Part shown: piece after piece, positions 1 through 64,000 of the stretch
Layout: every line of letters begins with the position of its first letter
Numbering within the stretch: the stretch's first letter is position 1
Origin: Vulcanimicrobiales bacterium
Lineage (GTDB): Bacteria > Vulcanimicrobiota > Vulcanimicrobiia > Vulcanimicrobiales > Vulcanimicrobiaceae
Assembly: GCA_038215615.1 (NCBI GenBank)
Contig: JBBQQR010000009.1
Location: 12,682-76,681 of the forward strand
Reading direction: 5' to 3'
Length of the DNA: 64,000 nt
Translations under genes and position numbers: made by a program
Notes under the pieces: generated by a model
Databases searched by the model: none
Told to the model about the DNA's origin: nothing
Seen by the model: only the letters and a program-made list of their open reading frames with translations

Positions 1-383
1 AATCGAACGTTAAACGTTCCGCACGCAATCGCATAATCGTACCTCCTTCGCGGGCGCGCCCGCAGGATATCGCGGCACTCCAGGTCGATTCCGGGATGCA
101 TCCGTCGCGCCCGCTCGACCATTCGCGGGTTTATGTCGGACCCGAAGTACTGCGCCTGTCGGTGATGTTTCTTGAGAAAATCGTAGAGGCTGGCAAGTCC
201 GCAGCCAACGTCGTACACGGAGAAGGCCCGGTCCTCGTGCGCGAAAATCTGCGCCACTTCCGAAAATTTGCTCGCTTGGCTTCCCGCATTACGCCAGCCG
301 GCGGCGCGGGCTTCGTCTCGATGCTTATCGAGTAAACCGTCATAATAGCGAATGATGCCCGCTATGTCGATAGAGTTCGACAT
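1..383 (-). CDS. Class I SAM-dependent methyltransferase (runs off the left edge; not in the ORF track)
   Basis: Manual translation from ATG 383 (SD AGGTGA upstream): MSNSIDIAGIIRYYDGLLDKH...SVYDVGCGLASLY...YFGSDINPRMVERARR...YDYAIACGTFNVR. Motif I is DVGCG. Confidence 0.85.
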   Translation of the reverse strand, partial: MSNSIDIAGIIRYYDGLLDKHRDEARAAGWRNAGSQASKFSEVAQIFAHEDRAFSVYDVGCGLASLYDFLKKHHRQAQYFGSDINPRMVERARRMHPGIDLECRDILRARPRRRYDYAIACGTFNVR

Positions 384-448
384 ATCACCTGATCCTTTGT
401 AGGGAAGGAGCTCGTCGTTGCGAATCCCAGGAAACACAAAATAAAACT

Positions 449-1588
449 ATGAAGCTCTCGTTCTACGTTGCAACGCGAAACGGTTCTTCGAGAAACCCTC
501 CTGGAACGTTCGCAACGCTGCTTCAACAATACAAGGAGCTCGGCGACGAGCTGGTCGTTCTCGTTGACGACACGACGACGGACGATACTTTTGACATTGC
601 GAAAAACTTTACGCCAAACGTGCACCGTTTCGCGCACGACCCGCTGTTCATCGAGATGCAGCGTCAGGCTTTCTATCGCTGCAGCGGAGATTGGATTTTT
701 GCAGCGGACGACGACGACCGGATGGGCTCGAACTGGACGCGCCCCATCCTCGACGAACTCATGAGCCGGCGCACCGTCACGCACTATTGGGTTCCAACGC
801 GTTACCTCGTCAGCGACGATTTCTATCTTTCAACGGCGCCCTATATCGGCCATTTTAGCGCGCAGTTTTTTCGCAACATCGAGTCGATCGCGATCTTACC
901 CTCCAATTTGCATCAGCAGATTGCCTTCGCCGGCGAGCCGGCATATCTGGCCGGCCTGTACATGGATGCTATGAACTTCACCTGGCACGATCGGGCGTCG
1001 CGTGAAGCCAAGGTGCGGACGTACGATGAAGCCCACGACGAAGCGAACACCAATTTCGATCAGAGCCGTTTTTATCTTTACGAAGATTACTATTTTGAAA
1101 CCGAACGCAGAGAAGATTGCGCCGCTCCCGCCGTCATGGAGCCGATCGACTCCAGCGAGACGCCGCGCGGCATTCACGTACGCATTTTGAGCGCGCAATC
1201 GAGCATGACTGTTGGTCAGACGTATTGGGCTACGGTGCGGATCGTGAACAACTCTGATCGAGCACTGCTTCCTCAAAGTGAATTCCTCCGGTGGGGCGAA
1301 CTCGCCCTCGGATATCGCTGGTTGCCGCTAACCGAAAACGCGGGCGCCGGCACGCAGCCGCAGACGCCGTTCCCTGCTAGACTTTTGCCTGGACATCAGC
1401 ACGATGCATTGATAAGAGTTCAAGCGCCGGCAGTGCCGGGCACGCGGCAACTAAAAGTCGATATTCTGGAAGAGAACCGCTCGTGGCTTTCGGATGCGGA
1501 ACCCGCCGGGTCGTTCGAAACGCGCGAGGTTCAGATTCGGCCTCTTGTCTGGCCGCCGACGACCGAGCCCCAGCGCGCTCATGGCTGA
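449..1588 (+). CDS. Family 2 glycosyltransferase with C-terminal Ig-like domain
   Basis: GT-A motifs (DELVVLVDD, GDWIFAADDDD). C-terminal VRIVNNS...LGYRW...LLPG...APAVPG...VDIL resembles an Ig-like module. Confidence 0.75.
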   Translation: MKLSFYVATRNGSSRNPPGTFATLLQQYKELGDELVVLVDDTTTDDTFDIAKNFTPNVHRFAHDPLFIEMQRQAFYRCSGDWIFAADDDDRMGSNWTRPILDELMSRRTVTHYWVPTRYLVSDDFYLSTAPYIGHFSAQFFRNIESIAILPSNLHQQIAFAGEPAYLAGLYMDAMNFTWHDRASREAKVRTYDEAHDEANTNFDQSRFYLYEDYYFETERREDCAAPAVMEPIDSSETPRGIHVRILSAQSSMTVGQTYWATVRIVNNSDRALLPQSEFLRWGELALGYRWLPLTENAGAGTQPQTPFPARLLPGHQHDALIRVQAPAVPGTRQLKVDILEENRSWLSDAEPAGSFETREVQIRPLVWPPTTEPQRAHG

Positions 1589-2252
1589 CGTTCTCGTGCT
1601 GGCGGCGCATCCCGACGACGAGGTGCTGGGATGCGGAGCAACGATCGCGTCCCACAAAGCACGAGGAGACACCGTTCATGTTGTTATTGCATGTGAAGGA
1701 GTGACGGCTCGCGCCGAGGCCGGCAGCGATGACCTCGAAAAATTGAAAGCGGCCGCGCGCCGCGCGAACGCAATCCTAGGTTCCGACTCGCTCGAATTGC
1801 ACGATTATCCCGACAACAAGTTGGATTGCGTACCCGCGCTAGACGTTACAAGGTTCGTTGAGGAGCGAATCCGCCGCCACGGCCCGGCGATCGTCTACAC
1901 GCATCATTGGAACGACGTGAATGTCGATCACCGGCGCTTAAGCGACTGCGTTCTCACTGCGTGCCGGCCGTTTCCCGGCCAGACCGTTCGCAGAATTCTC
2001 TCCTTTGAAGTGGCGTCGAGCACGGGTTGGTTCGGCCCGCGGCCGGATGCATTCGATCCCAATTGGTTTGTGGACGCCGGCCTTACGCTTGACGCCAAAT
2101 TTGCGGCGCTCCAAGAATACTCGCAGGAAATGCGCGACTTCCCGCACGCGCGTTCGATTGAGGCGTTGACCCACTTGAGCCACTGGCGAGGCGCTGCTGT
2201 AGGCTTGGCAGCGGCAGAGGCATTCGTCCTGGTTCGCAGTCTTGAAACGTGA
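1581..2252 (+). CDS. PIG-L/LmbE family deacetylase
   Basis: AHPDDEVLGCG and HWNDVNVDH motifs. ATG 1581 overlaps the upstream stop. Confidence 0.9.
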   Translation: MADVLVLAAHPDDEVLGCGATIASHKARGDTVHVVIACEGVTARAEAGSDDLEKLKAAARRANAILGSDSLELHDYPDNKLDCVPALDVTRFVEERIRRHGPAIVYTHHWNDVNVDHRRLSDCVLTACRPFPGQTVRRILSFEVASSTGWFGPRPDAFDPNWFVDAGLTLDAKFAALQEYSQEMRDFPHARSIEALTHLSHWRGAAVGLAAAEAFVLVRSLET

Positions 2253-2926
2253 AGCACCATTATAAGGAAAAGCTCGCCGATCTCCGGCTTTGTTTCGCCG
2301 AAGGGGAATACTCCGCCGAAGTTTTCGGTTCGCGCGACTATGTTGCGCGGCTGGAAGCCTACGAAGCCACGGAAAATTGCAAAGCTGACAGAAAGCGCAT
2401 TCGCGCGCTCGTCGAGCCGCGGGCGGGGCTAAAAGTCCTCGACTATGGCTGCGGCCTGGGCGGCCTATGCGCGGAGCTTACGGCCGCGGGATCCACCGCT
2501 CACGGGACGGATATTTGCATCGAGATCCTCGCCGCGGCGCGACAACTCCATCCCGAGCTGAGCTTTCTTGCGATCGACCAGGTAAGCGGCATGTACGACG
2601 TCGTCGTCTCGATGCACGTGCTGGGCCACGTGCGCGATCCTCAATCGACGCTCAAAAGAATGCGCGATCTGCTGCGCCCCGAAGGCATCCTGGTGATGTG
2701 CGTGCCGAATCCGGCCTACACCCTGGGGATGATTCCGAACAACATCGTCAATGACTATTTGCCCGATCCGACTGCCATCCGGTGCTGGTCGGAACGCCGC
2801 ATCGTTTCCGAACTTCGCGCCGCGGGCTTTCGTCCGGAAGGCATGGAACCGTTCGGAGAGTTTCCACCACTGTTTCCGATCGATGCGATGCGAAGCCGGC
2901 TCGTTGGTAAAGCCATTAAATGTTGA
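2249..2926 (+). CDS. Class I SAM-dependent methyltransferase
   Basis: VLDYGCGLG, YDVVVSMHVLGHV, LLRPEG motifs. Confidence 0.85.
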   Translation: MKHHYKEKLADLRLCFAEGEYSAEVFGSRDYVARLEAYEATENCKADRKRIRALVEPRAGLKVLDYGCGLGGLCAELTAAGSTAHGTDICIEILAAARQLHPELSFLAIDQVSGMYDVVVSMHVLGHVRDPQSTLKRMRDLLRPEGILVMCVPNPAYTLGMIPNNIVNDYLPDPTAIRCWSERRIVSELRAAGFRPEGMEPFGEFPPLFPIDAMRSRLVGKAIKC

Positions 2927-3915
2927 ATGGCAAGTCTATCTTCGTTACGGGCGGCACCGGCTCGTTCGGCCAAGCATTCGTCGCTACGGTGCTGCAGCGT
3001 TACAAGCCGCGGGAAGTGATCGTTTTCTCGCGAGACGAGCAGAAGCAGTACGAGATGCGTCATTCCGTGGCGCGCGATGGAGTTCGGTATGTATTAGGCG
3101 ATGTCCGCGATCGCGAACGTCTCACGCGCGCGTCCCAAGGCGTGGACATCATTGTGCACGCCGCCGCGCTGAAACAAGTGCCGACTGCCGAGCACAATCC
3201 GATCGAGGCCGTGAAGACGAATATCTGGGGCGCGCAGAACGTGATATTTGCCGCCATCGACAATAGCGTTTCGCGCGTCATAGCGCTGTCGACCGACAAG
3301 GCCGTCAATCCTATCAACCTGTACGGTGCGACAAAGCTGGTCTCCGACAAGTTGTTCGTGGCGGCAAATGCGACCGGCGACGCGGGGCAAACGATGTTTT
3401 CGGTTGTCCGCTACGGCAACGTGTTTACGTCACGCGGCTCGGTCGTGCCGTATTTTCAAAAACTCTCGGCCGAAGGCGCTTCGAAACTTCCCATTACGGA
3501 TGTTCGGATGACGCGCTTCTGGATTACGCTGCAGGCCGGCGTCGATTTCGTACTGGGCTGCCTTGCGCGAATGCAAGGTGGGGAGATTTTCGTCCCGCGT
3601 ATTCCGTCCGTACGTATGATTGACGTCGCGAAGGCGGTCGCGCCGGGGTTGGGATTCGAGGTCACTGGGATACGTCCGGGTGAGAAGCTGCACGAAACGC
3701 TTTGTCCGAAAGATGAAGCGCACCTGACGCTCCGGTTTGGCGAACATTTCGTCATCCGGCCTTCGATTGCGATGCCCCCGGGCCGTTCTTACGGCATCGA
3801 TGCTTTAGGAGAGCAGGGCGCGCCGGTTGAGGAAGGCTTTGAATATACTTCCGCGAGCAACGAGCACTTTCTGAAAGCCGAAGAGCTTCGCCGTCAGGTG
3901 GGCGCGACGGGCTGA
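2920..3915 (+). CDS. pseB: UDP-N-acetylglucosamine 4,6-dehydratase (inverting), PseB/FlaA1 family
   Basis: TGGTGSFG, HAAALKQVP, STDKA, YGATK, RYGNV, MTRFWITL, IRPGEKLHE. Confidence 0.9.
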   Translation: MLNGKSIFVTGGTGSFGQAFVATVLQRYKPREVIVFSRDEQKQYEMRHSVARDGVRYVLGDVRDRERLTRASQGVDIIVHAAALKQVPTAEHNPIEAVKTNIWGAQNVIFAAIDNSVSRVIALSTDKAVNPINLYGATKLVSDKLFVAANATGDAGQTMFSVVRYGNVFTSRGSVVPYFQKLSAEGASKLPITDVRMTRFWITLQAGVDFVLGCLARMQGGEIFVPRIPSVRMIDVAKAVAPGLGFEVTGIRPGEKLHETLCPKDEAHLTLRFGEHFVIRPSIAMPPGRSYGIDALGEQGAPVEEGFEYTSASNEHFLKAEELRRQVGATG

Positions 3916-5204
3916 CGAAGGCGCCGCGCGACGTCGGCGGCGGCGAGTCCAAGCAGAATCATCCACGCCATTCCCACCTTCGGATAGAAGACGAGCAGAT
4001 CGAGAATGAAGTGCACGGCAAGCGCACTACTCGCCGCGAGAGCGGCGATCGTCAGCGGCGTTTGCGCGCGGCGGACGAAGGTCGCGACGGAAGTATAGAT
4101 CAAGAAAAGCGTAGCGGCCAGCAGCGGGATGCCGCCCTCAACGAGGCTTTGGAGGTAGAGGCTGTTGGCGTGCGTTTTGATCGGCGCGCGCAAGAACTTT
4201 CCCACCTCGAGCTCGTAATTGCCTGCTCCAATGCCCCAAACCGGGTGCTCGCGCCACAGTTGAATTGCAGCTCGCCACAGGTCGCGACGCGTTCCCAGAC
4301 CGCCATGGATCTCTATGCGGTGATGCGGCGCAGTCGTTACTAACCCGATTCCGCCCGCCACCAAACGCCAGCCGATTCCCGCACCTGCAAGTATTGCGAG
4401 CACTGCAGCGCCGAATGCGATTCGGACGGCAGAAGAACGCGCGCACATGAATGCAACTAGGAGCAGCGCTAATGCGAGCGCAACGAGGCCGCCGCGCGAA
4501 AGCGTCATGACTGTAGCGAGAATCCCGCCGGCGATCGTGAATATTTCCGGCCAGCGCCTCCCTTGCAACAGCGTATATGCGAGCATCACCGGCAGCATTA
4601 AACCAAGGAACGCGGCGAGTTGATTAGGCCCTTCGAGCGGACCGGCGATGCGCGGCACCTCCGCATGTGCGATGATGAGCCCTGAGTGCGCACCCAGATA
4701 CAACTCCGGGACTGAAAGCGCAACGACGATCGCGGTGACCACGAGCACCGCCCAGCGGATCAACTGCCCGTCGTGATCTTCGTAAAACGCGATCGCGCAA
4801 ACGCACAGGATGACGGCGTACTCTATCCATTTCGATGTTTCGCGTTCGACCGGCGTGATGAACGCCGCGTGCAAAATGGAAAGCGCCGTGGCAAGCGTCA
4901 CGAGCAGCACCGAAAGTACCAACGGCGCTACCGGTCCGGTCTTCAGCGCGCTCATGGGGGTTTTTCGCAGCGCGAGGCCGGCAATCGCGCCGGCAAGCGC
5001 AACTTTGGAGAGGGTGAGCGTTGTGATGCCGATCGAATGGGAATACGCGAACGGATCGAGCAAGAGCAGCGCGACGACCGCGTACACCGGCTTTCGTGAC
5101 GTCGCGATCGCGACGATTGAAAAAACTGCGGCAAAGACCACGATGCCGGCAATATCGATATGAGGCGCGGTCACATCGGCCGGCACGACTGGGCCGAATT
5201 GCAT
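3894..5204 (-). CDS. O-antigen ligase (Wzy_C) family membrane protein
   Basis: Multi-TM protein with GPNQLA, TLSRGG, R..LW..A..LW..HP..GIGAGN and HANSLYLQ. Confidence 0.85.
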   Translation of the reverse strand: MQFGPVVPADVTAPHIDIAGIVVFAAVFSIVAIATSRKPVYAVVALLLLDPFAYSHSIGITTLTLSKVALAGAIAGLALRKTPMSALKTGPVAPLVLSVLLVTLATALSILHAAFITPVERETSKWIEYAVILCVCAIAFYEDHDGQLIRWAVLVVTAIVVALSVPELYLGAHSGLIIAHAEVPRIAGPLEGPNQLAAFLGLMLPVMLAYTLLQGRRWPEIFTIAGGILATVMTLSRGGLVALALALLLVAFMCARSSAVRIAFGAAVLAILAGAGIGWRLVAGGIGLVTTAPHHRIEIHGGLGTRRDLWRAAIQLWREHPVWGIGAGNYELEVGKFLRAPIKTHANSLYLQSLVEGGIPLLAATLFLIYTSVATFVRRAQTPLTIAALAASSALAVHFILDLLVFYPKVGMAWMILLGLAAADVARRLRQPVAPT

Positions 5205-5263
5205 GCCTGCGTGCTTCGTGAGGGGAAGAGTTCGACCTCGCTTAGGAGAAATTCAGCAGTATC

Positions 5264-5692
5264 GTGCACGATAATCCTAACGTCGACGTCAACGATCTGA
5301 TGGCTCGGGTGCACGATCGTGTTCGCCGAGAAGAGCGCCTCGAAACAGCACCCGCCGCGGAACGCACGTATGTCTACGCCTCTGAGCTCGACGCTGCCAG
5401 CATCGAAGCGTTGCTATACACGGCGCGCAAAATGGCGCAAGTGCGCACCGTATGGCCGCGCAATTTCATGCGCTTTCCGTTCAACGTCAGCCGCTCTTTG
5501 CGGCGCACGTGTTTGAAACTTTTTGCTTTTTTCTTCAACGATCAGCGGCATGTCAATTTTGCACTGACGGAAGCTGTTCGCGAACACGTGCAGCTCACTA
5601 AGGAGATGCACGGGCTCATCGCGAGCCTTCAAGGTGAAGTACGTGTTTTGGAAGCGCGCCTTCAGGAAGCGGAGCGTCGTGTCGTCCGATAA
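5264..5692 (+). CDS. Hypothetical protein with short coiled coil, in the polysaccharide locus
   Basis: Co-oriented with and overlapping the GT4 gene; heptad-like C-terminus. Confidence 0.6.
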   Translation: MHDNPNVDVNDLMARVHDRVRREERLETAPAAERTYVYASELDAASIEALLYTARKMAQVRTVWPRNFMRFPFNVSRSLRRTCLKLFAFFFNDQRHVNFALTEAVREHVQLTKEMHGLIASLQGEVRVLEARLQEAERRVVR

Positions 5693-6923
5693 CCGATCGA
5701 TCGCGCTCGTAACGCCGTGGTTCGGCGAAGATCAAACCAACGGTGCAGCCCTGCTGTCATCGCAACTTGTGCGCGAACTTTTCGCTTCGAATCATCGCGT
5801 CGACGTGCTGACGACGTGCGCAAAATCGTTTGGGGACGACTGGTCGGCGAACTATTATGCCGAGGGCGCTTCGCACTCGGAAAACTTCACCCTGCGGCGC
5901 TTCGGCGTGCGCCGTCGCAACGCCGAGGTTTTCAATCGCGCGAACCATTTTCTGCTCAGCCAGCCGCTTGAGTTTCTCAAAGTTCATCCGAACGCTATTC
6001 CGGCCGGCGTCGCGGAAGCTTTTTGCCGCGAGAACATTCAGTCGCCCGCCCTTTTGAAATACTTGTCCGACTGGGGCCGGAGTTACAACGCGATCCTTTT
6101 CACCCCGTATCTTTATGGGCCGGTGCTTGCAGGTGTAGAAATCGCCGCCGGACGTTCGTTTCTTCAGCCGTGCCTGCACGACGAAGCGTACGCGTACCTT
6201 CCGCAAGTGGCGCGCCTGTTTCGCGCCGCTCGCGGGCTGCTCTTTAATAGTAGAGCGGAGTTCGATCTTGCGCGCCGGCTTTATGGTCCGGAAATCGAAA
6301 CAAAGAGTACGATCGTCGGGCACTGGGTCAGGGCGCCCGAACCGCACGCCGTGACCGGCGACAACGCCGTCCCGAGGGAACCGTTCGTTTTCTACCTGGG
6401 GCGTATGTGCGAGTCCAAAAACGTAGATCTGGTCGTAAAAGCGTTCCGCGATTACCGTCGTTACCGGCCAGGTTCGCGGCTGCAGCTCGTCCTTGCCGGC
6501 GACGGTGAGGACCAGGCTTTCGAGTCGGGCGGTGGCCTGCGCGTATTAGGCCGCATCGGCGAGCGTCGCAAGGCAGCGCTGCTTCAGGCGTGCGCCGCGC
6601 TACTCCAGCCAAGCGTTAACGAAAGCTTTTCGCGTTCCGTGATGGAGGCGTGGAGCCACGGCAAACCCGCTGTGGTCAATTCGGAGTGTGCGCCGACCGC
6701 GCAGGCTATGCGTCTTTGTGGCGCCGGCTGGGCGGCGTCTTCGCCGGATGAGTGGATCGCCGCGCTTTCAGCCATCGATCGCGCAGCCCCGCAACAGCTG
6801 CGCGAGCTTGGCGAGCGCGGAAGAATGCATTATCTGCAATTCGGAACTCCACAGCGCGTGCTCCAGCGCTACCGTGAAGCTCTTGGCCTCGCCGGCGAGC
6901 CGTCGGCCGCGGCGCACGGGTAG
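5679..6923 (+). CDS. Family 4 glycosyltransferase
   Basis: YLGRMCESKN and QPSVNESFSRSVMEAW (EX7E). GTG 5679 is the likely start. Confidence 0.9.
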   Translation: MSSDNRSIALVTPWFGEDQTNGAALLSSQLVRELFASNHRVDVLTTCAKSFGDDWSANYYAEGASHSENFTLRRFGVRRRNAEVFNRANHFLLSQPLEFLKVHPNAIPAGVAEAFCRENIQSPALLKYLSDWGRSYNAILFTPYLYGPVLAGVEIAAGRSFLQPCLHDEAYAYLPQVARLFRAARGLLFNSRAEFDLARRLYGPEIETKSTIVGHWVRAPEPHAVTGDNAVPREPFVFYLGRMCESKNVDLVVKAFRDYRRYRPGSRLQLVLAGDGEDQAFESGGGLRVLGRIGERRKAALLQACAALLQPSVNESFSRSVMEAWSHGKPAVVNSECAPTAQAMRLCGAGWAASSPDEWIAALSAIDRAAPQQLRELGERGRMHYLQFGTPQRVLQRYREALGLAGEPSAAAHG

Positions 6924-8114
6924 TTGCCCAAACCCAAAGTCGCTTTCGTCGTTCCGCGCTGCGGCGCCGAGATTTTCGGCGGCGCCGAAGTGTACTGTCT
7001 GGAACTTGCGCGCCGCCTCGGCCCATTCTGGGACATCGACGTTCTGACGACGTGCGCGCGCGACTACATGACGTGGAAAAACGACTACCCCGAGGGTCAC
7101 GCCTACGAAGAGGGAGTCCACGTGCAGCGGTTTCCGGTGGATCGCCCGCGCGACGTCGAGCATTTCAACCGGCTCTCCGAGCGTGTCAGTTTCGATGTGG
7201 AACGGAGCAGTATCTCGCTGCAAGAAGAATGGATGCGAGCTCAGGGTCCGGTTTCGGGCGAGCTGGAACGGTACGTGGCTGCGCACCGGTTTCGTTACGA
7301 CGCCTTCTTTTTTTTCTCGTATCTCTACGCGACGACGTATGCGCTCTTGCCGCTGGTTGAGGAGAAGGCGTTCTTGGTCCCGTTCGCGCACGACGAGTGG
7401 CCGCTGCGCATGCGCATTTGGGACGAATTTTTCAAGCGTCCGCAGTGTGTCGTTTTTAACACTCCCGAAGAGCACGATTTCGTGCGCGCGCGATTTTCGC
7501 GATGGGACGTGGACGGGCCGATAATCGGCGCGGGCATGCTGCCGCCGCCCTACGCAAACGCCGAGTCTTTCAGATCGCGTTTCGGGATAACCGAACCGTT
7601 CATGCTCTATCTGGGGCGCATCGATCCATCCAAAGGGTGCGATGTGCTGATCGAGGATTTTGCACGTTTTCGTTCCGCCCACGCGACACCCGCGAAGCTC
7701 GTCTTGATCGGCGAGCTCCACCTTGTGTCAAAAACACACAACGATGTGTTGGTGCTTGGCCCGGTCGACGATCAGACGAAGTGGGACGCGCTGGCAGCCT
7801 GCGATGTGCTCGCGATGCCGTCCGCCTACGAAAGCCTATCGCTGGCCGTGTTAGAAGCCTGGTCGGTTGGGAAAGCTGTTCTGGTGAACGCCCACGCTGC
7901 GGCGCTAGTCGGGCAGTGCAGGCGGTCCGGCGGCGGCTTATGGTATTCGAACTATGAAGAGTTTGAGGCGGCTTTGACCGTCATGGATGAAGACGTTCGT
8001 AAGAAACTGGGAAGACAGGGTATGGATTTCATTAACGATTCGTGCCGGTGGGACGCCGTTGAAGACGCGTACCGCCGCTTACTTAATCGAAGCGACGAAA
8101 CAGCCGATATTTGA
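6924..8114 (+). CDS. Family 4 glycosyltransferase (paralog of the upstream GT4)
   Basis: YLGRIDPSKG and MPSAYESLSLAVLEAW. Confidence 0.9.
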   Translation: MPKPKVAFVVPRCGAEIFGGAEVYCLELARRLGPFWDIDVLTTCARDYMTWKNDYPEGHAYEEGVHVQRFPVDRPRDVEHFNRLSERVSFDVERSSISLQEEWMRAQGPVSGELERYVAAHRFRYDAFFFFSYLYATTYALLPLVEEKAFLVPFAHDEWPLRMRIWDEFFKRPQCVVFNTPEEHDFVRARFSRWDVDGPIIGAGMLPPPYANAESFRSRFGITEPFMLYLGRIDPSKGCDVLIEDFARFRSAHATPAKLVLIGELHLVSKTHNDVLVLGPVDDQTKWDALAACDVLAMPSAYESLSLAVLEAWSVGKAVLVNAHAAALVGQCRRSGGGLWYSNYEEFEAALTVMDEDVRKKLGRQGMDFINDSCRWDAVEDAYRRLLNRSDETADI

Positions 8115-8171
8115 TGAGCAAGGATTCCAATGGTAAGATGTCTACAGCGGCGCGTGTAGAGGCGGTCGGAT

Positions 8172-9158
8172 TTGGTTAATGGGAAACGTGCGATCGATCT
8201 GACATCGAAACGGATCTGCGTCACGGGTGGGGCCGGGTTCCTTGGCTCCTTTTTAGTGCAATCGCTGCGCGATGCGGGCTGCTCCAATGTCTTCGTCGTC
8301 GAGCACGGCGACTACGACCTCACCAAGGAATCCGACGTAAACCGGCTTTTCGAAGACGAGCGGCCGGAAATCTTATTTCATTTGGCCGCGGTTGTCGGCG
8401 GAATCGGCGCCAATCAGGAAAACCCGGGGTCGTTTTTTTACTCCAACGCTGTCATGGGAATTCAACTTCTCGAATACGCGCGCCGCTTTGCTGTAGAAAA
8501 AAGCGTCGTCATCGGAACGGTGTGCTCGTATCCCAATCTCGCTCCGATCCCGTTCCGCGAAGAATCCTTGTGGGACGGCTACCCGGAAGTGACCAACGCT
8601 CCATACGGCATCGCCAAGAAAGTCTTGCTCGTACAGTGTCAAGCCTACCGCGAGCAGTACGGCATGAATGCGGTCTATTTACTGCCCGGTAATATTTATG
8701 GACCGCGCGATAATTTCGATCCGGCTTCCTCGCACGTTATCCCCGCAATGATTCGAAACATGCTCGAGGCGAAGGCCCGGAAAGCGAGCGAGATCGTGTG
8801 CTGGGGAGACGGTTCGCCGACGCGCGAAGTTTTATATGTCGAAGATGCGGCCAAAGGCATCGTCAAAGCATCGCAGCGGTATGACGGCGCCGCGCCTATC
8901 AACTTAGGCAGCGGCGAAGAGATATCCATTAAAGATCTTGCAGAGTTGGTTGCCGAGCTCTGTGGCTACAAGGGCAGCATAAGCTGGGACACGAGCAAAC
9001 CGAACGGCCAGCCGCGGCGCAAACTCGATACGACTCGGGCCGAGCAGCACTTTGGATTCCGCGCCGAGACGCCGCTGCGGCGCGGCTTGGCCGAGACGAT
9101 TGCTTGGTACGAGGGCCGGCTCTCGGCGGTAAGCGCCAAGGGGGTCGACGCCGAATAG
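8172..9158 (+). CDS. fcl: GDP-L-fucose synthase
   Basis: TGGAGFLG, HLAAVVGGIGAN, YGIAK, SHVIPAMI, WGDGSPTRE, KPNGQPRR. Confidence 0.9.
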   Translation: MVNGKRAIDLTSKRICVTGGAGFLGSFLVQSLRDAGCSNVFVVEHGDYDLTKESDVNRLFEDERPEILFHLAAVVGGIGANQENPGSFFYSNAVMGIQLLEYARRFAVEKSVVIGTVCSYPNLAPIPFREESLWDGYPEVTNAPYGIAKKVLLVQCQAYREQYGMNAVYLLPGNIYGPRDNFDPASSHVIPAMIRNMLEAKARKASEIVCWGDGSPTREVLYVEDAAKGIVKASQRYDGAAPINLGSGEEISIKDLAELVAELCGYKGSISWDTSKPNGQPRRKLDTTRAEQHFGFRAETPLRRGLAETIAWYEGRLSAVSAKGVDAE

Positions 9159-9165
9159 TGCGGGT

Positions 9166-10314
9166 GTGGAGCAATCCGACCCCGCCCGGGAAATAGCCGA
9201 ACTCAGAGCCGCGCTGTCGGCGCGCGACGCGCGCCTGAAGAACATGGTCGCGCAAGAGAAAGAACTGCGCGCCGTGCGGAAGGCCGCGGAAGAGCGCGCC
9301 AAAGCTCTCGAGGAGCTGATGGCGGCGCTCGACGATCGCGATCGCCGGGCCAAGGCGCTTCAAGACGCCGCCGACCTCGGCGAGCAAAAGATCCAGGAAC
9401 TCACTGCAACGCTCCAATCGTTCGAGGTCTTTCGCAAAGCCGCCGAAGCCCGCGAGCTCGTGATTTCGGAGCTCAAGGCCGCGCTCGCCGAGCGCGATGG
9501 GCACGCCAAACACTTGCAGGAAGCCGTTACCGAACGCAACGCGCGCCTTACGGAATTAGCCAACCGCGCCGAGTCTCTCGAAGATTCGCGAGCTGCCGCC
9601 GAAGCACGCGAGCGTGTTATCGCTGAGCTAACCGCGGCGCTGGAAGAAACGAACCGGCGCGCGACCATGCTGCAAGAAGCTGCCGACGCCCGCTTGCAGA
9701 AACTGCACGAGGTCCAGGCGGCTGTTTCTTCCATGCATGACATTTATGCCGTCGCGCAAGAACGCGAACGCGTCATTACGGAACTTCAAGCCGCCGCCGC
9801 CGCCGGTCTTAAAGTGGCGCAGGAACGCGTGCGCGTCATTGCTGAGCTTCGCGCCGCGCTCGCGGAAACCGACGCGCGTGCCAAAACTTTGCAAGAGGCC
9901 GCCGACCTGCGCGGACAAAAGGTCGAAGAGCTTTCGGCCGCTTTGGAAAAGCAGAACGGTCGGGTGACCGAACTTGAAGCTGGCGCGAACAATTTCCAGG
10001 AGATGCATGCGACCGCTCAAGAACGCGAGAAGATCATCTTCGAGCTCAACGCGGCTCTGATCGAACGAGAGAAGAACGCGCAGAAAATCCTGGCGGCTGC
10101 AGGAGAACGGGAGACGCTGACCCTGGAACTAACCGCAGCGCTTGAAGAGCGTGACCGCCGGATCGCGCAGCTCGAGCGCGTCGCCGAGGAAAGATTGGTT
10201 GCGCTTCAAGAAACCGATAAGGGCTTGCAGGCGATTACGGCCGAGGCCGACCGCCGCGCGATTATGCTCTCCGAGGTAACGTCCTTGCTGCGCGAAAAAA
10301 CTGACGAAAGTTGA
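9166..10314 (+). CDS. Long coiled-coil repeat protein
   Basis: A/E/L/R-rich, almost no Pro or Gly, with about 52-aa internal repeats. Confidence 0.8.
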   Translation: MEQSDPAREIAELRAALSARDARLKNMVAQEKELRAVRKAAEERAKALEELMAALDDRDRRAKALQDAADLGEQKIQELTATLQSFEVFRKAAEARELVISELKAALAERDGHAKHLQEAVTERNARLTELANRAESLEDSRAAAEARERVIAELTAALEETNRRATMLQEAADARLQKLHEVQAAVSSMHDIYAVAQERERVITELQAAAAAGLKVAQERVRVIAELRAALAETDARAKTLQEAADLRGQKVEELSAALEKQNGRVTELEAGANNFQEMHATAQEREKIIFELNAALIEREKNAQKILAAAGERETLTLELTAALEERDRRIAQLERVAEERLVALQETDKGLQAITAEADRRAIMLSEVTSLLREKTDES

Positions 10315-11204
10315 CCGACTCCGCACTTCCGCTGGTAAGCATCGTTACGCCTTCGTACAATTGCGCTCCATTCTTGGAAGAGTGCATTGAAAGCGTGCTC
10401 GCTCAGGACTACCCGAACATCGAATACATCGTTATGGATGGCGGCTCGACCGACGAAACGCCGGCGATACTCGACCGTTACCGCGACCGCGTCGCGCGAA
10501 TGCATTCCGCGCCTGATTTCGGGCAGGCCCAGGCGGTCAACCGCGGCTTGGGGGCCGCCACGGGCGAAATCGTCGCATTCCTCAATGCGGACGACGCGTA
10601 TCTTCCTGGGGCCGTGTCTGCTGCCGTGCGTTACATGACGGCCCACCCGCAAGCAGTCGTCGTGTACGGAAACGGCTTCCACGTATCGGAAGATGGCGCG
10701 ACGCTCGCGCCGTATCCGACTCAAGATTTCGACCGCGAGGCGCTGCGCCGGAGCTGCTTCATCTGCCAACCGGCCGCGTTCATCCGGCGCCAAGCGTTCG
10801 CGCACGCCGGCGCGCTCGACCCGGCGCTGCATTATGTGCTGGATTACGATCTGTGGATCCGGCTGGCGGCGGTGGGCGAGTTCATGAGAATCGAACCGTA
10901 TCTTGCCAAGTCGCGCGTGCATGGCGCCAGCAAATCCGTTTCCGACCGCGCGGCATTTTATCGTGAGATCTTCGCGCTGCTGTTGCGGCATTTTGGCTAC
11001 GTCCCCTACGAGTGGGTGCAGGGGTATGCGAGTTATTTGGTCGAGCGCAAGGACCAATTTGTCGCCAAGCCAGGGCATACGTTCGTTAGCGCGGCGCTCG
11101 CTTTGCTGATCGGGAGCTGGATCAACCGCGGCCGCATTGGCACCTTTTTCAAGGATTGGCTGGCCCACCGCACCATCGGTAATACATTATTGCAGCGCCC
11201 GTGA
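10311..11204 (+). CDS. Family 2 glycosyltransferase
   Basis: SIVTPSYN, DGGSTD, FLNADD, DYDLW. Confidence 0.92.
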   Translation: MTDSALPLVSIVTPSYNCAPFLEECIESVLAQDYPNIEYIVMDGGSTDETPAILDRYRDRVARMHSAPDFGQAQAVNRGLGAATGEIVAFLNADDAYLPGAVSAAVRYMTAHPQAVVVYGNGFHVSEDGATLAPYPTQDFDREALRRSCFICQPAAFIRRQAFAHAGALDPALHYVLDYDLWIRLAAVGEFMRIEPYLAKSRVHGASKSVSDRAAFYREIFALLLRHFGYVPYEWVQGYASYLVERKDQFVAKPGHTFVSAALALLIGSWINRGRIGTFFKDWLAHRTIGNTLLQRP

Positions 11205-12403
11205 TGGAAAACGAAGCGCTCCCGCTCGTAACGGTCGTCACGCCGTCGTTCAACCAGGCCAGGTTTATCAAGGCGACGATCGAGAGCGTGCTTTCGCAAG
11301 ACTATCCCAACATCGAATACATCATCGTCGACGGCTGCTCGACCGACGGGACGAGCGCGGTCGTCGCGCCGTACAGCGATCGTCTCACGTTTCTCTCGGA
11401 AAAAGACCGCGGGCAGGGCGATGCGATTAACAAAGGCTTTCAAATGGCGAGCGGTTCGATCGTCGCGTATCTCAACTCTGACGATATCTTTCTGCCGGGA
11501 GCGGTAAGCGCGGCAGTTGCGGCTCTGCAAGAAAACCCGGAATACGGCGCCGTCTACGGTGAAGGCTACAGGATTGACGCCGGCGGGAACGTCATCGCGC
11601 GGTTTGAAGTGACCGAAGAATACAACCTATGGAAGCTCGTCAACGTTTCCGACTACGTTTTGCAGCAGACGGTGTTCTGGCGGCGATCGGTTTTCGATAC
11701 GATCGGCTTTTTCGATCTCGACCTGCACTATGGTCTCGATTGGGAGATCCTCATGCGCACCGGCAAGCGCTACGTCATGGGATATATCCCGCAATTCATG
11801 GGCTGCATTCGAGAGTACCCTGAAGCGAAAACGTCAGCCGGCGGCGCGCAGCGCTTTCGGGAGATCGCGCGCATATTGCGAACGCAAAGTTCCTATCGTT
11901 TCCCTCCGGCATATTTCATTTACGGCTTGGACACCTATGAAAAAATCGTCTGTCGTCAGATTGGCGTGCTTTTCGGCTGGTGGCCGCGGCTCGCGCGCAA
12001 GCTCCAGCGCGGCGTTCTGCGCGTGTCCCACCATTGGATCGGGCAGGCCGCGACGCACTCGCAAGGGCTCTATTCCGACGGCTGGGCGTCGACGCGCGTG
12101 CATCTCATGCTGCCGCCCAGCGATGGCCGCTATATCGAGCTGACCGTTACGCTTCCTCCGTCCCCCGTCGCGCGCCAATCGATCGAGGTGCGAATCGGCC
12201 GGCGCGTTTTTGCGCGGGAAAGCTTTGGGGAAGGCACTTTTACGCTCAGCATTCCGGTTCCCGAAGATCTCTGGGACACCGCGCTAACGTTTCTCGTCGA
12301 AACGCGCAGGTATTTCACTCCGGAGGGCGCCGACCGCCGGCGCCTCTGCTATCTCTTGGAGGGCGCGCGCTACAGCGAGCGCTACCAGCTACCCGGGGGT
12401 TAG
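11201..12403 (+). CDS. Family 2 glycosyltransferase with C-terminal beta-sandwich extension
   Basis: VVTPSFNQ, DGCSTD, YLNSDD; paralog of the upstream GT2. Confidence 0.9.
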   Translation: MMENEALPLVTVVTPSFNQARFIKATIESVLSQDYPNIEYIIVDGCSTDGTSAVVAPYSDRLTFLSEKDRGQGDAINKGFQMASGSIVAYLNSDDIFLPGAVSAAVAALQENPEYGAVYGEGYRIDAGGNVIARFEVTEEYNLWKLVNVSDYVLQQTVFWRRSVFDTIGFFDLDLHYGLDWEILMRTGKRYVMGYIPQFMGCIREYPEAKTSAGGAQRFREIARILRTQSSYRFPPAYFIYGLDTYEKIVCRQIGVLFGWWPRLARKLQRGVLRVSHHWIGQAATHSQGLYSDGWASTRVHLMLPPSDGRYIELTVTLPPSPVARQSIEVRIGRRVFARESFGEGTFTLSIPVPEDLWDTALTFLVETRRYFTPEGADRRRLCYLLEGARYSERYQLPGG

Positions 12404-13267
12404 CAAAAAGACCCTGAAGTTGAGGATGCGCGGATCGCTGCCGGTTTTCTGGCCGCCGCCCGTGACGTGCAGCGTGAAAGCGTTCGCCCCGGATTTCACG
12501 GGAACAGAAAATGTTGCGTTGCCTTTTTTGTCGGGATTGATCGTCGCGACCGTCGCTCCCGAAGCATTGCGAACGGCGATTGCGAGCTGATGGCCGGCCA
12601 TTCCGGGTCCCGGAAGCGTAACGATGTGGATCTTTTGCGTCTTCGATCCAGTCGACGTCACGGTAAACGCGGCGTCGTTGTCCACCCAGCGGAACGTCTG
12701 TCCTGCGTACCGTTCCACGATGTCCCAATTGCCGCCCAGGGTAATGCCGCTGCCCGGATCGACGACGTCGGCATCGGCTACGGTGAAGACACGGAAATTG
12801 AGAATGCGCGGATCCGACGTGTGTTTGCCGCCGCCGTTCACGTGCAGCGTAAATGTCGAGGGCGATCCAGGATGTACGGGGACGGGCGCCATGACCCATT
12901 GATGACCGGCAACGGGAAGCGATGCAACGGTCTTTCCTTTTTCCACGATCTGCAGCGTAAATTTTTTCGTTCCCAAGCTGGGCCCGGCTTCGAGCTCGAG
13001 CGCGACGTCCTTGACGTTCGTGCGCGGATTCTTCACGATGATTTCGGCGTTGTTGTCGACCCAGCGAAACGTCTGACCGGCGAACGTTTCATAGAGATAC
13101 CAGCCTTTGCCCAAGGCCAGGTCGTTGGTGTCGTCGACAACGTCGGCAATCTTACCGGTGAGCGGTCCACTCTTGGTCGCCGCGGGCGCCGGCGCGGTTG
13201 CATTCGATCCGCTGCAGGCGGCGAGCGCCGCAATCGAAAGTAAGATACAGGCGCGGAATAACGTCAT
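12389..13267 (-). CDS. Lipoprotein with two tandem copies of a ~120-aa domain
   Basis: Lipobox LAAC. The motifs E.(F/Y)AGQTFRWVDN and FTLHV.GGG..T.SDPRILNFRVF each occur twice. Confidence 0.8.
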   Translation of the reverse strand: MTLFRACILLSIAALAACSGSNATAPAPAATKSGPLTGKIADVVDDTNDLALGKGWYLYETFAGQTFRWVDNNAEIIVKNPRTNVKDVALELEAGPSLGTKKFTLQIVEKGKTVASLPVAGHQWVMAPVPVHPGSPSTFTLHVNGGGKHTSDPRILNFRVFTVADADVVDPGSGITLGGNWDIVERYAGQTFRWVDNDAAFTVTSTGSKTQKIHIVTLPGPGMAGHQLAIAVRNASGATVATINPDKKGNATFSVPVKSGANAFTLHVTGGGQKTGSDPRILNFRVFLLTPG

Positions 13268-13287
13268 AGCGCAGAGAATCCACTTTT

Positions 13288-14082
13288 ATGACTGAAAACC
13301 CTTCCGCTGCGCTCGGAACGCGGTTTTACGAGCTCGTCCATATATTGACGCTCCGCAATTTAAAAGTGCGCTATCGCGGTTCGGTGCTCGGCATCTATTG
13401 GTCGTTGCTCAATCCGATCATCATGACAGCCGTGTATTCGGCGATTTTCAGCGCGACGTTTCAACGTTACTATCAGGGATCGGCGCTGCGCTACGCGCTG
13501 GCGGTTTTCATCGGTTTGGTCGCCGTCAATTTCTTTTCAGCGGCAACCACTTCGGCGCTGCCGGCTCTCGTATCCGGCGGCCTGCTGCTGAACAAAATAA
13601 AACTTCCGCCCGCTATTTTCCCGATCTCAATGGTCGCGGCGCAATCGTTTCAGCTGCTCGTCGGAATTTTGCCGGCACTTGCGATTATCACGGTGCTGAT
13701 TTCGCGAAACGCATATCACGTGCTGCTGTTGCCGCTGCCGGTCGCCGCGTTGATCGTCCTCAGCATGGGCGTCGCCTTTTTCGTCAGTGCGCTGTACGTG
13801 TTTTTCCGCGACATTCCATATCTCTACGAGCTCGTCACGTTTTTGCTCTGGCTAACCGTGCCGATCTTTTATCCCGTAGCGATCGTTCCGGAACAAGTGC
13901 GCGCATTTTTGTGGATCAATCCGCTCTATCCGATCATCGAGAGTTTGCGGCAAATCGCGCTCGAACGCGCTATGCCTGACTTCCGCCTGATCGGCATTGC
14001 GGCGCTCGAGGCGATCGTTGTGCTGGCTTTGGGCTGGCTGGTCTTCGCGGCTAACCGGCGCAAGTTCATGGACTTCGTCTAA
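13288..14082 (+). CDS. wzm: ABC-2 polysaccharide exporter permease
   Basis: RNLKVRYRGSVLGIYWSLLNP, TVPIFYP, NPLYPIIE..R. Confidence 0.9.
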   Translation: MTENPSAALGTRFYELVHILTLRNLKVRYRGSVLGIYWSLLNPIIMTAVYSAIFSATFQRYYQGSALRYALAVFIGLVAVNFFSAATTSALPALVSGGLLLNKIKLPPAIFPISMVAAQSFQLLVGILPALAIITVLISRNAYHVLLLPLPVAALIVLSMGVAFFVSALYVFFRDIPYLYELVTFLLWLTVPIFYPVAIVPEQVRAFLWINPLYPIIESLRQIALERAMPDFRLIGIAALEAIVVLALGWLVFAANRRKFMDFV

Positions 14083-14855
14083 TGCCCGATCCAGCAGTCG
14101 CACTAAAGGGCGTCTCGCTCGAGCGCTTAATGCGCGACGAGTACGCTTACGATCTCAAGAATCAAATCTTTTCCATTCTGGAAGGCCGCCATCAGAAACA
14201 AACCCGCAAAGCGGTGCTTTGCGATATCGACCTCGAGATCGCACGCGGCGAGAAGGTCGGCTTAATCGGGGCCAACGGTGCGGGCAAATCGACGCTGCTC
14301 AAAACGATCTGCGGTATTCTTTATCCGACGAGTGGAGAAGTAAGCACGAACGGCAACATCGTTCCGTTGCTGGAATTGGGCGCCGGCTTCGACCCCGAGC
14401 TGCCGGTGATCGAAAACATCATTCTCTACGGCGTGCTGCTCGGTTCGTCGCGCAAGGCGATGATCGAAAAAGTGCCCGGCGTCTTACAGTTTGCCGAACT
14501 TCAGAACTACGGCTCGGTGCCGGTGAAGGTGCTCTCTTCGGGCATGGCGGCCAGGCTGGGCTTCGCGATCGCGACCGACGTGCAGCCCGACATCTTGATC
14601 CTCGATGAGGTGCTCTCCATCGGGGACGAGCATTTCAAACAGAAGTGCCGGCGCCGGCTCGATCAGTTTTGGCACGAGCACGTTACCGTCATCGTGGTCT
14701 CGCACGAACTCGAGTTCATCCGCCAATCGTGCGACCGGGCCATTTGGCTGGAGAACGGCCGCGTCGCCTACGACGGCCCCGCCCGCGAGACGGTTATGCG
14801 CTACCTGTCGTCCATCGAGCGGCAGGCCATGGAAGCCATCGCGAGTCTACGCTAA
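14082..14855 (+). CDS. wzt: ABC polysaccharide exporter ATP-binding subunit (no C-terminal carbohydrate-binding domain)
   Basis: GANGAGKST, LSSGMAARLGF, ILILDE; only 257 aa. Confidence 0.9.
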   Translation: MPDPAVALKGVSLERLMRDEYAYDLKNQIFSILEGRHQKQTRKAVLCDIDLEIARGEKVGLIGANGAGKSTLLKTICGILYPTSGEVSTNGNIVPLLELGAGFDPELPVIENIILYGVLLGSSRKAMIEKVPGVLQFAELQNYGSVPVKVLSSGMAARLGFAIATDVQPDILILDEVLSIGDEHFKQKCRRRLDQFWHEHVTVIVVSHELEFIRQSCDRAIWLENGRVAYDGPARETVMRYLSSIERQAMEAIASLR

Positions 14856-14921
14856 CCTCACTCTAACCGGCTGGCCCGCTTGCCATGCAAACGGCCGGAG
14901 CCCGGCGAACGTTATGCTTTC

Positions 14922-16244
14922 ATGAAACACGGCCTTATGAAACGCGCGGCCTTTGTCGCAGCCATCCTTTTCGCAGTACCGGGCGGCGTATGGGCGGCGC
15001 CGCAGGGCCTCGCTTCGGGCGACCTGCTGCAGAGCTACGAGCTGCTGACAACGACGTACTATTCAAAGGTCGATATTCAGGCGATGCTCGACGGAGTGCG
15101 TAAAGCGCTTAACGCCGAGCTGCAGAAGCGCGGCGCCGATCCGTCGCTGCCGGCCATGCGCGCGAAAAACGGCGCCGGCGAAAACGTCGCGCAGATCGCG
15201 GCTGAAATCGTTCGCGCGCAAAACGCGACGCACGAGCCCGAGACGGCCCTCACCTACGCCGCCATTCGCGGCATGGCCGGAGCTCTGGGCGACCAGTACA
15301 CGGCGTTCTTCACGCCGGACGAATACCAAAAGTTTAACCAGGCGCTAGACCCCGAGAAAATCTCCGGCATCGGCGTCCTTATCGAACCCGACCCCGCCAC
15401 GAAATATATCCGCGCTTTTTACGTCGTGCCGGGAACGCCGGCCGACCGGGCGGGCATCCAATCCGGCGATGATTTCCTTTCCGTCAACGGCACGTCCACG
15501 CAAGGGTTGAAGCAAGAAGACGCCGTCAAACTTTTGCGCGGCGCATCCGGTACCGTCGTGCGTTTGCAGGTTCAGCGCAACGGCGCTTCAGTCGAAACAT
15601 TGTCGGTAACGCGCAGCGACGTGCAGCCGCCGACGGTCATCTATAAGATGTTGGCCGGTCACATCGGCTACGTGGCGATCCTCACGTTCGGACGCGACAC
15701 GCCCGATCAGTTCGGAATGGCGCTCAACCGTTTGAACGACCAAGGCGTGCGCGGTTACGTGCTCGACTTGCGCAACAACGGCGGCGGTTACGTGAACTCG
15801 GCGCTCGACATCAGCTCGAAGTTCATCAATAACGATCCGCTGCTGACGGTCGAAGAGCGCGGCTCGCGCGTTTACACCGTGCAGGCCCCGCAAACCGCAG
15901 TGCCGCCCAAACCCATGACGATTCTCGTCAATCGCTACACCGCATCGGCTTCGGAAATAACCGCCGGCGCGCTGCAAGACGACGGCATCGGCGTCCTCGT
16001 CGGCGAGAAAACCTTCGGCAAAGGCGTGATGCAGTCGCTTACGCAGCTGCCTGACGGCGCCGCGATCAAAATCACGACCGCGCATTACCTCACGCCGAAG
16101 AACCGCGACATCAACCTCAAGGGCATTGTGCCGGACTTTGCGGTGACCGAGAATCAGGGTGCGCGCTTCGGCGACGCGACCAACGACGCGCAGCTGCAAG
16201 CTGCAATCGCGATCCTGACCAAGAAAATAGCCGCTTCTAACTAG
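14922..16244 (+). CDS. S41 family C-terminal processing peptidase with PDZ domain
   Basis: Signal peptide, GIGVLI PDZ region, LDLRNNGGG, TASASEI, KTFGKG. Confidence 0.92.
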   Translation: MKHGLMKRAAFVAAILFAVPGGVWAAPQGLASGDLLQSYELLTTTYYSKVDIQAMLDGVRKALNAELQKRGADPSLPAMRAKNGAGENVAQIAAEIVRAQNATHEPETALTYAAIRGMAGALGDQYTAFFTPDEYQKFNQALDPEKISGIGVLIEPDPATKYIRAFYVVPGTPADRAGIQSGDDFLSVNGTSTQGLKQEDAVKLLRGASGTVVRLQVQRNGASVETLSVTRSDVQPPTVIYKMLAGHIGYVAILTFGRDTPDQFGMALNRLNDQGVRGYVLDLRNNGGGYVNSALDISSKFINNDPLLTVEERGSRVYTVQAPQTAVPPKPMTILVNRYTASASEITAGALQDDGIGVLVGEKTFGKGVMQSLTQLPDGAAIKITTAHYLTPKNRDINLKGIVPDFAVTENQGARFGDATNDAQLQAAIAILTKKIAASN

Positions 16245-16301
16245 GCCTCGGGCCGCGTTAGGCGGGGGCGTGCGCAGCGCGACTCGAAGGTTCATGAGCG
16301 A

Positions 16302-16374
16302 GGGCGATTAGCTCAGCTGGTAGAGCGCTTGCTTTACACGCAAGATGTCGGCGGTTCGAGCCCGTCATCGCCCA
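16302..16374 (+). tRNA. tRNA-Val (anticodon TAC)
   Basis: Acceptor stem GGGCGAT/ATCGCCC, D arm GCTC/GAGC, anticodon arm CTTGC-TTTACAC-GCAAG, T loop GTTCGAG. Followed by CA rather than CCA. Confidence 0.95.
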
Positions 16375-16383
16375 CATAAGAAT

Positions 16384-17220
16384 ATGCTTCAGTCAAAAGA
16401 GTTGGTAACGACCGAGATCGCGGACGGAATCGCGATCGTGACGATGCGCCGTCCCGAGAAGCGCAATGCGCTTTCGCTCGAGGTGATGCGCGAGCTGCTG
16501 CGCGCGTTTTCCGCAATCGGCGAAAACAGCGACGTGGGCGCGGTCATCCTGGCGGGTGACGGTCCGGCGTTTAGCGCCGGGCACGATCTGCGCGAGCTGC
16601 GCGAACGCGATGTGGCGGCGTACCGCGAGATTTTCGACGCCTGCGTCGATCTCATGGAAACGATCCAGCGCATTCCCCAACCGGTGATCGCCGAGGTCGC
16701 GACGATCGCGACTGCGGCCGGCTGCCAGCTGGTCGCATCGTGCGACTTGGCGGTAGCGTCCACGGACGCGAAGTTCGCTACGCCCGGCGTGCGCATCGGC
16801 CTGTTCTGCACTACGCCGATGGTCGCGCTGACCCGCGCTATCGGACGCAAGCGCGCGATGGAGATGCTGCTGACCGGGGACTTCATCGACGCGGCAACGG
16901 CGGCGGAGTGGGGGCTGGTGAACCGCGCTGTCCCGGCGGACGGCTTGCGCGCCTCGACGATGGCGCTGGCGAGAAAGATTTGCGAGTCGAGCCCGAGTGT
17001 CATCGCGCTTGGAAAGACCGCCTTCTACGCGCAGTACGGCTTGGACCAGCATGACGCGTACGGCTACGCGAAGGACGTGATGACCATGAATGCGCTAGCT
17101 GCCGACGCTCAGGAAGGGATGGCAGCATTCCTGGAAAGACGACCGCCGCGCTGGGGTTCCTCGCCCGAAAAAAAATCTGTTGATGACGGCAGGGGGGACG
17201 CTCAGCGCGCGGAATCGTGA
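16384..17220 (+). CDS. Enoyl-CoA hydratase family protein (ECHDC3-like)
   Basis: RNALS, FSAGHDL, ATAAGCQLVASCDL, FATPGVRIGLFC. Confidence 0.9.
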   Translation: MLQSKELVTTEIADGIAIVTMRRPEKRNALSLEVMRELLRAFSAIGENSDVGAVILAGDGPAFSAGHDLRELRERDVAAYREIFDACVDLMETIQRIPQPVIAEVATIATAAGCQLVASCDLAVASTDAKFATPGVRIGLFCTTPMVALTRAIGRKRAMEMLLTGDFIDAATAAEWGLVNRAVPADGLRASTMALARKICESSPSVIALGKTAFYAQYGLDQHDAYGYAKDVMTMNALAADAQEGMAAFLERRPPRWGSSPEKKSVDDGRGDAQRAES

Positions 17221-17232
17221 ATGCTCTCCCGC

Positions 17233-17349
17233 GCGGGCTCGTGGGCCCCGCCGGTGCAGAATGTACAATCGTCGCCCACACCCGGTATGCGGGCAACCGC
17301 ATACGCGACGACAGTGAGGGCTCGCTTCTGGCGGGCCTTCCTGTTTTTT
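17233..17349 (+). ncRNA. Candidate structured RNA or leader ending in a weak terminator
   Basis: Nested stems: 17233-40/17318-25, 17269-75/17305-11, and 17285-92/17297-304 closed by a GCAA tetraloop. GGCGGG-CCTT-CCTGTT plus a T run follows. Confidence 0.4.
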
Positions 17350-17368
17350 GAAGCGAATGCGCGCAAGC

Positions 17369-19369
17369 GTGAACCGGCTCGATCCAAGAACGCGCTTTGC
17401 TGCCTTGATCCTTTTGATTGCTCTGCTCGCTTGCGCGGTTGTGGCGTTCGAGCGCGCGCGCATCGAGTCGGCGACGCGCCGCGTCGAGCTGACGATGGAT
17501 TACAACGACTTTCTCTCGCTGGCGCGCTCCTACAATTACGATCCGGCGGATTTCTTGGTCGAGATGCGCCGCGCCGGCCTGACGTCGCTCGCGCTGACCG
17601 AGGAGCTCGGCTCGAACGTCGGCAGTTCGAACAATGCCATCGCGCTGCCGGGCGCGGCCCTCGCGGCCCAGGCCCACGTGGGTGGAATCGCGGATCCGAC
17701 GCTGCTGGCGCTGGTTGGGGCGGGAAAAGTGCGCCCGGATGAAGTCTACCTGCTCGTGTTCGACACGCCGACGTACCTGCGGTACCGGCTGCAGCTCCCG
17801 CTGCATTTCGAGTCGAAAAGCATCCGCGTTTTGCACGCCGTCAAACCATACGTTATCGCGCTGCGTTCGCAGATCGACTATTTCAATACGACCGGCCTCG
17901 GCATTCCGGCGGATCAAGTCGCCCTCGCGCGCCGGTTACATCTGCTAATCGATCCGCGCTTTCAAAACGACGAGCGGTTTACCTTGCCGCAGATTCAGCG
18001 CGAGTTTGCCTACACCGGCGCCGGCAACCGCCTGGCCACGGTCGTCTTCTTCGGGCTGCGCAATCAGGTGATGGGATTTCCGGACCACGTGAAAGAGATG
18101 GCGCAACTTTTTGGCGAGCAGCCGTACCGCGCGCTGAACTTCGGTGAGATCGAAACCTACGATTCGAGCCAAGTGCAGAAGGGGAGCAGCGAACTCGCCT
18201 CGCTCATTCCCGGTCGCACGGTGCGGGTCGAGGCGATCAATAAAGTCGAGCTCGACAAACTCGCCTTGCCTGAAATCGTTGCGCGTTACGAACTCGGCGT
18301 GCGCGAACGCAACGTGCGCGTGGTTTACTTGCGTCCGTTCGCCCATCAATACAACGGACTCTCGATCGAAAAGACCAACGTCGAAATGGTTCGGGAGATC
18401 GCCGGCGATCTGGCCGCGCGCGGTTTCAAGATGGGCCGAGCCGCGCCGATTCCGCTCTATCGTGGAAATAACCGCATCTTGGTTGGACTGGCCGCGCTGG
18501 CCGTGCCCTCGATCTTCTTGCTGCTGCTCGGATTCTACGGCTGGTATCGTCCTCTGTGGGCCATCGCGGCGTACGGCGCCACGGTGCTCCTGTATGCCGG
18601 CGGCAACCTTTCGCACCACGATCTACTCGCGCGCTCCATCATTGCGCTGAGCGGCGGCCTGCTTTTCGCCGCTGCCGGATTCTCGGTCTTGAGCCGCGCC
18701 TTTCTGCAGGCGCCGGCGGCGACGATCGGACGTCAGATCCGGCGCAGTGTCGCGTGGACGCTGGTCGCGACGGGCATCACGCTGCTGGGCGCGCTCCTCG
18801 TCGTCGGCGTCATGAGTTCGCCGCTGGTCATGGAAGAAGTCGAACCGTTCCGCGGCGTGAAACTGCTGCTCGCGCTGCCGCCGCTGATCGCGCTCGCGCT
18901 CTATCTTTTCACCGACAAATTCGATCCGCAACGGCGCGACGCGCGCGAAACGCTGACGGACCCCGTGCGCATCTTTCAGCTCGCGGCCGCCGCCATCGTG
19001 CTCGGCGTCGGCGCGCTCGTGCTGCTGCGCAGCGGCAACCAAAGCGACATCTCACCGTCCTCGTTCGAGCTGGCGCTCCGGCACAACCTGACTTCGCTCC
19101 TGGCGGTGCGGCCGCGCTTCAAGGAATTCGTCATCGGATTTCCGGCGCTGATGCTGATGCCGGCGTTGCGTATTCCGCACCGGCGCTGGCTCGGGGTTCT
19201 GCTCGCGCTCGCTATCGGCATCGGCTTGGGCGACGTCATCGACACGTTCTCGCATCTGCACACGGAACTGCTGGTCTCGGTGCTGCGCATTTTCAACGGA
19301 TTGCTCATCGGCGCGGTCGTCGGAATCATTGCTATCCTTATCTATCGCGCGTTTGCATTCCGCCGCTAA
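17369..19369 (+). CDS. DUF5693-like membrane protein (csaB-associated)
   Basis: N-terminal TM, ERNVRVVYLRP, FRGVK, RPRFKEF.IG.P and TFSHLHT motifs; directly upstream of csaB. Confidence 0.7.
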   Translation: MNRLDPRTRFAALILLIALLACAVVAFERARIESATRRVELTMDYNDFLSLARSYNYDPADFLVEMRRAGLTSLALTEELGSNVGSSNNAIALPGAALAAQAHVGGIADPTLLALVGAGKVRPDEVYLLVFDTPTYLRYRLQLPLHFESKSIRVLHAVKPYVIALRSQIDYFNTTGLGIPADQVALARRLHLLIDPRFQNDERFTLPQIQREFAYTGAGNRLATVVFFGLRNQVMGFPDHVKEMAQLFGEQPYRALNFGEIETYDSSQVQKGSSELASLIPGRTVRVEAINKVELDKLALPEIVARYELGVRERNVRVVYLRPFAHQYNGLSIEKTNVEMVREIAGDLAARGFKMGRAAPIPLYRGNNRILVGLAALAVPSIFLLLLGFYGWYRPLWAIAAYGATVLLYAGGNLSHHDLLARSIIALSGGLLFAAAGFSVLSRAFLQAPAATIGRQIRRSVAWTLVATGITLLGALLVVGVMSSPLVMEEVEPFRGVKLLLALPPLIALALYLFTDKFDPQRRDARETLTDPVRIFQLAAAAIVLGVGALVLLRSGNQSDISPSSFELALRHNLTSLLAVRPRFKEFVIGFPALMLMPALRIPHRRWLGVLLALAIGIGLGDVIDTFSHLHTELLVSVLRIFNGLLIGAVVGIIAILIYRAFAFRR

Positions 19370-19375
19370 CCTTTT

Positions 19376-20482
19376 GTGCGGCTGTTACTGAGCGGGTACT
19401 ATGGGTTTGGAAACCTCGGCGATGAAGCGCTTCTGGCTGTGATCGTCTCGCAACTTCGCACGCGACATCCCTATGCCGAAATCGACGTGCTCAGCGCCAA
19501 GCCCGAGGTGACGGCGCACGAATTGCGGGTGGACGCGACGCCGCGCTGGGATTCCAAGGCGGTGCGCCAAGCGATCGAACGCGCCGACGTAGTGCTTTCG
19601 GGCGGCGGCGGATTGCTGCAAAATGCGACCAGCTTGCGCAGCCTCATCTATTACAGCGGCATTATTCGGGCTGCGGTGCGCGCGCGGCGAACGACGATGA
19701 TCTTCGCGCAGTCGATCGGTCCGCTCGATTTTTGGGGAAGAACCGTCGTGCGTGAAACGTGTAAGGGTATCGCGGGCGCAACCGTTCGTGACGATCGGTC
19801 GCGCGAGTTGCTCGGCTCGCTGCTGCCCGGCATCCGGGTGGAACGAACCGCGGACCCGGCATTTCTGTTCGAAACGCCCGAGGATCAAGATGACTTTTCC
19901 GCCGACGGTTTGGGACCGCAAAGCGATCCGCTCGCGATTATCAGCGTGCGCAAGGCCAATGGTTTGAAAGATCGCATCGACGTGCTGGCGCGGGCGGTCG
20001 ACCGGCTGAGCGAAGAGCATGGGTTGCGAGTTGCGTTTCTTCCGCTGGGCGGCGCGTCCGATGCGGAAGTTTCCACGACGATCATTCGCAAGTGCCGCAC
20101 GCCGGCCGTGCTGTTGCCCGAAGCGCCGCTCGCTCGCGCTGCAAACATTATCGGGCGCGCCAAAGTTTTGGTCGGTATGCGGCTGCATTCGCTCATTCTG
20201 GCTGCGCGTCAGGGCGTGCCGTTTCTGGCGATTCCCTACGATCCGAAGGTCACGGCTTTTTGCGCAGATCTGGCTTATCCGCTGCCGCCGCTTTTTTCGC
20301 TCGAGACACCGGAAGAAAAGCCGGCTCCCGAGGCGGTCGATTCGGCGATCGACGCTCTGTGGAACCGGCGCGAGTCGCTGCGCGAGTACTTGCTGGCCGC
20401 GCGCGAGCCGCTGGAGCGATTGGCGCTGCGCAACTTTGAAGTGCTCGACGAGCTGATCGCGCAAGGGCCGCCGCGTGAGTGA
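19376..20482 (+). CDS. csaB: Polysaccharide pyruvyl transferase
   Basis: SGYYGFGNLGDEA, SGGGGLLQ..TS.RSL.YY, GMRLHS, YDPKV. Confidence 0.9.
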   Translation: MRLLLSGYYGFGNLGDEALLAVIVSQLRTRHPYAEIDVLSAKPEVTAHELRVDATPRWDSKAVRQAIERADVVLSGGGGLLQNATSLRSLIYYSGIIRAAVRARRTTMIFAQSIGPLDFWGRTVVRETCKGIAGATVRDDRSRELLGSLLPGIRVERTADPAFLFETPEDQDDFSADGLGPQSDPLAIISVRKANGLKDRIDVLARAVDRLSEEHGLRVAFLPLGGASDAEVSTTIIRKCRTPAVLLPEAPLARAANIIGRAKVLVGMRLHSLILAARQGVPFLAIPYDPKVTAFCADLAYPLPPLFSLETPEEKPAPEAVDSAIDALWNRRESLREYLLAAREPLERLALRNFEVLDELIAQGPPRE

Positions 20483-23276
20483 TCCGGCGGAACGCGATTA
20501 TCGCGACACGCTGAACCTGCCGAAGACGGACTTTCCGATGAAAGCGGACTTGCCGAAGCGGGAGCCCGACCGCGTCGCGTGGTGGGAAGAGCGGCGCACC
20601 TACGAAAAACGCCTCGAGCGCAATGCGCGCAACGCGCCGTGGATATTGCACGACGGTCCACCTTATGCCAACGGCGAGCTGCACATGGGCCATTTCCTGA
20701 ACATGGTCCTGAAAGACATCTTCGTAAAAATAGCGCTAATCGATTCGCGCTGGGCGAAGTTCGTGCCGGGCTGGGACATGCATGGCTTACCGATCGAGCT
20801 CGATACGCTCAAGCATCTAAAAATAAAAGATTTTCACGACGTCGATCCGGTCGAGTTCCGGGAGAAGTGCAAAGAGCGCGCGCTGCATTGGCTGGACCGC
20901 CAACGCTCGGTGCGCATGCGCATGGGGAACTTCGGCGACTGGCAGCATCCGTATCGCACGATCGATCCCGAATTTGAAGCGACGATCGTGGAAACGCTCG
21001 GCGCGCTCGCATCCAAGAATCAGCTCTACAAAGGCCTGCGCTCGACGCTGTGGTGCATTCACGACGAAACGGCGCTCGCCGAAGCGGAGATCGAATACAA
21101 GCCGCGCGTCTCGCCGTCGGTCACGGTACGTTTTACCGCGAACGACGCCCAACGAATGGCACTCTTAAGTGCCATGGCGAGCCTGTCGAACCACCCCGAG
21201 CAGCGCGGCGTAGCCGCGCAAGCCGAGGGGCTTTCAAAGCTAAGCCTCCTCATCTGGACCACGACACCGTGGACGCTGCCCGCAAATGCCGCGATCGCGC
21301 TGCGTCCGGATGCCGAGTATGGTTTGTACGTGGTGGGCGATGAAGCGGTGATTGTTGCCGATGCGCTCGCCGAAAAAACGTTAGGCGACCGCGTCGTGGA
21401 CGCGCGGCGAATCGGGGGCGCGAAGGGAAGCGCGTTGGAAGGATTGGCGGTCCGCCATCCGTTCATGGATCGCGACACGCCGATCGTGCTCGCCGATTAC
21501 GTCGACATGGAAACCGGAACCGGCGCGGTACACACGGCGCCGGGGCACGGTGCGGACGACTTCGAAACGGGCGTGAAATACAATTTGCCGATTATCAATC
21601 CGGTCAATTCTGGCGGCGTTTTCACGAGCGAAGCGGGACCGTACGCCGGCATGCACATTTGGAAAGCCAATCCGAAGATCGTCGAGGATCTGCGCGCGAG
21701 CGGCGCGCTTTGGGATTATGCGGACTTCGAACACAGCTATCCGCACTGCTGGCGCTGCCACAACCCGGTGATCTTCCGCGCAACCGCGCAGTGGTTCATC
21801 GCGATGGATCAAAACCGGCTGCGCGCGCGCACGATCGAAAACATCCGCAGCGTGCAGTGGACGCCCGCGTGGGGCCAAGAACGCATCGCGCAAATGCTCG
21901 AGACGCATCCCGAGTGGTGCATCTCGCGTCAGCGCACGTGGGGAACGCCGATTCCGGCAATTGTTTGCAAGGGATGCGGCGAATCGATCCTCGATCCCGA
22001 AGTCGCCCGCATTACTGCCGAAATCTTTCGGGAACGCGGCGCCAATGCGTGGTGGACCGATCCGGTGCAGAGTTTTCTGCCGCCAAATTTTGCCTGCCCC
22101 AAGTGCCGAAGCACGACGTTCGAAAAAGAAAAGAACATCGTCGACATCTGGTTTGAATCGGGCGTGACGCACTTGGCCGTGCTCGGCAAAAACGGCTTGC
22201 CTTGGCCGTCCGATCTGGTGCTGGAAGGCGGCGATCAGTATCGCGGCTGGTTCCGCAGCTCGATCGTGACGGCGACCGCGGTTAAAGGCGTGGCGCCTTA
22301 TAAACACGTGGTGAAGAACGGCTGGGTCAACGACGAGAGCGGCCGGCAGATGAGCAAATCGCTCGGCACCGGCATCGACGCGCAGGAAGCGATGCAAAAA
22401 TGGGGCGCGGACGTGCTGCGTTTGTGGGCGGCTTCGGTGGAGTTCGTCGACGACGTGCGCTTCGGGCCGCACGTCATCGAACAAGTCAGCCGCGTTTACC
22501 GCAACATTCGCAATCGCCTTCGCTTCATGGTGAGCAATCTTGGCGACGTGAATCCGGACGATCTCATCGCGCGCGAGAACATGGAGCCATTCGACGCGCT
22601 GGCGTGCGAGCAAGTCGATCGCTGGACCGTGACCGTCCTGGAGTCGCTGCGCGACTACGACTTACACGGCGCTTATTTAGAGATCGTGCGTTTCGAAGGA
22701 GATGACCTCTCAAGCTTCTATTTCGATGCGCTGAAGGACCGGCTCTATTCGAGCGCAGCCGGGGCGTCGCGCCGGCGCAGCGCGCAGAGCGCGCTCTTCT
22801 ATATATTGCAGCGCGTGCTGGCAGTGCTGGCGCCACTCCTTTCCTTTACGGCGGAAGAAGCGTGGCAAGCGGTGCCGGCGGAGTTGCGCCGCAGCGACAG
22901 CGTCTTCGACCTGACTTTCGAATCGGGGCGCCCGGCCGGAGAAAAGGCTGCCGCCCTCTGGCAGCTGCTGAAAGAATTGCGCCAGCAAGTCGCCGCTAAC
23001 GAGTCGCCGCGCGACTTTGAGGCCGACGCGAGCAGCGTTGTCGTTCCGGCGGCGATGCTGAACGACGTGACGGCGTTGGGCGACGGACTCCGCGAAGCTC
23101 TTGTGGTTTCCACTGTCGAGCGCGTGTCGGGTGACGGCGAGGAACGTCGCGTCTATTTACTGCCCGCTAAGGGCTCCAAATGCAAACGCTGCTGGAAATA
23201 CCTACCGCTTGGAAGCGATGCACAACATCCGTCGCTGTGCGCGCCGTGCGCAGAAACGGTTCATGCACTCGCTTAG
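20475..23276 (+). CDS. ileS: Isoleucine--tRNA ligase (carries an in-frame repeat insertion)
   Basis: HDGPPYANG, HMGH, WTTTPWTLP, GTGAVHTAPGHG, WCISRQR, QMSKS, C-terminal zinc finger. Confidence 0.97.
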   Translation: MSDPAERDYRDTLNLPKTDFPMKADLPKREPDRVAWWEERRTYEKRLERNARNAPWILHDGPPYANGELHMGHFLNMVLKDIFVKIALIDSRWAKFVPGWDMHGLPIELDTLKHLKIKDFHDVDPVEFREKCKERALHWLDRQRSVRMRMGNFGDWQHPYRTIDPEFEATIVETLGALASKNQLYKGLRSTLWCIHDETALAEAEIEYKPRVSPSVTVRFTANDAQRMALLSAMASLSNHPEQRGVAAQAEGLSKLSLLIWTTTPWTLPANAAIALRPDAEYGLYVVGDEAVIVADALAEKTLGDRVVDARRIGGAKGSALEGLAVRHPFMDRDTPIVLADYVDMETGTGAVHTAPGHGADDFETGVKYNLPIINPVNSGGVFTSEAGPYAGMHIWKANPKIVEDLRASGALWDYADFEHSYPHCWRCHNPVIFRATAQWFIAMDQNRLRARTIENIRSVQWTPAWGQERIAQMLETHPEWCISRQRTWGTPIPAIVCKGCGESILDPEVARITAEIFRERGANAWWTDPVQSFLPPNFACPKCRSTTFEKEKNIVDIWFESGVTHLAVLGKNGLPWPSDLVLEGGDQYRGWFRSSIVTATAVKGVAPYKHVVKNGWVNDESGRQMSKSLGTGIDAQEAMQKWGADVLRLWAASVEFVDDVRFGPHVIEQVSRVYRNIRNRLRFMVSNLGDVNPDDLIARENMEPFDALACEQVDRWTVTVLESLRDYDLHGAYLEIVRFEGDDLSSFYFDALKDRLYSSAAGASRRRSAQSALFYILQRVLAVLAPLLSFTAEEAWQAVPAELRRSDSVFDLTFESGRPAGEKAAALWQLLKELRQQVAANESPRDFEADASSVVVPAAMLNDVTALGDGLREALVVSTVERVSGDGEERRVYLLPAKGSKCKRCWKYLPLGSDAQHPSLCAPCAETVHALA
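21170..21231 (+). repeat. Composite GA-mismatch hairpin repeat, in frame in ileS
   Basis: TGCCA-TGGC-GAG-CCTGT-CGA-ACCA-CCCC-GAG-CAGCGCGGCGTAGCCGCGCAAGC-CGA-GGGG; encodes AMASLSNHPEQRGVAAQAEG. Confidence 0.85.
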
Positions 23277-23290
23277 CGTAGGGCGTTCAT

Positions 23291-23354
23291 GTTGTCATCG
23301 TGAGCCTGTCGAACGACCCTGAGTAGCGCATCTGCGATGCGCGGATCGAAGGGC
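23291..23354 (+). repeat. Composite repeat, left of the GIY-YIG gene
   Basis: GTTGTCA-TCGT-GAG-CCTGT-CGA-ACGA-CCCT-GAG-TAGCGCATCTGCGATGCGCGGAT-CGA-AGGG-C. Confidence 0.9.
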
Positions 23355-23396
23355 TCGGGGCCTTGTTAAATGTTTCCTCGGTCGCAGTAGAGACGC

Positions 23397-23686
23397 ATGC
23401 GACGTTATTACGTGTACATGTTACAGTGCGCCGACGGCAGCTTCTATATCGGGATAACGAACAATTTGGATTTGCGCGTTTGGCAGCACAACGAAGGTAT
23501 CGATACGCACTGCTATACGTACTTGAGGCGCCCCGCGACACTCGTCTATTCCACCGATTTCGATGACCCGAAAAGGGCCATCTCGTGGGAAAAAAGCTCA
23601 AAGGCTGGTCACGTAAAAAGAAACAAGCTCTCATCGATGATAACTGGAGCCGAATAAGCGAGCTCGCGCGTAGAAAAATCGTGTGA
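23397..23686 (+). pseudogene. Stand-alone GIY-YIG nuclease (UPF0213/YhbQ-like), frameshifted at an A6 run (real or assembly error)
   Basis: YYVYMLQCADGSFYIGITNNL..RV.QHNEG. Adding one A at 23590-23595 restores WEKKLKGWSRKKKQALI...KIV* ending at 23686. Confidence 0.85.
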
Positions 23687-23690
23687 ACGC

Positions 23691-23754
23691 GCCCCCTCGA
23701 CCTGGGCGCTTTCGCGCCCTGCTCGGGGTCCTTCGACAGGCTCAGGATGACAAC
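23691..23754 (-). repeat. Composite repeat, right of the GIY-YIG gene (inverted)
   Basis: Reverse complement: GTTGTCA-TCCT-GAG-CCTGT-CGA-AGGA-CCCC-GAG-CAGGGCGCGAAAGCGCCCAGGT-CGA-GGGG-GC. Confidence 0.9.
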
Positions 23755-23766
23755 TGATAGGCGACG

Positions 23767-24204
23767 CTATTTCAGCGTCTGGACAAACTCCGCAACGTCG
23801 TGAAGATCGCGCGGCGTCATCTTCCAGCGCGGCATGACGGGATCGAGCACCTTGCCCTGGTTATCGACGCCGGTGGAAATGGCGCGCTCCAAACTTTGGA
23901 GCGTATAGGCCGGTTTGACGGACGCGAGCGCCTTTTGCCGCAAGTCGGCGCTCACGGCTCCTCCCGGCAGGTGCACGCCGCCCGAACCATCGGCGCGATG
24001 GCAGGCCGCGCACGACGTGCGCAGCGGCGGATGCAGTGCATTGATGCGAAAACCTTGGCTGTCCTTGCCGGTGAGGAAGATCATACGCCCATCGGACATA
24101 GCGCTCATCCTGGCTGCGGTCGCGGCGCGCTGCGCTTGCATCGAGTTGTTCGCGCACGCGCAAAGCGTGGTTAACGCAACGAGCGGAATGATATATTTTC
24201 GCAC
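23767..24204 (-). CDS. Monoheme c-type cytochrome lipoprotein
   Basis: Lipobox-like LCAC, CAACH, distal MP; SD GGAGG. Confidence 0.85.
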   Translation of the reverse strand: MRKYIIPLVALTTLCACANNSMQAQRAATAARMSAMSDGRMIFLTGKDSQGFRINALHPPLRTSCAACHRADGSGGVHLPGGAVSADLRQKALASVKPAYTLQSLERAISTGVDNQGKVLDPVMPRWKMTPRDLHDVAEFVQTLK

Positions 24205-24239
24205 AATGAACCTCCGAACTGCAGTGTTGTTATCCTTCT

Positions 24240-27051
<2,812 letters not shown>

Positions 27052-27074
<23 letters not shown>

Positions 27075-27525
27075 GGCTTGAGAGGATCAGCAAGATGACG
27101 CCAATCGTTATGCACGTGTCGGCGACGTCAAAAATGTTCGGCCAGATTTTGTAAAAGTCGATGAAGTCGATCACATAGCGGTAATGCAGGCGGTCGACGA
27201 TGTTGCCGATCGCGCCGCCGAGGATCATGCCGAAGGCGATGCGCACAGTCCGCGAGGTACGCGCCTGATCGCGAAACGAGAACCAAAAGATCGCGAGCAC
27301 GACGGCCGCCATCGCGATGAGCAGCGCCGGCGAGTCGCCGAAAAGTCCGAACGCGCCGTGCTGATTTTGCTCGTACGTCCAGCGCAGCAAGCCCGGAATG
27401 ACCAGCCGGCTTTCCCCGGGCATGAAATGCCCTGCAATGTAGCGTTTGCTGAGCTGATCGGCCGCGACGACGAGCGCCGCCACCAGAACCAGCTGGAACG
27501 TGTCAGATTTTTGGCGTCGGAACAT
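27052..27525 (-). CDS. lspA: Signal peptidase II
   Basis: DQLSK, N.HGAFGL, GGAIGNIVDR, VIDFID, IFDVAD. Confidence 0.93.
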
Positions 27526-28231
27526 ATTGATAGAGCTTTCCCGAAAGTGGAAGGAACCAGTCGTTGACCAACACGATGCCGACCAGAATCATAAAGACTC
27601 CGGCGGCAATTTCGATCGCCGGCAAAAAGCGTTTGATGCGGTTGAGCGCGGGCAGCACGGCGCCGAAAGCGAGCGCCAACACGATGAACGGCACCGCCAG
27701 GCCCATGGAGTAGATGAACAGCAGCCACGCGCCCTGCGCGGCGCCCCCGGACTGCGACGCGATGGCAAGGATCGCCGCGAGAATCGGGCCGATGCACGGC
27801 GACCAGCCGGCCGCAAATGCGATGCCGACGATGCCCGACATGAAAAAGGAACGGTTGCCCGGCGGCAGATGCAGACGTTTGTCCATGGCCAGGAACTTCA
27901 AACGGAAAACGCCGATCATTTGCAATCCCAAGATGATGATGATAACGCCGCCGACTTGTGCGATAACGTGGCGGTTGGTCTTGAGCACTCCGCCGATGGC
28001 GCTGGCCGATGCGCCGAGCGCCACGAAAACGATCGTGAAGCCGATAATGAATGCGACCGCGTGCGCGATGACGCGAGCGCGCGCCGGCGCGGCCATGCTG
28101 CCTTGCAGTTCCTCCAGCGTCGAGCCGGTCAGAAATGAAAGATACGCCGGAACCAGCGGGAGGACGCAGGGAGAAACGAAGGAAACGAGGCCCGCCAGGA
28201 ACGCAATCCCAGCCCCGACGTGCGTGGTCAC
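27503..28231 (-). CDS. ccdA: Cytochrome c biogenesis protein CcdA
   Basis: SFVSPCVLPLVPAY and GWSPCIGPIL. Confidence 0.93.
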   Translation of the reverse strand: MTTHVGAGIAFLAGLVSFVSPCVLPLVPAYLSFLTGSTLEELQGSMAAPARARVIAHAVAFIIGFTIVFVALGASASAIGGVLKTNRHVIAQVGGVIIIILGLQMIGVFRLKFLAMDKRLHLPPGNRSFFMSGIVGIAFAAGWSPCIGPILAAILAIASQSGGAAQGAWLLFIYSMGLAVPFIVLALAFGAVLPALNRIKRFLPAIEIAAGVFMILVGIVLVNDWFLPLSGKLYQYVPTPKI

Positions 28232-28257
28232 GCAATCTTCATTTGACAGGACCGCTC

Positions 28258-29100
28258 TTGAATCATTGGTTCACGTATCCCAACATCGATCCGATCGCCA
28301 TTCATATCTGGCGCATCAGCATTCATTGGTACGGCATATCCTATTTGATTGGGTTTGCGGCCGTTTACTTCTGGATGAGCCGTCCGGCAGGCATGCGGCG
28401 CCTCGGATTGACTCGCGATCAGATTCAGGATTTTCTCGTTTACGCATTGGTCGGCGTGCTCGTCGGCGGGCGAACGTTTTTCGTCATCAACGACATCATC
28501 AGCAAGCACAATTTGTCGTCGTATCTCAGCAATCCAATCAATTTCATCGCGATTTGGAATGGCGGCATGGCCTTCCATGGTGCGATGATCGCGACTATGG
28601 TCGCAACCATCCTTTTTCTGCGCAAGCATCCCGGTCTGACGTTCAGCGTGTTGGGCGACGAAATGGTCATGCTCTTGCCGGTCGGGATCGCGCTCACGCG
28701 CTTCGTCAATTTTATCAACGACGAACTGTGGGGCGACGCCTGCAAACCGGATCGGCCGTGGTGCATGGTGCCCGGTCCTAACGCCGACATACCATTGCAA
28801 AACCGTGGCCTGCCGCTGCACCCATCGCAACTCTACGAGGCGATTCTCGATGCGTTGACGCTGCCGGTTCTGCTCTTCATTTATAAGCGGCGCCCTCCCG
28901 ACGGGGTCGTAGCCTGGAGTTGGTTCACGCTGTACGGCGTCACGCGATCGATTGCCGAGATTTGGCGGCAAGCGGATTTTTCGTGGCACGGAATTACCGG
29001 CGGCCAGTTCTACGCGCTGCCGATGATTGCGATCGGTGCAATCATGCTGTATGTGTGCGCGCGGCGGGGGGTTCGCACCGACGCTGCTGCCGCCGCATGA
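28258..29100 (+). CDS. lgt: Prolipoprotein diacylglyceryl transferase
   Basis: IDPIA, HWYG, GGMAFHG, NFINDELWG, HPSQLYE; TTG start inferred. Confidence 0.93.
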   Translation: MNHWFTYPNIDPIAIHIWRISIHWYGISYLIGFAAVYFWMSRPAGMRRLGLTRDQIQDFLVYALVGVLVGGRTFFVINDIISKHNLSSYLSNPINFIAIWNGGMAFHGAMIATMVATILFLRKHPGLTFSVLGDEMVMLLPVGIALTRFVNFINDELWGDACKPDRPWCMVPGPNADIPLQNRGLPLHPSQLYEAILDALTLPVLLFIYKRRPPDGVVAWSWFTLYGVTRSIAEIWRQADFSWHGITGGQFYALPMIAIGAIMLYVCARRGVRTDAAAAA

Positions 29101-29744
29101 TCGCCGAGCGTTGGGCACAGCTGCGGGCGGAGATTCCGGCGCACGTTACGATCGTCGCCGTAACGAAGTTGCAGCCGGCCAGCGCGCTCGAGGAAGCTCT
29201 CGCCGCCGGCGTCCGTGATATCGGCGAAAACTACCTGCAGGAGGCGCGCGCGAAGTTTGAGGCTGTGAGCGGCGATCAGTCATTCATGAAGCACTTCATC
29301 GGGCACGTGCAAAGCAATAAAGCCAAAGCCATCGTCGAGACGTTCGACGTGGTGCAAAGTGTCGACCGGATTGAGGCGGGACTCGCCCTCGCAAAGGCTG
29401 CTGCTGCCGCGGGCAAGCGCCTGCGAGTCCTCATCCAGCTGAATATTTCGCCCTCCCAAAGGTTCGGCGTTCGCCCCGAGGAGGCGCCCGAGCTCGCGCG
29501 CGCTCTGCGCCAAGAGGCGAGCCTGGCCGTGGACGGCGTCATGGCAATCGGCCCGCTGGGCGCATCAAGTTCGGAGACTGCGCGCGCATTCGAAATCGCG
29601 GCCGGCGTCTTCGGGGCCGTCGGCGGGACGGTACTCTCGCTTGGAATGTCGGGCGATTGGCGCGAGGCGTTGCGCGCCGGCTCGACGATGGTGCGACTGG
29701 GCAGCGTTTTATTCGGGCCGCGGGCGGCGCCCGCGCGGGTCTAG
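29097..29744 (+). CDS. yggS: PLP homeostasis protein YggS/YlmE
   Basis: VAVTK, GENYLQE, HFIGHVQSNK, LSLGMSGD, MVRLGS.LFG. Confidence 0.93.
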   Translation: MIAERWAQLRAEIPAHVTIVAVTKLQPASALEEALAAGVRDIGENYLQEARAKFEAVSGDQSFMKHFIGHVQSNKAKAIVETFDVVQSVDRIEAGLALAKAAAAAGKRLRVLIQLNISPSQRFGVRPEEAPELARALRQEASLAVDGVMAIGPLGASSSETARAFEIAAGVFGAVGGTVLSLGMSGDWREALRAGSTMVRLGSVLFGPRAAPARV

Positions 29745-29785
29745 CCGCCGGGCCGTCGAAGTTTTAACGCTAAAGTGAGGCTGAC

Positions 29786-30196
29786 ATGAGCATGTTTACC
29801 AGGATCGGCTCGTTCTTTTCGATGAGCGACGAAGATGACGAACTGTATGCGGAAGAAGGCTCGCGCAACGTCGTCCCGCTGAGCGGCGTCTCCCGCCGCG
29901 GCGGCACCGAAGTTAGCGTTTACGCGCCGCGCGCATTCGGCGACGTTACCGAAATCGCCGACGCTCTGCGTAACCGCCAAGTGGTGATCGTCAATCTCCA
30001 AAACGCGGACCGCTCGCTGCTGCAGCGCGTCGTCGACTTTACGTCCGGCGTCGCATACACGATTGACGGCAAGATCCAAAAACTCGCCGAAGCGATTTAC
30101 CTGATCGTCCCGGCGGGCGTCGTGGTCAATTCGCAAGGCTTGCGCGAATCCATGATGGCCGACGGTTCCCTCGACTTTCTTTCCAATAGAGGATGA
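29786..30196 (+). CDS. sepF: Cell division protein SepF
   Basis: P..F.D..EIAD.L...VVIVNL....RVVDF.SG; position after yggS. Confidence 0.92.
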   Translation: MSMFTRIGSFFSMSDEDDELYAEEGSRNVVPLSGVSRRGGTEVSVYAPRAFGDVTEIADALRNRQVVIVNLQNADRSLLQRVVDFTSGVAYTIDGKIQKLAEAIYLIVPAGVVVNSQGLRESMMADGSLDFLSNRG

Positions 30197-30747
30197 GCAT
30201 GCAAAGAATCACGCCAGTCGACATCCAGCACAAGACCTTCAAGAAGGCGCTGCAGGGATACGACCGCGCGGAAGTCGATCAGTTTTTGGACGAGGTCATC
30301 GAGACGCTCGAAGACGATGCGCAGCATCGCGCGGCGCTCGAAGCGGAGATCGCCGACCTCAAAGAACGGATCAGCCATTTCAAAGCGATGGAAGAGTCGC
30401 TGCAAAACACGCTGCTGCTGGCGCAGCGCACCGCTGACGAAGTAAAAGCTTCGGCGCATAAAGAGGCCGACCTGATCAAAGAGCAGGCGCGCATTTCTGC
30501 CGAGCGCGAGATTTCGACGTTCACCGACGCTGCCGCCGACGCGCGGCGCGAACATCAGCGCGCGAACGAAGCCGCCGAGAAAGCCCGCAGCGAGCTACGC
30601 AGCCTGCTGATGACGCACATTGCGCTGTTGGAAAGAACGCCTCCGCAAAGCAACGGCGAGACGCCGCAGGCGGCCGAACCGCCCAAGGCGTCCGGCGAGA
30701 GCTCGGAGACCGATCTGAGCGATACCAACCGCATCACCGTCTATTAG
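30193..30747 (+). CDS. divIVA: DivIVA domain protein
   Basis: ITPVDIQHKTFKKALQGYDRAEVDQFLDEV followed by coiled coil. Confidence 0.92.
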   Translation: MSMQRITPVDIQHKTFKKALQGYDRAEVDQFLDEVIETLEDDAQHRAALEAEIADLKERISHFKAMEESLQNTLLLAQRTADEVKASAHKEADLIKEQARISAEREISTFTDAAADARREHQRANEAAEKARSELRSLLMTHIALLERTPPQSNGETPQAAEPPKASGESSETDLSDTNRITVY

Positions 30748-31816
30748 CACGATCGCGGTTCTGCCCGGCGACGGCATCGGTCCTGAAGTGACCGGCGCCG
30801 CGGTGCGGGTGCTTCAAAAAACGCGTCCCGATCTCGAGTGCATTCAAGCGGATGTAGGCGGCACGGCGTTGCGCGCCGGTAAGCCGGCGCTGCCCGAAGA
30901 AACGCGGGCGCTGTGCGACCGGTCGGACGCAATTCTCTTTGGCTCGGTCGGATTACCCGAATATGACGGCAAACCGCTGGCCGAGCGCCCGGAGTACGCG
31001 CTCTTTTTATTGCGGCGCGATTACGAACTCTACGCGAACTTGCGGCCGGTCCGACTTTTTAGTGGACTCGAATCTGCGTCGAGTTTGAAGCCCGAGCTGC
31101 TCAAGGATCTCGATCTGATCGTCGTGCGCGAATTGACCGGCGGCATTTACTTTGGAAAACCGAAAGAGCAGCGCGTTGGGAGCGACGGTGTCGAAGAAGC
31201 CGTTGACACGATGGTGTACCGCGCCCCGGAGATCGAGCGCATCGCGCGCGTAGCGTTCGAACTGGCGGGCAAACGGCGGAAGCTGGTCACGTCCGTCGAC
31301 AAGCAAAACATTTTGGAGACGTCGCGTTTGTGGCGCCGCGTCGTGGACCGCATCGCGCCGGAGTATCCCGGCGTGCGCGTCGCGCACTTGCTCGTTGATA
31401 ACGCGGCGATGCAGCTGGTCCGGCGCCCGGCCCAATTCGACGTGATGCTCACCGAAAATATGTTCGGCGACATTCTTTCCGACGAAGCGGCGATGCTGAC
31501 CGGATCGATTGGAAACCTGCCCAGCGCAAGCCTCGGCACGAAGGGCACGTCTGGAAAGCAATTCGGACTCTACGAGCCGATCGGCGGCACCGCTCCCGAC
31601 ATCGCAGGTCGCGGGATCGCCAATCCGACGGCGGCCATTCTATCGGCGGCGATGCTGCTGCGTCACAGTTTGGACGATGAGGTAGGCGCCCAGCGAATCG
31701 AAAGCGCGGTCGAGCGGACGTTTGCGGGCGGCGCGCGGACGGCCGATCTCGCGCAGGCCGGCGAAGCGGCGCTCACCAGCGGGGAGTTTACGGATAGGGT
31801 TTTAGACTTTTGCTGA
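30743..31816 (+). CDS. leuB: 3-isopropylmalate dehydrogenase (probable ATT start)
   Basis: IAVLPGDGIGPEV lies upstream of the track's GTG. Also ANLRP, RELTGGIYFG, VDKQN, NMFGDILSDEA, APDIAG.GIANP. Confidence 0.93.
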   Translation: MSTIAVLPGDGIGPEVTGAAVRVLQKTRPDLECIQADVGGTALRAGKPALPEETRALCDRSDAILFGSVGLPEYDGKPLAERPEYALFLLRRDYELYANLRPVRLFSGLESASSLKPELLKDLDLIVVRELTGGIYFGKPKEQRVGSDGVEEAVDTMVYRAPEIERIARVAFELAGKRRKLVTSVDKQNILETSRLWRRVVDRIAPEYPGVRVAHLLVDNAAMQLVRRPAQFDVMLTENMFGDILSDEAAMLTGSIGNLPSASLGTKGTSGKQFGLYEPIGGTAPDIAGRGIANPTAAILSAAMLLRHSLDDEVGAQRIESAVERTFAGGARTADLAQAGEAALTSGEFTDRVLDFC

Positions 31817-32161
31817 TTCGCTGAAGACGACTTCGCCGAAATAATTGCGCAGGCGCACGTGCAGTGTCGCGTGCTTGCCGGCGTTGTTGGATTTCCACGC
31901 ATTGCGCCAGCTCTCCAGGGCGTGCGCCTTCATCTGCATTTCGACCGGCCCGTCCATCTCGCTCATCGCTTCCGCGTCGACGAAGACATCGAGCATCGTG
32001 CCTTTTATGTCGAACCCGGTGATCACGGGTTTGTACTGCGCCTTGAGCGGCTCGACTGCGCGAAGCTCCGGCGCCGCAGCCGCAGCAGCAGCGCCTTGTG
32101 GCGCCGGCTGCGAACATCCGGCCAGCATCAGCAGCGCGGTCAGTGCGCGAACGGCTTTCAT
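31802..32161 (-). CDS. Small hypothetical lipoprotein
   Basis: Lipobox LAGC after a hydrophobic stretch. Confidence 0.7.
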   Translation of the reverse strand: MKAVRALTALLMLAGCSQPAPQGAAAAAAAPELRAVEPLKAQYKPVITGFDIKGTMLDVFVDAEAMSEMDGPVEMQMKAHALESWRNAWKSNNAGKHATLHVRLRNYFGEVVFSESAKV

Positions 32162-32205
32162 CTTCCGGCCATCTTTCGTTCACGGCCGCCGTCTACCATG
32201 CGGGC

Positions 32206-32724
32206 ATGGATGGCATAGCATGGGCGGCAAGCGCGATGTCCGCCGCGCAAACCCGGCTGGAGATCGCCGCGCAGAACCTCGCCAACGGATCGGCCGACGG
32301 CTTCCGGCGCAGCCTCGCTCGCGGCTCACTGCACGCGGAAGGCGTGCGCGTCGATGTGGTCCGCGACGACACTCAGGGCGCCCTGCGCCGGACGGGCAGA
32401 GCGCTCGACCGCGCTATTGTCGGCGAAGGCTCGTTCTTACTGCGCGGCGCGGACGGGCGTACGGCCCGAGCTCGCAGCGGTGCATTCACGCGCGATCGCT
32501 TCGGCGCTTTGCGCGACGACCTCGGCCGGACGCTGGTGGGCACGTCGCTCTCGCGCGGCTCGTATGTGCGCAGCGGTTTCCTGGAAAGTTCTAACGTTGA
32601 TGCGGTCGGCGAGATGGTGAACGTCCTCGAAGCTGAGCGTTCGTTCGAGGCCGCACAAAAAGTTTTGAGCGCGATCGATCAGACCGCGCAGCGCGCGAAT
32701 TCGAAGATGTCGGAGTTCAAGTGA
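32206..32724 (+). CDS. Short flagellar basal-body rod protein (FlgF/FlgEFG family)
   Basis: N-terminal IAAQNLAN...GF, TGRALD.AIVGEG, C-terminal GFLESSNVDAVGEMV..R.FEAAQK. Confidence 0.8.
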   Translation: MDGIAWAASAMSAAQTRLEIAAQNLANGSADGFRRSLARGSLHAEGVRVDVVRDDTQGALRRTGRALDRAIVGEGSFLLRGADGRTARARSGAFTRDRFGALRDDLGRTLVGTSLSRGSYVRSGFLESSNVDAVGEMVNVLEAERSFEAAQKVLSAIDQTAQRANSKMSEFK

Positions 32725-33446
32725 ACCGCGCGCTTTACGCGGCCGCCACCGGAATGGCGGCGCAGCAAAAGAACCTGGAGATCGTCGCGGACAATTTGGC
32801 GAACGCCGACGTCGCCGGATTTAAAGGCGCGGCGGAAACCTTTACCGACATCGCCTCGCGCGCAGGAACGCTGGGAACGGCGGCGGCCGGGACGCACGTG
32901 ATGTTTACGCAAGGCAAGCTCGAACGCAGCGGCGGCCCGTTCGATCTGGCGATCCAGGGAGCCGGATTCTTTGCGGTTGCCGACGGTGCGGGTCGCTTGG
33001 CATTCACGCGCAACGGTGAATTTTCGCGCGCGTCCGACGGCTCGCTGCGAAATGCGCAAGGCCGCCGTCTGCTCGGCACGCGCATTCCGGCCGACGCTAT
33101 TTCGGTGAACGTCGCCTCCGGCGGCGCCGTTACCGCGCAGACCGCGACGGGTGAGAAGAAGTGCGGCCGCATCCGCTTAGCCGAGTTTGCGTCTCCGGAA
33201 TATCTGGAATCCGCCGGCGGCACGCTGTTCTTCGAAACGAATGCTTCGGGAAAAGCGCGCTTCGTCGATCCCGGCAAGCGGGGCGGTCCCGAGCTGAAGT
33301 TCGGCATGCTCGAGCGATCAAACGTCACCATCGTCGAGGCGATGATGCAGATTCTCGCGGCGCAGCGCGCGTATGAGGCCAACGCCAAGGGCGTCCAAGC
33401 CGCCGATGAGATGATGCGCATCGCCGACAACTTGAGCCGTGATTGA
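32721..33446 (+). CDS. flgG: Flagellar basal-body rod protein FlgG-like
   Basis: ALYAAATGM.AQQ..DNLAN..GFK, DLAIQGAGFF, TRNG.F, LERSNV..AQRAYEAN.K. Confidence 0.85.
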   Translation: MNRALYAAATGMAAQQKNLEIVADNLANADVAGFKGAAETFTDIASRAGTLGTAAAGTHVMFTQGKLERSGGPFDLAIQGAGFFAVADGAGRLAFTRNGEFSRASDGSLRNAQGRRLLGTRIPADAISVNVASGGAVTAQTATGEKKCGRIRLAEFASPEYLESAGGTLFFETNASGKARFVDPGKRGGPELKFGMLERSNVTIVEAMMQILAAQRAYEANAKGVQAADEMMRIADNLSRD

Positions 33447-33597
33447 AGGGTCGAGTGCGCAGCGGCAGATCGCGGCGCTTTCACTCGCGCCCATGCTGGA
33501 AAGCGTCTTGGCGCCGCTGGCCGAGGCAATGGGCGAATTCGGAGAGCTCGTCGCCGAAACGTGCGCGGAAAAGATCGCCTCGCAGCTCTCGCCATGA
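33439..33597 (+). CDS. 52-aa protein, possibly FlgJ rod-binding-like (below the ORF track cutoff)
   Basis: MIEGSSAQRQIAALSLAPMLESVLAPLAEAMGEFGELVAETCAEKIASQLSP. Overlaps the flgG stop and forms an ATGA junction with the sigma factor gene. Confidence 0.55.
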   Translation: MIEGSSAQRQIAALSLAPMLESVLAPLAEAMGEFGELVAETCAEKIASQLSP

Positions 33598-34265
33598 GCG
33601 AGCGTGAAGCGCTGATCCGGTCGTACTTTCCGCTCGTGCGCAGCATCGCGCGCCGCATACAGCGCATGGTGCCGGGAAGCGATCTCGACGACGTGATCGG
33701 TGACGGCTGCGTCGGTTTGATTCGTGCGGTGGACGCCTTCGATCCGAGCCGCGGCCCGGACATGCGCGTCTACGTTTCACGCGTCGTGGCCGGTACGATG
33801 CTCAACGGTCTGCGGCGGCTCGATCCCGTTTCGGAACGCGTCCGGCGCGAATTGCGCGAGGCCGAACGCGAACGTTACGCGCTTGCACTGCGCAGCGGCA
33901 CGATTCCGACGCAAGGTGAAATGGAGACGCGCAGGCCGTCGCTGCGGCGCGCCGTGCTGCACGCCTACCAGTACGCGCCGCTCTCGCTCGATTCGCCCCT
34001 GCCCGCCGACGAATCGCTGCAGCCCGATTGGACGCAAGATCCGGCGCTGCTGGCGGGCCAGGCCATGCACCGGGAGCACCTCCAAAACGCACTCATGAAG
34101 CTGACACGACGCCAGCGCAGCGTGGTCGCGCTCTACTATTATTCCAACCAGTCGCTGTACGAAATTGGCCGCACGCTCGCCATTTCGCCGCAGCGCGCGT
34201 CGCAGTTGCACGTCACCGCACTGCGCAACCTGCGAAAGGTGCTCGATGCTTCGGCCTTGGGTTGA
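33594..34265 (+). CDS. Sigma-70 group 3 (FliA/WhiG-like) sigma factor
   Basis: LVRSIARR, DLDDVIGDGCVGLIRAVDAFDP.RG, LSLD, region 4 EIGRTLAIS..RASQLH. Confidence 0.85.
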   Translation: MSEREALIRSYFPLVRSIARRIQRMVPGSDLDDVIGDGCVGLIRAVDAFDPSRGPDMRVYVSRVVAGTMLNGLRRLDPVSERVRRELREAERERYALALRSGTIPTQGEMETRRPSLRRAVLHAYQYAPLSLDSPLPADESLQPDWTQDPALLAGQAMHREHLQNALMKLTRRQRSVVALYYYSNQSLYEIGRTLAISPQRASQLHVTALRNLRKVLDASALG

Positions 34266-34524
34266 GTCGGCTTCCGTGCCGGCGGCGCTGCCGTTGGCAC
34301 TGCAGCCCGATGACGAAATCGAAACCCCCGTTCTTCCGCGCGAGCATCCGCGCTGGGTGCGGGATGCGCTAGCGGTCTCGTCGCGCGCGCGTCGGCTGTT
34401 CGCGAACCTGCGTCCAGCGGCGATCTCCGTGCTTGGGTTTTGGGACCATCAGACGCGCGCGGTCACGATCGGGGCAAGAACGCTCGGTGTGGACTCAAGC
34501 GGAAGCTATTACGCCGTTCAATAG
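34246..34524 (+). CDS. Hypothetical protein
   Basis: Fills the gap after the sigma factor gene and overlaps its stop. Confidence 0.45.
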   Translation: MLRPWVESASVPAALPLALQPDDEIETPVLPREHPRWVRDALAVSSRARRLFANLRPAAISVLGFWDHQTRAVTIGARTLGVDSSGSYYAVQ

Positions 34525-35298
34525 CAAGTCGCGCCGGCGCTTTGCAAGCTGGAAATACGCGGCTAGCGACGCGGCGCCGAAAATCACGAATGCTGCCAGC
34601 GACTCCAATGGTGAAAAGCGCGAAGCCGGTGCCGGCCATATGACCGTGAAGAAGAGCAGCAGCCCGACGGCGTGGATGACTATGCCCGGCACGATGGAGT
34701 TTGTGAGATAGGCCATGGTGCCAAAAACGATATCGATCAAAAAATAGAACAGCACGACTTGCCATGCGAAGCCCTGCGTGAAGCCGTGGGCCGGTAACAT
34801 GAGTAATGCGGTAGCGCCTATTGCCAAGGGACCACCGATGCGCGGCTCGAGCGCGCCTTGCACGTATCCCCGAAAGCCCGCTTCCTCTGCGATAGCATTC
34901 ACGAGCGGCGACATCAAGAGTATGAGGGCCACGGTGAGGATGGGATAGCGCGAAAACGCCGGCAACAGGTGCGCGGGCATGACGGTCAGCCGCGAAAGGA
35001 GCATCCATAAACCGGCCAGCGAGAGCACGGCGCACGCGCCTGCAATTGCAGCCGTAATGAACGTCGGGGCAGGTAGCGGATTTGCGCGCAAGGCGCGAGC
35101 CCGGTATGGCGCTGATTTCCGTGGACCCCAGCGACCGCCCAGATACTGCCAAAGGATCCATAGCAGCGCGCCCATGACCGCGACGCTCCAAGGAAACGCC
35201 GGCGAAATACGCAGGTTCTCGAGCAGTAAGAGCGACCACACGCCGCCGGCGATTCCGACCAGAAGAAACGCAAGAACGATGACGCCGAGAGTTTTCAC
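34495..35298 (-). CDS. CPBP (CAAX/Abi) intramembrane protease
   Basis: AEEAGFRG, LPAH, SIVPGIVIH; multi-TM. Confidence 0.85.
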   Translation of the reverse strand: MKTLGVIVLAFLLVGIAGGVWSLLLLENLRISPAFPWSVAVMGALLWILWQYLGGRWGPRKSAPYRARALRANPLPAPTFITAAIAGACAVLSLAGLWMLLSRLTVMPAHLLPAFSRYPILTVALILLMSPLVNAIAEEAGFRGYVQGALEPRIGGPLAIGATALLMLPAHGFTQGFAWQVVLFYFLIDIVFGTMAYLTNSIVPGIVIHAVGLLLFFTVIWPAPASRFSPLESLAAFVIFGAASLAAYFQLAKRRRDLLLNGVIASA

Positions 35299-35301
35299 CG
35301 G

Positions 35302-36054
35302 TTAGGCAGCGGCTACGACGCCGTCCAGCAACGCTGCAAGACGGACGGCTGCGCGTTTGGCGACTTCGGTGACCTCGGCGTGCGACGTGTCGGCGGCGGC
35401 GACGGAATTCGTGATCAAACTGACGCCGAAAACCTCCATCCCGGCGGCGCGCGCCGCGATCGTTTCGAGCACCGTCGACATGCCGACGGCGTCGGCGCCG
35501 ATCGTTCGCAGGTAGCGCGCTTCTGCGGCCGTTTCGTAATTCGGGCCTAGCAACCCGGCGTAGACGCCTTCGCGCACGTTTGCGTCAACCTTGCGCGCGG
35601 CCTCGCGCAGGCGCGGGCTGTATGCGCCGGTCATGTTCACGAATGGGTCATCGAGCTCGCTGCCGAGCAGCGGATTGAGGCCAGTCAAGTTGATGTGGTC
35701 GGTGATAAGCATCAAGTCGCCGGCGCGGAACTGTTCGTTCAGTGCACCCGCCGCGTTGGTCAGCAGCAGCTGCTTCGCGCCGTGCGCGCGCGCCAGTGCG
35801 ACGGAACGCGTGATCTCGGCAGCGCCGAATCCTTGGTAGCCGTGAACTCGGCCGGCAAACGCCAAAACGCGCTTGCCGTGCCACTCCCCCGCAACCGCTT
35901 CACCGGCATGTCCCGCGAGTTTGGCGACGGGCAGTTTCAGCTCGCTGAACGGAATGCGCCCGCCCTCCGACCATGCGGGGATCGCGCCGCTCGCTAGAAT
36001 TTCGGAGAGCCCGCTTCCAAGTACGAGCGCGAGATCGATATCGCCGAGCTTCAT
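35302..36054 (-). CDS. punA: Purine-nucleoside phosphorylase (trimeric type)
   Basis: VLGSGL, GRVH.YQG, TNAAG, GPNYET.AE, GMSTV.E; ATG 36054 overlaps the gpmI stop. Confidence 0.9.
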   Translation of the reverse strand: MKLGDIDLALVLGSGLSEILASGAIPAWSEGGRIPFSELKLPVAKLAGHAGEAVAGEWHGKRVLAFAGRVHGYQGFGAAEITRSVALARAHGAKQLLLTNAAGALNEQFRAGDLMLITDHINLTGLNPLLGSELDDPFVNMTGAYSPRLREAARKVDANVREGVYAGLLGPNYETAAEARYLRTIGADAVGMSTVLETIAARAAGMEVFGVSLITNSVAAADTSHAEVTEVAKRAAVRLAALLDGVVAAA

Positions 36055-37553
36055 TGAATTAAATCCTCGCCGGTCATTGCGGGCGGTACGGGCAGTCCCG
36101 CCAAGTGCAGGAGCGTCGGCGCAACGTCGCCCAACTTTCCGCCGGTCTTCAGCGTGCACGTAAAGTCTTTCGCCACGAGAACGAACGGCACGAGGTTGGT
36201 CGTATGTGCCGTCAAGGGGTTTCCTCGCGGATCGATTTTCTCTTCCGCATTGCCGTGATCGGCGGTAATCGCCAGCAAGCCGCCCGCCTTCAGCGTCGCG
36301 CGCGCGAGCTCGCCCAGGCATCCGTCGAGCACTTCGACGGCCTCAATAGTGGGCGCAAATTTTCCCGTGTGTCCGACCATATCGGCATTGGCGTAATTCA
36401 TCACGATGACATCGTACGTGCCGGCGTTGATGGACTCAACGGCATACTTTGTGATTTCTCGCGCGCGCATAGCCGGCTCGAGATCGTAGGTCGCGACGCT
36501 GCGATCCGACGCAATCAGTTTGCGGTCCTCGTTTGTGAAAACGTCTTCGCGGCCGCCGTTAAAAAAATAGGTGACGTGCGCGTACTTCTCGGTTTCGGCC
36601 AGGCGCAGCTGCCGCAGTCCTTGACGCGAAACGATCTCACCGAACGTGTCGAACTGCGGGCGAGGCCCGAAGAGGACCGGGTTGGGAAACGTATCGTCGT
36701 ACTTGGTCATCGTCGCGAAAAGAAAGTCGTCGTAACCGGCGCGGTTGAAGGCTACCGTGAGCTGCCGCGCCCGATCGGGGCGGAAGTTGAAGAAGATGCA
36801 TGCATCGCCGCTACGCACGGGTAGGCCTCCGGCGATGGTCGTCGGTTTGACGAATTCGTCGTCCTCACCGCGCGCGTACGCCGCCGCCAGCGCGGCCTGC
36901 GCGGTCGGCGCATCGTACTCTCCGCGCGCGTGGGCGATCGCATCAAATGCTGTTTCCGTGCGTTCCGGACGGTTGTCGCGGTCCATCGCATAGAATCGCC
37001 CGATCACGGTTTTTATTGCGGATGAAGGTTTGAGCGAATCCACCTTGAGTTGCAGCGCGCCCAGATAATCTGTTGCCGAACGAGGCGGCACATCGCGCCC
37101 GTCCAGAAACGCATGGATCGCGAAGTTGGCGCCGGCGTTGTGAATCGCATCGACGAGCGAGAAGAGATGGTCGAGCGAGCTGTGCACTTTTCCATCGGAT
37201 AACAGGCCCATCAGGTGGAGCGTTCCGCCGCTGCGCCGGACGTGCTCGATGCAGGCGTGCAGCGTGGCGTTTCTTGCAAATGCCCCCGAGCGGATCTCTT
37301 CGTCGATGATCGTCACGCCTTGCGCCACGACGCGGCCGCTTCCCATGTTTGTGTGGCCGACTTCGCTGTTGCCCATGATGCCTTTGGGAAGGCCGACGTA
37401 TTCCCCCGAGGCGTTCAGCATCGTCCACGGGTAGCGCTCGAGCAAAGCTTTCCATTCCGGTAAACGCGCGGCTGCAATCGCGTTTCCGTGCAGATCGTCG
37501 CGGCAGCCCCATCCGTCAAGAACGCAGATGACGAGCGGCCGAAACCGTGTCAC
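36051..37553 (-). CDS. gpmI: 2,3-bisphosphoglycerate-independent phosphoglycerate mutase
   Basis: [50 protein letters not shown]. Confidence 0.96.
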
Positions 37554-38287
37554 GCTCTTGCGCACAGCGCGGCGAAAGATGCGGCATCGAGCGAAGCCCC
37601 GCCGACGAGTCCGCCGTCGATCTCCGGCTGCGCTGTGTATTCGGCGATGTTTTCGGGTTTGACGCTCCCGCCGTAGAGAATCGGCGTTCCGTGCAGACCC
37701 GGTACGCAGGCGCGCATCGCGGCCATTACCGCATTCGCTTGCGCCGGATCGCAGCTGCGGCCGGTGCCGATGGCCCAAATCGGTTCGTACGCGAGCACCA
37801 AGCGTGCCAGATCGGCTTCGCTCAAGCCTTCGAGGGCGGCGCGCGTTTGCAAGGTGACGTATTCGAGGGTTTTTCCCGCGTCGTGCAATTCGATCGTTTC
37901 GCCGACCGCGACGATCGGAGTCAGGCCGCCCGCCAACGCCGCAGCGGTTTTTACCCGTACTGTAAGATCGGTGTCGCCGAAATACTCGCGCCGCTCGGAG
38001 TGACCGACGATGACGTACTGCACGCCGAATTCGCGCAGCATCGGCACGGAGATCGCGCCGGTGAAGGCGCCGCTCTCGTCCCAGTGCACGTCCTGTGCGC
38101 CCAAGTGTACGCGGCCACCGTCGAGCTTCGCGCAAACCGCGGCAAGAGCGGTGAACGGCGGACAGAGTACGATTTCGACGTGTTCGGGAACCGCGCGCGC
38201 GAGCGGCAGAAATGCCTCGACGAACGCGGCGGCTTCGCGACCGGTCTTGTGCATCTTCCAGTTGCCGGCGGAGATCAGTTGCCTCAT
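37550..38287 (-). CDS. tpiA: Triosephosphate isomerase
   Basis: [29 protein letters not shown]. Confidence 0.97.
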
Positions 38288-39486
38288 GCTTCGAGCGCCT
38301 TTATGCCGGGGAGTTCTTTACCCTCGAGAAATTCGAGCGTCGCGCCGCCCCCGGTGCTTACGTGCGTGACGTTCTCCGCAAAGCCGAGCTCCTCGGCCGC
38401 AGCCGCGGCGTCGCCGCCGCCGACGACCGTGCGCGCGCCGCGCCCCGTTGCGCGCGCCATCGCTTCACCGACCGCTCGCGTACCTTCGCGGTAGGGCGGT
38501 TTCTCGTAGACGCCCATCGGTCCGTTGAAAACCACGGTGCGCGCCGCTTCGATGGTCTTCGCATACGCGGCGGCAGTCTTCGGTCCGATGTCGAGGATCA
38601 TGGAATTGCCGACGTCTGACAGTTCGACTGTGTGCGCGCCGGCATCATCGTCGAACTTTGCCGAAACGACCGCGTCGACCGGAAGCATCATCTCGACGCC
38701 GCGCTTGGCAGCGAGCTCGAGCATTGCTTGGGCCGGCTGCAAATCGTCGTCGCGCAGCGACGTGCCGACATCGATCCCTTGTGCCGCCAAAAATGTGTTT
38801 GCCATTCCTCCGCCGATGCAGAAGGCCGTCACACGATCCATCAGGTTATTGAAGACGCCGACCTTGTCTTTGACCTTCGCTCCACCGATCACGCACACGT
38901 AGGGCCGGTGAGGATCGGTCAGGAGGTTCGAAAGCTCGGCGATCTCGGCTTCCATGAGCAAACCGGCGAAGGCCGGCAAGCAATGCGCGACGCCTTCGGT
39001 TGAAGCGTGCGCGCGGTGCGCCGTTCCGAAAGCGTCGTTGACGTAGAGATCGGCCAGCGCCGCCAGCTGCTTTGCAAAATGCGGATCGTTCCGTTCTTCA
39101 CCCGGTTCGAAGCGGACATTTTCGAGCATCACGATCTGTCCATCGCGCAGTGATTCAGAAGCTTCTTGCGCGGCGGGACCCACCACGTCGGGCACCAGGG
39201 GCACATCACGGTGCAAGCGTTCGGCTAGGGCAGCGGCAACCGGTTTCAACGTGTATTTCGGGTTGCGTTTGCCCTCCGGCCGCCCCAAATGCGAAACGAT
39301 GATCGTGCGCGCGCCGCGATCGGAAAGATAGCGTAACGTCGGGAGCGCGGAATCGATCCGTTTGTAGTCGAGAATAGCCTGCCCTGAGCCTGCCGAAGGG
39401 TCTTTGAGCGGCACGTTGAGGTCTTCGCGGAGCAGCACGCGCTTGCCGCGCACGTCCGCGTCTTTCAGTGTGCGAAGCGTGGGCAC
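38284..39486 (-). CDS. pgk: Phosphoglycerate kinase (short in-frame repeat insertion)
   Basis: [39 protein letters not shown]. Confidence 0.97.
39380..39400 (+). repeat. Single-unit repeat inside pgk
   Basis: TG-CCCT-GAG-CCTGC-CGA-AGGG; antisense reading gives PSAGSGQ. Confidence 0.8.
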
Positions 39487-40499
39487 TACGCTCGCGCGGG
39501 TATTTTTTCGAGCACCAGCGCGGTGAGGTCGGCCAGGCGGCACGAGTATCCCCACTCGTTGTCGTACCAGGCCGCGATCTGTACGAGATCGCCGTTAGCG
39601 TTGGTCAGCAGCGAATCCACGATCGAGCTGTACGTGGATTTTTTGAAGTCGCTCGAAACGAGTTCTTCATCGCAGTAGCGCACGTATTCGCTCATTTCCC
39701 CGCCGGCGGCGCGCTTGAGGATCTGATTGACTTCGTCTTTGGTTGTCTCGCGTTTGACCTGCGCGACTAAGTAGATCATCGAAACCGTCGCCGTTGGAAC
39801 GCGCAAAGCGAAACCGTCGAAGGTGCCTTTGATTTCGGGAATCGTCAGATACAGCGCTTTGGCTGCACCGGTAGACGTCGGGATAATGTTCGTCGCAGCG
39901 TTGCGGGCGCGGCGCAGATCTTTATGCGGTGCGTCCAAAATATTTTGATCGTTGGTGTAGGAATGGATCGTCGACATAAAACCTTTGACCCAGCCCAGAT
40001 TGTCGACGATGGGTTTGACGGCGGTCGCTAAGCAATTCGTCGTGCAGGATGCATTGGAGATGATGTGGTGTGTTTCGGGATCGTAGTTGCGCTCGTTCAC
40101 GCCGAGCACGATCGTAATATCCTCGCCCTTGGCGGGCGCGGAGATCAGCACTTTTTTCGCGCCGCCGCCGGTGATATGGGCGCGCGCTTTGTCGGCGTCG
40201 GTAAATAAGCCGGTCGATTCGATCACCACGTCGGCCCCCAGATCTTTCCACGGGAGCTTTCCGGGATCGCGCTCGGCGAGCACCTTGATTTTTCGCCCGT
40301 TAATGACGAGCGAGTCGCCGTCGCAGGAGACGTCGCCGTCGAACGTGCCGTAGTTTGAATCGTACTTGAAAAGATGCGCGCATTCCGCGGAGGTCGTAAG
40401 GTCGTTGACTGCGGCGATCTCGATCTCGGGATGCCGCTCGAGCAGAGCTTTGGTAAAGTTTCTTCCGATGCGGCCGAAGCCGTTGATACCAATTCGCAT
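39486..40499 (-). CDS. gap: Glyceraldehyde-3-phosphate dehydrogenase
   Basis: [27 protein letters not shown]. Confidence 0.97.
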
Positions 40500-40516
40500 A
40501 GGACTTTCGCCTTTAG

Positions 40517-41401
40517 TCATCTCGAAGCGGATTCCCCGCGCAGGCGGCGCGCCAAGCGCGCCAGCGCGTTCAGACGGCTGCCGGCGGCCGGCTTGGATAT
40601 GGGTGGACTGCAGCGCTTGCCCAGCTCCGCCAAACTTTCGTCGGGATGGTTGAGGCGCAGCTCCGCAATCTCGCGCAACGCCGCGCTCAAGTGGCGCAGG
40701 CCGTACGCAGAGCTGACGTAATCGATGATCTCGCGCTGTGCGGCGGCTGCGCCGGCGACTCGCTCGAGATTTGCCGCTTCTGTGTTCACCAAGCGATGAA
40801 TGCGATTCTTGGTTTCCTTGAGCGCGTGGATGCCTTCAAGTTCCAATACGGTGTTGTGCGCGCCGGTGATGCCGAAGAACTGGACGATCGCCTCGAAGTC
40901 TTTATAGTAGAGCGTCGTGCGTTCGCTGCGGCGCATATTTTTCGGCGCACCGGCGACGGCGCGCAGGATCCATTCGAGTCGCTCGGCTCGCTCGCGATCC
41001 GGCGGCACGAACTCCAAGTGATAACCTTGCGATCCGGCGGATACCGAACCGCACGTCAAAAACGCGGCGCGAGCTTCCATCACACGATCGCATTTCCGAA
41101 CCGGTTTGCGTGCGCGTTCGGGCTCGACCGGTATCGCAATTCGCTGCGCCGTGCGGTTTGTTTTCGTTGTCATCCTGAGGTTGTCGAAGGACCCCGAGGG
41201 GCGAGCGAAGCGAGCCTCACGAGGGGAAAGCCTTAAAAGAAGCCGTGCAACCGCGTTGCGATGTGTCACAAAGTATGTACGCTTGCCGATCGATCGAGTA
41301 CCGTAGAGTACGAGGCCGGCGAGCAGTGCTTCGCGGCAGTGCGCCTGCTCCGGCAGATCGCGTGCCAGCGCGTCTTTGGTGTCGGCGGAAAGATTACGCA
41401 T
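40517..41401 (-). CDS. whiA: DNA-binding protein WhiA (in-frame repeat insertion)
   Basis: AFL.CGSVS..YHLEF, RLVN.EAANL, LR...P..SL.ELG; upstream of gap. Confidence 0.9.
41166..41226 (+). repeat. Composite repeat inside whiA (antisense to the gene)
   Basis: GTTGTCA-TCCT-GAG-GTTGT-CGA-AGGA-CCCC-GAG-GGGCGAGCGAAGCGAGCCTCA-CGA-GGGG; encodes [20 protein letters not shown]. Confidence 0.9.
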
Positions 41402-41660
41402 CGTCGTCGGGGCGATCTTCTACGACGTCGTACAACGCGGCCGCTTTGACCGCGGGCGTCATGCGCAGCGGAACTTCACGGATTCGCACGGTCACGTACC
41501 TGGTGGCGTAGTGGATGACCAGAACGTCACCGGGACGCACGTCGTACCCCGGCTTGAGCGCTTTGCCGTCTTTGGTTATCCGGCCGTGAACGAGTGCTTC
41601 ATGCGCCTCGCTGCGCCGCTTGCTTAAGCGCGAGATTTTCATGAACTTATCGAGTCGCAC
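41394..41660 (-). CDS. S4 RNA-binding protein (YabO/RqcP/Hsp15 family)
   Basis: MRLDKFMKISRL.KRRS.A.E....GRI...G...KP...V.PGD. Confidence 0.9.
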   Translation of the reverse strand: MRLDKFMKISRLSKRRSEAHEALVHGRITKDGKALKPGYDVRPGDVLVIHYATRYVTVRIREVPLRMTPAVKAAALYDVVEDRPDDDA

Positions 41661-41715
41661 TTGCACCATTTCCCGAAAAAAGAGATCGGCACCCTGCTCG
41701 CCAACCCGAGCGCCG

Positions 41716-43112
41716 ATGGCGACGGCAGCTCGCCCGGCCATGCGCCGCGGCCAAGTCAACATTTTCGACGAAAGCCGGCCGATGTGGCGGCTCTTTCTGA
41801 TTTTCCTGGTGCCGCTGCTGCTCAGCAACATGTTGCAGTCGGCCTCGCAAACGGTGGCCAGCATCTACCTCGGGCAGTTGATCGGCGTTCGCGCGTTGGC
41901 GGCGGTCTCCGGAATCTTCCCGATCATTTTCTTGCTGATCTCGTTTTTGATCGGACTCTCGAGCGGCAGCACCATCCTGATCGGTCAGGCGTTCGGCTCG
42001 GGCAACGTCCCCGCGATGAAGCGGGTCGCCGGCACGACGCTTTCGATCAGCGTCATGCTTGGAATCGTCGTCGCGGTCATCGGGATTTTCTTTAGCAACG
42101 ACCTCCTGCGGCTCATCCACACTCCGGCCGACATCTTGCACGACTCGACGGTGTACTCGCAGCTCATTTTCTTTTCGTGCCCGATGTTGTTTCCGTACTT
42201 GGCGTACACAACGTTTATTCGCGGTACCGGCGATTCTCAAACCCCGTTTTACTTCCTGATCGTCAGCGCTATACTTTTAGCCATTCTTACCCCGCCTTCA
42301 TTTTGGGCTGGGGCGGCTTTCCGCGCCTGGGAGTTTCGTCGGCAGCCATCGCCGGATACATCAGCAATGCCATTGCGTTCGTCGCCCTGCTGGTGCTTTT
42401 GGCGCGCCGCAAGGATCCGCTCTCGTTCGATTTCGAGATGATGCGCGACATGCGCATCGATTGGAAGATCATGAAAACCGTGGTCCGGCTGGGCGTGCCG
42501 ATCGGTTTGCAAGTCATTATGGTTGCGCTGGCGGAGATCGCCGTCATCAGTTTTGTGAACCGCTTCGGTTCGGACGCGACGGCCGCGTACGGCGCGGTCA
42601 ACCAGATCGTCGGCTACGTGCAGTTCCCGGCCATCAGCATCGGCATTGCCGCTTCGATCTTCGGCGCACAGTGCATCGGCGCCAAACGGGAAGACAAGCT
42701 CAACAGCGTTATCCGGTCGGGCGTCGGTCTGAACTACGCTATCGGCGGCCTCATCATCTTGCTCTGCTACATTTTTGCGTGGAATATTCTCGGGTGGTTC
42801 GTGACCGCCGAGCGTCCGTTGCAGATCGCGCACGCGTTGCTGATGATCACGTTGTGGAGTTACCTGCTCTTCGGCAACTCATCCGTGTTGAGCGGCGTGA
42901 TGCGCAGCAGCGGAACGGTCTTTTGGCCGACGTTTAACGGTATCTTCGCAATATGGGCGGTAGAAGTTCCCGCCGCCTGGATCCTGATGCACAAGTACGG
43001 CATCGACGGAATTTGGATGGGCTACCCGATTGCCTATTGCGTCGTCGTGCTCTTGCAGTTCGGCTACTACGAACTGTTCTGGAAGCGCATGACGCACGAG
43101 CGCCTAATCTAG
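41716..43112 (+). pseudogene. MATE family efflux transporter split by a 1-nt frameshift (real or assembly error)
   Basis: PLLLSNMLQ, RGTGDSQTP in the first half and AAYG, LSGVMRSSG in the second. One extra C in the C4 run at 42290-42293 joins the two halves. Confidence 0.85.
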
Positions 43113-43177
43113 TACGGGCCACATAAAGTTAATCACAAGGAAACCTAGCGGCAACGTTCGTAGTGCTTGATAGCGTG

Positions 43178-43516
43178 ATGGATAGAGAGCCGACCACTCG
43201 CGAGCTTATGGAAGCCCTGATCGATTTTAAGGACGGGGTCGCTGAGCAATTTACCGGAGTTTCGGGGCAATTTGCCAGGGTCAACGAGCGGTTCGATCGT
43301 GTCGATGCCAAACTCGTTGAACACGACAAGCGCCTCGAAGGCGTAGAATTCCACGTCGCCTCCTTAGACCGGCGCGTTGGCCACATTGAAACGCGCCTAG
43401 AAAACGTCGAGACTCGCCTGGGACACGTCGAAACGCGTGCTGTAAGCATAGATGCTTGTGTAGGCAGAATTGGCGTCAGCGTCGAGCAGTTACAGCGTCG
43501 GCTGCCCGCCTACTAG
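43178..43516 (+). CDS. Small heptad-repeat coiled-coil protein
   Basis: 7-aa repeats [21 protein letters not shown]. Confidence 0.7.
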
Positions 43517-43884
43517 ATCCGTTTTTTCTTTCGCGGCGTAACGCACGTGCCGGACGCTCGGCATACGACGATCGGTTCCGCGAGCGCGTCGGCGGCGGAC
43601 GGGCCGGCATCCGGACGCGCCGCGATGACCTTGCGAGCCTCAAACGACATCTTGCGCGACGTATTGCCGGTGCTTTCGATGCGCCCCGACGCCTCGATGT
43701 AGTCGCCCGCGCGTACGGGCGCGAGAAACTCGACGCTGTCGTATCCGGCGAATAAGCCTTCATCGCCGTCGAGGCGGATGAGCAGCTCCGTCGCAACGTC
43801 GCCGAAGAGCTCGAGCATGCGCGCACCGTCGACCAAGTCTCCGCCGTAGTGCGCGTCGCTAGAACTCATCCGTACGCGAATCAT
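43513..43884 (-). CDS. kal: 3-aminobutyryl-CoA ammonia-lyase-like hotdog protein
   Basis: [50 protein letters not shown] matches my recollection of Kal. Confidence 0.8.
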
Positions 43885-45059
43885 GCTCGTGCGGTCTTTG
43901 CCATTTTCCACAATTCCTCGAGTTCGTCCAGCGTCATGTCGGCGAGTGACTTGCCGTCTTTGGCGGCGCGCGCTTCCATGAAACAAAAGCGTTTGTAAAA
44001 CTTCTCGTTCGCCTCGCGCATCGCCGCTTCCGCGTCGATTCCGAGCGCGCGCGATAGGTTAACCAGCGTGAAGAACACGTCGCCGAGCTCTTCGCGCACG
44101 TGCGGATCGTCCTGCTTGGCGCGCCGGGCTTCGGCCAGTTCGCGCAGCTCCTCGACGAGCTTCTCGAGAATCTGAGAGGCCGCCGGCCAGTCGAAACCCA
44201 CGCGGGCCGCTTTCTCTTGCATGCGCTGGCCGCGCTGCATCGCTCCGAGATGCCGCGGAATGCCGTCCAGGCGGCTGCGCCGTTTGCGCCCGGTGGCCTC
44301 TTCGGCTTTGAGACGTTCCCAGTTTTTCCACTGCGCGTCGACGTCTTCGATCACGGCCTCGCCGAACACGTGCGGATGGCGCCTGATCATTTTGTTCGAG
44401 AGCGCGTCGATGACGTCGGCGCTCGTGAACCGTCCCGTTTCGCTTCCGATTTGCGCGTGAAAAACGATCTGCAGCAGCAGGTCGCCGAGTTCTTCGCTGA
44501 GTGCGGTTTCGTCATTCAGCTCGATCGCTTCGACCACTTCGTACGTTTCTTCGATGAGATACGGCACGAGCGTGCGGTGGGTCTGTTCGCGATCCCACGG
44601 GCACGACCGGCGCAAACGCGCCATGATTTCGATTAAGTCGTTCCACGTGTGGTGCGTGGAAGCGGGCGGTAGCGGCACGAGCGGCATGGCGATCGCCGCC
44701 GAGAGCGTATCGCGCGGGACGCCCGGCACGATCTCCGTCCGAATCCCGCGGCTTTCGAGCGCGCGCACGAATTGCGGCAACCCGGGAAAGTCCGAAAGCG
44801 GATTCCCGAGGACGCCTATTGCGATATCGCTGCCCTGCAGCGACGCCGCGACGCTCTCGATAGCTTCAGTTGCGCCGCGGACGAAGAGTGCGGGATCGGC
44901 GGCGAGACCGGTGACGATCTCGACGCCTTGTGATTCGATGTAGGCGATCAGTTCCGACGGCGCGAGCATCAGTGCGGCGCGCCGCGACGCGCGCAGGGCA
45001 TCGAGACTTCCCAGCGTGAGCAGTCCCGGATCGCCCGGCCCGAGCCCGACGATGCGCAC
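43881..45059 (-). CDS. mazG: YabN-type tetrapyrrole-methylase-like/MazG nucleoside triphosphate pyrophosphohydrolase
   Basis: IVGLGPG N-terminus, [31 protein letters not shown], second EELGD. Confidence 0.92.
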
Positions 45060-45089
45060 CCTTCGACTCGCTGCGCTTCGCTCAGGGCG
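45059..45089 (-). repeat. Single-unit repeat abutting the mazG start
   Basis: Reverse complement: CG-CCCT-GAG-CGAAGCGCAGCGAGT-CGA-AGGG; the last G is the G of the GTG start. Confidence 0.8.
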
Positions 45090-45113
45090 GGCTATGCTCG
45101 GTGCCTTCTTGGG

Positions 45114-46043
45114 CTACTTCGTCTGCGCCGGCGCCGGGGCCGCAGCGGCCGGGAGCGGCGTCGGGAAGAGACCGGCGAAGCGCGGGTCGCTGACGTCGAT
45201 CTTTGCGGTTTGCTGCTGCTGCTGTAAGAACTGCTGGATCAGCGGACTCTCTTGCTGCTGTTTGAGCATCTGCGTGATCTTTGCCGTAGAGTTAGCGAGC
45301 GTGGCCTTTGTCGCCGGCGTGCGCGCCTCGATCTCGATAATGTGATAACCCAAAGGCGATTTAATCGGCGCGCTGACCTTTCCGATCGGTCCGCTGAAAA
45401 CGTAGGCGTCGAAGGTCGGCACCATGCGGCCCCGCGGGAACAACCCTAGTTCTCCGCCGTTGCTTTTGCTGCCCGGATCCATTGAGTATTGTTTTGCCTC
45501 GGCGGCAAAATCTTTGCCGGCTTTCAGCTCGGCTTCGATTTTTTGTGCGGTGGCGAGGTCCGCAACGAGAATGTGGCGAGCGCGGGCCTGCGCCGGCTGA
45601 TCGAGCTGCGCGTGATTGAGTTTGAAGTACGCTGCGATTTGGCCCGGCGGAATGTGCACGCCGGCGCCGACGGCTTTATCCAAAATGATCTGACGGCGGA
45701 TCAAATCTTGCACGTCCTGTTCGGAGAGGCCGCGCGCTTTCAGCAGCTGATCCCACTGATTGGCGGGATATTGCGCCTTGTACTGATTTTCGATCTTGTC
45801 GATCTCGGGTTGCGAGACCGTAATCTTGTGGCTTTGCGCGTACTGATCGATCAGGTCGTCGGTCACCATCAGTTGCAGCACGTTGCGTGCCGTGACGGGT
45901 GTCGAACTGTTTTCGAGCTTTGTATCGAGCTGATCGCGTGTGATCGCCTGGCCGTTAACGGTGAGAATCGTGCTGCCGCCGGAGCCGCATGCGGTAAGTG
46001 TGGCCGCGAGCAACACCGCGGCTATTGATGTAAATTTTATCAC
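45114..46043 (-). CDS. prsA: PrsA-like parvulin peptidyl-prolyl isomerase lipoprotein
   Basis: Lipobox LTAC, ARHILV, YS.DPGSK..GGELG, GYHII. Confidence 0.88.
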   Translation of the reverse strand: MIKFTSIAAVLLAATLTACGSGGSTILTVNGQAITRDQLDTKLENSSTPVTARNVLQLMVTDDLIDQYAQSHKITVSQPEIDKIENQYKAQYPANQWDQLLKARGLSEQDVQDLIRRQIILDKAVGAGVHIPPGQIAAYFKLNHAQLDQPAQARARHILVADLATAQKIEAELKAGKDFAAEAKQYSMDPGSKSNGGELGLFPRGRMVPTFDAYVFSGPIGKVSAPIKSPLGYHIIEIEARTPATKATLANSTAKITQMLKQQQESPLIQQFLQQQQQTAKIDVSDPRFAGLFPTPLPAAAAPAPAQTK

Positions 46044-46066
46044 CGCCGCCCGATTCGAGCCGGGCC

Positions 46067-49000
46067 CTAAATCGCCTCTAACAGGTCGCGCAGCAGCGGC
46101 ATCCAGAGTGATTCGGGCGACGCGCCGCCGCGCAGCGCGGGCAGCTCGACGAGCACTTTTCCGTCGCCGAAACGGTAGCGGTTTCCGGTCAGCTTGCCAA
46201 AGCGCGCAATGGCGCTGGGCGCCAACGCAAAGCTCGAACCGACGCCGAGCGTCAGCCGCTTCTCGTCGACGATCACGCGCGTCACGTGCTTCTGCAGTGC
46301 GATCGCGCGCAGCTTGGTTATCTCGACCAGATTCTCCAGCGGCTTCGGAAATGGGCCGAAACGATCGCGCACGCCGGCGGCGACCTCTTCGACCTGCGCC
46401 CGCGTGCGCGATCGCGCGAGCTGCTGATAGATGGCGATCTTCTGTGAAACCTGCGGCACGTAATCGTTGGGAACGTACGCGTCGATCTTGACGTCGATGA
46501 CCGCCTCGCGCCGCTCTTCGAGCGCGGCTTGTTGCCCCTTTCGCTCGGCGATCGCTTCGGCCAAGAGCTGGCAGTACGTATCGAAACCGACCGAGGCGAT
46601 GAAGCCGGACTGCGCCGCTCCGAGCAGGTTGCCGGCGCCGCGAATCTCGAGATCGCGCATGGCGATCTGCAGGCCGCTGCCCAAATGCGCGAATTCGCGA
46701 ATCGCTTCGAGCCGCGCTTTGGCTTCTTGCGAAAGCGATTTGTGCGCTTGATAGAGCAAGTACGCATAGGCTTGATGGTTCGAACGCCCGACGCGGCCGC
46801 GTAATTGGTAGAGCTGCGCCAGCCCGAATTTGTCGGCGTCGTTGACGACGATCGTATTGACGTTGGGGATGTCGATGCCGTTTTCGATGATCGTCGTGGC
46901 GACCAGCACGTCGATGTTGCCTTCGATGAATGCCTGCATAACCGGTTCGATCTCGGCTTCGCTCATCTGCCCGTGTCCGACGGCGATGCGCGCGCGCGGA
47001 ACCAGGCGCTCCAGTGCGTTCTTGACGGCGTAGATCGATTCGATCCGGTTGTGCAGGTAGTAAATCTGTCCCCCGCGGTCGAGCTCGGCCGTTATGGCGC
47101 GCTGCACGACGGCATCGCTGGCCGGCACTACCACCGTTTTGATCGACATGCGGTTCTTGGGTGCGGTTTGAATGAGCGAGAGATCGCGCACGCCCAGGAG
47201 CGACATGTGCAGCGTGCGCGGAATCGGTGTGGCCGAGAGCGTCATGACGTCGACGCTGGCGCGCAGTGCTTTCAGGCGCTCTTTTTGCATTACGCCGAAG
47301 CGCTGTTCTTCGTCGACCACGATCAATCCGAGATCGGCAAAGACGACGTCTTTCTGCAGCAGCCGGTGCGTCCCGATGACGATGTCGACGCGGCCTTGCG
47401 CCAACTCGCGCAGAATCTCGCGCTGTTCTTTCTTGCTCTTGAAACGTGAGAGCTCTTCGATCCGGATTGGGAATCCGGCAAAACGGCTGGCGAACGTACG
47501 GTAATGCTGCGCGGCCAGCAGCGTGGTCGGTACGAGCAGCCCAACTTGTTTTTTGTCCGCAATCGCCTTAAACGCCGCGCGGATGGCGACTTCGGTTTTT
47601 CCATAACCGACGTCGCCGCAGACGAGGCGATCCATCGGGCGCGCGCTTTCCATGTCGGCCTTCGATTCGTCGATCGCTTTGCGCTGGTCCGGCGTCTCTT
47701 CGTAGGGAAAAGCCTCTTCCAGCTCGGCTTGCCACGGCGTGTCCGGCGCAAAGGCGTGTCCGCGCGACATTTCGCGCTCGGCGTATAGGGCCACCAAGCC
47801 ATCGGCTATTTTTGCGAGCGACTCCGAAACGCGCGATTTGGTGCGCGCCCAATCGGCGCCCCCCATGCGCGAGAGCCGCGGCGTGGCGCCTTCGGCTGCG
47901 CTGTATTTGGCGATCTGGTGCATCTGCGTAACGGGCACGAGCATGCGGTCGGTGCCGGCATAGGCCAGATCCAGATAGTCTTGCGTTGCGCCCAGAATCG
48001 TTTCGGTCCGCAGCCCCAGATATTGGCCGATCCCGTGTACGCTGTGCACCACGTAATCGCCGACGCGCAAGTCGGCCAGCGTGACCGGCACGCCTTCCTT
48101 GACCGCGCGAATTTTGACGCGTTTGGGCGGCTGTCCGTAAATCTCACGATCGCCCAGCACGCGCAAACGCAGCTCGGGAATGACGAATCCGCTCTCAATG
48201 GATCCGTGGCCGATGAAGATGCCGCTAATGGAAGCCGCGTTTACGATATCGGTCGTGCGCGCAGCCCCTGTTGTAACGAGTGTCACCGTTTCGCCCGCTT
48301 GCGTCCAATCGCGTAGCGCTTGCGTGAACATCTCGATCTGCCGGTTGAAGTGTTCGGCCGGACGCGTTTCGAGCACGAACGACTGTACGACGCGGGGCAG
48401 CCATTCCAGCGATTGCGCGCTTTCGATCGCGCCGGGAAACGCTAACGCGCGCGTGCGCGCAAACGATTGGGAAAGATCGCGCAGCCGCGGATACGGCGCG
48501 ATCACTTCGCCGAGCAGCGATTCTTGCACGTCCGCGGAGCGCACCGAGAGCTGATCGGATGCGAGCGCCTCGAGCAAGACGCTTTGCTCGCGCGAGCGTT
48601 CGTCGTCGAGTGCGCGCTCCAGCGTTGCGAGCATGCCCGGTTCGTCGAACACGAGCGTCGCGTGCTCCGAAAGGAAATCGAGGACTGTTTCACGCTCGTC
48701 AAACGCCAGTGAAAGCCACGCCGGGGGTATCTCCGCGCCCGTTTCGATGTACGATTTCACTGCGTCCGCGACGTTGCCCGGCGCATCTAAACGCTCGAGC
48801 ACGCGAACGCGCAACGTTTCGTCGCGTGGGATTTCACTCCACGGCACGATCTCGATCTCAGGCAGAGTGCCTTCGCTGCGCTGCGATTCCAATTCGAATG
48901 GGCGGATGGTCTCAACCGTGTCGCCGAAAAACTCGACGCGCGCCGGACGGTCGGCGGTCGGCGGAAACACGTCGACGATTCCGCCGCGCACGGCGTATTC

Positions 49001-49573
49001 GCCGGCGGCGCTCACGACGTCGCTGCGATGGTAACCTAAGCGGTACAACTCACGCAGCGTGCGATCCCAACCCGCTTCGCTGCCGGCGCGCAGCGTAAAG
49101 CGCGATTCCATAAACAACGCGCGGGGCATGACGTACTGACGCAGCGCACCCAGCGGCGCGAGAATGATTCCGGGCTTACCGTCCGCCAGTTCGGCCAACA
49201 TAGCCATGCGCGCGGAGTGCTCGGAGGGGCTTTCCAGAACGCCGACGGCTTCGTCGCGCGAACGGAGGAGCGAAACGCTCCGCGCCTCGTCTTCTTCGAG
49301 AAAATAGAGCAGGTCGGTAAACGCGCGTTCGGCGGCGTCGGCGGTCGGCATGGCGACGAAGATTTGGCCGCCGAGGGCTCGATAGAGCGCTGCCAGGAGC
49401 GCGGGCCGTGCGGCCGGGATCGTTTCGTGGAGCGCGTAGAGTCCGCGCCCTTGGCGCAGGCGCTCGATGACTCCGGTGACGGGCTTGGCGCCCTGGAGGG
49501 CGTGGACCAGCCTCCCCGCGAGCGTCTCCCCGGGGGTTGTCGTCAGGAGAGGCGGCGCACCAATCGTTGTCAT
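46067..49573 (-). CDS. mfd: Transcription-repair coupling factor
   Basis: UvrB-like region, VH..HGIG, GDVGYGKTEVA, DEEQRFG, TLSATPIPRT, QLRGRVGR, TRCF domain. Confidence 0.97.
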   Translation of the reverse strand: MTTIGAPPLLTTTPGETLAGRLVHALQGAKPVTGVIERLRQGRGLYALHETIPAARPALLAALYRALGGQIFVAMPTADAAERAFTDLLYFLEEDEARSVSLLRSRDEAVGVLESPSEHSARMAMLAELADGKPGIILAPLGALRQYVMPRALFMESRFTLRAGSEAGWDRTLRELYRLGYHRSDVVSAAGEYAVRGGIVDVFPPTADRPARVEFFGDTVETIRPFELESQRSEGTLPEIEIVPWSEIPRDETLRVRVLERLDAPGNVADAVKSYIETGAEIPPAWLSLAFDERETVLDFLSEHATLVFDEPGMLATLERALDDERSREQSVLLEALASDQLSVRSADVQESLLGEVIAPYPRLRDLSQSFARTRALAFPGAIESAQSLEWLPRVVQSFVLETRPAEHFNRQIEMFTQALRDWTQAGETVTLVTTGAARTTDIVNAASISGIFIGHGSIESGFVIPELRLRVLGDREIYGQPPKRVKIRAVKEGVPVTLADLRVGDYVVHSVHGIGQYLGLRTETILGATQDYLDLAYAGTDRMLVPVTQMHQIAKYSAAEGATPRLSRMGGADWARTKSRVSESLAKIADGLVALYAEREMSRGHAFAPDTPWQAELEEAFPYEETPDQRKAIDESKADMESARPMDRLVCGDVGYGKTEVAIRAAFKAIADKKQVGLLVPTTLLAAQHYRTFASRFAGFPIRIEELSRFKSKKEQREILRELAQGRVDIVIGTHRLLQKDVVFADLGLIVVDEEQRFGVMQKERLKALRASVDVMTLSATPIPRTLHMSLLGVRDLSLIQTAPKNRMSIKTVVVPASDAVVQRAITAELDRGGQIYYLHNRIESIYAVKNALERLVPRARIAVGHGQMSEAEIEPVMQAFIEGNIDVLVATTIIENGIDIPNVNTIVVNDADKFGLAQLYQLRGRVGRSNHQAYAYLLYQAHKSLSQEAKARLEAIREFAHLGSGLQIAMRDLEIRGAGNLLGAAQSGFIASVGFDTYCQLLAEAIAERKGQQAALEERREAVIDVKIDAYVPNDYVPQVSQKIAIYQQLARSRTRAQVEEVAAGVRDRFGPFPKPLENLVEITKLRAIALQKHVTRVIVDEKRLTLGVGSSFALAPSAIARFGKLTGNRYRFGDGKVLVELPALRGGASPESLWMPLLRDLLEAI

Positions 49574-49645
49574 CCTGGGACCAACCCGTGCTCCAACCCG
49601 GCTTTCGCGGAGATGGTTTCTCGCGACTCGAAAGAGGCGGGTCTC

Positions 49646-50095
49646 TTGCTTTCTGCGCTCGTTCTCGCCGTAGTTGCGTCTTCGCCTTGCACGTTTCGTC
49701 CGCAGCTGCAATTAGCTCCGGCCGTTGTGCGCGTACGCGTCGCCGGCGCGGCGCGTGCGTTTACCGCGAGCGCAAACCTGACGCTGTCGGTTCGTACGAT
49801 GAAAAAAGCCGCCACAACCCGCGACGGGGGACTACGCGCGCACGTTGCAGGCTACTATGCGATCGCACAAAGTCTGGCGCAAACATCCGCGCTTCGTGCA
49901 TTCGGATCGTCGCAAACGCAGGCGCGCACGCGCTTAGGAAAAGCCGCGGCGGCGCTGGTACGCGACGCGAACGCCGAATACGCGCGCCAAGTTCGCATCT
50001 ACGATACGGTCACGGAAAATGGTAGAGCGCAGGGTCAGGGACCGGCGTATGGTTTTCCGGGAGGCCCGAACGCAAGCGTCTACTGCATGCGATAA
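49646..50095 (+). CDS. Secreted hypothetical protein
   Basis: Signal-like MLSALVLAVVASSPC; promoter motif 13 nt upstream; ATG 49613 is an alternative start. Confidence 0.55.
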   Translation: MLSALVLAVVASSPCTFRPQLQLAPAVVRVRVAGAARAFTASANLTLSVRTMKKAATTRDGGLRAHVAGYYAIAQSLAQTSALRAFGSSQTQARTRLGKAAAALVRDANAEYARQVRIYDTVTENGRAQGQGPAYGFPGGPNASVYCMR

Positions 50096-51419
50096 AAACA
50101 CCAGCCGCAATTGCAAATGGAACGAGCGCGATCGCAACGCTCAGAGACGTGGAAAGATCGGTCATGGCATCGGGAAGATAGCGCAAGACCGAAGCCAGCG
50201 TTAACGCCACGATCGCCCACGCGGCGGGAGTTTCCCACGCAAAAAGCGCCGCCGGTAAGATCCACAGCGCGTACCATGGGTACGGGTTGGGAATCGCAAT
50301 CCATAGCGCGAGCGCCAGCAGCGCGGCGCCGCTGTGGTTGCGCTTCCATAAGAGAATGCATCCGCCGATCGCTAACGCCACGGCAAGTGCGGCGGTAAGC
50401 GCGAGCGCCGCGGATCCGCCAAACGCCGCGTCTAGGACGTACTGCAGGGAGAATTGCGGGAAATAGGTTCCGCGTCCGGCGTTGTGCGAGAGCTGTGCCA
50501 GCGCGGGCCACGCGACGACTGCCGCCGCGGCGAGTCCCAATAGCGTGCCGGTTAAGACGCGCGAGCGCAAGCGACTCTCTGCGAACATGAACGGAGCGAC
50601 TGCGGCGGCTAGCAAGCCCGGCGCTTTTACGAGCGCCGATAACGAAACGACGACGGCACCCGTAAAGTGGCGCCCGCGTGTGATCAAGGCGGATCCCGCT
50701 AAAACGATTGCAACAAGGTAGACATCGTTGTGTCCTTCGGCCGCGGCCCAGATCGCGATCGGATTGAGCGCGATGCCCGCGGCGGCTGCGACGCGCGTGC
50801 GTTCGGGAAATGCCGCATGCGCCAGAGGAGCGCAGAGAACGAGCGCTCCGCAAGCACTGATGCGCAAGGCCCACAGCGGGGCGGCGGGGCCGAAGCCGGC
50901 AAAGATCGCGACGGTCGCTTGCGTGAACCATACGAATGCCGGGCCGTAAACGCAAGCCGGCGGAGGATTTCCCCACTGCCACAGCACCGCATCCATCAGC
51001 GGACCGCGCAAAGGAACGGCCGCATGCGCGTAGGGATCCAACCCGTGCAGCGCCATCAATCCGTACCCGGCGTAGGCGTAAACGTCGCTTGAAAATACGA
51101 CCGGAAAAAACAACGCAGCTGTACACGCGAGCGCGCTGCAAATGAGTGTCATGGCGAGCGTAGTCGAACCACCCCGAGCAGCGCCCGGTACGGGCGCAAG
51201 CCGAGGGGATGCCAGGACCGCCACATACCCGACGCTTGCGATCGCGATCGCAACAAACAGCGCAAGCCACATCAGCGACCCGAAATTCCCCCAGTACGTC
51301 ACCACGGCGAGCAGCTGCGCGCGGTCGACGGCAAACGTGGCGGGCACCCGCAGAAGAAGCAGCCGGCACGCGATGGCGCCGGCCACGAATCCTAATGGAA
51401 CGAAAAAGGCTAATCGCAT
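50010..51419 (-). CDS. GT-C membrane glycosyltransferase (MptA/MptB-like)
   Basis: FSSDVYAY...G..PY, YGP, LNP....GHND, PYPWY..W. Confidence 0.8.
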   Translation of the reverse strand: MRLAFFVPLGFVAGAIACRLLLLRVPATFAVDRAQLLAVVTYWGNFGSLMWLALFVAIAIASVGYVAVLASPRLAPVPGAARGGSTTLAMTLICSALACTAALFFPVVFSSDVYAYAGYGLMALHGLDPYAHAAVPLRGPLMDAVLWQWGNPPPACVYGPAFVWFTQATVAIFAGFGPAAPLWALRISACGALVLCAPLAHAAFPERTRVAAAAGIALNPIAIWAAAEGHNDVYLVAIVLAGSALITRGRHFTGAVVVSLSALVKAPGLLAAAVAPFMFAESRLRSRVLTGTLLGLAAAAVVAWPALAQLSHNAGRGTYFPQFSLQYVLDAAFGGSAALALTAALAVALAIGGCILLWKRNHSGAALLALALWIAIPNPYPWYALWILPAALFAWETPAAWAIVALTLASVLRYLPDAMTDLSTSLSVAIALVPFAIAAGVFIACSRRLRSGLPENHTPVPDPALYHFP

Positions 51420-52690
51420 GCCGGTTCGCGTGAGCGAGCCGGAGCCGAAATGAGCTGCGCCGCTCCAAGCCCGAGCACGATCCACCACCATCCGCCCACT
51501 TTCGGATAGAAGACGAGCAAGTCGACGACTTGATGCAATCCGATCGCGATGCTGCCGGCGAACGCCGCCAAAACAAACGGTGAACGAAGCCGGTCCCGAG
51601 CGAAGCTCGCGATCGAGACGTACGTCAGCCACAGCGTTGCAGCGAACAGTGGGATGCCGCCTTCTACCAGTGACTGCAGGTACAAGCTATTGGCATGCGT
51701 GCGCACCCCTCGCAGCCCGGTGAGAGGAATCTCCAGCTCAAAATTACCGGCGCCCACTCCAAATATCGGATGCTGACGCCACAGCGCAAACGCGGCACGC
51801 CACAGTTTCGAGCGAGTGCCCACTCCGCCGGCATAAGAAGAGTCGCTAAAATCGTAGAGCCGAAAAAACACCAGTGAGTGAGTGAGGAAACCGGCCGCGC
51901 CGATTGCGGCCAAAAGTCCGGCAGCCATGTACGCTAGCGGCCGCGCGATGTGGTGGCGTAGCGTGATCGCCACCGTCAACACCCCAGCAGCCGCGCCCAA
52001 CGCGCCTCCACGCGAAAACGTCAGCACGTCCGCAAGAACCATCAGAAAGAGTGCAGCTTGAATAAGGAATGACGGCGATCCGACGGAGAGCGCAAAAATC
52101 AACGGGATCGCCAGGTCGAAATATCCGGCAAGCTGGTTGGGTCCTTCCATTGGGCCGGCAATGCGAGGCATTTGATGCCCGTTGATACGCAGCAACGAAG
52201 TCGCCCCGTAAAACTCTTGGGCGAGCGCCAACAGTGAAACGAGCATGATCACAGCCACGCAGGCGTGCCGGACGACTGACGCGTTTGGCTCCAAGCGATA
52301 TGCGCTGACAATCGCAACGAACAACAGCACATACTCCGCCGCCTTCAGCGATTCGCGTGCTACCGGAGCGATGTATAGCGCATGAGCGGCGCTGAAAATG
52401 GTGGCTGCGAGCACCAAACAGCCCGCGATTACGAGGGTGCGCGAAGCGGCGGACGCTAGAGGCCGTAACCATCCGTGGTGCGTCGCAAGCCCGAGCAGAA
52501 CGCCCAGCAGCGTAGCTTTCGGAAGCGTGATCGTCGTTATCCACACGTCCCCGTAAATCGCGAACGGTTGGACGAGAATAAGAAGCGCGACTGCGTAGAT
52601 TGGGCGTCGCATCGCGATCATCGCGCCTGTCGTAAAGAGCGCGGCGTACGAGATCGTCGCAAGTGCGTCCGGAAAGGCGTACGTCGTCAC
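51410..52690 (-). CDS. O-antigen ligase family protein (paralog of 3894-5204)
   Basis: PRIAGPMEGPNQLA, TFSRGG, HANSLYLQSLVEGG, DLLVFYPKVG. Confidence 0.85.
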   Translation of the reverse strand: MTTYAFPDALATISYAALFTTGAMIAMRRPIYAVALLILVQPFAIYGDVWITTITLPKATLLGVLLGLATHHGWLRPLASAASRTLVIAGCLVLAATIFSAAHALYIAPVARESLKAAEYVLLFVAIVSAYRLEPNASVVRHACVAVIMLVSLLALAQEFYGATSLLRINGHQMPRIAGPMEGPNQLAGYFDLAIPLIFALSVGSPSFLIQAALFLMVLADVLTFSRGGALGAAAGVLTVAITLRHHIARPLAYMAAGLLAAIGAAGFLTHSLVFFRLYDFSDSSYAGGVGTRSKLWRAAFALWRQHPIFGVGAGNFELEIPLTGLRGVRTHANSLYLQSLVEGGIPLFAATLWLTYVSIASFARDRLRSPFVLAAFAGSIAIGLHQVVDLLVFYPKVGGWWWIVLGLGAAQLISAPARSREPACD

Positions 52691-52695
52691 GCGGC

Positions 52696-52723
52696 GGGCT
52701 TCGCTATAGCGGTCGCGAACCCC
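52696..52723. promoter_or_regulatory. Overlapping divergent GGG-N18-GAA promoters
   Basis: Plus strand: GGG 52696, GAA 52717, ATG 10 nt later. Minus strand: GGG 52723, GAA 52702, GTG 9 nt later. Confidence 0.55.
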
Positions 52724-52729
52724 GGCGCT

Positions 52730-54019
52730 ATGGATGAAACGGCGATGCGCCATTGCATCGAACGCAAGCGTGACGGCCACGCACTGTCGGCGACTGACTG
52801 GGACGCGATCATCGACGGTTTTATGGAAGGCCGCATAGACGAAGCACAGACCGCCGCGCTGTTCATGGCGTGCGTGTGGCGCGGTATGACTTTCGAGGAA
52901 GCCCACGCGCTGACCGATGCGATGGTGCGCAGCGGGGAAACGATTTCGTTCGACCGCGCCAGAGGCATCGTCGTCGATAAGCACTCGAGCGGAGGAGTCG
53001 CCGACATCGTCTCGTTGGTTGCGGTCCCGCTGGCGGCGGCGTGCGGCGCGCGCGTTGCAAAACTTTCGGGCCGGGCGCTTGGCCACACCGGTGGCACGAT
53101 CGACAAGCTCGAAGCAATTCCCGGTTTCAATGCTGCACTTTCGCTCGACACGTTCGTTCGCCAGGTCGAAACAATCGGTTGCGCGATTGCGGCGCAAACC
53201 CAAGCGCTGGTCCCGGCCGATAAACGGATCTACAACTTGCGCGATCGGACCGGTACGGTTCCCGCGATGGGGTTGATCGCTGCGTCGATCGTTTCGAAGA
53301 AAATCGCCTGTGGCGCGCATGCGATTGTGTTCGACGTAAAAACAGGTCCCGCGTCGTTTACGCCTCAACCGGATCAAGCTCGCGAGCTCGCGCGTTGGCT
53401 CGTTGAGATCTGCAAGGGATTCGGTCGCAAAGCCGTCGCCGTTGTCAGCGACATGCATCAGCCGCTGGGCCGCACCGTCGGCACGGGCATCGAAATGGTC
53501 GAAGCTCGCGACCTACTGCGGAATGGCGATAGTGTCATCCTGAGCTTGTCGAAGGACCCCGAGCGAAGCCGAGGGGTGAAGCTGATTTTAAAGATCGTCG
53601 CTGCGCTCCTGGACGCTTCGGAAATTTCCGGCGGCGAGAAACTCGCTGCGAAAGCCTTGGCCGGTGGAACGGGCTACGCGAAGCTCGTAGAAATGGTGGA
53701 AGCTCAAGGCGCGTCGCGCGGCGCCCTCGAGGGTATGGAGCTCGACTCGAAACCGCTTACCGCGAAGGCCTCGCAGTCGGGTTTTGTGCAATCGATCGAC
53801 GTGGTCCATTTAGGAAATGCCGGACGGCGGCTTTCCCACAGCGACTCCCTCGGCGGTTTGTTCGTAAACGTGGCAATCGGCGAACGCGTTGAAGCCGGTC
53901 AGCCGCTTGCGCGCGTCTATGGCAAAGACAAGGACCACGTTCGTAACTTGGAAGGCTCGTTCAAGATCGGCGCGGAGCCGGTTGAACCCCCCCCGCTGAT
54001 CTACGGCACCGTTACGTAG
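52730..54019 (+). CDS. pdp: Pyrimidine-nucleoside/thymidine phosphorylase (in-frame repeat insertion)
   Basis: KRDG, DKHSSGGV.D, SGRALGHTGGTIDKLE, PADK, SIVSKK, DVKTG. Confidence 0.93.
   Translation: MDETAMRHCIERKRDGHALSATDWDAIIDGFMEGRIDEAQTAALFMACVWRGMTFEEAHALTDAMVRSGETISFDRARGIVVDKHSSGGVADIVSLVAVPLAAACGARVAKLSGRALGHTGGTIDKLEAIPGFNAALSLDTFVRQVETIGCAIAAQTQALVPADKRIYNLRDRTGTVPAMGLIAASIVSKKIACGAHAIVFDVKTGPASFTPQPDQARELARWLVEICKGFGRKAVAVVSDMHQPLGRTVGTGIEMVEARDLLRNGDSVILSLSKDPERSRGVKLILKIVAALLDASEISGGEKLAAKALAGGTGYAKLVEMVEAQGASRGALEGMELDSKPLTAKASQSGFVQSIDVVHLGNAGRRLSHSDSLGGLFVNVAIGERVEAGQPLARVYGKDKDHVRNLEGSFKIGAEPVEPPPLIYGTVT
53533..53576 (+). repeat. Composite repeat in frame in pdp
   Basis: TGTCA-TCCT-GAG-CTTGT-CGA-AGGA-CCCC-GAG-CGAAGC-CGA-GGGG; encodes VILSLSKDPERSRG. 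Confidence 0.9.
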
Positions 54020-54020
54020 C

Positions 54021-54980
54021 TTACGAACGTTCGATATCTGAAATTAAGTAAAGCGGGCGCCCCTTCACTTCATCGTTGATTCGTCCGATGTACTCGCCGA
54101 GTATGCCGATGCCGATCAGTTGTACGCCGCCAAGAAAAAGAATCGCGACCATCGTCGAGGCCCAGCCGCGCGTATATTCCGGAATTCCCAAGCGAAATAA
54201 CCGGAAAAAGATAATAATGATCGCGTACAAAAAAGCGACCGTGCTAACCGTGAAGCCCAGGTATGAAGCGAAACGGAGCGGCACGTCTGAAAACGACGTG
54301 ATGCCGTCGATTGCGAATTTTAACATCTTGGACAGCGGATACTTGCTCGTACCGAACTGGCGCTCGTCGCGGTCGTACTCAACCGCGGTTTGCGCGAAGC
54401 CGGCCCAACTAACCATGCCGCGTAGAAACCGGTGGCGTTCGCGCGACCGCTTCAAAACTTCAATGACCCGGCGGCTCATCAGCCTGAAATCACCGGCGTT
54501 CATCGGTATCGATACACTTGTGAGGCGCCGGATGATCCGGTAGAACGCGCCCGCAGTTGCAAGCTTGAACCGGCTTTCACCCTTACGCGACCGACGCACC
54601 GCGTAGATGACGTCGTATCCTGCGCGCCAGCGCTCGACGAATTCCGGGATCAGCTCGGGCGGATCTTGCAGGTCGCCGTCCATCAACACGACCGCCTCGC
54701 CGCGCGAAACGTCCAGCCCCGCGGTGGCGGCGAGCTGGTGGCCAAAATTACGCGAGAGGTTCACAAAGACAACGTGTGGGTGGCGCTGCAACTCCTCGCG
54801 TATGCGGTCGGCCGTTGCGTCCGCGCTGCCGTCGTTCACCAGAACGAGCTCGTAGGTCGGATGGTCGGGCAGGCTTTCTAGAATGCCCCTCACGCGCTCG
54901 ACGAGCGGCGCAACATTTGCCTCTTCATTGAAAAGCGGCACGACGACGCTCAAAACAACGGGCGCCGCGTTGCTAGCCAT
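54021..54980 (-). CDS. GtrB/ArnC-like polyprenyl-phosphate glycosyltransferase
   Basis: VVPLFNEE, LSRNFGHQ, DGDLQDPP, GDFRL, two C-terminal TMs, GEYIGRI...RP.Y. Confidence 0.92.
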   Translation of the reverse strand: MASNAAPVVLSVVVPLFNEEANVAPLVERVRGILESLPDHPTYELVLVNDGSADATADRIREELQRHPHVVFVNLSRNFGHQLAATAGLDVSRGEAVVLMDGDLQDPPELIPEFVERWRAGYDVIYAVRRSRKGESRFKLATAGAFYRIIRRLTSVSIPMNAGDFRLMSRRVIEVLKRSRERHRFLRGMVSWAGFAQTAVEYDRDERQFGTSKYPLSKMLKFAIDGITSFSDVPLRFASYLGFTVSTVAFLYAIIIIFFRLFRLGIPEYTRGWASTMVAILFLGGVQLIGIGILGEYIGRINDEVKGRPLYLISDIERS

Positions 54981-55021
54981 CGAGAAGCGGTTCGCCACCC
55001 GTCGAGAGAATGGCCTTTATC

Positions 55022-55561
55022 ATGTCGCGTGCTGCGATGCTTGCCGCGTTTGCGGTCCTCGTTCTCATCGGCGCCGCAGCGCTTGATTGGTACAGCCACG
55101 TGCTTGCCGGAATGAACTCGGGCGGGCCGGTTCCGCTTCAATCGATCGCGCCGCGCGCGCCGACTGCCACGATCGCGCCTCGCCCCACAAGCCTACCGCC
55201 GGCCGTCAAACAAACCTCGGTTCCCACGAGCGGTCCGACCGTGCCGGCGTCAACAGCGACCCCGGCGGCAGCGGTGCCTCGCCAGCCGAAGATCATCAGT
55301 ATTTCGCTGAGTTCTTCGGTCGTTACCGGCGGTCAAATCGTGACGGGCACCGTGCGAACCACGACCGACGTCGTCGCCGTGAAAGCGCGCATCGCCGCCT
55401 ACTCGTCGCTGCTGACCAAAGTAGGCGCTGGCCACTTTGCCCTCTCTTACCGCGTGCCGAAATTGCCGTTCTTCTTGCACCGGACGTACACGATCGAAGT
55501 AACCGCCAGCAATGCCCGTGGGGAGTCAGATTCGAGCTCTTTGCCCATTACCGTGCGTTAG
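55022..55561 (+). CDS. Membrane-anchored protein with Pro/Thr linker and C-terminal beta domain
   Basis: N-terminal TM, P/T-rich linker, domain shared with the next gene. Confidence 0.7.
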   Translation: MSRAAMLAAFAVLVLIGAAALDWYSHVLAGMNSGGPVPLQSIAPRAPTATIAPRPTSLPPAVKQTSVPTSGPTVPASTATPAAAVPRQPKIISISLSSSVVTGGQIVTGTVRTTTDVVAVKARIAAYSSLLTKVGAGHFALSYRVPKLPFFLHRTYTIEVTASNARGESDSSSLPITVR

Positions 55562-55570
55562 ACCGTGTAG

Positions 55571-56044
55571 ATGTTCAAAATCGTCTTTGCCCTGATGGTT
55601 GGTGCGCCGCTCATGGCTGTTTCGCAGACGGCGCCGAGCCCTCGCCCGGTTCCCACTTCGAGTTCCGCCGTGACTTCGAGCCCGCTGCCGGCGGCGTCGC
55701 CGTCGTCGTCGCCTTCGCCCTCACCAACACCGTTACCGACCCCGCTGGTTTTGCCGGCCGCCGCAGCGCCGCAGATTATCGCCGTGAGCGTGAACGAGAC
55801 CGTCTTTCACAGCGGCGACACGATCACCGCGACCGTGATCACGTCAACCAACGTGCCGGCCGTGGAGCTCAGAGTGATGGGCAAAGTCATCAGGTTTGCG
55901 CGCGTCGATTTCGGCGTGTTCCAGTTGATCTACAAGCTGCCGCACATTCCGCGGCGTTATCTAAAGGACTATCCGGCCCAAATCGTTGCGATGAACACGA
56001 TCGACGTCTACGTCGCCCGCAACATCACAATTTCTTTCCGCTAG
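55571..56044 (+). CDS. Secreted protein, paralog of the upstream gene
   Basis: Signal peptide, SPSP linker, PQIIAVSV...ITATVITSTNV.AV. Confidence 0.7.
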   Translation: MFKIVFALMVGAPLMAVSQTAPSPRPVPTSSSAVTSSPLPAASPSSSPSPSPTPLPTPLVLPAAAAPQIIAVSVNETVFHSGDTITATVITSTNVPAVELRVMGKVIRFARVDFGVFQLIYKLPHIPRRYLKDYPAQIVAMNTIDVYVARNITISFR

Positions 56045-57851
56045 CGCGCACTGCGGCGTTCCCACCAAGCGCGGCGCGCAAGTTCGCGCGCGATTTCGGC
56101 ACCGACAAATTTTCGGCCGTACACGTCATAGTGGTTGTAGTACGAGTTGTACATCGGCTGATGGCCCGGACGGAATTCTTCGCTCAACATGAGGGGTCGC
56201 AAATCGATCATCGGCAAGCCGGACTCGGCAACTACCGTCGCAAGCGCTTGTTCCGAGCCCGTGTAATCGGCGCGCTGGTAAGGCTCGGGCAATTCGAGTT
56301 CACCCAAATAATCATCCCATGGTGCGAGTTCGCGGGCGACGGGATTGACGGCGACAAGGATCGGAATGCCGCTTTGTTTCGAAATTTGCGCGAGCGCTCT
56401 GAGATCCGCCAGCGTTTGCGACTTCCATTCCGAGATGTGCGCTGCGGCGACCGACATGATGTCGCCCGGCAGGCTCGCGGTGTTCAACTGCAGGACGATT
56501 GTTTGAAACCCCTCGGGTATTAATCTTTCCCGGATGACGGAGACGATGGCTGTCAGCTTCAGTCCCCCGTGCGCGTACGAGATGCAACGCGGCACGCGGC
56601 CGCTCGCCGCAAACTTCGGTCCGCGAGAAGCCCTTGCTCTATTGCGCTTTGGATGGATTCGGGCGTCGTCGTTGTGACCCAGACGTAAGAGTTGCCGATC
56701 AGCGCGATGCTGTAATCGTTGGGAGTGAAGCCGTAATCGCGAACGTCCGCAGGCGGCGGATCTTCCGGCTCGCGATCGAAAGTTGAAAGAAAACGGATGG
56801 CATGATTACCGGCGTCGGCGACGACGTACCCGCCGGCCGGCGATGCAACGATTGCAAGCGGAGTGTTGAACCGCGCAAAACGCCCGGTTCCGTCTGCGAA
56901 TCCACCGCCTCTTGCCGGCGCTCCGACGTCGGTCGATCCCGCGATGACGCGCATGTGGTTGTTGTGCAAGAAATCGATGTCGTGCATTCTCGGATCGACG
57001 GCGACGACGTCGTGCGTATCGAGACCGATCAACGCGTATGGAAAACCGCCGAACTCGGCTTCAAATACGCCGGCGACGTCGATATCTTTGCGCTCGCCGA
57101 ACATTCCGGCCCGGTAATGGCCCAGAACGTATCCGAAAGATTGCGGAAGGCGCCAAATACCCGTGGTGTCCGCCACGAGCAATGTGTCGCCGACGGTGTT
57201 GACCCCAGTGACTCCCGTTAAGTGCGCAGACGGCGTTCCTGCGATCGGATCCGAAACGTTTCCCGTAGCGTCGATCCTACGCAGACCGGCGACGTAATCG
57301 GCGACAAAGATCGTACCGTCGCGTGCCACCGCAATCCCGAGCGGCCGGGAGAACAGCGCGCTTGCCGCCGGTCCGGTTGCCGTGCCTGCGATCCCGCAGC
57401 GTCCGGCCAACGTCGTCACGACGCCGGAATGTATCCGTCGGATGCAGTGATTGGAGTCGTCGGCCACCAGGATGTCGCCCGCGGCCGTCATCGCGAGCCC
57501 TTTGGGCCGGTTGAAGCGTGCGCTCGCCGCAGGCCCGTCCGCGTATCCGCCATTGGCAATCGCCATCGGCGGCGCCGGTTTGCCCGCGAAGACGCGCCCG
57601 CGGCCAGACTTGTCGATCGCAAAGATCGCATGCTCGACCGCATCGGCGACGTAGAGCGTTCCGTCTTTCCCGTAGACGAGTCCGCTCGGCATCGCAAGCT
57701 TGATGGCCGTAACTCTGAGCGTCCTGACGGTTGCATCGGCTGGAACCGCTAGCGATGGCGCGATACGAGCGGCGAGTCCGAACGTGGGCGCGATGAAGAG
57801 CGATGCCAATCCGACGGCGGCGGCGCGCGGTAGTGTTCGGCGCGCTTCCAC
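56041..57851 (-). pseudogene. Secreted NHL-repeat protein with SGNH-like C-terminal domain, split by a 1-nt frameshift near 56611
   Basis: Repeated F..P.G.A...G...VAD..NH.IR motifs, then IALIGNSY; the downstream frame carries LQLN and NHY...G. Confidence 0.7.
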
Positions 57852-58690
57852 TATCTGCTGTTGCCCGGAGGCGGCGAAGGCGGCGGAGGCGTCGGGAGGT
57901 TGGGGAAGGGCGCCGGGTTATACGGCGTCGGCATCGAGAGCGGTACCGCCAGCGACGCGCCAGCCTGTTGATCAGCCCAGTGGTAGATCGTTTTCGTGAA
58001 CGTCTGCGCGTCTTCGTCGCCAATGCAGATCTGATAAGGATCCTGCTCTATCCCATTTTGGCCGACCTGCACCGATTGCATCGAGCCGCGATCGAACAAT
58101 ACGTGCAGAACGACTCCCGACATCAACTTGAGCTGCAGCCGGTAGTGCAGCGCGTCCCGCCGATCCATTCGATAGGCTTGTGCGTTCCAACCGCTTTGAT
58201 CCGAGGACATGTATACTGCGTCGGTGAGCGGCGTCGTAGCCGGAACCTGCACCGTGATATTTAAGGTGACGGATTTACCCGGCCGGATGTTCGCACAGGG
58301 CGAATTGCTGGCGGCGTGCTGGCCGAGATCGGGATTCGGTGCGGGCGTCGAGAGGACGATCGCAAAACGGCGCACCGCTGAGAAATCGCCTTCCGCCGCG
58401 AGCTTCGTCTTTGAAATCTCGAGTTTCGTGACGATTCCATTTTGATCGAAAGTAACGCGCGCATACTGGCGAGCTTGCGGCGGCTGGGCGGGCGCGCCCG
58501 TCTTAAGATCGACGATTACGATCGCCGGCGATACTCGAAATCCGTCACCGGTCGTAAAGAAGACGTAGCCTTTTTCGAAGTCCAGCACTTGCGCAGTTAC
58601 GATTGTCGTGCCCGCTTGCGCTGAGGCATGGAGCAGCGTTCCCGAAAGAATTGCGAGCGAAAGAATCGCCGCGAAAGCCGCTCGCATCAT
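57851..58690 (-). CDS. Secreted protein with CBM20-like C-terminal domain
   Basis: Signal peptide; VQVPATTP...VY.SS...GW.....M pattern resembles starch-binding CBM20; Pro-rich tail. Confidence 0.55.
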   Translation of the reverse strand: MMRAAFAAILSLAILSGTLLHASAQAGTTIVTAQVLDFEKGYVFFTTGDGFRVSPAIVIVDLKTGAPAQPPQARQYARVTFDQNGIVTKLEISKTKLAAEGDFSAVRRFAIVLSTPAPNPDLGQHAASNSPCANIRPGKSVTLNITVQVPATTPLTDAVYMSSDQSGWNAQAYRMDRRDALHYRLQLKLMSGVVLHVLFDRGSMQSVQVGQNGIEQDPYQICIGDEDAQTFTKTIYHWADQQAGASLAVPLSMPTPYNPAPFPNLPTPPPPSPPPGNSR

Positions 58691-61260
58691 CGCAGCACTT
58701 GGATGACGAAGTGCGGGCTCCAGCGCAGATTTGAATAATTGAAATAATATGCGCGTTGAATGTCGATCGACATATGCGGGTTTATTCGCATTCTCACCTC
58801 GGCCGTTACGTCATATGGCGGCTGACCCAGGAAGTTTTGAACGGTGAAGTTTCCCAAAATGTCCGGCTGCGCGAACGAGAAGAAAAACGGAATCGGGGCA
58901 GGGAAATCGGTATGCTTGCGCGCCAGCAGGTTGAACGTGAAATAGCCGGCGTTGCTGTAATTCAGTCCAAAACTTGCCGTGCGGAACGTGGCCAGGCCGT
59001 GAAACGCCTGATAGCCGGGGTACGCGACTCCGTTCACGACCGGAGTAAAGCCGGGGTAGATTATCGACTGCAGCGGGCCGTAATAATCCCCCACGTTTTG
59101 GACGCTGTACTCCAAGTATGCAAGGAAGTGAGCGTCGAGGATCTTGCTGAGGCTTACTTTGGTTTGTTCCGTGTCGATATAGTGCCCGGTCGAATTCCAT
59201 TGCCTCTGCTTATCGAACGAGCTGTTGAGCGCATAGTATTTGGTCGGCACGTTCGTATCGGAACCGAACTTAAAGTCCGGCACGTAGAGTTGGAAGCCGA
59301 GCTGATGCTGCCATATCGTGGTGTAATTCACGCCCCCCAAAGTTTGCAAGCCGAGGCTGTCGTGCTGATAGCCGAATCCGTAATTCATGTGCGCGTACAA
59401 ACGGCCGCCGTGGAAATACGGCGTCAAGGGCTGGTCGAACGTTTGGCCGAGAACTTGTAAGTTCGCGGGATGATTCGGGACCGTGCCATGGCACGGAGGG
59501 GCGCCATAGCAACCCAGCGGCAACAGCGAGAAGTTTTCGAATTGAAAGCTACTCTGCAGGTACGTGCCGCGCAGCGCCTGCGTCAGTTGAAGCGTCGTGA
59601 CTTGCTGCGATTCGAGCGGCGACGACAACCCGAATTGAAACGTATGCAGCTGGCTGAACGTGCGTATCTGCGTGTAGGGCGATGGCCGATCGGAAAGCAA
59701 GAGATCCCAGAACTTTGAAGGCCGCGTCATCGGATTGACGGAGAACACGGCGTACGCTTTCGGGCCGCTCAGGTGCTGTTCAAAGGAGAAATACGTTTTG
59801 TTAACCGTGTCGTAACGAAAGTGCAAGGCTGAAATAGAGTTCGCGTTGCCGGCGAATTCGTAGGTGGCGTCGTAGTTTGCGCCTGCCAGCGAATTGTCGC
59901 CAAGGTGCGGATCTGAAGAAAAGTTCACATAATACGACGGCAAGGGTAGATAAAAGCCAAGGCCGTTGGCGATATCGAAACGAGCGCTTCCAAACCGGAC
60001 GAACGATCGCGATTCGATCACGGCCGACTTCGTGAGGATGTACGGCTTCGTGTTTCCGAGGTCCGGGAAGTAGAATGTATCGCCGGGCATTTCGCGGCCC
60101 TTAGCGGGATGCGCAAAATCGCCGTCGAGGAACGTCCAATGGTCCGGTACGCCCGTCGCCGCTTGCGTGTCCCGGATGAACGGCACGAAATAGATGCGAT
60201 TGAAGTCCAGAAAATCCGCGACCGCGGCGCCGTCCTGAGAGCCGGTGGCGTTTTGCATGTGGGCGTGGCCGGCGATGACAAAACGGTTGAGTTTCAGATC
60301 CATCGAAAATGCATCGCCGGAAAGCGTCATGCCGTCGGATGTCCGGACCTGGACGTTTCCATCGGCTTCAACCAAAAAACTATCGTAGAAAAATTGAACG
60401 CGGTCCGCGTGCAGTCGAATCGTCGTCGCGTGCTGCGAGTCCGAGGTGACCGCGCCGAACAACGCTTCCGCCGCCATAGTCGCCCAGTCCGGAGTCTTGG
60501 CGCGTATCGGGTGGACGACGCCACGGGCGAGCTTCGGAGCGACCGGATCTGACCGGGCGGCGGGCGCCCAAAACCGTGGATGGGCCGCCAGCGAGGCGGC
60601 CGCTAGAGGTAAGGCGGTCGGCGCCGGTGACGAGGCCCGCGACGGGGACGCGGTGGTGAGGGCCGGGTTGACCGCGGCGACTACTTTGGGGGCCGACGTG
60701 CGCACGAGCCGGGGAGCTGTGCCGGTCGTGATCGCCCCGTGCATGTCCGCGCCCAGTAGATTCGCGCCCTGTAGGTTGGTACCGCGTAAATCTGCGTTTT
60801 GTAGGCTCGCAGTTTCGAGATTCGCACCGAGCAGGTCAGCTTGCCGTAAGTCCGCGCCGCTCAGGTTTGCGTGGAAAAGGAGGACGCCTTGGAGGTTCGC
60901 ATGCTGCAAGTTCGCGTTTTCGAAGATGGCGTCTTGTGAATTGCAACGCTGCAAGTTTGCGCCTAGCAAAGCCGCGCTCGCCAGGTTAGCGCCTTGCAGA
61001 CCGGCGCCTTGAAGGTTCGCCGAGCGCAGGTTGGCTCCGCGAAAGTCCGCGCCGCGCAGGTCTGCATTCTGAAAGTCGGCGTTGCGCAGGTCGGCATTTT
61101 CAAAGTCCGCGCGTTGCAAGACAGCGCCCTGAAAGTTGGCGCCTCGCAGATGCGCATTCTTGTAATTCGCCGTTTGCGAGGCCGCCGCAGCCGGCAGGGT
61201 TGCGTTTACGAGCATCGCGAGGCAGCCGAGTGCGCAGAACACGCGCGCGCGAAGGGGCAA
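58687..61260 (-). CDS. Secreted pentapeptide-repeat protein fused to a probable outer-membrane beta-barrel (LptD-like?)
   Basis: SD AAAGGAG before TTG 61260, signal peptide, A(N/D)L.. pentapeptide repeats, OstA-like ADRV..VEADGNV segment, aromatic beta-rich C-terminus. Confidence 0.65.
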   Translation of the reverse strand: MPLRARVFCALGCLAMLVNATLPAAAASQTANYKNAHLRGANFQGAVLQRADFENADLRNADFQNADLRGADFRGANLRSANLQGAGLQGANLASAALLGANLQRCNSQDAIFENANLQHANLQGVLLFHANLSGADLRQADLLGANLETASLQNADLRGTNLQGANLLGADMHGAITTGTAPRLVRTSAPKVVAAVNPALTTASPSRASSPAPTALPLAAASLAAHPRFWAPAARSDPVAPKLARGVVHPIRAKTPDWATMAAEALFGAVTSDSQHATTIRLHADRVQFFYDSFLVEADGNVQVRTSDGMTLSGDAFSMDLKLNRFVIAGHAHMQNATGSQDGAAVADFLDFNRIYFVPFIRDTQAATGVPDHWTFLDGDFAHPAKGREMPGDTFYFPDLGNTKPYILTKSAVIESRSFVRFGSARFDIANGLGFYLPLPSYYVNFSSDPHLGDNSLAGANYDATYEFAGNANSISALHFRYDTVNKTYFSFEQHLSGPKAYAVFSVNPMTRPSKFWDLLLSDRPSPYTQIRTFSQLHTFQFGLSSPLESQQVTTLQLTQALRGTYLQSSFQFENFSLLPLGCYGAPPCHGTVPNHPANLQVLGQTFDQPLTPYFHGGRLYAHMNYGFGYQHDSLGLQTLGGVNYTTIWQHQLGFQLYVPDFKFGSDTNVPTKYYALNSSFDKQRQWNSTGHYIDTEQTKVSLSKILDAHFLAYLEYSVQNVGDYYGPLQSIIYPGFTPVVNGVAYPGYQAFHGLATFRTASFGLNYSNAGYFTFNLLARKHTDFPAPIPFFFSFAQPDILGNFTVQNFLGQPPYDVTAEVRMRINPHMSIDIQRAYYFNYSNLRWSPHFVIQVLR

Positions 61261-61343
61261 CGTGGCAAATCTCCTTTGGCGTGCCGCACGTTCGCGTTTG
61301 GAAGAGGCTAGACCCCCGGACCCTTCGAAGGGCCGATTTCTTG

Positions 61344-62474
61344 ATGTCGCGTTTTGCCGCATTCGTCATCGATTCCGGAGGAGTTGGTGCGCTCGAAGAC
61401 GCCGCCGAATACGGGGATGCGCCCGGCGCCAATACTATAAGTAACGTGGCAAACCGCCTCGGCGGTCTCACGCTTCCAAATTTCACCAAACTTGGGCTCG
61501 GCTGTTTGACGGACATTTGCGGCGTGCCGGCGGTGACCGATCCCCGCGCGCGCGTTGCGCGTCTGCGTGAGCGCAGCAAAGGCAAAGACACGATAACCGG
61601 TCATTGGGAAATGGCCGGAATCGTCACCGAAACGCCTTTCCCGACATATCCCAACGGCTTCCCCAAAGAAGTCGTCGACGAATTTGCGCGCATCGTGGGC
61701 AAGCCGCCGCTCGGAAACAAGACTGCCTCCGGGACCGAGATCATCGAAGAGCTGGGGCCGGAACATATGGCGACGGGGCGTCCGATACTCTACACTTCGG
61801 CCGACTCCGTTTTTCAATTGGCGTCGCACGAGGAGATCGTGCCGGTGCCCCAGCTCTACGACTGGTGCGAGCGCGCTCGCACAATGCTCGTTCCGCCTCA
61901 TGCCGTGAACCGGGTCATCGCCCGGCCCTTTATTGGGGCGCCGGGCGCCTTCGCGCGCACTGCCAACCGGCGCGATTATGCGATCGAGCCTCCGCCCAGC
62001 ATCCTCGACCGCCTCGCGGCGGATGGCATCCCCGTGCATGCCGTTGGAAAAATCTGCGACATATACTGTGGGCACGGCATTGCCTCGTCGGTGCGGATAG
62101 CCGATAATCGTGATGCCATGGAGAAGGCTTTCGCCCTGCTTGCAAGCGTGGATCAAGGATTTATCTTCGTCAACCTTAATGATTTTGACTCAAAGTACGG
62201 CCACCGGCGCGACGTCCGCGGGTATGGTGAAGCCCTGGAGGCGTTGGATGCCCTTCTGCCGCGCTTGGAGACATATTTGCGGCCTGGCGACGAGGTGCTT
62301 TTCACGGCGGACCACGGGTGCGATCCGACTGCGCCGGGCAGTGATCACACGCGCGAGTACGTGCCGTTCGTGCACTTTGGCGCGGGGGCCGGTGCAGACA
62401 TGGGCAGCGTCGACGGATTGGATTTAGTGGGTAAAACAGTGGCCGCATCTTTCAAAGGGGCTGCATGCAGGTAA
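61344..62474 (+). CDS. deoB: Phosphopentomutase
   Basis: DS.GVG..DA..YGD, SKGKDT.TGHWE, YTSADSVFQ, RVIARPF, ADHGCDP, DHTRE. Confidence 0.96.
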   Translation: MSRFAAFVIDSGGVGALEDAAEYGDAPGANTISNVANRLGGLTLPNFTKLGLGCLTDICGVPAVTDPRARVARLRERSKGKDTITGHWEMAGIVTETPFPTYPNGFPKEVVDEFARIVGKPPLGNKTASGTEIIEELGPEHMATGRPILYTSADSVFQLASHEEIVPVPQLYDWCERARTMLVPPHAVNRVIARPFIGAPGAFARTANRRDYAIEPPPSILDRLAADGIPVHAVGKICDIYCGHGIASSVRIADNRDAMEKAFALLASVDQGFIFVNLNDFDSKYGHRRDVRGYGEALEALDALLPRLETYLRPGDEVLFTADHGCDPTAPGSDHTREYVPFVHFGAGAGADMGSVDGLDLVGKTVAASFKGAACR

Positions 62475-63154
62475 TCCACGACAAATCGGCATCGCCCAAT
62501 GGTAGTGTCATGCTGGTCGGGCTTGGCGAGGGGTCGAGCCGGCGTATTCCACTTTGGTGGCGCGCCGCCAAACGGGCGACCGACATCGTCCTGGGTTCGC
62601 TTTTTCTGTTCTTCGCGCTCCCCGTCATCGTGGTCGCGGGGCTAGCTGTCGTTTTGGTCGACCGCGGTTCGCCGTTTTATGCGCAAGAGCGCATCGGCCA
62701 AAACGGTAAGCGTTTCCGGATGTTCAAGTTGCGCACGATGGTGCACGGCGCGCATGCGATGCGCGACGACATCCTTCACCTCAATGAAGTTGAAGGGCCG
62801 GTCTTCAAAATTCGCAACGATCCACGCCTGCATGCGATCGGCGCCTTTTTACGGCGGAGCAGCATCGACGAGCTGCCGAATCTCTTCAACGTCGTGCTCG
62901 GAAGCATGTCGCTTGTCGGCCCCCGTCCGCCGCTTCCTTCCGAGGTCGATCATTACTCAGCTGCAGCGCAACGGCGCCTTGCGGTTCCGCAAGGTATAAC
63001 ATGCCTGTGGCAGATCAACGGGCGCTCCGACGTGTCGTTCGAGGAGTGGATGCAGCTGGACAACCGTTACATCGACAGCTGGTCGCCATGGACCGATCTC
63101 ACAATATTGGCCAAGACGCTTCCGGCCGTGATTCGCAAGGATGGGGCGCATTAA
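62465..63154 (+). CDS. Initiating sugar (phosphoglycosyl) transferase
   Basis: KR..DI, FK.RTM, DPR, DELP.L.NV..G.MSLVGPRP, GIT.LWQ..GR. Confidence 0.92.
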   Translation: MQVIHDKSASPNGSVMLVGLGEGSSRRIPLWWRAAKRATDIVLGSLFLFFALPVIVVAGLAVVLVDRGSPFYAQERIGQNGKRFRMFKLRTMVHGAHAMRDDILHLNEVEGPVFKIRNDPRLHAIGAFLRRSSIDELPNLFNVVLGSMSLVGPRPPLPSEVDHYSAAAQRRLAVPQGITCLWQINGRSDVSFEEWMQLDNRYIDSWSPWTDLTILAKTLPAVIRKDGAH

Positions 63155-64000
63155 GCCGCACCTTCAAGTCGTTTCCCCGGGTTCACTGAATCGCGTCGCG
63201 CTGGCAGGCTCGACGCTTTTTATCATGGGTGCGACGCTGGGATCGACGCTGCTGGGCTTCATGCGCGAAGTCGTCAGCGCGAGATTCTACGGCACGCAGT
63301 GGCAGATGGACACGTTCTTGGCCGCCGCGGTCGTTCCGACGATCTTGTTCGGCGTCTTTAACGGTGCCCTCGTCAGCGCGCTCGTTCCGACGTTTTCCGA
63401 ATATCTGACGCATGGCCGCGACGAAGACGGCTGGCGCCTTGCGAACACGGTCATCAACGGACTCTTCCTTATGTTAGCAGTCTGCGCGGTGGTCGGATTC
63501 TTCCTGGCGCCCTGGTTCGTCCCGATCATTGCTCATGGTTTCCCGGCCCCGCAGATGGGCGTCGCCATTCACATGACGCGCTGGCTGATGCCTTCCATCA
63601 TCGCGGTTAGCCTCTCGGGGGTCTTCACGGCGATCTTGAATTCGCATCACCGCTTCAAGTCGGCGGCGCTCACGGGGATAGCCGTCAACATCGTGACGAT
63701 CGGCGCCGTTTTGGCCTTGAACCACCGGCTGGGGATCTTTGCCCTCGTTCTGGGAACATCGCTGGGTTTGATAGCGCAGATGCTCGTGCAGATCCCGGCG
63801 ATCTTGTTGACCGGCAAGTATCGTTTTACGATCGATATCCACCACCCCGGAATTCGTGCAATCGCCGGGGTGCTCGGGCCGATCGTGGTTGGCTCGGCCG
63901 CGGGCCAAACGGCGCTTTTCTTCGATCGCTACTTCGCATCGACGCTCACGCCGGGATATATCGCGGGCATGAACTACGCTACGAAGCTGGTCAACTTTCC
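63141..64000 (+). CDS. murJ: Lipid II flippase MurJ/MviN (runs off the right edge; not in the ORF track)
   Basis: Manual translation: ...STLLGFMREVVSARFYGTQWQMDTFLAAAVVPTILFGVFNGALVSALVPTF...DRYFAS.L..G.I..MNYA.KL. Confidence 0.9.
   Translation, partial: MGRIKPHLQVVSPGSLNRVALAGSTLFIMGATLGSTLLGFMREVVSARFYGTQWQMDTFLAAAVVPTILFGVFNGALVSALVPTFSEYLTHGRDEDGWRLANTVINGLFLMLAVCAVVGFFLAPWFVPIIAHGFPAPQMGVAIHMTRWLMPSIIAVSLSGVFTAILNSHHRFKSAALTGIAVNIVTIGAVLALNHRLGIFALVLGTSLGLIAQMLVQIPAILLTGKYRFTIDIHHPGIRAIAGVLGPIVVGSAAGQTALFFDRYFASTLTPGYIAGMNYATKLVNF

Follow-up and report, generated by a model that had tools for sequence, protein, structure and literature searches.

The closest described relatives of the locus examined here are the Ssn proteins, a family of GIY-YIG nucleases of about 94 amino acids that act on single-stranded DNA (ssDNA) and whose genes are flanked by dispersed cognate hairpins, termed NTS or SRM (Chenal et al. 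2025, PMC11893778). According to the passages of that paper considered here, the homologs assayed come from Neisseria and Wolbachia, Ssn enzymes do not cut double-stranded DNA, SsnA does not bind RNA and is inactivated by the mutations Y6A, Y17A and E64A, and 2% of NTS copies lie inside genes. The role tested in Neisseria meningitidis is the restriction of incoming ssDNA, not transposition, and a parallel with REP/IS200 "domesticated elements" has already been drawn for the family (PMC11893778). Dispersed hairpins are also known from REP/REPIN and RAYT (TnpA-REP) systems (PMC3116915, PMC3333891) and from a superfamily of CGTC-tagged REPs, many of whose repeats carry TGTC in place of the terminal CGTC tag (Di Nocera et al. 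2013, PMC3733652).

The locus of interest lies in a 64-kb stretch of DNA, the whole of which is called the window. Here, a GIY-YIG gene is bracketed by two 63-nt copies, in opposite orientation, of a repeat made of two hairpins; the outer ends of both copies read (G)TTGTCA. This arrangement and these ends had been proposed in a first-pass annotation of the DNA, and a covariance model (R1) that we built from 20 genome copies of the repeat bears out the arrangement (Table 1). An inverted-repeat search of the window recovers the flanking pair as 39-nt arms that are 87% complementary and have 386 nt between them. The annotation's description of the gene as the only ORF between the copies needs a qualification: because the ORF list also holds a 115-aa antisense ORF (23287-23634) that overlaps the GIY-YIG region, the gene is the only plausible ORF there, not literally the sole one. 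We think it quite likely that this is a system of the Ssn kind, in which a single-domain GIY-YIG nuclease of about 96 aa is paired with a cognate DNA hairpin dispersed through the genome, and that it forms a divergent branch. The annotation had offered the locus as a candidate new mobile system, but this kind of system was already published in 2025 under the name Ssn (PMC11893778).

Table 1. Positions of the nuclease gene, its flanking repeats and the solo repeat copies in the window
Feature	Position	Strand	Evidence and remarks
Left flanking repeat	23292..23354	+	R1 79.1 bits; covariation; 16 nt past ileS stop codon
Left repeat, first hairpin	~23292-23317	+	TTGTCA tag, 3-bp stem, loop TGAGCCTGTCGAA
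Left repeat, second hairpin	~23318-23354	+	CCCTGAG, variable GC stem, ATCGAAGGG
GIY-YIG nuclease ORF, 86 aa	23397..23657	+	Pfam PF01541, E 4e-14; tblastn against orthologs
A6 run, reading-frame break	23590..23595	+	Sequence, tblastn; intact orthologs read WEKKLKGWSRKKK across this point
Nuclease C-terminal part, shifted frame	23597..23686	+	LKGWSRKKKQALIDDNWSRISELARRKIV, then stop; second tblastn segment, frame +3
Right flanking repeat, inverted relative to left	23692..23753	-	R1 84.2 bits; 14 nt past cytochrome c stop codon
Solo copy inside ileS, in frame, sense	21169..21231	+	R1 73.4 bits; encodes SLSNHPEQRGVAAQAEGLSK
Solo copy upstream of tgt ORF or in its 5' extension	26094..26154	-	R1 67.0 bits
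Solo copy	41167..41227	+	R1 66.3 bits; assembly break here in relative G007
Solo copy, missing from the first-pass list	51146..51209	+	R1 66.7 bits
Solo copy, second hairpin shortened	53532..53577	+	R1 57.8 bits
Marginal first-hairpin-like variant	39379..39451	+	R1 14.2 bits, E 0.065; CCC TGAGCCTGCCGAA GGG, without TGTCA tag
Marginal variant	45058..45107	-	R1 12.1 bits, E 0.22; insert between TGAGC and GTCGAA half-sites

The core of the cognate hairpin consists of a 5' TGTCA tag, a covarying 3-bp stem and a conserved 13-nt loop, TGAGCYYGTCGAA. The tag is conserved and unpaired, and the stem is free in sequence but paired. Across 148 distinct hairpins, pairing at the three stem positions reaches 94-97% and uses four pair types, compared with 41-53% at the next four positions. 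For the repeat, 97.8% of cells are paired versus 33-48% when the partners are slid, and its covariation score was reached by none of 500 shuffles, which rules out a chance structure. Perhaps the TGAGCYYGTCGAA loop is stacked further through a T-A pair, tandem G.A/A.G pairs and a G-C pair. The repeat unit in this genus carries two such hairpins in tandem, the second of which is untagged and has the form CCCY-GAGC-(variable stem)-GTCGA-RGGG. Nearest-neighbour folding energies calculated for ssDNA (z of -0.7 to -3.1) do not set the first hairpin apart, and the argument for structure is therefore the covariation.

Seven strong copies of the repeat occur in the window and about 45 in the genome. 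The first-pass annotation had listed seven further copies beyond the flanking pair. Those given as 21170, 26094, 41166 and 53533 are strong (57.8-73.4 bits), those at 39380 and 45059 are marginal and look like first-hairpin-only variants, the one at 26695 is at the R1 noise level (8.3 bits, E 2), and one strong copy (51146-51209) had been overlooked. Searches with the hairpin motif and with its reversed control gave 20 versus 2 matches in the genome itself, 109 versus 0 in a Mucilaginibacter and 250 versus 0 in a Paracidovorax. The 5-nt flanks of 20 copies show just a weak YCRGA tendency upstream and no conserved target next to solo copies. Some copies lie in frame in essential genes (ileS, ligA, prfC and purL). 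An ileS alignment of six genomes places the copy in that gene at the same site throughout, where it is present, decayed or in another reading frame. The Pedo-repair and Flavo-1 motifs, as given in the part of Weinberg 2010 considered here, are not this repeat and yielded no hit on gene-flanking copies.

The association between the gene and the repeat extends far beyond this locus. Among homolog loci of the same bacterial family, 25 of 36 are flanked on both sides (+ motif on the left, - motif on the right, E<=0.01) and 35 of 36 on at least one side, often by arrays of up to 6 copies; at the sole unflanked locus (L057), the sequence ends soon after the gene. We also assembled a set of 74 loci from other phyla, each of which has 150 nt or more of sequence to either side of the gene, and sought the motif within 300 nt of the gene. 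A + motif was found upstream in 55 loci, a - motif downstream in 54, both in 46 and at least one in 63, versus a motif background of 0.03 per 300 nt per strand. UPF0213-type GIY-YIG genes from this genome and its relatives, which served as the negative control, have no flanking copies. Consistent flanking of this GIY-YIG clade by its repeat, far above repeat density, is therefore borne out.

The first-pass annotation also asked whether repeat abundance tracks the nuclease. Among 40 relatives, R1 matches occur in all 17 genomes that carry the subfamily and are lacking in 21 of the 23 that do not. Of 100 same-family genomes without the gene, 43 carry at least 10 motif copies, which goes part of the way toward the annotation's own refuting condition of repeat-rich genomes that lack the nuclease. 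One of these 43, a genome in three contigs, has 41 motif copies, and its sole GIY-YIG gene is of the unrelated UPF0213 type. Gaps in metagenome-assembled genomes at repeats may be behind some of these cases. The annotation's picture of a master element that spreads copies thus stays a conjecture.

The nuclease matches Pfam only in its GIY-YIG domain, and no NCBIfam model matches an intact ortholog. All of 13 intact homologs share Tyr7, Tyr17, Arg27, His31 and Glu65. The gene occurs in 1-3 copies per genome, and its closest orthologs (78-83% identity, from 5 species) share the same ileS/cytochrome c/LigB neighbourhood. Intact orthologs span 93-107 aa, with 96 aa typical. The size of about 96 aa first assigned to the gene is that of the intact form; the window ORF is shorter and frameshifted. 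Its homology to orthologs by tblastn continues until approximately 23594, beyond which it is out of frame; the orthologs have a single frame through the A6 region and one A more than the window copy. The window's own copy of the nuclease is broken.

We set aside programmed frameshifting at the A6 run because the zero-frame phase, GAA AAA AGC, does not match the slippery pattern A-AAA-AAG and because the orthologs carry one more A. Contigs of the probable source DNA run have identical letters at the A6 run, at a depth of about 5.8, and contain no joints, inversion or A6 variant; this run is not independent and is therefore silent on excision. Decay of the gene is frequent: besides the frameshift described here, the gene is truncated in two relatives (G005 and G009), and several homologs contain stop codons in frame. 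Given that frameshift, the system is probably inactive or decaying in the window copy.

Several features are shared with the Ssn systems (PMC11893778). In both, the GIY-YIG protein has a single domain, is about 94-96 aa long and places its catalytic Tyr, Tyr and Glu identically, and its gene has an oriented hairpin repeat of its own at either end. Both repeats have a 5' (C/T)GTCA tag and tens to hundreds of dispersed copies, above chance, and both distributions span phyla. There are also clear differences. The NTS hairpin has a 7-9-bp stem and a 3-5-nt loop, in contrast to the 3-bp stem and conserved 13-nt loop here, and many of the present copies lie in frame inside genes, unlike the few intragenic NTS copies. 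The published SRM pattern does not match the repeat copies: it has 13 genome matches versus 18-35 in mononucleotide shuffles, and 0 of 40 repeat copies overlapped a match.

Tables accompanying the Ssn paper contain related information. Elizabethkingia meningoseptica and Algoriphagus hitonicola are Bacteroidota that we find to carry the present subfamily. In Supplementary data 4, these two are marked "NO" for tblastn with N. meningitidis SsnA, "NO" for a CDD score >100 and "YES" for cd10448 psiblast, with an SRM enrichment of about 0.5-1x (PMC11893778). Species with this clade are in general marked YES for cd10448 psiblast and mostly NO for the other two, in rows that are given per genome and not per gene (PMC11893778). 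The divergent hairpin would explain why the published motif search saw no repeat enrichment in Bacteroidota with cd10448-like genes.

In pairwise comparison, the protein shares 37% identity (E 2e-14) with a 94-aa homolog whose gene lies between canonical NTS repeats, and a tree groups it with the NTS-flanked clade and apart from UPF0213 with a support of 83/79. Because this is a small tree of 43 rows with an unresolved backbone, membership of the Ssn (cd10448) clade is suggested rather than firm. Unlike the NTS-type proteins, which have GFTxKY and KxWNRxWK, the present proteins carry CYTxxRRP and KGWSRKKK and form a separate clade.

Other known systems resemble this one in part. In REP/RAYT systems, palindromes with a GTAG tag accompany the gene for an HUH/Y1 (TnpA, IS200-like) transposase. 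The present system is similar in that a single-copy nuclease gene lies between oppositely oriented copies of a dispersed hairpin, some genomes contain inverted doublets, and the repeats outlive the gene. The REP/RAYT-like layout suggested by the first-pass annotation is upheld, and inverted copies border the homologs at a rate far in excess of that expected from repeat density. Unlike in REP/RAYT systems, however, the tag is TGTCA and the gene between the repeats encodes a GIY-YIG protein, with no HUH/Y1 transposase. Searches under the names REP, MITE, RAYT and REPIN found no such nuclease-repeat pairing, and the Ssn paper does not combine those phrases. Insertion sequences and MITEs with terminal inverted repeats differ in that no target-site duplication was seen here at the insertion borders compared. 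Rickettsia palindromic elements are short hairpin repeats that lie in frame in protein-coding genes and are tolerated as extra peptide segments; the in-frame copies described above are alike in this respect, but differ in sequence and host. The nearest solved structures by sequence are the UPF0213 proteins BH0048 and EF2693 (PDB 1ZG2 and 1YWL, E 1e-20 and 1e-15), which are single-domain GIY-YIG proteins of equal size. Despite giving the best PDB sequence hits, UPF0213 (YhbQ-type) proteins form the separate clade noted above. CGTC-tagged REPs share an oriented hairpin, head-to-head dimers, intragenic units, a CGTC/TGTC tag and, as far as the passages considered here go, the lack of an associated transposase, but their stem is 8-9 bp and their loop 4-5 nt; the TGAGCYYGTCGAA-loop hairpin is absent from those same passages (PMC3733652).

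By analogy with the Neisseria and Wolbachia enzymes, the nuclease of this branch most likely would bind the folded hairpin only on ssDNA, and only on the motif strand, with cleavage expected a few nucleotides to the 5' side of the tag. Such action could take place wherever ssDNA is exposed, as in replication, in recombination or on incoming DNA. The gene has its own sites on both sides, as inverted copies or as arrays, which resembles the NTS-ssnA-NTS arrangement, and the hairpin-gene-hairpin cassette behaves as a discrete unit of insertion or deletion that is able to flip. Perhaps the nuclease also has some role in spreading the repeats.

Comparisons between species reveal that some carry the entire cassette, with its two repeat flanks, and others have none of it. 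At one empty site, the flanks in the genome itself are 4 nt apart (C1:104352/104357), and two relatives have 612 nt (G004) and 515 nt (G001) there; a second empty site (C37:3427/3462) emerges from comparison with G003. Furthermore, a solo 61-nt copy that is cleanly present in G006 is absent at approximately 54005-54021 of the window. These differences favor a reading in which the cassette is an autonomous mobile element, analogous to REP/RAYT or IS/MITE pairs, whose nuclease excises or nicks the hairpins and disperses gene-less copies. The presence of 1-3 gene copies per genome is as in RAYTs, and many copies in Bacteroidota and a betaproteobacterium form inverted doublets of fixed spacing, as in REPINs. 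Nevertheless, we regard this reading as doubtful. The cassette indels include 30-50 nt of extra non-repeat sequence, which makes deletion an equally good reading, and neither a conserved target nor a target-site duplication was seen. The absence of the latter, already remarked on in the first-pass annotation, applies to one solo filled/empty pair and to the cassette borders. GIY-YIG enzymes hydrolyse DNA, and we know of no strand rejoining or strand-transfer chemistry among them, so insertion would require host functions. The constant neighbourhood of the closest orthologs and the 43 repeat-rich genomes without the gene also argue against it. As carriers, plasmids and phages were rejected, with matches in only 3 of 72,556 plasmid records and in 14 phage records, all at <=45% identity. 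The Ssn paper itself raises the mobile-element hypothesis, but the role tested in N. meningitidis in the passages considered here is a different one (PMC11893778).

A homing-type selfish gene that parasitizes the repeats, cutting hairpin sites and being copied by repair through homology of the flanking repeats, seems rather unlikely. In its favor, the gene is always bracketed by the repeats, and repeats without the gene are found whereas the gene without repeats is rare (1 of 36 loci). The frequent gene decay fits a cycle of invasion and degeneration, and the gene flips between its repeats. However, at the empty sites the repeats are missing along with the gene, whereas a homing target should retain them, and no more than 1-3 gene copies are present although potential targets number tens to hundreds. 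In addition, Ssn enzymes are reported not to cut double-stranded DNA (PMC11893778).

That the repeats are chiefly RNA-level elements (3'-end stabilizers, terminators or small RNAs) to which the nuclease is linked only secondarily is improbable, because the + motif at the left and the - motif at the right of the nuclease gene are symmetric on DNA, so that one transcript would hold one sense and one antisense copy, because no T-run follows the hairpins, because no Rfam family matches and because SsnA bound no RNA in the experiments reported (PMC11893778). In its favor are a sense-strand bias, with 13 of 16 copies within ORFs on the mRNA-sense strand and about 12 sense versus 6 antisense copies downstream of genes, and the position of many copies, both nuclease-flanking ones among them, 5-60 nt past stop codons. 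The consensus of the Rfam sRNA AaHKsRNA41 also contains an inverted pair of CUGAGCUUGcCGAAG, but its match to a doublet in a Pedobacter locus is below threshold (29.8 versus 97 bits). In the window and 16 related loci, Rfam gave no family at gathering score and only sub-threshold hits, and around the nuclease-repeat locus it gave only noise (Rubella_3, E>1).

The preferred reading therefore remains that of an Ssn-kind nuclease with its own dispersed hairpin. The subfamily and its hairpin occur in Eremiobacterota, Bacteroidota, Nitrospirota, Nitrospinota and some Proteobacteria, and they provide a concrete second nuclease-hairpin pair, with a named clade and a cognate hairpin that has exact limits and a different structure. 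It is tempting to speculate, although we hold this only tentatively, that the TGTCA/3-bp stem/TGAGCYYGTCGAA hairpin and its own GIY-YIG clade constitute an undescribed second Ssn recognition class whose cassette is still mobile, being gained and lost as a block, flipping, and seeding solo hairpins, among them those that lie in frame within essential genes. Whether such systems are domesticated or still mobile is a question on which these in-frame copies bear, as do the flipped gene and the cassette sites that are filled in one species and empty in another. Because the pair is found in easily grown bacteria (Mucilaginibacter, Pedobacter, Flavobacterium and Gillisia), its specificity, its cleavage site and any role in the spread of repeats are directly testable.

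The reported layout is real, and the GIY-YIG gene of the window is associated with its hairpin repeats far beyond chance. We examined 40 relatives for its subfamily (close homologs of the window protein, E<=1e-15) and for matches to R1, a covariance model of the two-hairpin repeat built from 20 copies in the window's own genome. All 17 relatives with the subfamily carry R1 matches (1 to 138 each), and 21 of the 23 that lack it carry none; the other two of these 23 are G020 (72% complete, 40 matches) and G021 (96% complete, 16 matches). Furthermore, a + copy lies directly left and a - copy directly right of the gene in 25 of 36 homolog loci, and 35 have a copy on at least one side, often in arrays of up to six copies. 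Whether this clade is consistently flanked in this way was a check set by the first-pass annotation, and these counts bear it out. The sole locus without any flanking copy (L057) ends shortly past the gene. There are no adjacent copies at two class-level loci with only UPF0213-like (YhbQ-type) genes.

Co-occurrence of repeats and nuclease is less strict in a larger sample of 207 same-family genomes, scored for the 14-nt core pattern TGAGCNNGTCGAAG. Genomes with the subfamily have at least 10 pattern matches in 81 of 104 cases and at most six in 20, and 43 of 100 genomes without it also reach 10. Because many subfamily homologs sit at contig ends, assembly gaps may account for some of these absences. 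They do not account for all. A renewed lax-threshold search of five repeat-rich genomes lacking the subfamily yielded only a UPF0213-type gene in four and none in one, and one of the five is a three-contig assembly with 41 pattern matches. The family tallies include unpublished genomes (G017, G036, G192, G241, G243, G247, G254, G256, G272 and G284), one of which (G254) supplied a single locus of the 36 (L071); our conclusions are independent of them.

The window's genome has three GIY-YIG genes, namely the cassette gene (cassette denoting the gene plus both inverted flanking copies), a UPF0213-type gene and uvrC. The UPF0213/YhbQ-type gene (contig C4:51560-51769, locus L002) lies between peptidase-like and cyclophilin-type isomerase genes with no repeat copies nearby, and thus serves as a natural negative control. 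An A6 run (23590-23595) interrupts the frame of the cassette gene, and the rest of the protein is encoded in another frame (23597-23686). Three close orthologs read through the break point in a single uninterrupted frame, WEKKLKGWSRKKKQAL. Contigs separately assembled from the probable source run (depth ~5.8) have the same letters at the A6 run, and the frameshift is therefore in the data rather than the product of one assembler.

Features of the cassette and its surroundings in the window, and own-genome genes that contain repeat copies
Feature	Position	Strand	Remark
ileS	20475-23276	+	5' neighbour of left repeat copy
Left repeat copy, 63 nt	23292-23354	+	R1; starts 16 nt past ileS stop
GIY-YIG ORF	23397-23657	+	Pfam PF01541, E 4e-14
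Right repeat copy, inverted	23692-23753	-	14 nt from cytochrome c gene stop
Cytochrome c gene, convergent	23767-24204	-	followed by LigB-type dioxygenase gene
RF3 (prfC)			copy between GTPase domain and domain 2 (Pfam)
LigA (ligA)			copy splits adenylation domain (Pfam)
Lhr (lhr)			copy within gene (Pfam)
PurL (purL)			copy within gene (Pfam)
Biotin carboxylase-BCCP			copy in linker (Pfam)
Amidohydrolase			copy within gene (Pfam)
LigD-like protein			two copies (Pfam)

The 20 full own-genome copies align readily and fold as two hairpins with strong covariation. In this alignment 97.8% of cells are paired, versus 33-48% with slid partners; both sides change in 9 of 16 pairs, and none of 500 shuffles reached the covariation score. 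The first hairpin comprises TTGTCA, a 3-bp stem and the loop TGAGCYTGTCGAA, and the second reads CCCY-GAGC-(variable GC stem-loop)-GTCGA-RGGG, such that both share GAGC ... GTCGA between the stem halves. An extra stem may be inserted between TGAGC and GTCGAA in the first hairpin of relatives (site 1 of our filled/empty comparison). With filters off, R1 finds seven strong and two marginal copies in the window. It thereby confirms the strong copies among those listed in the first-pass annotation but finds nothing real at 26695. The whole 2.21-Mb genome has 45-58 matches. No Rfam family matches the repeat in the window or in the region around the cassette; the only gathering-score match in the window is a tRNA gene (16302-16374). 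Partial units (TGTCATGGTGAGCTTGTCCTATT and similar) form short tandem arrays beside full copies at L030 1340-1410, L029 1830-1900 and own-genome C4:39037-39093, an arrangement that would fit repeated copying of the hairpin's 5' part.

A crude gene call places 16 of 40 own-genome copies within ORFs, 13 of them in sense orientation, and Pfam confirms seven of eight ORFs tested as real single genes whose domains flank or surround the copy. In-frame sense copies, in ileS (window 21169-21231) and in the tabulated genes (loci L176-L182), lengthen the proteins by about 20 residues, for the most part between domains. The ileS copy occupies the same place in six species: three have it intact, one has a shortened form, and in two it is decayed or read in another frame. 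A 467-aa tgt ORF (25010-26413, -) extends upstream across the copy at 26094-26154; translation probably starts further downstream, and this copy is therefore likely to lie in the 5' leader and outside the protein.

Several observations point to movement. Four species (loci L025-L028) have the closest orthologs (78-83% identity), and these share the ileS/cytochrome c/LigB neighbourhood, with the cytochrome c gene inverted relative to ileS and LigB and placed between ileS and the cassette; in the window, the cassette precedes it. Repeat copies mark the inversion breakpoints, which suggests that the repeats drive local rearrangement. The nuclease-gene segment (~475 bp) is inverted between the relatives G006 and G008, with both flanks collinear. 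A second lineage (~51-54% identical) occurs in G001 and G004, and at the matching own-genome site the two flanks are 4 nt apart. The indel is the whole cassette including its repeats (515 nt in G001, 612 nt in G004), with 30-50 nt of extra sequence. No duplication is seen at its borders in either comparison with the own genome. The own genome has a second empty site opposite a G003 cassette copy, and a solo 61-nt copy in G006 is absent from it with clean borders; at the other solo-copy sites compared, the difference exceeds the repeat itself. Gene decay is common: the window gene is frameshifted, those of G005 and G009 are truncated, and several others contain in-frame stops. These indels, inversions and presence/absence differences suggest movement and do not identify the mover enzyme. 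The nuclease may disperse the repeats, be carried along by them or only cut at them.

The association extends beyond the phylum. When one genome per species was scanned, the protein had at least 590 relatives, the best 79 loci of which (45-86% identity) represent Eremiobacterota/Vulcanimicrobiota, many Bacteroidota, Nitrospirota, Nitrospinota, Ignavibacteria, Gemmatimonas, a Peribacteria MAG and two Proteobacteria. Among the 74 of these 79 with enough flank, the core motif lies within 300 nt upstream on the + strand in 55, downstream on the - strand in 54, on both sides in 46 and on at least one in 63, against a background of 0.03 per 300 nt per strand further out in these loci; by this strict regex, nine of the 74 have none. 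In 148 distinct hairpins from the cross-phylum loci, TGTCA and the loop are conserved and three stem pairs are 94-97% paired with four pair types, versus 41-53% for the next four positions outward. The motif is scattered through these genomes as well: set against a reversed control, the counts of five Bacteroidota are 22 vs 1, 8 vs 0, 33 vs 0, 12 vs 0 and 109 vs 0, and a Paracidovorax has 250 vs 0. Copies there are often inverted doublets at fixed spacing, as are most in G312 (Mucilaginibacter, ~42 nt centre to centre) and G313 (Paracidovorax, ~26 nt). These doublets resemble REPINs, unlike the single two-hairpin units of the own genome. In a Pedobacter chromosome (L103 2346-2474), the Aggregatibacter sRNA family AaHKsRNA41 of Rfam gives a sub-threshold match (29.8 vs 97 bits) because two inverted copies of the same CUGAGCUUGcCGAAG hairpin occur in its consensus, which suggests that the motif is present and transcribed in Pasteurellaceae too. 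A sub-threshold Flavo-1 RNA match (L103 3298-3360, -; 33 vs 42 bits) lies ~1 kb away from the nuclease gene and has no relation to the repeat.

The proposal that this is a new kind of system does not stand, since its central idea is already in print: the available text of Chenal et al. 2025 (PMC11893778) reports flanked Ssn genes and likens NTS-ssnA-NTS to IS200/IS605 and REP/BIME, with domestication suggested. According to that text, Ssn nucleases are 94-aa single-domain GIY-YIG proteins (CDD cd10448) that recognise an oriented hairpin repeat (called NTS in Neisseria and SRM generally), bind it as ssDNA only and cut a few nucleotides upstream of it. SRMs flank 42% of Ssn homolog genes on both sides, and 81% of genomes with >200 SRMs have a homolog. 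The published SRM pattern has 13 matches in the own genome versus 18-35 in shuffles, and overlaps none of 40 own-genome repeat copies. For Bacteroidota with the window subfamily, Supplementary data 4 of that paper gives no SRM enrichment (0.5-2x), and these passed its cd10448 psiblast and mostly failed its tblastn and CDD-score criteria.

For comparison of the proteins, small GIY-YIG genes were taken from NTS-rich Burkholderiales genomes. One encodes a 94-aa protein flanked by canonical NTS copies, whose Tyr6, Tyr17 and Glu64 agree with the mutant numbering in the available text of PMC11893778, and we infer that it is an SsnA ortholog. It is 37% identical (E 2e-14) to an ortholog of the window protein. 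In a small 43-row tree (all rows kept), NTS-type sequences form one long-branched clade (100/99 support) that falls next to or inside an unresolved group of window-subfamily sequences, with UPF0213 proteins separate (83/79); the small sample and midpoint rooting give the tree no direction. The window repeat also shares its tag with the CGTC-tagged REPs, but those have 8-9-bp stems and 4-5-nt loops in the available description (Di Nocera 2013, PMC3733652), whereas the first hairpin here has a 3-bp stem. The best reading is that the window protein is a predicted ssDNA nuclease of the Ssn type that acts with cognate hairpins, and that the hairpin of this branch was missed by the published motif.

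What the first reader, a model, noticed from the sequence alone, without database searches (positions are those of the whole stretch)
41166..41226. Repeat translated in the antisense orientation inside WhiA
A near-consensus copy is read from its opposite strand as [20 protein letters not shown] without breaking the frame. The element therefore has stop-free frames in both orientations (sense VILSLSKDPE.., antisense ..SFD.LRMT or PS.GSGQ), a property that would help it colonise a genome with almost no intergenic space.
Basis: partly seen in the sequence, partly recalled or inferred. Interest (0 to 1): 0.7.

Follow-up and report, generated by a model that had tools for sequence, protein, structure and literature searches.

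The report
Hairpin repeat translated inside whiA
A copy of a small, widely scattered DNA hairpin repeat sits in frame inside the cell-division regulator gene whiA and is read as a floppy protein loop; this kind of insertion is already known from Rickettsia and similar repeats, so it is a new example rather than a new phenomenon.

Summary
Window 41162-41228 is one of 51 copies of a ~65-nt two-hairpin repeat in this 2.2-Mb genome. It lies antisense and in frame in an intact whiA (residues 59-79). whiA is under purifying selection (dN/dS 0.06-0.19). Seven congeners carry the insert at the same site. One congener and all 21 aligned genomes of other genera lack it. It replaced a beta-strand and is predicted to be disordered.

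At least nine other housekeeping genes carry in-frame copies. The repeat has a TGTCAT head and covarying stems with conserved tandem G.A mismatches. Its 24-nt core occurs letter for letter in at least nine phylum-level groups.

An 86-aa GIY-YIG nuclease gene 17 kb away is bracketed by two inverted copies, and 12 of 18 homologous loci in relatives show the same bracket. This matches the published Ssn/SRM and CGTC/TGTC-tagged REP systems, which include some Rickettsia RPEs. No RAYT gene was found.

Verdict: a new variant of a known kind. It fails the published SRM motif, and about 40% of copies lie in ORFs. One result is unusual: the repeat's bases are conserved inside whiA beyond synonymous expectation.

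The parts
41162..41228 (+). Repeat copy inside whiA, given in the element's own TGTCAT-headed orientation. whiA on the minus strand reads its reverse complement as residues ~59-80.
   Evidence: nhmmer hit C9:53843-53909, E=9.5e-13; translation.
41169..41193 (+). Module 1: GTCAT head plus a short stem with tandem G.A and a 5-nt loop. It encodes SFDNLRMT in whiA.
   Evidence: Zero of 6 comparable codons show synonymous variation among five congeners.
41194..41226 (+). Module 2: CCCC..GGGG stem with tandem G.A around an inner variable hairpin. It encodes [11 protein letters not shown] in whiA.
40517..41401 (-). whiA, 294 aa, intact.
23397..23657 (+). 86-aa single-domain GIY-YIG nuclease gene, the likely partner enzyme of the repeat (Ssn-like). 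GC is 0.49 against 0.61 for the window.
   Evidence: Pfam PF01541, 4e-14.
23287..23355 (+). Repeat copy left of the GIY-YIG gene, head pointing outwards.
   Evidence: nhmmer E=4.6e-15.
23692..23757 (-). Repeat copy right of the GIY-YIG gene, head pointing outwards.
   Evidence: nhmmer E=4.4e-17.
21164..21235 (+). Repeat copy in frame (sense) in a 939-aa class I aminoacyl-tRNA synthetase ORF. It reads AMASLSNHPEQRGVAAQAEG.
53529..53570 (+). Short repeat copy in frame (sense) in a thymidine/pyrimidine-nucleoside phosphorylase ORF. It reads SVILSLSKDPERSR.
26091..26156 (-). Repeat copy in the long ORF of tRNA-guanine transglycosylase, upstream of the Pfam domain. It is probably 5' of the true start.
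51144..51211 (+). Repeat copy; its gene context is not resolved.
39376..39402 (-). Headless 27-nt mini-form of the repeat in pgk. It reads DPSAGSGQA.

Best explanation
Window 41162-41228 is a copy of a dispersed ~65-nt hairpin repeat of the TGTC/CGTC-tagged REP type, that is, the type of the Ssn-related motifs.

Shown:
- The copy entered whiA in an ancestor of most of this genus.
- It took the place of about 16 codons, namely strand beta-3 and the beta3-beta4 turn of the N-terminal degenerate LAGLIDADG domain. The net gain is about 7 residues.
- It has stayed in frame since, through several indels and even a change of reading frame.
- The gene itself remains under purifying selection.

Inferred:
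- The insert is translated as a disordered surface loop that WhiA tolerates.
- The repeat family is spread or maintained by the small GIY-YIG nuclease encoded at 23397-23657 between two inverted repeat copies. By analogy with Neisseria SsnA, this enzyme would bind the hairpin on single-stranded DNA, on one strand only, and cut just upstream of the TGTCAT head.
- Copies land anywhere. Only those that keep a frame open and sit in tolerant loops survive in essential genes.

The repeat's own bases are kept constant inside whiA. The cause is either constraint at the DNA level or homogenisation with other copies.
For: Repeat identity.

Insertion polarity:
- The repeat-derived peptide is present in G001, G002, G003, G005, G006, G008 and, as a fragment at a contig end, G007.
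- It is absent in G009 and in 21 of 21 genomes of other genera.
- The DNA is recognisably the same element at the same site.

Functional gene: dN/dS is 0.06-0.19 with dS 0.5-1.8.

Structure:
- The AlphaFold2 model has mean pLDDT 87, but residues 67-84 are below 50 and only one strand (88-91) follows helix 49-66.
- The insert-free ortholog L009 has pLDDT 93 and strands 63-65 and 75-79 at that place.

Peptide not conserved, DNA conserved:
- G003 reads the element as VLRQAQDDKKK and G005 as ALRPARSGALLRMT.
- Synonymous variation occurs in 3 of 10 element columns against 147 of 189 elsewhere (Fisher p=0.0025), and in 0 of 6 columns in module 1.

Hairpin constraint in the family:
- Stem 1 swaps C-G and G-C 27:6 and 21:13.
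- Stem 2 has C-G 22 against T-A 9.
- The inner stem has 187 of 202 cells paired, against 42-48 when slid by one column.
- The tandem G.A is kept in 35 of 36 copies.

General phenomenon: there are in-frame copies with Pfam domains on both sides in Lhr, PurL, a biotin carboxylase/BCCP fusion, a class I aaRS, RF3, LigA, thymidine phosphorylase, a xanthine-dehydrogenase-type subunit and a CoxM/S-type fusion.

Partner enzyme:
- The GIY-YIG gene is bracketed head-out by the repeat in G000 and in 12 of 18 strong-homolog loci. Three more loci have a copy on one side. None of 12 weak-homolog loci has any.
- The same bracket is seen in an Acidobacteriota MAG and a Patescibacteria MAG.
- A strong homolog occurs in 16 of 18 repeat-bearing genomes against 2 of 23 others.

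Published precedent: Ssn/NTS (PMC11893778, sections read) and CGTC/TGTC-tagged REPs with intragenic units (PMC3733652).
Against: - Translation of the insert is inferred from frame maintenance only.
- The low pLDDT could partly reflect the few insert-bearing rows in the alignment.
- The whiA copy does not fold better than shuffles as ssDNA. 151 of 200 shuffles on the + strand and 185 of 200 on the - strand fold at least as well.
- None of the 51 copies fits the published degenerate SRM search pattern, and the genome has fewer pattern matches (13) than shuffles (25-26).
- The nearest solved structures of the nuclease are UPF0213 proteins (E=3e-10). I could not test whether it falls in the Ssn clade (cd10448).
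- Two repeat-bearing genomes (G020, 72% complete, and G021) gave no GIY-YIG match with this query.
- No clean empty-site versus filled-site pair was found, so the insertion mechanism and any target duplication are unknown.
- Related genomes are not independent, so the association counts overstate the support.
Confidence: 0.8

Rival explanations
1. The copy in whiA is not neutral baggage. Its DNA hairpin is kept by selection as a working site inside the gene, for example a binding or cutting site for the GIY-YIG nuclease that affects recombination, repair or uptake of this region.
For: - Synonymous sites in the element are far less variable than in the rest of whiA: 3 of 10 columns against 147 of 189, and 0 of 6 in module 1.
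- Both Ala codons of the inner stem changed together, GCT..GCT to GCG..GCG, between congeners. This turns a tandem G.A into two G-C pairs.
- The element persisted over dS 0.5-1.8.
- In Neisseria, NTS sites modulate transformation (PMC11893778).
Against: - G001 lost the inner hairpin, G005 carries a different module-1 form and G006 a partial duplication, so the site is not rigidly kept.
- G009 lacks the element altogether.
- The same conservation would follow from gene conversion.
- Only 10 codon columns could be tested.
Confidence: 0.2
2. The bases of the whiA copy stay consensus-like because they are repeatedly overwritten by gene conversion or template switching from the other ~50 copies (concerted evolution), not because of selection.
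For: - Module 1 is nearly identical in all paralogs.
- Orthologous sites show turnover. G005 has a hairpin-in-loop variant and G006 has duplicated heads in whiA. LigA shows stuttered heads and variant swaps.
- An inversion between inverted copies is seen next to the GIY-YIG gene.
Against: The inner hairpin differs between paralogs within a genome. Yet it is almost the same in the whiA copies of six congeners. This fits vertical descent of this particular copy rather than overwriting by random paralogs.
Confidence: 0.3
3. The family is an ordinary REP/REPIN system moved by a RAYT (IS200/IS605-type Y1 transposase).
For: - The repeats are short tagged hairpins.
- Head-to-head doublets about 67 nt apart occur in G010.
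- A single-copy gene is flanked by inverted repeats.
Against: PF01797 was found in 0 of 18 repeat-bearing genomes, including G000 at 100% completeness. It was found in 6 of 23 genomes without the repeat. The control genomes gave hits. The tag is TGTC, not GTAG.
Confidence: 0.03
4. The repeat acts as RNA, as a structured element such as a terminator or stabiliser, and the whiA copy is an accidental or regulatory RNA structure.
For: - Stems covary and tandem G.A is conserved.
- Orientation is biased. 15 of the 20 copies my caller places inside ORFs are sense to the gene (two-sided binomial about 0.04 by my arithmetic).
- Di Nocera et al. argue that many REPs act as RNA.
Against: - No Rfam family matches at gathering score across the window. 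The only weak hits are chance-level, E about 1.
- Five genic copies, including whiA, are antisense.
- SsnA does not bind RNA.
- No RNA data were available.
Confidence: 0.1
5. The whiA match is a chance resemblance in a variable loop, or whiA is a decaying pseudogene.
For: The site is a variable part of WhiA, and the N-terminal domain gets no Pfam WhiA_N match.
Against: - E=9.5e-13 over the full model.
- The same element sits at the same site in seven congeners.
- dN/dS is 0.06-0.19.
- The model is confident outside the insert.
Confidence: 0.02

Closest known systems
Rickettsia palindromic elements (RPEs; Ogata et al. 2000, as summarised in PMC10969869, passages read)
   Same: Small palindromic repeats inserted in frame in many unrelated housekeeping genes. 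They are translated and apparently tolerated. According to Di Nocera et al., RPE-4 and RPE-6 are themselves CGTC-tagged REPs, so the kinship may be real and not only functional.
   Different: - RPEs were described as ~150 bp with a conserved peptide. Here the unit is 27-70 nt and the peptide is not conserved, since the reading frame differs between congeners.
- The host is a free-living-type genome probably of Eremiobacterota/Vulcanimicrobiota, not an obligate intracellular alphaproteobacterium.
- I did not compare sequences with RPEs.
CGTC/TGTC-tagged REP superfamily (Di Nocera, De Gregorio & Rocco 2013, PMC3733652; abstract, section 6 and passages read)
   Same: - An unpaired 5' tag (here TGTC) followed by AT.
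- A stem of about 8-9 positions, a loop of about 5 and a short C-rich tail.
- Head-to-head dimers.
- Units inside genes, often DNA replication and repair genes. Here these are LigA, LigD and Lhr.
- No RAYT.
   Different: - The stem here holds a conserved tandem G.A mismatch, and its outermost A pairs with C in this genome (T in relative G014).
- A second GA-containing hairpin module is fused to it in this lineage.
- I could not see the paper's Figure 2 consensus sequences, so assignment to one of its four families is untested.
Ssn nucleases with NTS/SRM repeats (Chenal et al. 2025, PMC11893778; sections 6, 7, 8, 10, 12, 17, 18 read)
   Same: - A single-domain GIY-YIG protein of about 90 aa whose gene is bracketed by inverted hairpin repeats with a GTCAT head, with the same repeats scattered through the genome.
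- Tyr, Tyr and Glu stand at positions 5/7, 17 and 65 here. The paper mutated Y6, Y17 and E64.
   Different: - None of 51 copies fits the paper's degenerate SRM pattern.
- About 40% of copies lie in ORFs (20 of 51 by my caller), against 2% for NTS in N. meningitidis.
- The nearest solved structures are UPF0213 proteins.
- Clade membership (cd10448, blastp to Nm SsnA) was not tested.
REP/REPIN with RAYT
   Same: The layout of one enzyme gene flanked by inverted copies of a hairpin repeat that also spreads without it.
   Different: A different enzyme class. No Y1 transposase was found in any of the 18 repeat-bearing genomes.

Membership tests
RPE-like in-frame intragenic repeat (behaviour, not sequence family) | A copy of a dispersed repeat lies inside a conserved gene with the frame kept, and orthologs without it exist. 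| tested here: met
   The same holds in the class I aaRS gene and LigA.
RPE-like in-frame intragenic repeat (behaviour, not sequence family) | Sequence similarity to RPE-1 to RPE-10. | not tested
CGTC/TGTC-tagged REP superfamily | An unpaired CGTC or TGTC tag at one end of the palindrome. | tested here: met
   The majority consensus of 37 near-full copies starts ..TTGTCAT...
CGTC/TGTC-tagged REP superfamily | Stem of 8-9 bp starting with complementary AT, loop of 4-5 nt, 3-nt tail near CCA. | tested here: inconclusive
   - The geometry fits only if the tandem G.A is counted as stem positions: ATCCTGAGC / loop / GTCGAAGGAC.
- The tail is CCC.
- The 3' partner of the leading A is C here and T in G014.
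CGTC/TGTC-tagged REP superfamily | No associated tyrosine transposase. | tested here: met
   PF01797 was found in 0 of 18 repeat-bearing genomes.
Ssn-related motif (SRM) as defined by Chenal et al. | A match to the degenerate SRM search pattern given in the paper's Methods. | tested here: not met
   None of 51 copies matches. The genome has 13 matches against 25-26 in three shuffles.
Ssn-related motif (SRM) as defined by Chenal et al. | Repeats flank a small GIY-YIG gene on both sides. | tested here: met
   This holds in G000 and in 12 of 18 homologous loci. Three more have a copy on one side. None of 12 control loci has any. Two other phyla show the same bracket.
Ssn nuclease family | Single-domain GIY-YIG protein under 150 aa. 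| tested here: met
   86 aa; PF01541 covers residues 4-70, E=4e-14.
Ssn nuclease family | Top CDD hit cd10448, and blastp E<1e-10 to N. meningitidis SsnA over 75% of the query. | not testable with these tools
   No CDD library and no SsnA sequence were on hand. NCBIfam gave no family. The nearest solved structures are UPF0213 proteins.
Ssn nuclease family | Strand-specific cutting of single-stranded DNA next to the hairpin, with none on dsDNA or RNA. | not testable with these tools
   This needs a bench assay.
REP/REPIN-RAYT | A cognate Y1 (HUH) transposase gene flanked by the repeats. | tested here: not met
MITE | Terminal inverted repeats and target-site duplication. | tested here: inconclusive
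   Single units have no terminal inverted repeats. The LigA site in G002 and G001 lacks the element, but the flanks differ too much to read a duplication.
WhiA | LAGLIDADG-like domain plus C-terminal HTH_WhiA domain. | tested here: met
   The profile matches solved WhiA chains 8dy7_I, 8dy9_I and 3hyi_A.

The most novel reading that the evidence does not exclude
The TGTCAT-headed hairpin with a tandem G.A mismatch is a distinct, so far undescribed recognition class of the Ssn-type nuclease/repeat partnership. Its 24-nt core is identical in at least nine phylum-level groups. It is kept under selection at the DNA level even when it lies inside essential genes such as whiA. If so, these in-frame copies would be working single-stranded-DNA nuclease sites that the cell maintains, not tolerated junk.
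Probability: 0.18. Interest if true: 0.7.

Novelty: new variant of a known kind. Interest (0 to 1): 0.4.

Why it matters
The find extends in-frame hairpin-repeat insertion, classically a Rickettsia oddity, to an uncultured soil and peat phylum and to a regulator, WhiA, whose N-terminal domain loses a beta-strand to the insert.

It links those insertions in the same window to a bracketed GIY-YIG nuclease gene. It also shows that the published SRM search pattern misses this repeat class, so surveys of Ssn systems undercount them.

For annotation, the four open frames of the repeat produce spurious ORFs and odd loops in real proteins, and they break assemblies. In G007, whiA is split over two contigs at the repeat.

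The reduced synonymous variation inside the element gives a small, testable hint that such copies are not simply neutral.

Tried and rejected
- Rfam. The gathering search of the whole window gave only a tRNA. A permissive search around two copies gave only chance-level Rubella_3 hits.
- RAYT/Y1 transposase. None in G000 and none in any repeat-bearing relative.
- Published SRM pattern. None of 51 copies fits.
- Thermodynamic folding. The whiA copy and one other copy fold no better than shuffles as ssDNA. Only the copy at 23291-23357 did (z=-1.9). The structure therefore rests on covariation.
- Empty site and target duplication. In LigA, G002 and G001 lack the element, but the site holds other short sequence and no duplication can be read. 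RF3 and the carboxylase were fetched but not analysed further.
- Expression. No RNA holder is listed for whiA.
- Literature by peptide signature. Six signature strings gave 0 papers. 'GIY-YIG' with 'repetitive extragenic palindromic' gave 0 papers. 'YhbQ' with 'GIY-YIG' gave 0 papers. 'GIY-YIG' with 'miniature inverted-repeat' gave 10 papers, all eukaryotic or viral by title.
- Earlier notes by place and by sequence gave nothing.
- tmRNA. I suspected a missing or disrupted tmRNA because ARAGORN found none. Rfam finds it at C7:80861-81214 with 116 bits, so I dropped the idea.
- Cross-phylum check of the nuclease next to the 24-mer with 200-nt flanks. Only 1 of 123 loci (L088) showed a GIY-YIG fragment. 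This is expected if most copies are solo, but it gives no support by itself. A Pedobacter genome gave no match and a Mucilaginibacter genome only a weak one with this query.
Full report
**1. The observation**

The ORF at window 40517..41401 (minus strand) is 294 aa. It reads ...[41 protein letters not shown]... without a stop. It carries the two diagnostic WhiA domains: HTH_WhiA at 201-284 and LAGLIDADG_WhiA at 111-198. A profile of it and its orthologs matches the solved WhiA chains 8dy7_I, 8dy9_I and 3hyi_A. Residues 59-79 are encoded by 41166-41226.

The 25-nt core of this stretch recurs in the window: 3 matches at up to 3 mismatches, none in 100 shuffles. An iterated nhmmer profile built from seven window copies finds 51 hits in the 2.21-Mb, 54-contig genome. 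The whiA copy scores E=9.5e-13 over almost the whole model. The element's TGTCAT-headed strand is the + strand, so whiA reads it backwards.

**2. Anatomy of the repeat**

Thirty-seven near-full copies align to a consensus of two modules.

- Module 1 is a TGTCAT head followed by a short stem, GAGC, a loop of about 5 nt, GTCGA and the other stem arm.
- Module 2 has the same design (CCCC GAGC ... GTCGA GGGG), wrapped around an inner hairpin whose sequence differs from copy to copy.

Covariation supports the stems:

- The two central pairs of stem 1 occur as C-G/G-C in 27:6 and 21:13 copies.
- The innermost pair of stem 2 occurs as C-G in 22 and T-A in 9.
- The inner stem has 187 of 202 cells in standard pairs, against 42-48 when the partner is slid by one column.
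- In both modules the 5'-GA/5'-GA pair that would form tandem G.A mismatches is almost invariant (35 of 36 copies in module 1).

Nearest-neighbour folding gives no extra support. The whiA copy folds no better than shuffles as ssDNA on either strand. Rfam has no matching family.

**3. Is the whiA segment an insertion, and is whiA alive?**

I fetched whiA from 40 relatives and aligned 30 loci.

- The repeat-derived peptide is present in congeners G002, G006, G005, G008, G001 and G003. G007 carries a fragment, because its whiA is split over two contigs exactly at the repeat.
- It is absent in congener G009, which is shorter at this place.
- It is absent in all 21 aligned genomes of other genera, families and the class. 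These have a conserved ...H-IEKIPG-TRLRRVP-SYRIALP... instead. One of the 21 (G017) is flagged unpublished; without it the count is 20 of 20.
- Four of those genera (G010, G014, G015, G016) carry the repeat family elsewhere in their genomes, so the whiA copy is a lineage-specific event.

At the DNA level the seven congeners hold the same element at the same site, with in-frame variations:

- G001 lacks the inner hairpin.
- G006 has a partial head duplication (FDRLRMTPDKLRMTS).
- G005 has a hairpin inside the loop of module 1.
- G003 has a 1-nt shift that changes the reading to VLRQAQDDKKK, compensated downstream.

Outside the insert, dN/dS between G000 and seven relatives is 0.06-0.19 at dS 0.5-1.8. 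whiA is therefore functional and the insertion is old.

**4. What it does to the protein**

- The AlphaFold2 model on a 27-sequence alignment is confident (mean pLDDT 87) except for residues 67-84, which are below 50. After helix 49-66 only one strand (88-91, RIAI) precedes the second domain.
- The insert-free ortholog L009, on the same alignment reordered, has pLDDT 93. It has two strands at that place, 63-65 (EKI) and 75-79 (SYRIA).
- The insert therefore replaced beta-3 and the beta3-beta4 turn of the N-terminal degenerate LAGLIDADG domain, with a net gain of about 7 residues. It is predicted to be a disordered loop.
- This is a prediction. The few insert-bearing rows in the alignment may lower confidence there.

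**5. The same thing elsewhere in the genome**

For every copy I listed the stop-free frames that span it. I then scanned 45 spanning ORFs of at least 150 aa against Pfam. Twenty-two of these had no Pfam match and are mostly shadow frames.

- Copies with domain matches on both sides lie in an Lhr helicase, PurL, a biotin carboxylase/BCCP fusion, a 939-aa class I aminoacyl-tRNA synthetase, RF3, NAD-dependent DNA ligase, thymidine phosphorylase, a xanthine-dehydrogenase-type large subunit and a CoxM/S-type fusion.
- Further copies lie in LigD (two copies), a NuoG-like protein and ComEA.
- Copies form the C-terminal tails of a lipoate ligase, TrpE and an ECF sigma factor.
- A crude self-trained ORF caller (2001 ORFs, 0.90 of the genome covered) puts 20 of 51 copies inside ORFs, 15 sense and 5 antisense to the gene. 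It missed the thymidine phosphorylase copy.
- WhiA is the only gene that reads the SFD.LRMT frame.

In the synthetase the insertion is orthologous across the genus, and again G003 reads another frame, CHGEPVEPP. In LigA the site is polymorphic. G002 and G001 lack the element, while G006, G005 and G008 have stuttered multi-head versions, all in frame.

**6.

In 32 of the 37 near-full copies the frames could be anchored on the head. The results were:

| Frame | Copies open of 32 |
|---|---|
| Sense, VILSLSKDPE | 24 |
| Sense, HPEPVEGPR | 21 |
| Antisense, LRQAQDD | 27 |
| Antisense, SFDRLRM | 31 |
| Sense, third frame (closed by TGA) | 1 |
| Antisense, third frame (closed by TGA) | 2 |

Overall 0.55 of frames are open, against 0.62 in composition-matched shuffles. 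A 65-nt sequence at 61% GC is expected to be open in most frames, and genic and non-genic copies do not differ. I see no evidence of adaptation; selection against disruptive copies is enough.

The PS.GSGQ signature does exist. It comes from a headless 27-nt mini-form, read as DPS[AT]GSGQA. This sits in pgk and in three other predicted genes. In pgk it is present in G000, G001 and G003 but not in five other congeners.

**7. What moves or keeps the repeat**

No Y1 transposase (PF01797) is present in G000 or in any of the 18 repeat-bearing genomes among 41 searched. Six of the 23 genomes without the repeat have one.

In the same window, 17 kb from whiA, two inverted copies (23287-23355 on + and 23692-23757 on -) bracket an AT-richer stretch. 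It holds an 86-aa ORF that is a single GIY-YIG domain (PF01541, 4e-14; GC 0.49 against 0.61).

- Among relatives, strong homologs (E<=5e-16) occur in 16 of 18 repeat-bearing genomes and 2 of 23 others.
- In 12 of 18 strong-homolog loci the gene is bracketed in the same head-out way. Three more have a copy on one side, and none of 12 weak-homolog loci has any.
- These counts include the unpublished G017 and G036 among the 23 repeat-free genomes. Kin are not independent.
- The same bracket is seen around a 56%-identical homolog in a MAG labelled Ca. Acidoferrum. It is also seen around a 32%-identical one in a Patescibacteria MAG.
- GIY-YIG genes in a Dehalococcoidia MAG and in other Patescibacteria loci are flanked by different GTCAT-headed hairpins.
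- The unit is syntenic within the genus, next to the synthetase gene, but is not next to that synthetase gene in any other genus locus I held.

**8. Comparison with what is known**

After I had found the bracketed gene, earlier notes of this scan pointed me to two papers, which I then read in part.

Chenal et al. 2025 (PMC11893778; sections 6, 7, 8, 10, 12, 17, 18):

- They describe Ssn, single-domain GIY-YIG nucleases of about 94 aa.
- The genes are flanked by hairpin repeats (NTS, or SRM more generally) with a CGTCAT head.
- The enzymes bind the hairpin only as single-stranded DNA, on one strand, and cut a few bases upstream. They act on neither dsDNA nor RNA.
- NTS is rarely intragenic: 2% in N. 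meningitidis.

Di Nocera et al. 2013 (PMC3733652; abstract, section 6 and passages):

- They define CGTC/TGTC-tagged REPs with stems of 8-9, loops of 4-5 and a short tail.
- These have no transposase.
- They note units inside genes, many of them replication and repair genes.
- They equate RPE-4 and RPE-6 of Rickettsia with CGTC REPs.

The present family fits this kind in tag, size, layout and behaviour. It differs in four ways:

- It has a conserved tandem G.A inside the stem.
- It is fused to a second module. In my 123 cross-phylum loci, that module appears only next to copies labelled Eremiobacterota/Vulcanimicrobiota.
- None of 51 copies fits the published SRM search pattern.
- About 40% of copies sit in ORFs.

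Whether the nuclease belongs to the Ssn clade proper could not be tested. The nearest solved structures are UPF0213 proteins.

**9. Distribution**

Among the 80 listed rows:

| Record label | Rows |
|---|---|
| Eremiobacterota/Vulcanimicrobiota, including Baltobacteraceae, Ca. Cybelea and Ca. Aquilonibacter | 34 |
| Bacteroidota genera or bins (Pedobacter, Mucilaginibacter, Flavobacterium and others) | 30 |
| Ca. Acidoferrum | 3 |
| Verrucomicrobia | 2 |
| Patescibacteria/Peribacteria | 3 |
| Proteobacteria | 4 |
| Neomarinimicrobiota | 1 |
| Dehalococcoidia | 1 |
| Syntrophaceae | 1 |
| Unclassified | 1 |

The assignment of genera to phyla is from my own knowledge.

Among 41 relatives the core is present in 9 of 9 congeners, 8 of 15 other genera of the family, and none of 16 genomes of the two sister families. 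This patchy, cross-phylum spread of an identical 24-mer argues for horizontal movement with a strongly constrained sequence. The window itself probably comes from Eremiobacterota (inference from the labels of its look-alikes).

**10. An unexpected detail**

I took alignment columns where five congeners have the same residue. Synonymous variation is seen in 147 of 189 columns outside the element, but in only 3 of 10 inside it, and in 0 of 6 in module 1 (Fisher p=0.0025).

The two Ala codons that form the inner stem changed together between congeners. This turns a tandem G.A into two G-C pairs. The peptide is not conserved, but the DNA is.

The cause is either a constraint at the nucleic-acid level or homogenisation with paralogs. 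The inner hairpin differs between paralogs but is almost the same among the orthologous whiA copies. This favours descent with constraint over random overwriting, but the sample is small.

**11. Verdict**

The finding is real and well explained as an old, tolerated, in-frame insertion of an Ssn/CGTC-REP-type hairpin repeat. It is a new variant of a known kind. The adaptive reading of the open frames is not supported. The DNA-level conservation inside whiA, and the failure of the published motif to catch this class, are the parts worth following.

Noticed in passing
window 23287-23757: An 86-aa GIY-YIG nuclease gene lies between two inverted repeat copies. The whole unit is about 470 bp and AT-richer than the genome. 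The same bracket is present in 12 of 18 homologous loci of relatives and in two other phyla.
   Followed up: yes
window 22820-24204 compared with L202, L203, L204: In G000 the order is synthetase gene, GIY-YIG unit, then a 145-aa gene on the minus strand. In G006, G007 and G008 the order is synthetase gene, the 145-aa gene on the same strand, then the GIY-YIG unit. This looks like an inversion between inverted repeat copies.
   Followed up: partly
window 39376-39402 (pgk); G000 C1:133899-136211, C16:35937-38921, C5:58657-60144: A headless 27-nt mini-form of the repeat is read as DPS[AT]GSGQA (DPSTGSGK in one gene) inside four genes. In pgk it is present in G000, G001 and G003 but not in five other congeners. 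This implies repeated gain or precise loss.
   Followed up: partly
G000 C7:34120-34182 with ORF C7:34124-35098 (minus): The predicted gene ends ...GPSTGSG*. Its stop codon is the TGA inside the repeat's GGATGAC.
   Followed up: no
G000 C12:15141-15204: A repeat copy sits at the trpE/trpG junction. It supplies the last ~25 codons of TrpE and overlaps the long ORF of the glutamine amidotransferase gene.
   Followed up: no
L072 201-224 and L098 (MAGs labelled Vulcanimicrobiota / Eremiobacterota): The 24-mer lies directly 5' of a T-arm-plus-acceptor-like sequence ending in CCA. cmscan gives a weak tRNA-like match (23.7 bits, below gathering) with the repeat inside the 'anticodon' region. ARAGORN calls nothing.
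   Followed up: partly
G007 contigs C104 and C33: In this congener whiA is split over two contigs exactly at the repeat, so the repeat breaks short-read assemblies.
   Followed up: no
L275 (G012), same site of the class I synthetase gene: A genus without matches to the core pattern has a different hairpin-repeat-like peptide (..CHPERSEAKSRD..) at the same insertion site. The site may be a hot spot, or the insert may be older and replaced.
   Followed up: no
L158, L105, L140; G014 C1:1059401-1059948 and other arrays: In other genomes module 1 forms long tandem arrays with a period of about 34-70 nt. There are also patterns in which the head plus a few flanking bases is duplicated just upstream of a full copy.
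   Followed up: no
G000 C7:80861-81214: ARAGORN finds no tmRNA in the genome, but the Rfam tmRNA model matches here with 116 bits.
   Followed up: partly
window 9283-10289: Eight diverged copies of a 47-nt unit lie at spacings of 63-231 nt (repeat finder family D1). This is probably a repetitive coding region.
   Followed up: no
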